From an uncultured Gemmatimonadota bacterium (GTDB lineage: Bacteria; SM23-81; DAOVCL01): a stretch of 17,752 bases of DNA. The translations under genes and the position numbers were made by a program. Below, piece after piece: positions 1 through 17,752 of this stretch (position 1 is its first letter; each line of letters starts with the position of its first letter). The notes beneath the pieces were generated by a model that worked only from the letters and a program-made list of their open reading frames with translations, had not been told where the DNA came from and made no database searches. The stretch is from contig CAZVGK010000046.1 in assembly GCA_964626665.1 (NCBI GenBank), positions 1 to 17,752 of the forward strand, written 5' to 3'.

Positions 1-129
1 GGTTTGTCAAGCATTTTCAATATTTATTTTAAAAAATTAAAGATGGAATCCCTGTGCAGAGAAAACAAAGGTTTGAATGTAAATTGCGGTATATACCAGG
101 TGAAAGCCTGAAGCCGCAAGTATCTTTCT

Positions 130-350
130 TACTATCAGTGAAATCTGTGGCCATTATTTGCTGGCAACTCTGCTGGACTGTGTAGCTCCGTTAGATCCAG
201 TGGTAATTTCACCACGGATAACCACGGAACAGCACAGATGAAAACTAAATTTTTCTTAAACTTCTTCATATAGCTCCGTGAGGTTCCGTGGTGAGTAGGG
301 CAGTCCGTGTAATCTGTGGCTATGTTTGGTTGCGGCTTTGCTGCACTGTG
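130..350. repeat. Degenerate short-unit inverted repeat cluster (CCACGGA/CACAGA versus TCCGTG/TCTGTG units)
   Basis: accacggataaccacggaacagcacagat is followed by ctccgtgaggttccgtggtg and tccgtgtaatctgtggc, so tandem 8-10 nt units face each other downstream of comM. Confidence 0.55.
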
Positions 351-359
351 AACTGTTCC

Positions 360-1895
360 TCACATCCAGAGGTTGCGGTCTAAGCTTCTGTATTGAATGG
401 CCTCGGAGATATACTCTGGCATTATCCTCTCGGCTCCCTCCAAGTCAGCTATTGTCCTGGCCACCTTAAGGATCCGATCATAAGCCCTAGCTGAGAGGCC
501 AAACTTGGTAATAGCCGTGCGCAGCAGTTCATCGGAATCCGAGTCTATCTTACAGTATTTCCTTATCCCTTTTGAATCCATATCGGCATTACAAAAAAGG
601 TTTTTCTTTCCCTTAAACCTGTCCAATTGAACCTGGCGGGCCCTGTTTACCCTCTCCCTGATTACCTCAGAGGGTTCCCCTGTCGACTCTCCAGAGAGCT
701 CCTTGTATCTCACCGCTGGGACCTCGATCTGAATGTCTATCCGGTCCAGAAGAGGGCCGGAGATTTTGGACCTATACTTCTGGATCTGCATGGTGGTGCA
801 AGTGCAGGTGTGGTTAGGATCTCCATAGTAGCCGCAGGGGCAAGGGTTCATCGCCGCGGCCAACATAAAGTTAGACGGATAGGTGATGGAGACCAAAGCC
901 CGGGAAATGGTTACCATTCCATCCTCCATTGGCTGCCTCATCACCTCCAAGACATTTCTGCGGAACTCAGGGAGCTCATCAAGAAATAAGACCCCATGAT
1001 GGGCCAGGCTCACCTCCCCCGGCTTGGGGTGTTGTCCCCCCCCAATCAACCCCGCATCAGAGATGGTGTGGTGGGGAGAGCGAAAGGGGCGGATGGCAAT
1101 AAGGGCGGTGTGAGGAGAGAGAAGTCCACTTACCGAATGTATCTTGGTGGTCTCAATGGCCTCCTCTAAGGTAAGGTTGGGGAGGATGGTGGGCAGTCGG
1201 CGGGCCAGCATGGTCTTACCAGAGCCGGGGGGGCCGATCATCAGGATGTTGTGCCCCCCAGCAGCGGCCACCTCCAAGGCCCTTTTCACATGCTCTTGAC
1301 CTCTCACATCGGTGAAATCAACCGTATACGCCAGGGCCTTTTTAAAGACCTCCTCTATATCCACCGAGAAGGGTTTTATCTCATTTTCCCCACGGAGAAA
1401 GCCGATTGCCTCCTTAAGGGAGGCCACTGGATATACATTGAGGCCCTGGGCCATTGCCGCCTCCTGGGCATTCACCGGAGGGAGAAGCATCCCCTCCATC
1501 CCCTTGCTTTTGGCCTCCACCGCCATAGGCAATGCCCCCCTTATGGGGCGAAGTCCACCATCAAGGGAGAGCTCCCCTAAGATCACATTCTTGGCCAACT
1601 GATCTGACCTCACCTGGCCGGTGGCCGCCAAGATACCCACGGCAATGGGTAAATCGAAGGCAGAGCCTTCCTTCTTGATGTCCGCCGGGGCCAGGTTTAT
1701 GGTCACCCTCTTGGTGGGGAAGTAGAAGCCGCTGTTCTTAATGGCAGCAGTGACCCTCTCCTTGCTCTCCTTGACCGCACCTTCGGGCAGGCCCACGGTG
1801 GAGAAGGAGGGAAGATGGGAGGAGATGTCTGCCTCTACTTCCAATATATAGGCATCAATCCCCAAGACCGCACTACTGAGAACTTTGGCAATCAT
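360..1895 (-). CDS. comM: YifB/ComM family Mg-chelatase-like AAA+ ATPase
   Basis: 511 aa. N-terminal [13 protein letters not shown] and [19 protein letters not shown], Walker [73 protein letters not shown]. Confidence 0.97.
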
Positions 1896-1906
1896 TTTGT
1901 AAGGTT

Positions 1907-1934
1907 ATTATAAAAGCAGGGAGGACAATGTCAA
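1907..1934 (-). promoter_or_regulatory. Sigma70-type promoter for comM
   Basis: Minus strand TTGACA (1934-1929), 16-nt spacer, TATAAT (1912-1907), 11 nt before the ATG at 1895. Confidence 0.7.
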
Positions 1935-2119
1935 GTCTTTTGTGGGGGAATATGAGGAGGTTATCTACAACCGTCGAGGGACCCGTGTGGTTAACCCAAA
2001 TGGCCTCCCTGGTTAGGAGGAAAGGGCTTGCCCTCTGGCTCGATTTCAAGGCAAGAAGGGCTTAGACGGCTGAGCGGTTAATCCATCCTTGCTGAGCCGT
2101 GTTCTAACGGCAAAGAAAA

Positions 2120-2148
2120 AGGTGACTGAAGAGGGCTTCTGCCACCTC
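2120..2148. repeat. GGTGGCAGA-loop-TCTGCCACC hairpin repeat, copy 1
   Basis: Reverse complement gaggtggcagaagccctcttcagtcacct is nearly identical to 4794-4821. Confidence 0.75.
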
Positions 2149-2176
2149 TAATGTGGCCCAAATGGGCGCGACCAAT

Positions 2177-2266
2177 TTCCTTCCCCTTGATGGGTGAGGA
2201 TGAAGGAGAGGGTGAAGATTCCGTCGTCTCCCCCTCACCATATCCTCTATTCCAAGGAGGAGGGAA
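2177..2266. repeat. Imperfect long inverted repeat of the CCCCTCACC..TCCTCT type
   Basis: ttccttccccttgatgggtgaggatgaaggagagggtga versus ccccctcaccatatcctctattccaaggaggagggaa. Confidence 0.55.
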
Positions 2267-2278
2267 CAGGGCATCAGA

Positions 2279-2302
2279 AAAATAGGGAAACTTCCTATTT
2301 TT
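2279..2302 (-). terminator. Hairpin directly after the TonB gene stop, possible terminator
   Basis: aaaataggg-aaac-ttcctatttt adjacent to the stop codon at 2305; the stem is weak and AT-rich. Confidence 0.35.
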
Positions 2303-2304
2303 CC

Positions 2305-3192
2305 TTATCTGGGAACTACTGTGAATTTAACTGGATATGATATCCAAACCCGCACCGGTTTCCCATCCGATAGAGCTGGTTTAAACTTACACTTCCTTGC
2401 TGCCTCTATAGCCGCTTTGTCACAGTCCTCTCTTAATGATTGTATAACCTCAGTTTTAGTTACATTTCCAGTTGTGTCCACAAAAAGCTTGAGGATAACC
2501 ATGCCCGATACCTTATCCCTCAGAGCACCTGGAGGGTACTCTGGTTTAACAAACTTTATCACCTCAGGTGGGGTATAGGATGCGCCAACTGTTTCCTTCA
2601 CTTTGGTTGCAGAGAGCGAAGGAGTAAAGGCAAAAAACGACGCTTTATTCCCTTCTTTCTCCATCATCCTACCCACAAGCACAGGTTTTTCCCCCTTTAC
2701 CGAGATGTCCGTGCCCAAATAAGGTTGCCCATCCTTTGTCACCTCAAGCTGTAATTGGATCATCCCACTTTCCTCAATCCTGAGGGGTAAGATCTTCACC
2801 ACAAAACTGTCCTCCTTGCCCCCGTTGCCAACTGTGAAATGGGTTGTCCGAGGGGTTCTTGTGTTCGGCCTGAGTGGATCCTTGATCTGGTAAACGAACC
2901 GGAAGGATCGGACAAGCTGGAAACTGGAGAATGAATAGAGAGCCTTCAATTTTTGGTAATAGCCATCTACCCCTTTTGCCGTCTGCTCCAAAACGGAAAC
3001 TGAAATCTCAGGAGCAGGTGGATAGACTAATTCATCTCCATTTGAAGAGGCCTGAATGATATATCCATCGATGATAAGAAAGGGCTTTTTGAGCAAATCT
3101 ACTTTACCCCTCTCCCCACCATAGCCGAAAACAGGAAAGAGGCAAATGAGAATGGGAAGAGAAAACAACCATAGCCTCTTTTGAGAAGACAT
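2305..3192 (-). CDS. Exported or membrane-anchored protein with C-terminal TonB domain (energy transducer TonB family)
   Basis: Hydrophobic N-terminus; C-terminal PEYP..A....VSGMVILKLFVDTTGNV...CDKAAIEAARKCKFKPA..GKPV.VWISYPVKF; GGGAGG ribosome binding site upstream. Confidence 0.85.
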   Translation of the reverse strand: MSSQKRLWLFSLPILICLFPVFGYGGERGKVDLLKKPFLIIDGYIIQASSNGDELVYPPAPEISVSVLEQTAKGVDGYYQKLKALYSFSSFQLVRSFRFVYQIKDPLRPNTRTPRTTHFTVGNGGKEDSFVVKILPLRIEESGMIQLQLEVTKDGQPYLGTDISVKGEKPVLVGRMMEKEGNKASFFAFTPSLSATKVKETVGASYTPPEVIKFVKPEYPPGALRDKVSGMVILKLFVDTTGNVTKTEVIQSLREDCDKAAIEAARKCKFKPALSDGKPVRVWISYPVKFTVVPR

Positions 3193-3262
3193 AATCCCTC
3201 CCTGGTTTAGTTTTCTCGAGAGCCGTCAGATCCCTTGATCTTACGGAGAAGGGGGCAAAATG

Positions 3263-4100
3263 GTCGGGTAAAGAACAGGCGCATAGCAGTTGTAAGGCCA
3301 ATTTATGACTGTCACCAGTCAATCGCAATGTCGATTAAGTGCCTGCGGATGGCACCCTCCCAACATCTATGTTTCCTGCTCCTCCCCTAAAATTCCGTAC
3401 ATCGGGTTTTCCCACAGTACGGCTTCAAGTCCAGGCGCCTCTCAGCTCGCTGTGAGCCCTTCCCTGAACACCTGCTTCAGACTACGTCTGACCCCCGACT
3501 ATCTGATACAGATACCCAGGTTTGACCCACGCTTAGAGACATCGGTTTTGTTGACATCTTTATTCCATCTCTAAGTCTGGAAGATGTATCCCCATTGCCC
3601 CCTCCTGAACCCAGAGGCCCTCGCTCCACCAAGTTTATCATCCTCTCGGCTTCATCACTTATCGGCCTCATCCGCCAGTCTGCAGACCTCCGTTCCACTT
3701 CCCTTCTCAGGTTATAGGTCCGGCCTTTGTCATTCAAGGATCATCCTGACTGGCCTGCAGACCTTCCGAGCTTTCTCTGCTGACCTCTCCAGAATTGCCG
3801 CCTTCAGTCCGCCGGGAGCCTCCTTGTGTGCTCTCCCCAGTTCCTTCCACAAGGATACCAGCCATCACCCCGAACCCCAGGAGGTTTGGCGACTCCAACA
3901 AGGTGGCTTTTCGACGCCTACTCCGTTCGCTCTCGCTACGGCCCTTCTGGTTGCTCGCCTCCCTAAAAGAAGGCTTTTACTTCCGAGCTTTCAGCCATAG
4001 AGGTCACCCCCAATGACTGTCGGATATAACTACGCTGCCAAACTGGGAATTGCAACGGTGGGACTTTCACCCACAAGGTCAGCAGATAGCTTCGCTGCAC
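3263..4100 (-). mobile_element. Group II intron RNA lacking an intron-encoded RT ORF (838 nt)
   Basis: 5' end GTGCAGCGAAGC at 4100. The 5' segment agctatctgctgacct pairs with aggtcagcagagaaagct (about 3787-3770) to close domain I. Domain V is AAGCCGTACTGTGGGAAAACCCGATGTACGGAATTT (3425-3390) with AGC triad. Domain VI runs gcagg...gcgcctgttctttACCCGAC, ending in AC at 3263. No RT motifs in any frame. Confidence 0.88.
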
Positions 4101-4115
4101 GGGCTCTGCCACCTC

Positions 4116-4202
4116 AGTTGGAATTCGAGGAACCTGCCCTCGATCAATGTTGCGTAAGTCTCGTTCTGCGGATCCCTTCCATCGAATCTCATAGGAGTCC
4201 AC
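4116..4202 (-). pseudogene. Truncated RelE/ParE-family toxin (N-terminal ~27 aa only)
   Basis: MDSYEIRWKGSAERDLRNIDRGQVPRI resembles RelE N-termini and overlaps the antitoxin stop. Similarity ends at the hairpin repeat/intron. Confidence 0.7.
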
Positions 4203-4382
4203 CTTTTTTCAGCCGCTTTTTAAGTTCCTCGAAAGTTATCGTAGGCTCATCCCGGCGCTCAGCAATGATTGCAAGGTCCTGAAGATCTTCTAAAAGTTCT
4301 TCATACTCCTCAATAGGAAGAACTACTGCTATTTTTTTTGTCCCCTTTCATCTACAATATATTGCCCTTGAAATTTCTTCAA
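4189..4382 (-). pseudogene. Small antitoxin-like protein, frameshifted at an A8 run
   Basis: AGGAGG RBS, TTG at 4382: MKKFQGQYIVDERGQK, frameshift at 4332-4339, then IAVVLPIEEYEELLEDLQDLAIIAERRDEPTITFEELKKRLKKGGLL*. Not in the ORF track. Confidence 0.75.
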
Positions 4383-4645
4383 TACTTGCCTCCTTGAATT
4401 TCCAACTCTTGGTTCCATCTAATAACCCGGGTTCCGAAAAACCGTGAGTTGCCTCTGTAAATGTCTGAAGAAATTTTAGATATATTGCCAGAATCTGTGA
4501 ACTGCAATTCCCCTCGAGATCCAAACATCTCTATATTTCAATAAGTTACTTTGTTTCTCTTCTCTCACTAAAGCCTGTGGCTACCGATTGCACAACCAAA
4601 AAGGCAAATCAGCATGGTGTCCCCAAAATTATCTTGACTATATGA

Positions 4646-4765
4646 GAGAGGTCTCCTGACCTTTCAAGCGCTGTCAGCCCCGTTCCGACGGGATTCCTGG
4701 CGGAAGAGGTAACTCCTGACAGCACATTTTTGACCGGCATCGGGAGATTCTCCCACAACATACAC
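4646..4765 (+). repeat. ~120-bp REPIN/MITE-like element, copy A
   Basis: Highly similar to the reverse complement of 10966-11086, including the identical core gctgtcagccccgttccgacgggattcctggcggaagaggtaactcctga. Confidence 0.85.
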
Positions 4766-4793
4766 TTACCCGGCTTTAGCTGGGGGTTCCCGT

Positions 4794-4821
4794 GAGGTGG
4801 CAGAAGCCCTCTCCTGCCACC
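4794..4821. repeat. GGTGGCAGA hairpin repeat, copy 2 (could also act as terminator of the activase operon)
   Basis: gaggtggcagaagccctctcctgccacc, about 30 nt past the stop at 4850. Confidence 0.75.
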
Positions 4822-4849
4822 CGATTATCCTGGGGTAATGGGTGGTGGG

Positions 4850-5038
4850 TTATTTTGGTTTGGGTAAGTCAGCTTTGGCCTGGGTGAGGTTGTGGAGGAG
4901 ATCCATAACCTCGGCCTCAGCCCTTTTCAGGTACCGGAGAAGATCATATCCTTGGGCCTGGCCCTTGGCCTGTGAGAGCTTGACGCGTAGCTTCTCCCCC
5001 AAATCTATACATTCCCCTATCTGCTGGCTGAGGGTCAT
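4850..5038 (-). CDS. Small hypothetical helical protein, 62 aa
   Basis: ATGA overlap with the stop of the upstream large gene, preceded by GGGGAG; amphipathic helical composition. Confidence 0.65.
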   Translation of the reverse strand: MTLSQQIGECIDLGEKLRVKLSQAKGQAQGYDLLRYLKRAEAEVMDLLHNLTQAKADLPKPK

Positions 5039-8000
5039 TCTCCCCTTCTGCTCTTGCTAAAGCCCCTTGCCTGGTGGATGAAGGCCTCTAACCTCGTTTG
5101 AGCTGTGGCCTCCTCTAAACCATCGTAGGCCATATCCAGCCAGGGCAGGCCATCAAGGTCTTCCCGTAGCTTCTTGGCTACCGCGCTAACTATGGTCCCG
5201 GGCATACAGGTAAAGGGCATAGTGTTTACAATCCCCGAGGCCCCCTTCTTCACCAGGTCTATGGCCTTCCCTACTGTGAGGATGGCCTCCCCGCCAAAGG
5301 TGTGGTGGAAGTAGGGACTGGCCAATTTGATTAGCTCCTCGGTGCTGGGCTCCTCCCCATCCCGCAACAGGCGGTGAGCCGACTTGTAGATCCTTGCTTC
5401 ATCCCACCTCTGCACCATATCCTGCAGGTAGCCCTTCGCATACTCTAAATGCCTGCCTCTGGCCTTGGACCTATACTTATACATAAAGTTGGTGTAGAAT
5501 ATCCACTCACAAAAAGAAGCTAACTGGGTTTCCCCTCCCAACGATTCTACCCTTTTGATTACATTGTTGTTGGAAAAGAGATTTGATCTGATGAATATCT
5601 CCCCCACCACCCCGATGAGCGGCTTGTCCCCATCCTTAGCCCTCCTTATCGCGCTAAACCTCCCCAGGCAACTACCCACGGTCCACCCCAGGTTCCCCTT
5701 GGCCTCCACAGTTTGGCAGACATCCTGTAGACATTGGGAATATACTGACTCTGTGGTCCCTTTCTCCAGTTCATAGGGGCGAAGATGGTGGAGGACCTTT
5801 TGCAGCAAGTCCACAGCCAGCATCCCCTGCCAAGCCCGGTGACGGAAACCGCTGTCCACATTGCCGAAATCGTTATAGGAGGTCTCCGAATCCGGCGAGA
5901 CAAGCGGGATGTCTTCATAACCCTGCTCATCGAGGATTATCCTGTGCAGATGATTGTATTGCCCAAAGCGACAAGGCCCTTCTGCCTTGGGCATAAAGAA
6001 GGCCGTCTTCTCGGGCTCAAAACCCGGAGATTTGATCATTTTCACCAGATCCCCGGTGGTGAGGATAAAGGGAAAGCACTCCTTGCCGGAGGTATATTTC
6101 CTCCCCCACTTGAGGGATTCCTCGTCGGTGGGCGGCATCACCTCAGCCCGCACCCCTGTCGCCCGCAGGGCAGCCTTAAGGGCAAAGGCCTGATCACTCA
6201 TATAGGGGATATAGAGGGTGCGTAGCTTCCCATTGGTGAAGATCACCTCGGGTAGGGGCTTGGCCCCTTCTGGCTCTTCCCGGTAAGACTTCAAGCTGTC
6301 CAAGAAGGCCTCACACCTGGTGATCACCCCCGCATCGGCAGAGTGTTCGTCTATCTCGATGAGCAGGTAGGGCTTCCCCTGCATCTTCTCCCGGAAGAAG
6401 TGGGTAATGAATGAATCGGCCCCACAACTGAAGTTGGTGAGGTATAAGGCAAAGAGCCTCTTATCCCGGGAGATAAGCTCTGCGGCACTCATTATCTTCT
6501 GGCCATACCTCCAATACATATCCGAGTATTTATTGGATAGATTAACCTCCTCTATGGGGAGAAGATCCATTGGTATGGGGAGAACCCCTAACTTGCGCAA
6601 CTTCTTGGCCAGGTCCAGGTTGACCCCAGGATCACAGCCGTTGTAGGGACGGCTGACGAGGACGATGGCCTTCCTATCTGAAGGTAGCTCCTCCAAGGCC
6701 TTCTGCCCTAAGGAGAGAAGCTTACTGTAGAACCTCTCTTGAGCCGCTTCCGCCTCCTTCATCGCCTCCTTTATCTTCCCAGCCGATTTCCCCAACTCCT
6801 TGCCGAATTTGATGAGCTCCCTCTCCTGATATTTTCTCTCCCAGTGAAGGTGGAATGGGGGATAGAGGAGCTTGCTGGAATAAGGGGTGAAATCTATTGC
6901 TGAGCGGACGAGATAGGGGATGGCCTGGACATAGGGACAGTTGTAACTCTGCTTCAAACCCTGCTTGGAGGGCATATCTATTATGCTGGGCAGGAAGATA
7001 TAATCGACGCCCTTCTTGAGAAGGTCGATGACATGGCCATGGGCCACCTTGACGGGGAAACAGGTCTCCCCGGTTACCGCCTCCAGGCCCTGGTTGATTA
7101 TCTCCTTGTTGGTTGGTTCGGAGAGGACGACCTCATAGCCCAGTTTGACAAAGAAGACCGTCCAGAAGGGGAGAAGCTCGTGAAAGTGAAGGGCAAGGGG
7201 CAGGCCAACCGTGGGCCCCTCTCCCTTTTTGGCCTTATTATAGGGCTCCAAGAGGGCCTCCCACCTGAGGTCAAAAAGATCGGGTAGGTCCTTCCCCTTA
7301 TCTTCCCTTCTAACCTCATACTTCTCACATCTCCCCCCATAAAAGAGGGGGGCTTCCCCTTCGAACTTTACCACCTTAATTTCACAGCGGTTGGGGCAAC
7401 TGCGGCACTCAAAGGAGGAGAGCTTATACTTCCTCTGGCTTAAGTCAAACCCCTTGAACCTGCTCTTCCCCTCTCCCTTCTCCTCCATGGCCAAAATGGC
7501 GGCCCCTATTGCCCCGGTGACATCGTGATGGGGGGGAACGGTTATCGGCTTTCCGGTTACCTGCTCAAAGGCAGCCACCACCCCCTTGTTCCAGGCCACC
7601 CCGCCCTGGAAGAAAATCCTCTCCCCCACCCTCTTCCCAGCCACTACCCGGTTGAGGTAGTTGTAGACAATGGAGTAAGCTAATCCGGCCACCAGATCCT
7701 CTTTTTTGGCCCCAGCCGCCTGCTGGGCCACCAGATCGGACTCGATGAAGACAGTGCACCTCTCCCCCAAATTGGCCGGGGAAGGGGCACGCAGGGCCTT
7801 CTCTCCGAACTCGTTTACTATGTTAAAGTTAAGCTTCTGGGCCTGCTCCTCCAAGAAAGAGCCGGTGCCCGCAGCACAGACCTTGTTCATCTCGAAGTCA
7901 ACCACCGCCCCATCCCGCAGGCTGATATATTTTGAATCCTGCCCACCGATCTCGAAAATAGTATCCACCTGGGGATCGATCTCCACGGCTGCCCTGGCCT

Positions 8001-9192
8001 GGGAGGTTATCTCGTTACGCACCACATCTGCTCCCACAAAGTCTCCGGTGAGATACCTTCCCGAACCGGTTGTCCCTACACCTACTATCTCCACCTTCTC
8101 CCCCACTTCCCCCCCTATCTCCTGCAGTCCCCTCTTCACCGCCTCTATGGGACGGCCCGCGGTGGGCAGATACCGGCGGGCCAGAACCTTCTTCTGGCGA
8201 TCGAGGACGACCAGGTTGGTGGAGAGGGAACCCACATCTATCCCCAAGTAGGCCTCCGTCCCCCCCTGGGGAGGGAAGGAGACCGTCTCCTCATATCTCT
8301 TCCCCTGGGGGTTATACTGCAGCTTCTCCAATCCCTTCCCCAATGTGGGCTTTTCATTTAGATGATCGCGCAGTTTGTCCAGGCCAACAAACCCGGCCTC
8401 CCCCTTCTCCATAGCCATTAGCCCAGCCCCAATGGCCCCCAAGGAGGCGAAATGCTCGGGGATGACCAGCTTCCCTTCCTGCAGACCTAAGACCTTCTCA
8501 AAGGCCCTGACCATCCCCTGGTTGGCGGCCACCCCTCCCTGGAATGAGATGGGCTTGATGAACTTCTTCCCCCGGGCGATGCTGCTCTTGAAGTTGCGGG
8601 CCACGGCCAAGCAGAGTCCGGCCACGATGTCATAGTCGGCGGTTCCTATCTGCTGAAGGTGGATCATGTCCGATTTGGCAAAGACCGAGCAGCGTCCGGC
8701 AATGCGGGGTGGATTCTTTGACTTAAGGGCCAGTTGGGAGAACTCCTTTTCGATGGAGAGGCCCAACCTCTTAGCCTGTTGATCTAAAAAGGAACCTGTG
8801 CCAGCAGCGCACAGGGTATTCATCGCAAAATCCTCCACAATGGTCTCCTCTATCCTGGGATCCCACTGCAGCAGGATGATCTTGGAGTCCTCCCCCCCCA
8901 TCTCAATGACGGTGTGAATCTCCGGATGGAACTTCCCCATCGCCTTGGCCTGAGCAACTACCTCATTGACGAATATACCGCCTAAAAGCCTGCTGGCCAG
9001 TTTACCCCCCCCCCCGGTAGTCCCCAACCCCTGAGGAGACCCAGGGAGATCTTGCAGGATGCGGTAGGCAGTGGCCAGAGGTTGCCCTTGATGCCGGGTG
9101 TAGTCCCCCCAGACCACCTCGCCATTCCCGTTCAGAAGGACGGTGTTTACCGAAACCGAGCCGATGTCTAAACCTAAATAAAGGGGTTCCAT
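5035..9192 (-). CDS. CoA-substrate-specific enzyme activase fusion (2x BadF/BadG/BcrA/BcrD ATPase + DUF2229/2-hydroxyacyl-CoA dehydratase-like domains)
   Basis: Two ASKHA modules (GLDIGSVS..EMGGEDSK..MNTLCAAGTGSFL..GRCSVFAKSD; GIDVGSLS..EIGGQDSK..MNKVCAAGTGSFL..RCTVFIESD). Also C-x2-C-x3-C, CFPVKVAHGH, CPYVQ, NFSCGAD, EIDEH, GPCRFGQY, PFTCMPG. ATG at 9192 is preferred because the track's TTG at 9231 coincides with the -35 box. Confidence 0.92.
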   Translation of the reverse strand: MEPLYLGLDIGSVSVNTVLLNGNGEVVWGDYTRHQGQPLATAYRILQDLPGSPQGLGTTGGGGKLASRLLGGIFVNEVVAQAKAMGKFHPEIHTVIEMGGEDSKIILLQWDPRIEETIVEDFAMNTLCAAGTGSFLDQQAKRLGLSIEKEFSQLALKSKNPPRIAGRCSVFAKSDMIHLQQIGTADYDIVAGLCLAVARNFKSSIARGKKFIKPISFQGGVAANQGMVRAFEKVLGLQEGKLVIPEHFASLGAIGAGLMAMEKGEAGFVGLDKLRDHLNEKPTLGKGLEKLQYNPQGKRYEETVSFPPQGGTEAYLGIDVGSLSTNLVVLDRQKKVLARRYLPTAGRPIEAVKRGLQEIGGEVGEKVEIVGVGTTGSGRYLTGDFVGADVVRNEITSQARAAVEIDPQVDTIFEIGGQDSKYISLRDGAVVDFEMNKVCAAGTGSFLEEQAQKLNFNIVNEFGEKALRAPSPANLGERCTVFIESDLVAQQAAGAKKEDLVAGLAYSIVYNYLNRVVAGKRVGERIFFQGGVAWNKGVVAAFEQVTGKPITVPPHHDVTGAIGAAILAMEEKGEGKSRFKGFDLSQRKYKLSSFECRSCPNRCEIKVVKFEGEAPLFYGGRCEKYEVRREDKGKDLPDLFDLRWEALLEPYNKAKKGEGPTVGLPLALHFHELLPFWTVFFVKLGYEVVLSEPTNKEIINQGLEAVTGETCFPVKVAHGHVIDLLKKGVDYIFLPSIIDMPSKQGLKQSYNCPYVQAIPYLVRSAIDFTPYSSKLLYPPFHLHWERKYQERELIKFGKELGKSAGKIKEAMKEAEAAQERFYSKLLSLGQKALEELPSDRKAIVLVSRPYNGCDPGVNLDLAKKLRKLGVLPIPMDLLPIEEVNLSNKYSDMYWRYGQKIMSAAELISRDKRLFALYLTNFSCGADSFITHFFREKMQGKPYLLIEIDEHSADAGVITRCEAFLDSLKSYREEPEGAKPLPEVIFTNGKLRTLYIPYMSDQAFALKAALRATGVRAEVMPPTDEESLKWGRKYTSGKECFPFILTTGDLVKMIKSPGFEPEKTAFFMPKAEGPCRFGQYNHLHRIILDEQGYEDIPLVSPDSETSYNDFGNVDSGFRHRAWQGMLAVDLLQKVLHHLRPYELEKGTTESVYSQCLQDVCQTVEAKGNLGWTVGSCLGRFSAIRRAKDGDKPLIGVVGEIFIRSNLFSNNNVIKRVESLGGETQLASFCEWIFYTNFMYKYRSKARGRHLEYAKGYLQDMVQRWDEARIYKSAHRLLRDGEEPSTEELIKLASPYFHHTFGGEAILTVGKAIDLVKKGASGIVNTMPFTCMPGTIVSAVAKKLREDLDGLPWLDMAYDGLEEATAQTRLEAFIHQARGFSKSRRGE

Positions 9193-9202
9193 ATCAGGCC
9201 CA

Positions 9203-9231
9203 AATCTAATAGATGAGGCCAAACCTGTCAA
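9203..9231 (-). promoter_or_regulatory. Sigma70-type promoter for the activase gene
   Basis: TTGACA (9231-9226), 17-nt spacer, TAGATT (9208-9203), 10 nt before ATG 9192. Confidence 0.55.
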
Positions 9232-9563
9232 CAGAAAATCCTCGACAGAGGAAGAAAAAATGTTCGCTCATGGGGCGAACTTTGTGGAATATATTTTGTT
9301 GCTGATTCTATTTCTTGCAAATATTGAAATTTATGCTACATTCTTCTCATTTATAAGATAAAGAAAGGGTAAATATAACACCACTTGCTGACCTTTTCCA
9401 TGAGTAGATCTGTGCCAGGATCTTAATATCCATTAGATGGGAAGAAGGCCTCCGGTATCACTGTTGTAGATCCGTAGGTCTATTCTCATGGAAATTATGA
9501 TAAGATTAAGGCACTCCTAAGGAAATGTCTTTCAGCCACAGGAGGATTTTTGAAAAAGGCACA

Positions 9564-10736
9564 TCAATTTGGGACACTTCCCACAATTTGCGCCCTATGA
9601 GCGAACGGGGTTACATAGCCTAATGCAGAATGATACCGCTCGTAATTGTAGTGTTCAATCCGTTCTTTGATAAGCTGGTTTAAGTGTGCAAATGATTCGG
9701 CTTCCACCGGATCCAGACCCTCTTTCACCGTTCTGTTGACCCGTTCAATCTCGGCATTTTCATTAGGGCAATGTGGATGAATATAATGATGCTCAATCTC
9801 AGCTCGGGAAAGCAAACTCTTAAATTCCTGGCTGATGTAACAGCTGCCGTTATCTGTCTGCAAAATTGGATGCTGACCAGTCTCATCAAGCGCATCTGCA
9901 AACGCATCTCGGACTGTTTCTCCCGTCATCTGAAGACAAAGACGCCAATAAACGATGAAACGAGAATATACATCCAAAAAGAGCAACAGATAATGATCTC
10001 GACTGCGGTAGCAAATATATGTCAAGTCCGATTGCCAGACTTCATCCGCACCTGATGGCGACCGATGAGGATCCCATTTGTTATCCCTCTTTCTTAAGGT
10101 GTGCTGAGGTATTAAATTATAATCCCTTAAGATGCGATATACACTCGATGGACTCATGTAGGCAACATCCTCATCTATCATCCGATAAGCCATCTCCCGA
10201 TGCCTTAGCTCAGTATGAGCCAAGGCATATTCCCTGGCTGCCTGGTGTTCCTCAAGCGTGATGGTCTGAAGCTGAACTCTCTCCACTCTGTCGCACAGGC
10301 GATATTCCCGTTCAGCAAAACCATAAAAAGTCTTTATGCTTATCCCCCATTTCCGACATATGCCTTGTCTGCTCCAGCCGTATGATGAATACCTTTGAAC
10401 CATATCCCAGAGCTCAATCCTGTCTCCAGGACTTAAACGCTTGTAAGGCTTCAGGGCGAAAGTTTTTTTTAACTCTAACGCCTCTTCCGTCACGGCTGCG
10501 ATAATACTGTCTTTGCGCTGTAGTTCGGCTTCCAACCTCTTTACCTTCACTTGCGTGGCTCTTGAGGGTTTGGTAAATAACGAATCCGCATTGGATAACA
10601 TCTGCGATTGCCACCTGTAAATAAAAGCATCGCTGATCCCCTTACTACGACAATATGCGGCTACACCGTCTGGATACTTCAGCGCTTGCAAAACCGATTT
10701 GACTTTAAATCTTGCGCTATACTTCTGAGTGGGCAT
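9564..10736 (-). CDS. IS3-family transposase (OrfAB in one frame; C-terminus probably truncated)
   Basis: N-terminal HTH (KYSARFKVKSVL..GISDAFIYRWQ), coiled coil ending LELKK, and rve DDE core WQSDLTYI..LDVYSR..TDNGSCY..P.ENAEIERVNRTVKE..YNYERYHSALGYVTP. Confidence 0.92.
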   Translation of the reverse strand: MPTQKYSARFKVKSVLQALKYPDGVAAYCRSKGISDAFIYRWQSQMLSNADSLFTKPSRATQVKVKRLEAELQRKDSIIAAVTEEALELKKTFALKPYKRLSPGDRIELWDMVQRYSSYGWSRQGICRKWGISIKTFYGFAEREYRLCDRVERVQLQTITLEEHQAAREYALAHTELRHREMAYRMIDEDVAYMSPSSVYRILRDYNLIPQHTLRKRDNKWDPHRSPSGADEVWQSDLTYICYRSRDHYLLLFLDVYSRFIVYWRLCLQMTGETVRDAFADALDETGQHPILQTDNGSCYISQEFKSLLSRAEIEHHYIHPHCPNENAEIERVNRTVKEGLDPVEAESFAHLNQLIKERIEHYNYERYHSALGYVTPFAHRAQIVGSVPN

Positions 10737-10828
10737 GAGATGTTCCTTTCCATTTTTTATAATATAACATTCATCTCTGCCCTAACCTAAAAAAATCACA
10801 ACTGTCTATATTTTGCTGAAACAGTACG
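9564..10828 (-). mobile_element. IS3-family insertion sequence, left end recognisable, right end uncertain
   Basis: Putative left end cgtactgtttcagcaaaatatagacag (10828-10802) lies upstream of the transposase. No convincing matching right inverted repeat was found. Confidence 0.65.
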
Positions 10829-10965
10829 ATAGACCCCCTTGGACAGCGGAGCAATCCAAGTTCCGATGAACATCGGCGAGGTCGCCAGACCTTTAGGAAT
10901 TTCCATTTTTAGACAGGATTGACAGGATAATCAGGATAAATAAAACTTGTCCACATGCTTTCCTT

Positions 10966-11086
10966 GTGTAGGATGTGGGAGACATCTCCTGATGTCGATC
11001 AAAAGTGTGCTATCAGGAGTTACCTCTTCCGCCAGGAATCCCGTCGGAACGGGGCTGACAGCTCTCGAAAGGTCTGGAGACCTCTC
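10966..11086 (-). repeat. ~120-bp REPIN/MITE-like element, copy B (inverted relative to copy A)
   Basis: Reverse-complement match to 4646-4765; begins tgtgggagacatctcc and, beyond a nested insert, ends tcccaca at 11160. Confidence 0.85.
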
Positions 11087-11153
11087 CTGCCTGTGCGGTG
11101 CCTGTCTGCGTGCGACGCACAGGCAGACTGGCACAGGTAGGCACGCAGACAGG
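11086..11153. repeat. Nested CCTGYCTG..CAGRCAGG palindromic mini-repeats
   Basis: cctgcctgtgcggtg[cctgtctgcgtgcgacgcacaggcaga]ctggcacaggtaggcacgcagacagg, absent at the equivalent position of copy A. Confidence 0.7.
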
Positions 11154-11222
11154 TCCCACAATTCAAATGTGCCGCTGGTTGCCGATTTGAATGTTGGGGT
11201 CCAAATGTAGGTCACAATAATA

Positions 11223-11273
11223 GACGGGATGGACAGGATGAATAAAAATCCTGTAAATCCTGTTCATCCCGTC
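11223..11273. repeat. GACAGGAT-unit inverted repeat (half copy also at 10912-10937)
   Basis: gacgggatggacaggatg..aatcctgtaaatcctgttcatcccgtc; gacaggattgacaggataatcaggat at 10912. Confidence 0.7.
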
Positions 11274-11867
11274 AGAAAAGTCCCGCCGAAGCAGCTAAGT
11301 TCAAGGCAGGTCGGTTTCTGTTTGGGCTCCTGCCCTGACGGGGGATTAGAAACCATTCTACCGCACTTTAGTGCGGGTTAAGGGCCTTAAGGCCCTCCTA
11401 TTGAGGGCTAAAGCCCCCCAAAACCCCTCGGCTACCCGTCCCGAACCGGAACGGGTCGGGTAGAAATACCCTTGGTCTGACCGGGCGTCTCGGAAATTCT
11501 ATAAGTTCCGAGCCAGTCATCAGGGGGTTTGGGGGAAACGATGTGCTTTCCCCCAAGGGGTAACAGTTTCGATCTGTCGGGACGCCATATCCCGAGAGAA
11601 TCGGGATTGGAAGTTAATGAACAAAGTGAACTAACTTGATGTTTCGGAATTTCCAAGAAATTCCGAAACGTCGGGGAATGTTTGAAGGGGGTAGGCCCCC
11701 TTCAAGGGTGACAGCGGAGCAATCCGAGCGAGCACAGGATTGCGGAGCGCCATAGGGCCGGTGAGGCCCTCTCTGGAGAAGTTAGCGACCGAAGGGAGCT
11801 AAGTTCGGAGGGTATGTAGGGGTCGCATTTATGCGACCCGAATCTTGCTGCCATTGGAGGGCAAAAA

Positions 11868-11894
11868 AGGTGGCAGAACTGGGTTCTGCCACCT
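11868..11894. repeat. GGTGGCAGA hairpin repeat, copy 3
   Basis: aggtggcagaac-tgg-gttctgccacct, a perfect 12-bp stem. Confidence 0.8.
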
Positions 11895-11996
11895 AAGAAA
11901 GTGCCCCTGCATTTCAAACCGTTGGGCCATGAGCATCTCTGTGAAAAAGAAGAAGATAGGCAAAGAAAAGAGGATTGAACTGCGAATTTTATAATT

Positions 11997-12284
11997 TTAT
12001 GGACGTCCCCACTTGTGCCCCTTTTCTGTAACTGCAGGTGCGACGATCGGCCGGCTTTCCAGATACAGCGTATCATAGCTCAGATCCAACTCGCCAGGCC
12101 ATTCGACAGAACCGGCCACCACCCGCGCCGCTTGAAATGCGGCGCGATTTTGCAGGCGGACGAAGACACCACGCCGCAGGTAAAGCTTCACGTCGAATAT
12201 CCGGCGCTCACCGTTCTCGAACACCACCTCTAGCTGGTAATCATCCAGCGGATGAACATGTTGGACATAAGGATTCATGGACAC
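11997..12284 (-). CDS. DUF2442 domain protein (putative TA module partner)
   Basis: V..V.PLDDYQLEVVFENGERRIFDVK.YL..GVF..L.....F...RV..GSVEWPGELDLSYDTLY; directly downstream of the DUF4160 gene. Confidence 0.85.
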   Translation of the reverse strand: MSMNPYVQHVHPLDDYQLEVVFENGERRIFDVKLYLRRGVFVRLQNRAAFQAARVVAGSVEWPGELDLSYDTLYLESRPIVAPAVTEKGHKWGRP

Positions 12285-12287
12285 CTC

Positions 12288-12559
12288 CTACCTCAACGGC
12301 TCAATCTTGAACACTTCCTCGCCATTCACGGCCAATTCCCAGTCAGCGAGTAGTTCCTCGCGGTGGATTTCGATCCATGCCTGCACCAGTCGAGCTTTTC
12401 CAGACGGCAGTTCGCCAGCCAATACCTCCCCATCGCCGATGCTGAATACCGCCCGCTTCCCGGTGTATTCGGCGTGCAAGTGGGACACGTGATGCTGCTT
12501 TTGTCATCATAGAAGTACATGCGAATCACGATGCCATAGAACATGGATAGAATCGGCAT
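12288..12559 (-). pseudogene. DUF4160 domain protein, frameshifted at an A4 run
   Basis: MPILSMFYGIVIRMYFYDDK in one frame and QHHVSHLHAEY..GELPSGKARLVQAWIEIHREELLADWELAVNGEEVFKIEPLR in another; the shift is at 12499-12502. GGAGG RBS present. Confidence 0.85.
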
Positions 12560-12600
12560 GGTTGTTTGTCCTCCACACGGGGTTACGAACGGTTCAAGGC

Positions 12601-12662
12601 ACCTAACGAAGAGTTCACCGGCGGCGGGCTTGCCCGCCGTCCGCTGCAACGATTGGTTAGGC
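12601..12662 (-). other. attC site 1 (62 bp)
   Basis: GCCTAAC caatc gttgcagcggacggcgggcaagcccgccgccggtgaactcttc GTTAGGT; imperfect palindrome 14 nt after the hicA stop. Confidence 0.92.
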
Positions 12663-12676
12663 ACTTACATAGTCTA

Positions 12677-12913
12677 TTATCTCAAAAGTTGTTCAATCTC
12701 TTCATCAGTAAATTTCAACTGTCTCAATACCCTTTTGCAATATACGGGATCCAAGGTTTTCTTTCCCATCTGGACAGGAGCAGAATATCTCCTTCTTTCA
12801 ACTGTTCTTGAATATATAGCATGGTCTGTTGGCCCCTGTCTAACGAATATTGTTCCGCCTTTTTCCAGTAATCTCACAAGCTCTCTGCTGGAGATTGAAG
12901 GTATCTTAGGCAT
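12677..12913 (-). CDS. hicA: HicA-family toxin
   Basis: MPKIPSISSRELVRLLEKGG.IFVRQG.TDHAIY..R....VQMGKKTL....KRVLRQLKFT.EE; the start overlaps the hicB stop. Confidence 0.82.
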   Translation of the reverse strand: MPKIPSISSRELVRLLEKGGTIFVRQGPTDHAIYSRTVERRRYSAPVQMGKKTLDPVYCKRVLRQLKFTDEEIEQLLR

Positions 12914-13205
12914 ATACCGGAACCTCGTGTACTTCAAGCGGTCTCAAAATCAAACCTTCCGTCGGTTCTTTATACCACTCAGGCTCTGTATCTCTCAAAA
13001 ATTCAATCAACTCCTCTGAAGAAATAGGGGACACAACAGTTTCTGGATGCTCTTTTATATCTTCTTGATACAATTCTATCGCTGATCTTAGGTTTTTCTC
13101 TACATCTGCAAGATCTTCTCCACGGGCAGAAAGATTCAACTCCAAGCATATAGCAACATATTCAAGCTTGCTTTTGCGGATTATTGCTGTGTATTTCCTT
13201 CCCAT
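12906..13205 (-). CDS. hicB: HicB-family antitoxin (short form, no obvious DNA-binding domain)
   Basis: YTAIIRK....YVAICLELNLSARGEDL.DVEKNLRSAIELY; GAGGAGG RBS before ATG 13205. The longer track ORF runs into attC 2. Confidence 0.82.
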   Translation of the reverse strand: MGRKYTAIIRKSKLEYVAICLELNLSARGEDLADVEKNLRSAIELYQEDIKEHPETVVSPISSEELIEFLRDTEPEWYKEPTEGLILRPLEVHEVPVYA

Positions 13206-13249
13206 TGACTTTTCCTCCTCTTCATCTGATTTAACCAAAAGTTTATAGT

Positions 13250-13321
13250 GTCTAACGCTTGAACTCACTGGTTTTTACGCAGCGAGGCGGAGTAAAAATC
13301 CAGTGCAGTGATTTGTTATGT
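13250..13321 (-). other. attC site 2 (72 bp)
   Basis: ACATAAC aaatc actgcactggattttta...taaaaaccagtgagttcaagc GTTAGAC. Confidence 0.92.
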
Positions 13322-13331
13322 GATTTTTTCA

Positions 13332-13709
13332 TTATCCCATTGGTGTACAAATTTCTACTATTGTTCCAAAATCATCTCCTACATAAGCAACAACTTGTCC
13401 CCAGGGTTTTTCTTCTGGCTTCTTGATTTCCTTTGCTCCATTAGAAAGTGCTTTTTCAAATGCTCCTTGAACATCATCTGTAGAAAAAGCAATTTCAAAG
13501 CAATTCTTTGTACCTTTTAATGATTCAATACCGATATTCATTTTAAGCATTTCATTATTTGCGAATGCCAAAGTTGTTTCACCGCTTTCCATTTCTGCAT
13601 ACATATTCGATTCATGGATAAATTTGGTTTTCATGCCAAATGCTTTTTCATAGAATTCAGTTGCCTTAACAGCATTGTCAACATAGATGATTACATATTT
13701 CAACTTCAT
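13332..13709 (-). CDS. VOC/glyoxalase-bleomycin resistance family protein
   Basis: YVIIYVDN..KA.EFYEKAFG..YAEM.SGET.LAF..FEIAFSTDDV..A...GAK..K.PEEKPWGQ.VAYV.D..G.IVEICTP. Confidence 0.9.
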   Translation of the reverse strand: MKLKYVIIYVDNAVKATEFYEKAFGMKTKFIHESNMYAEMESGETTLAFANNEMLKMNIGIESLKGTKNCFEIAFSTDDVQGAFEKALSNGAKEIKKPEEKPWGQVVAYVGDDFGTIVEICTPMG

Positions 13710-14053
13710 TTTGACTCTCTCCTTGTTTTCTTATTCTTAGATTTTGGTTTTGGCTCTGGCAGTTCTTCTACTGCTATTCTTATTAAATTACTAATCCAAT
13801 CTCTATTTTCTAATTGATCTTCTATAAGAAAATATGGTTTAGCTCCGGGATAAGGAGGAGATTCAATAAGATTTGCAATATAAGCTCTTCCTGCCTTAGT
13901 AGGTTTTATAAATAATTGGTCATCGCATACAAGAGCCATTATCTTTCCATTAGAATAAAGAGCATATTCACCAAACATTTTCTTATAGGTAATCTCGCCC
14001 GCGTTTTCAATTTGCTCTACAACGAATTTGACAAAATCCAAATCTGATGCCAT
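13706..14053 (-). CDS. TfoX/Sxy N-terminal domain protein
   Basis: MASD.DFV.FV.EQ..AGEITYKKMFGEYALY..GK..ALVCDDQLFIKPT.AGR...PPYPGAKPYFLI; ATGA overlap with the VOC gene. Confidence 0.9.
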   Translation of the reverse strand: MASDLDFVKFVVEQIENAGEITYKKMFGEYALYSNGKIMALVCDDQLFIKPTKAGRAYIANLIESPPYPGAKPYFLIEDQLENRDWISNLIRIAVEELPEPKPKSKNKKTRRESK

Positions 14054-14089
14054 TTCAATTTCCTCTTGTTTATTTTCTTACACACTTAC

Positions 14090-14293
14090 ACATAACGGGG
14101 CGCGGGAATGAGCCGCACTTTGCGTCGGGAGGAAATCATGCGGAGCTTGGGTTCAAATCCACGGTCAGCAATATAGAGATACGCGTGCGATGAGTATAGT
14201 AATGGACATCATTGAGAGCATGATTTTCGACCAGAGCAAAGCGAGCGAAAGCGAAGCCGCTTTAGCGGTGTCGGTTCCATCCCGAGGTTAGGC
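14090..14293 (-). other. attC site 3, unusually long (204 bp)
   Basis: GCCTAAC ctcgggatggaaccg ... cggctcattcccgcgcccc GTTATGT, with internal pairing aaatcatgc/gcatgattt. Confidence 0.75.
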
Positions 14294-14355
14294 CGCCCTG
14301 TGGCGGCTAACCGAGAGATGGTTCATTCTCGCGCCCCGTTAAGCCGCCACAGGCG

Positions 14356-14441
14356 GCTTAACGTTTGAACTGAGCGGCGGGCCGATACACTTTGCAAAGA
14401 CGCTACTACTTCTTCCCGTCCGCTCCAGTGACTTGTTAGGG
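14356..14441 (-). other. attC site 4 (86 bp)
   Basis: CCCTAAC aagtc actggagcggacggg...cccgccgctcagttcaaac GTTAAGC. Confidence 0.9.
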
Positions 14442-14506
14442 CAGCCTCTTTTTGCGACAGAGGTACACACATCTGAAACTGCTGGCTTTGTTTATCCGGC
14501 TTCAAC

Positions 14507-14761
14507 TCAAGCGTGGGCCTTGACGTGGGCTTTTGGTTCTACGTGCCTCATGGCAAAAGCCGGAGAATTGGCCTCAATTCTGCGCATGGCTTCCCGGTCG
14601 TAGATTCTCTCACCGCAATCCGGACATTCGTAGAACTCTAGCGATGGAACTGTGTAAGATTGGCCTTGAAACTTGCCAGTCCAGTCCTGCCTCACCCTTT
14701 TAATTCTGTTACTAGCGCAAGAAGGACAGATTGTAATTTGTATCATTGTCATCATCTCCAA
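14507..14761 (-). CDS. YgiT-type (MqsA N-terminal-like) zinc finger protein
   Basis: CPSC...G..Y.VP.L.FYECPDCGERIYD.EA; no C-terminal HTH; exact start uncertain. Confidence 0.85.
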   Translation of the reverse strand: MEMMTMIQITICPSCASNRIKRVRQDWTGKFQGQSYTVPSLEFYECPDCGERIYDREAMRRIEANSPAFAMRHVEPKAHVKAHA

Positions 14762-15073
14762 TCAGAGTGCCTTCTTTGAAGAAACGAGGAAATAGTAAGT
14801 CTCTGCCGCAGCCTCATGCACGAGCTTACCTTTGGAATAGATAACCAAACCATCCAAGTTCGTGCCTTGAATGACATAAAGATATTCTCTGGCCTGTTTC
14901 CGAAGGGAACTTCGCGAGCGAATCCTCTTGTAAATAGCTACTGCATTGATAATAGACTCTACAACATCGAGTTCAGTAATACCATCAGCCTCCATTTCTA
15001 TACGTGCCTTTTCGCTGAACACGTAACGACCTGAAAGAACCGCTCGTTTGATTCGTACCAGAACATCGCTCAT
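14762..15073 (-). CDS. DUF4258-like protein, putative toxin paired with the YgiT zinc finger
   Basis: IKRAV..GRYVFSEKA..EM.ADGI.E.DV.ESI.N..YVI.G; AAGGAG RBS before ATG 15073. Confidence 0.7.
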   Translation of the reverse strand: MSDVLVRIKRAVLSGRYVFSEKARIEMEADGITELDVVESIINAVAIYKRIRSRSSLRKQAREYLYVIQGTNLDGLVIYSKGKLVHEAAAETYYFLVSSKKAL

Positions 15074-15111
15074 GGTTAGCGTCTCCTTTATTCTCAGCGC
15101 AACGGCGAACA

Positions 15112-15201
15112 GCATAACGCCGGAAATCAGGCGCGGGCCAAAAAGCTTGCCGCGTCAGCGCCCTCGCGCCCCTTCCCGTCGCCTGAATTGACTTGTTATG
15201 G
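15112..15201 (-). other. attC site 5 (90 bp)
   Basis: CCATAAC aagtc aattcaggcg...cgcctgatttccggc GTTATGC, starting 1 nt after the stop of the 267-aa gene. Confidence 0.9.
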
Positions 15202-15202
15202 C

Positions 15203-16006
15203 TTAATATCGTAATTTCAGCCACTTAGTTACCTCAAATTTACGTATATATGGTTCACTCCGAACATCATTCATTAACTCCCAGTAACAGGCTTTTGCAA
15301 AGTCAGATGTTACATCTTTGGGGTAAGTGTAGCGGTATTTTGGAGGGTTGCTACTTTTCCAAACAATACTTTTTTTGAATTCCGGTTGTAGGTAGCAGTA
15401 AATGCCCCATCTAATGTTATTTAGAAATTCAGCGATAGTACTACTATGATATCCAAGAATATCTGTGTGAAAACGTTCGTAAAATTCCGCTAATGCCAGC
15501 AGTGCTTCTTCAATTTCAACATCGTCGCCGCTTTTGGCCAAAATACCTTTTAATTCTGCTGCAACACCAACGGCCCTGAGATAGTTATGTTTTGATATGT
15601 CACCAGTCATTTTCAGGAAGTTAAACCTTGTTATTTTCACCTTTGTATCCTTGTCAATTGACGGTAACCAGATATCGACTTCTACCTCCTGTTCGAGCCA
15701 ATTCTTAAACTCTTGTGTCGCCGTTTTTAAATGTTGGATCGAGTTGTTTTCGTCAAAGCATGGGCTTTCTGAAATTTTGCGTAAACCACCTAAGTAGGAG
15801 GTTTGCTTTATTGGGCCTTTGGGATCTGTACAAGACAAGAAATCTACCAAAATAATGTTAAAGAACATTCTGTGAGTCATGGATTTGAAACTGATACTTG
15901 AGTCCGGATCTTTTCCTTGCAACGACATCAGTTCAAAATTCACCATTGAGTCAATCAACTCTTTTACTGCTTTCAGAATTATTATTTCTTGTTCGATGTT
16001 TTTCAT
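15203..16006 (-). CDS. Hypothetical protein, 267 aa, single-gene cassette
   Basis: Uninterrupted ORF filling the space between attC 6 and attC 5. Confidence 0.85.
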   Translation of the reverse strand: MKNIEQEIIILKAVKELIDSMVNFELMSLQGKDPDSSISFKSMTHRMFFNIILVDFLSCTDPKGPIKQTSYLGGLRKISESPCFDENNSIQHLKTATQEFKNWLEQEVEVDIWLPSIDKDTKVKITRFNFLKMTGDISKHNYLRAVGVAAELKGILAKSGDDVEIEEALLALAEFYERFHTDILGYHSSTIAEFLNNIRWGIYCYLQPEFKKSIVWKSSNPPKYRYTYPKDVTSDFAKACYWELMNDVRSEPYIRKFEVTKWLKLRY

Positions 16007-16010
16007 GGTG

Positions 16011-16082
16011 CCATAACGACCAAGCTCACCTGCCGCTATGAAGTGTAGCGGAATATCGGTCAGGTGCAGCGCCTTGTTGGGC
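16011..16082 (-). other. attC site 6 (72 bp)
   Basis: GCCCAAC aaggc gctgcacctgaccg...cggcaggtgagcttggtc GTTATGG, 2 nt after the methyltransferase stop. Confidence 0.92.
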
Positions 16083-16084
16083 GA

Positions 16085-17095
16085 TCATTTTATTTCGTAT
16101 GTTGCTTCCAATTCCCTTATCATTAAATCCATTTGCTCAGGCTCTTTCTTGTACATATTAAATGATTTTACAGCTTCTCTTGCTATTTCTACCGACCTCT
16201 TTTCTTTGTCAATGCCGATATATCTTCTCCCTTCACTCAATGCTGCCAATGCAGTAGTGCCACTTCCAATAAAACAATCTAGTACAATTTCACTAGGCTC
16301 AGTAAATAGCTTTATTGCCCGCCGGGGCAACTCAACAGGAAATTTAGAATCATGATCTGAATTACTTCGAACTGAAGGAATTTCCCATACCCCCCTAGAA
16401 CCCCAATTAACCCATTCTTGTTTTGTAAGCCTTGATCGGTCAACTTTGGTTATGCCAGGTTTCCAAAAAATATAAATATATTCTGATTCATCTACAGAAC
16501 GGTATGATATAGTATGCCATCTTGAGTTCTCCCATGCGGCATCTTTTACCCATATGCGCCGATCATATAAATAAAAACCTGCATCTGTAGCAGCTTCATT
16601 TATTAACCCGCCAACTAGATAAACCCTTGTTTGGGCTTGATACTTTCCGCCTCTAATATTGTTGCCGTTGAGTCGTCGGTCAATTGTTTGCTCACTACAT
16701 CCAAAGCACTCTGCAAGTTTATACCTATTCCAATCTGGATGCCGCTTCTTAACTTTTAGTATGTCATCCTTAGTAAGTTTTATTTTTCTTCGAGAAATGT
16801 TCTCTGCCATTATCTTTGGCATGTTCTCGTCTTTAAAACACAATATGTCAGCAATATTTATCACCAAAAAGCCACCTGGCTTGATGATTAGGAAATGCAG
16901 TTTGATTACCTCTCGTAACAGTTGCTTCCAATCTTCAAATGACAAATCTTTCTCATATTCTTTACCGACATAATAAGGAGGAGACCATATACTAAGAGCA
17001 ATAGATTCTTGCTCAATTCTTCTTAAAAGCTGCCGTGAATCACCGTGGTATATCCTGTTCGGTACAAGTGGATTAAATATATTTACGACTGCCAT
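16085..17095 (-). CDS. Beta-class N4-cytosine/N6-adenine DNA methyltransferase with internal HTH-like insertion
   Basis: IYHGDS, motif IV WSPPY, H.SKFP.ELP.R.I, motif I VLDCFIGSGTT near the C-terminus, YIGID. The start is 17095 or 17107. Confidence 0.92.
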   Translation of the reverse strand: MAVVNIFNPLVPNRIYHGDSRQLLRRIEQESIALSIWSPPYYVGKEYEKDLSFEDWKQLLREVIKLHFLIIKPGGFLVINIADILCFKDENMPKIMAENISRRKIKLTKDDILKVKKRHPDWNRYKLAECFGCSEQTIDRRLNGNNIRGGKYQAQTRVYLVGGLINEAATDAGFYLYDRRIWVKDAAWENSRWHTISYRSVDESEYIYIFWKPGITKVDRSRLTKQEWVNWGSRGVWEIPSVRSNSDHDSKFPVELPRRAIKLFTEPSEIVLDCFIGSGTTALAALSEGRRYIGIDKEKRSVEIAREAVKSFNMYKKEPEQMDLMIRELEATYEIK

Positions 17096-17701
17096 GAGCC
17101 TATACACTCCTGCTTTTCTAGGTCATAGGTAAGCGTTTGTACACGCCATGAAGCCTTAGACTTTAATCGGCTAAAGCTCACCCTTACCCTAAAATCTTCA
17201 CCTAATGTTGGTGCGTTTCTACCAGCCAACCAGATTCCATAATCAACCGTTGGATTGTACCTTTCCTGTAATTTCCCATTCGGAATTGCTGCAATAGTTA
17301 CTTCACTCAAATGATGAATGCCTTCACTATCATCATGGTACATAAAATGGATAAGGCATGTTGTTGTAAGATAGTTTTTGCCTCCATATTCGGATATTTC
17401 TGGTAAAAATCCTTTTTTCATTAACCTCGGCACCAGATCGCCTTTGTCTCACCCACATAGAAGTTTGCGACATCTGAATGGTTGCGGATCGATTTTCCTT
17501 TTCTGCTTTTGAGTCAATAAACAATGCCTGTCTAACGGTTTGTTCGGGCAAAATTACATATCTAGCTTTCTTGTAATCAACTGTTCCGTACACTCTCTGT
17601 TGCACATTAAATCCTGAAAGCCGATCAAGCAATTCTCGCGTTATATCTTCAGCAATATCTTTAACGCTATCAGGCGATTTAAGGAATATTTCATGTGCTT
17701 C
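17083..17701 (-). pseudogene. SfiI-family type II restriction endonuclease, frameshifted and 5'-truncated
   Basis: EAHEIF..IAEDITRE..R.YG.VDYKKARY..QALFIDSKAEKE..QMSQ in one frame, then GFLP..TT..IHFMY..PNGKLQERYNP..AGRNAPTLGEDFRVRVSFSRLK..WRVQ in another. This matches my recollection of the SfiI motif order. The shift is at the T6 run 17413-17418; an in-frame TAG and no start codon lie upstream. Confidence 0.82.
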
Positions 17702-17752
17702 AACGGATCTTCCACTTAAGGATGTGATATTTTTAACATCTAACTATTTGTT

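Follow-up and report, generated by a model that had tools for sequence, protein, structure and literature searches.

The window (the whole stretch of 17,752 nucleotides that was analyzed) carries on its minus strand, at 4100..3263, an 838-nt group II intron without an open reading frame (ORF), which starts with GUGCAG and ends with CCCGAC. The intron has the same orientation as both of its neighbors, lying 934 nt downstream of a gene for a BcrAD/BadFG-type activase and 70 nt upstream of a gene for a protein with a TonB_C domain. Its 5' exon falls within a decayed toxin-antitoxin remnant. An N-terminally truncated RelB-like antitoxin frame is found there at 4192-4347 (minus strand; PF18506, 23.3 bits, below the cutoff), and an overlapping frame at 4101-4202 (minus strand), which by eye and with no Pfam match resembles the start of a RelE/ParE toxin, runs into the hairpin that holds the intron. 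Promoter and terminator scans near the intron remained at or below shuffled expectation. Mobile and repeated DNA is plentiful in the window: an IS3-family transposase (rve, HTH_Tnp_1) is encoded at 9564-10736 (minus strand), and further short dispersed repeats occupy 4640-4830, in the gap between the intron and the activase gene, with dozens of matches at 80 to 100% identity in genomes G001 and G002. The locus is real, and an independent metagenome contig (L018) has flanks identical to it over 400 of 400 bases on each side; moreover, at least half of the sampled words are present in 21 of the 24 public runs listed. None of the runs catalogued as RNA contains the stretch. A search for the intron in a plasmid collection gave no match.

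The intron splits a hairpin into two parts, AGGTGGCAGAGCCC and CATTTTGCCCCCT. The 5' exon (4101..4114, minus strand) consists of the 5' arm and the first loop bases, whereas the 3' exon (3250..3262, minus strand) consists of the remaining loop and a degenerate 3' arm, which reads CGATTCTGCCACC in canonical copies. With a caret marking the splice junctions, the minus strand reads ...AGGTGGCAGAGCCC^GTGCAGCG...CCCGAC^CATTTTGCCCCCT, or, in longer context, ...CCAACTGAGGTGGCAGAGCCC^GTGCAGCGAAGC ... CTTTACCCGAC^CATTTTGCCCCCTTC. An earlier, sequence-only reading of this DNA had reported that removal of 3263-4100 rejoins a hairpin related to one further along the window. The rejoined 27-mer indeed equals the reverse complement of 11868-11894 at 22 of 27 positions (20 of 27 on the forward strand), and the junctions confirm the accompanying claim that insertion took place within the loop rather than after the stem.

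The Rfam model RF02003 (group-II-D1D4-4) matches the core of domain I at 4076..3931 (minus strand) with 72.8 bits and an E value of 1.4e-14, against a gathering score of 49, and it is the sole Rfam family above threshold across the whole window. Four other full-length intron copies match the same model at 67.6 to 73.5 bits. This match, together with the lack of any RVT_1 or GIIM match in the genome, upholds the identification of the element as an ORF-less group II intron. The 838-nt sequence folds better than its shuffles (z = -6.5), and a consensus fold of the seven full-length copies has six domains, with a domain I of about 360 nt and six pairs changed on both sides. The six full-length relatives are 837 to 871 nt long, and all are without an RT gene. 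Group II introns have the 5'-end consensus GUGYG; all seven full-length copies begin instead with GUGCAG, so that position 5 is A and not G. The G045 intron, present as a 5' fragment only, starts with GUGCAG too.

Of the covariance models by which the sequence-only reading proposed to judge the element, the D1D4 model matches above its cutoff, whereas RF00029, the Rfam model for domains V and VI, finds no match in the window at E values up to 10. It likewise finds none in four other copies at E values up to 0.1. The same model scores 38.5 to 56 bits on six other introns. These are the intron of G001, a fragment on contig C5 of the present genome, and, from distant genomes, four of the six D1D4-4-type introns examined. 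A canonical domain V is a 34-nt hairpin with an AGC triad, a 2-nt bulge, and a GNRA-type loop. Alignment of domain V of this intron (3389..3426, minus strand) with that of the six others shows the AGC triad (3424-3422), an AU bulge, and a GAAAA loop all present, with two insertions, an extra U in the upper helix and an AA (3394-3393) that separates the C-G pair of the triad from the U run. The divergent copy at L023 is without the extra U, shows a matching G-to-A change, and keeps the AA. An alternative fold of domain V, with a 2x2 internal loop in place of the bulge, was rejected; the canonical architecture with two small insertions fits L023 and the six other introns better. Domain V is the least variable region of the family: domain V and the junctions together have 2 variable columns of 50, compared with 74 of 358 in domain I and 33 of 167 in domain IV.

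Domain VI of group II introns carries a bulged A 7 or 8 nt from the 3' splice site. In this intron domain VI is 122 nt long (3266..3387, minus strand), with an insert of about 85 nt forming three hairpins in its distal part. The bulged A of this domain is A3269; it lies 7 nt from the 3' end and separates a stem of 3 bp from one of 10 bp. All 13 basal pairs are kept in the seven distinct sequences. Two pairs of domain VI show compensatory changes, a value reached in 19 of 500 shuffles, which is a weak statistic because the copies are close to each other. Given the AA insertion by the triad and the A at position 5, activity of the intron cannot be assumed. Contig C5 of this genome has a canonical domain V-VI at 18860-18931 (L001 1501-1572; RF00029, 50.4 bits) without a recognizable 5' intron part upstream, which is probably the 3' fragment of another group II intron. 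An unrelated genome contains a D1D4-4-type intron that is about 800 nt long, apparently ORF-less, and near-canonical in its domain V (L073, G139:C5:94900-98900; RF00029, 38.5 bits).

The hairpin that houses the intron is one of 171 copies (at most one mismatch per arm core) in the genome searched, a 3.17-Mb assembly of 63 contigs. With the intron removed it folds at -11.8 kcal/mol, compared with -17.5 kcal/mol for a canonical copy. Hairpins with perfect 10-nt arms (GGTGGCAGAA N4-8 TTCTGCCACC) number 84 here and 39 and 42 in two other genomes of the genus; none was found in four other genomes of the phylum, and a control with the reversed pattern gave zero, so that the copies are not due to chance. 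In this comparison of three genomes of the genus with four others of the phylum, the family occurs only in the genus. The unit is oriented, with the consensus aaaa.cGA-GGTGGCAGAA-CCCCGA-TTCTGCCACC-.tcccct, and 159 of 170 copies lie outside crude ORFs, which make up 81% of the genome. The orientation of the hairpins relative to genes is unbiased (76 versus 82), which leaves a role as terminators unsupported. The family is REP-like in form, being a short imperfect palindrome with many intergenic copies. No RAYT link was found: just one of eight PF01797 (Y1-transposase-like) matches has a hairpin within 1.5 kb, on one side only.

The three empty copies that the sequence-only reading listed in the window are not of equal standing. 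Those at 4796..4821 (plus strand), with a loop, GCCCTC, that does not match EBS1 of the intron, and at 11869..11893 (plus strand) are clear members of the family, whereas the one placed at 2120-2148 is a degenerate copy at 2121..2146 (plus strand). The exact 14-nt target, GGTGGCAGAACCCC, occurs unoccupied 86 times in this genome, and only about three sites are filled.

Other copies of the intron share this setting. Four contigs of the assembly break within intron copies: C35 and C28 end GAGGTGGCAGAACCC^GTGCAGCG..., and C47 and C62 begin or end ...TTTACCCAAC^CGATTCTGCCA(C/T)C. All three 5' junctions in this genome read GAGGTGGCAGA(A/G)CCC, a sequence that precedes the intron also in the metagenome loci L010, L012, and L024, and two of three 3' junctions read CGATTCTGCCA(C/T)C, the 3' half of the hairpin in the window itself being degenerate. 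Public metagenome contigs were scanned with a pattern internal to the 3' end of the intron, so that the flanks of the 18 loci retrieved are unselected. At 13 of these, which represent nine distinct sites as judged by the flanks, the intron occupies the same loop position, GGTGGCAGAACCC^CGATTCTGCCACC, and is followed by the 3' arm of the hairpin (CGATTCTGCC..., CGGTTCTGCC..., CCGTTCTGCC..., or the CATTTTGCC... of the window). Insertion in hairpin-borne copies is always after CCC in the loop. The idea that the repeat family serves as a multicopy target thus holds, with hairpin halves beside the intron at 3 of 3 5' junctions and 3 of 3 3' junctions in the genome (the degenerate half of the window included) and at 13 of 18 metagenome loci. 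In four of the remaining loci the intron is followed by TTCAAGGGTGACAGCGG, from a hairpin of a second dispersed repeat, and in one (L023) by unrelated sequence. The latter locus (L023:1-1264) is a divergent family member beside an unrelated target, and about 500 nt from it, on the other strand, lies a different group II intron (D1D4-2, 116 bits). DNA searches at the family, order, and class levels led to no more than the same three genomes each time.

The specificity of insertion can be followed in the exon-binding sites. EBS2, GCCACC (3907-3902, minus strand), is complementary over 6 bp to IBS2, GGUGGC, in the 5' arm of the hairpin. EBS1, GGGUUC (3877-3872, minus strand), which the consensus fold places in a terminal loop, is complementary over 6 bp to GAACCC, so that the target of the two segments in the hairpin is GGUGGC-A-GAACCC. 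In the window, IBS1 reads GAGCCC and would form one G-U pair with EBS1. G3878, just 5' of EBS1, is in a delta-like position and could pair with the first C of the 3' exon. The segment GGGGUUC (3878-3872), previously put forward as an exon-binding candidate, therefore corresponds to EBS1 plus this adjacent G. The other candidate, CUGGGG (3840-3835), was dropped as unneeded, the pairing with GGUGGC of the 5' arm being provided by GCCACC.

A sister subfamily, represented by L014, has a different target. Its EBS1 is changed from GGGUUC to GGGGCC and faces an IBS1 of GGCCCC, and its EBS2 is changed from GCCACC to (U)CCCC(UU) and faces a 5' exon that carries (AA)GGGG(G); the exon reads AAGGGGGUAGGCCCC^ or, in longer form, ...TTTGAAGGGGGTAGGCCCC^. 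The sequence inserted into is hairpin 2 (TTGAAGGGGG-TAGG-CCCC^CTTCAA) of a dispersed multihairpin repeat of about 175 nt, for which Rfam has no match and of which 25 alignable empty copies exist in this genome. One of these is in the window, where hairpin 2 (11687..11714, plus strand) has no intron in it; introns of the L014 subfamily insert at sites of this type, after GGCCCC. By complementarity, the subfamily is shown to have changed both EBS segments and to occupy a hairpin of the second repeat. The second repeat, whose copy in the window spans about 11650-11830, consists of five palindromes in succession. The intron copy targeting this repeat (L014:777-1647, minus strand) has in addition, near the 5' end of its domain I, an inserted hairpin of 33 nt (alignment columns 29 to 61) that is unique to it.

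These matched changes bear on the reading of the element as a MITE-like DNA transposon, in which the hairpin halves would be terminal inverted repeats and the solo hairpins minimal derivatives. Inverted repeats (GGTGGCAGAA ... TTCTGCCACC) do flank the element, and eight Y1-transposase-like matches are present in the genome. The L014 subfamily already contradicts this reading, having unrelated flanks with matching EBS changes; furthermore, the element possesses group II domains I, V, and VI, and only one of the eight Y1 matches has a hairpin within 1.5 kb. We regard a DNA transposon as extremely improbable.

The choice of target is most simply explained by base pairing to the repeat sequence, for which recognition of the hairpin shape appears unnecessary. 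A different possibility is that the RNP recognizes the DNA hairpin itself, as class IIC introns do with terminator or attC stem-loops, this ability having arisen separately in a lineage outside class IIC whose insertions lie within the hairpin. Both targets are hairpins, in two unrelated repeat families, and the candidate RT (439 amino acids, RT and X domains) has no endonuclease domain, introns of which kind use replication-fork DNA according to PMC4424553. On the other hand, the stem includes IBS2 and half of IBS1, so that a folded hairpin would compete with EBS pairing, and the insertion point is not constant relative to the structure, falling in the loop in the first repeat and 4 nt into the 3' arm in the second. 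Twelve EBS/IBS base pairs and the +1 C already explain the specificity, and most dispersed repeats of this genome are palindromic anyway. Guidance by structure is thus unlikely, even if it deserves more weight than a DNA transposon or the immobile relic considered next.

Several observations speak of movement. The 3' flank of the occupied site L016 matches an empty hairpin at C10:53281-53306, and at the occupied site L025 a stretch of 393 nt of flank is 83% identical to an empty copy of the second repeat near C7:11431. Copies at different loci differ by as few as three positions (L018 versus L010). The window copy and L018:10707-11546, at the same locus with identical flanks, differ at 18 positions, at which the window copy mostly resembles L024, as it does in its central part. 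Either gene conversion between copies or chimerism of the short-read assembly may lie behind this. The junctions can be relied on, the interior of the intron less so. A search for the orthologous empty site in G001 and G002 with 3 kb of window DNA matched only the activase gene and other dispersed repeats. As its own hairpin is degenerate, the window copy may be old.

It could therefore be asked whether the family consists of immobile relics, that is, decaying introns that do not splice and survive in harmless intergenic repeats. This would account for the failure of RF00029 on domain V, the AA at the triad, the A at position 5, the lack of an RT in the assembly in searches with PF00078 and PF08388, and the degenerate hairpin of the window. 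It fits poorly with a domain V that varies least of all regions and whose oddities are kept in the divergent L023, with the near identity of copies at different loci, with empty orthologous sites in relatives, and with exon-binding sites that took on a new repeat as target when the odd domain V was already in place. We consider it very unlikely. The odd catalytic end predates the retargeting to the second repeat and is therefore presumably compatible with reverse splicing.

Mobility would require an RT supplied in trans. Six-frame searches with PF00078 (RVT_1) and PF08388 (GIIM) found none in this assembly or in the retrieved loci, and neither did tblastn with the RT of G001. The sequence-only reading had advised a search for a related RT-encoding intron. 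One exists in complete form in this sister genome, whereas in the present genome only ends of such introns were found, all at the edges of contigs (C52:1-307, C40:22915-23154, and the final 54 nt of C57, which are 96% identical to the 3' end of the G001 intron). The G001 intron encodes a 439-amino-acid RT/maturase (TIGR04416, 381 bits) that has only the RT and X domains, without an endonuclease domain. Its DIVa region and RT start are 78% identical over 60 nt to 3592-3533 of the window, a DIVa-like stem-loop (3533..3592, minus strand) in which the ORF-less intron retains the opening four codons (MSTK) of a G001-type RT frame, including a relict ATG (3557-3555). Thus, an endonuclease-less RT intron of the G001 type is the likely source of the RT, as inferred from this remnant.

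In all four salt-marsh runs that hold this genome, a 1.6-kb contig aligns to the RT gene with about 78 to 88% identity. Its depth is 1.9 to 2.2 times that of the contig of the C2 locus of this genome in all four runs, which is a weak hint, as depths are not copy numbers, and the RT contigs in public runs could belong to another organism. At C40:22915-23154 and C52:1-307, as in G001:C109 (L005), the 5' exon of the RT-type introns ends with a Shine-Dalgarno-like motif followed by ATG (GGAGG...ATGA^GTGCG or ...ATGG^GTGCG), which suggests homing to translation-start regions. One RT-type intron in the public runs follows a sequence that is present three times without an intron in this genome (C11, C19, and C21).

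Taken together, the element is with high probability an ORF-less, non-autonomous group II intron whose retrohoming target is a palindromic, REP-like repeat specific to the genus, used in a single orientation. The existence of an intron family specialized on palindromic repeats is real and well supported; its splicing and mobility are inferred. The intron would be transcribed with its neighbors and spliced with lariat branching at A3269, rebuilding an intact hairpin in the RNA, in which the ligated exons would read ...GGCAGAGCCC-CATTTTGCC. The excised intron would then reverse-splice into empty copies of the repeat and be copied into DNA by an RT acting in trans, probably that of a G001-type endonuclease-less intron, the DIVa binding site and start codon of which the ORF-less intron still carries. 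The occupancy of about 3 sites against 86 exact unoccupied 14-nt targets counts against this explanation. The intron nevertheless appears to live on the repeats of its own genome.

A broader proposal, which we offer as tentative, is that an RT-less group II intron lineage with a remodeled catalytic end (A at position 5, an AA-bulged domain V, and an enlarged domain VI) is a hyperparasite of palindromic repeat families that switches between families and possibly reads hairpin structure. Having no RT gene and a domain V that escapes the Rfam model, such a lineage would be missed by surveys based on RT and on the Rfam domain V, and ORF-less bacterial introns could be commoner than counted. PMC8919778 describes a survey pipeline that starts from RT domains or RF00029, and pipelines of this type are expected to miss the present family for the same two reasons. 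The review PMC4424553 cautions that ORF-less introns could have escaped notice only with a domain V different from those known, and the domain V of this family is unusual.

A dispersed repeat provides an intron with numerous places where insertion does no harm, and the hairpin would be re-formed in the RNA on splicing. The family is also a natural test case for the change that a catalytic domain V tolerates. Class IIC introns are not known to have an EBS2, and their domain I is small. Membership in this class was rejected for the present intron, which is inserted in a loop, has an EBS2 that covaries with its target, and has a domain I of about 360 nt; with an EBS2 and a full-size domain I it is not class IIC-like. 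The two share an association with intergenic DNA stem-loops, and the candidate RT here has no endonuclease domain. According to PMC4424553 (Zimmerly and Semper 2015), however, class IIC introns insert after the stem-loop, whereas this intron sits inside the hairpin, with EBS2 and EBS1 pairing with the 5' arm.

Bacterial group II introns have three target strategies according to PMC4424553, directed at homing sites, terminators, and attC sites. A strategy dedicated to the loops of a REP-like repeat, and extended by a switch to another family of repeats, would be a fourth. RmInt1 of Sinorhizobium meliloti reportedly homes, with an endonuclease-less RT, into a multicopy mobile element, ISRm2011-2. 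Unlike the intron described here, RmInt1 has an RT gene of its own, and it targets a gene of an insertion sequence and not a 26-nt palindrome. The full-text literature searched, from which subscription journals are mostly absent, contained no account of group II introns that home to the loops of REP-like repeats, and the supplementary tables of PMC8919778 and PMC2882425 may hold cases. REP-targeting insertion sequences are similar in that mobile elements land in extragenic palindromes, and a table in PMC1525189 (Tobes and Pareja 2006) includes a group II intron of Pseudomonas putida with two of nine copies (22%) associated with REPs. These elements are mostly DNA transposons, and the association of the intron is weak, in contrast to the 13 of 18 loci (nine distinct sites) at one exact loop position found here.

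The closest known system is the ORF-less TeI3 family of Thermosynechococcus elongatus. According to PMC2882425 (Mohr et al. 2010), its deletion derivatives likewise keep remnants of the RT frame and DIVa, have multiplied and diverged into families by EBS changes, and rely on the RTs of related introns in trans. Palindromic targets are not reported for TeI3 in that text, in which the strings "palindrom" and "hairpin" do not occur, whereas the intron described here is distinguished by two dispersed repeat families as targets, a domain V undetected by Rfam, and a large insert in domain VI.
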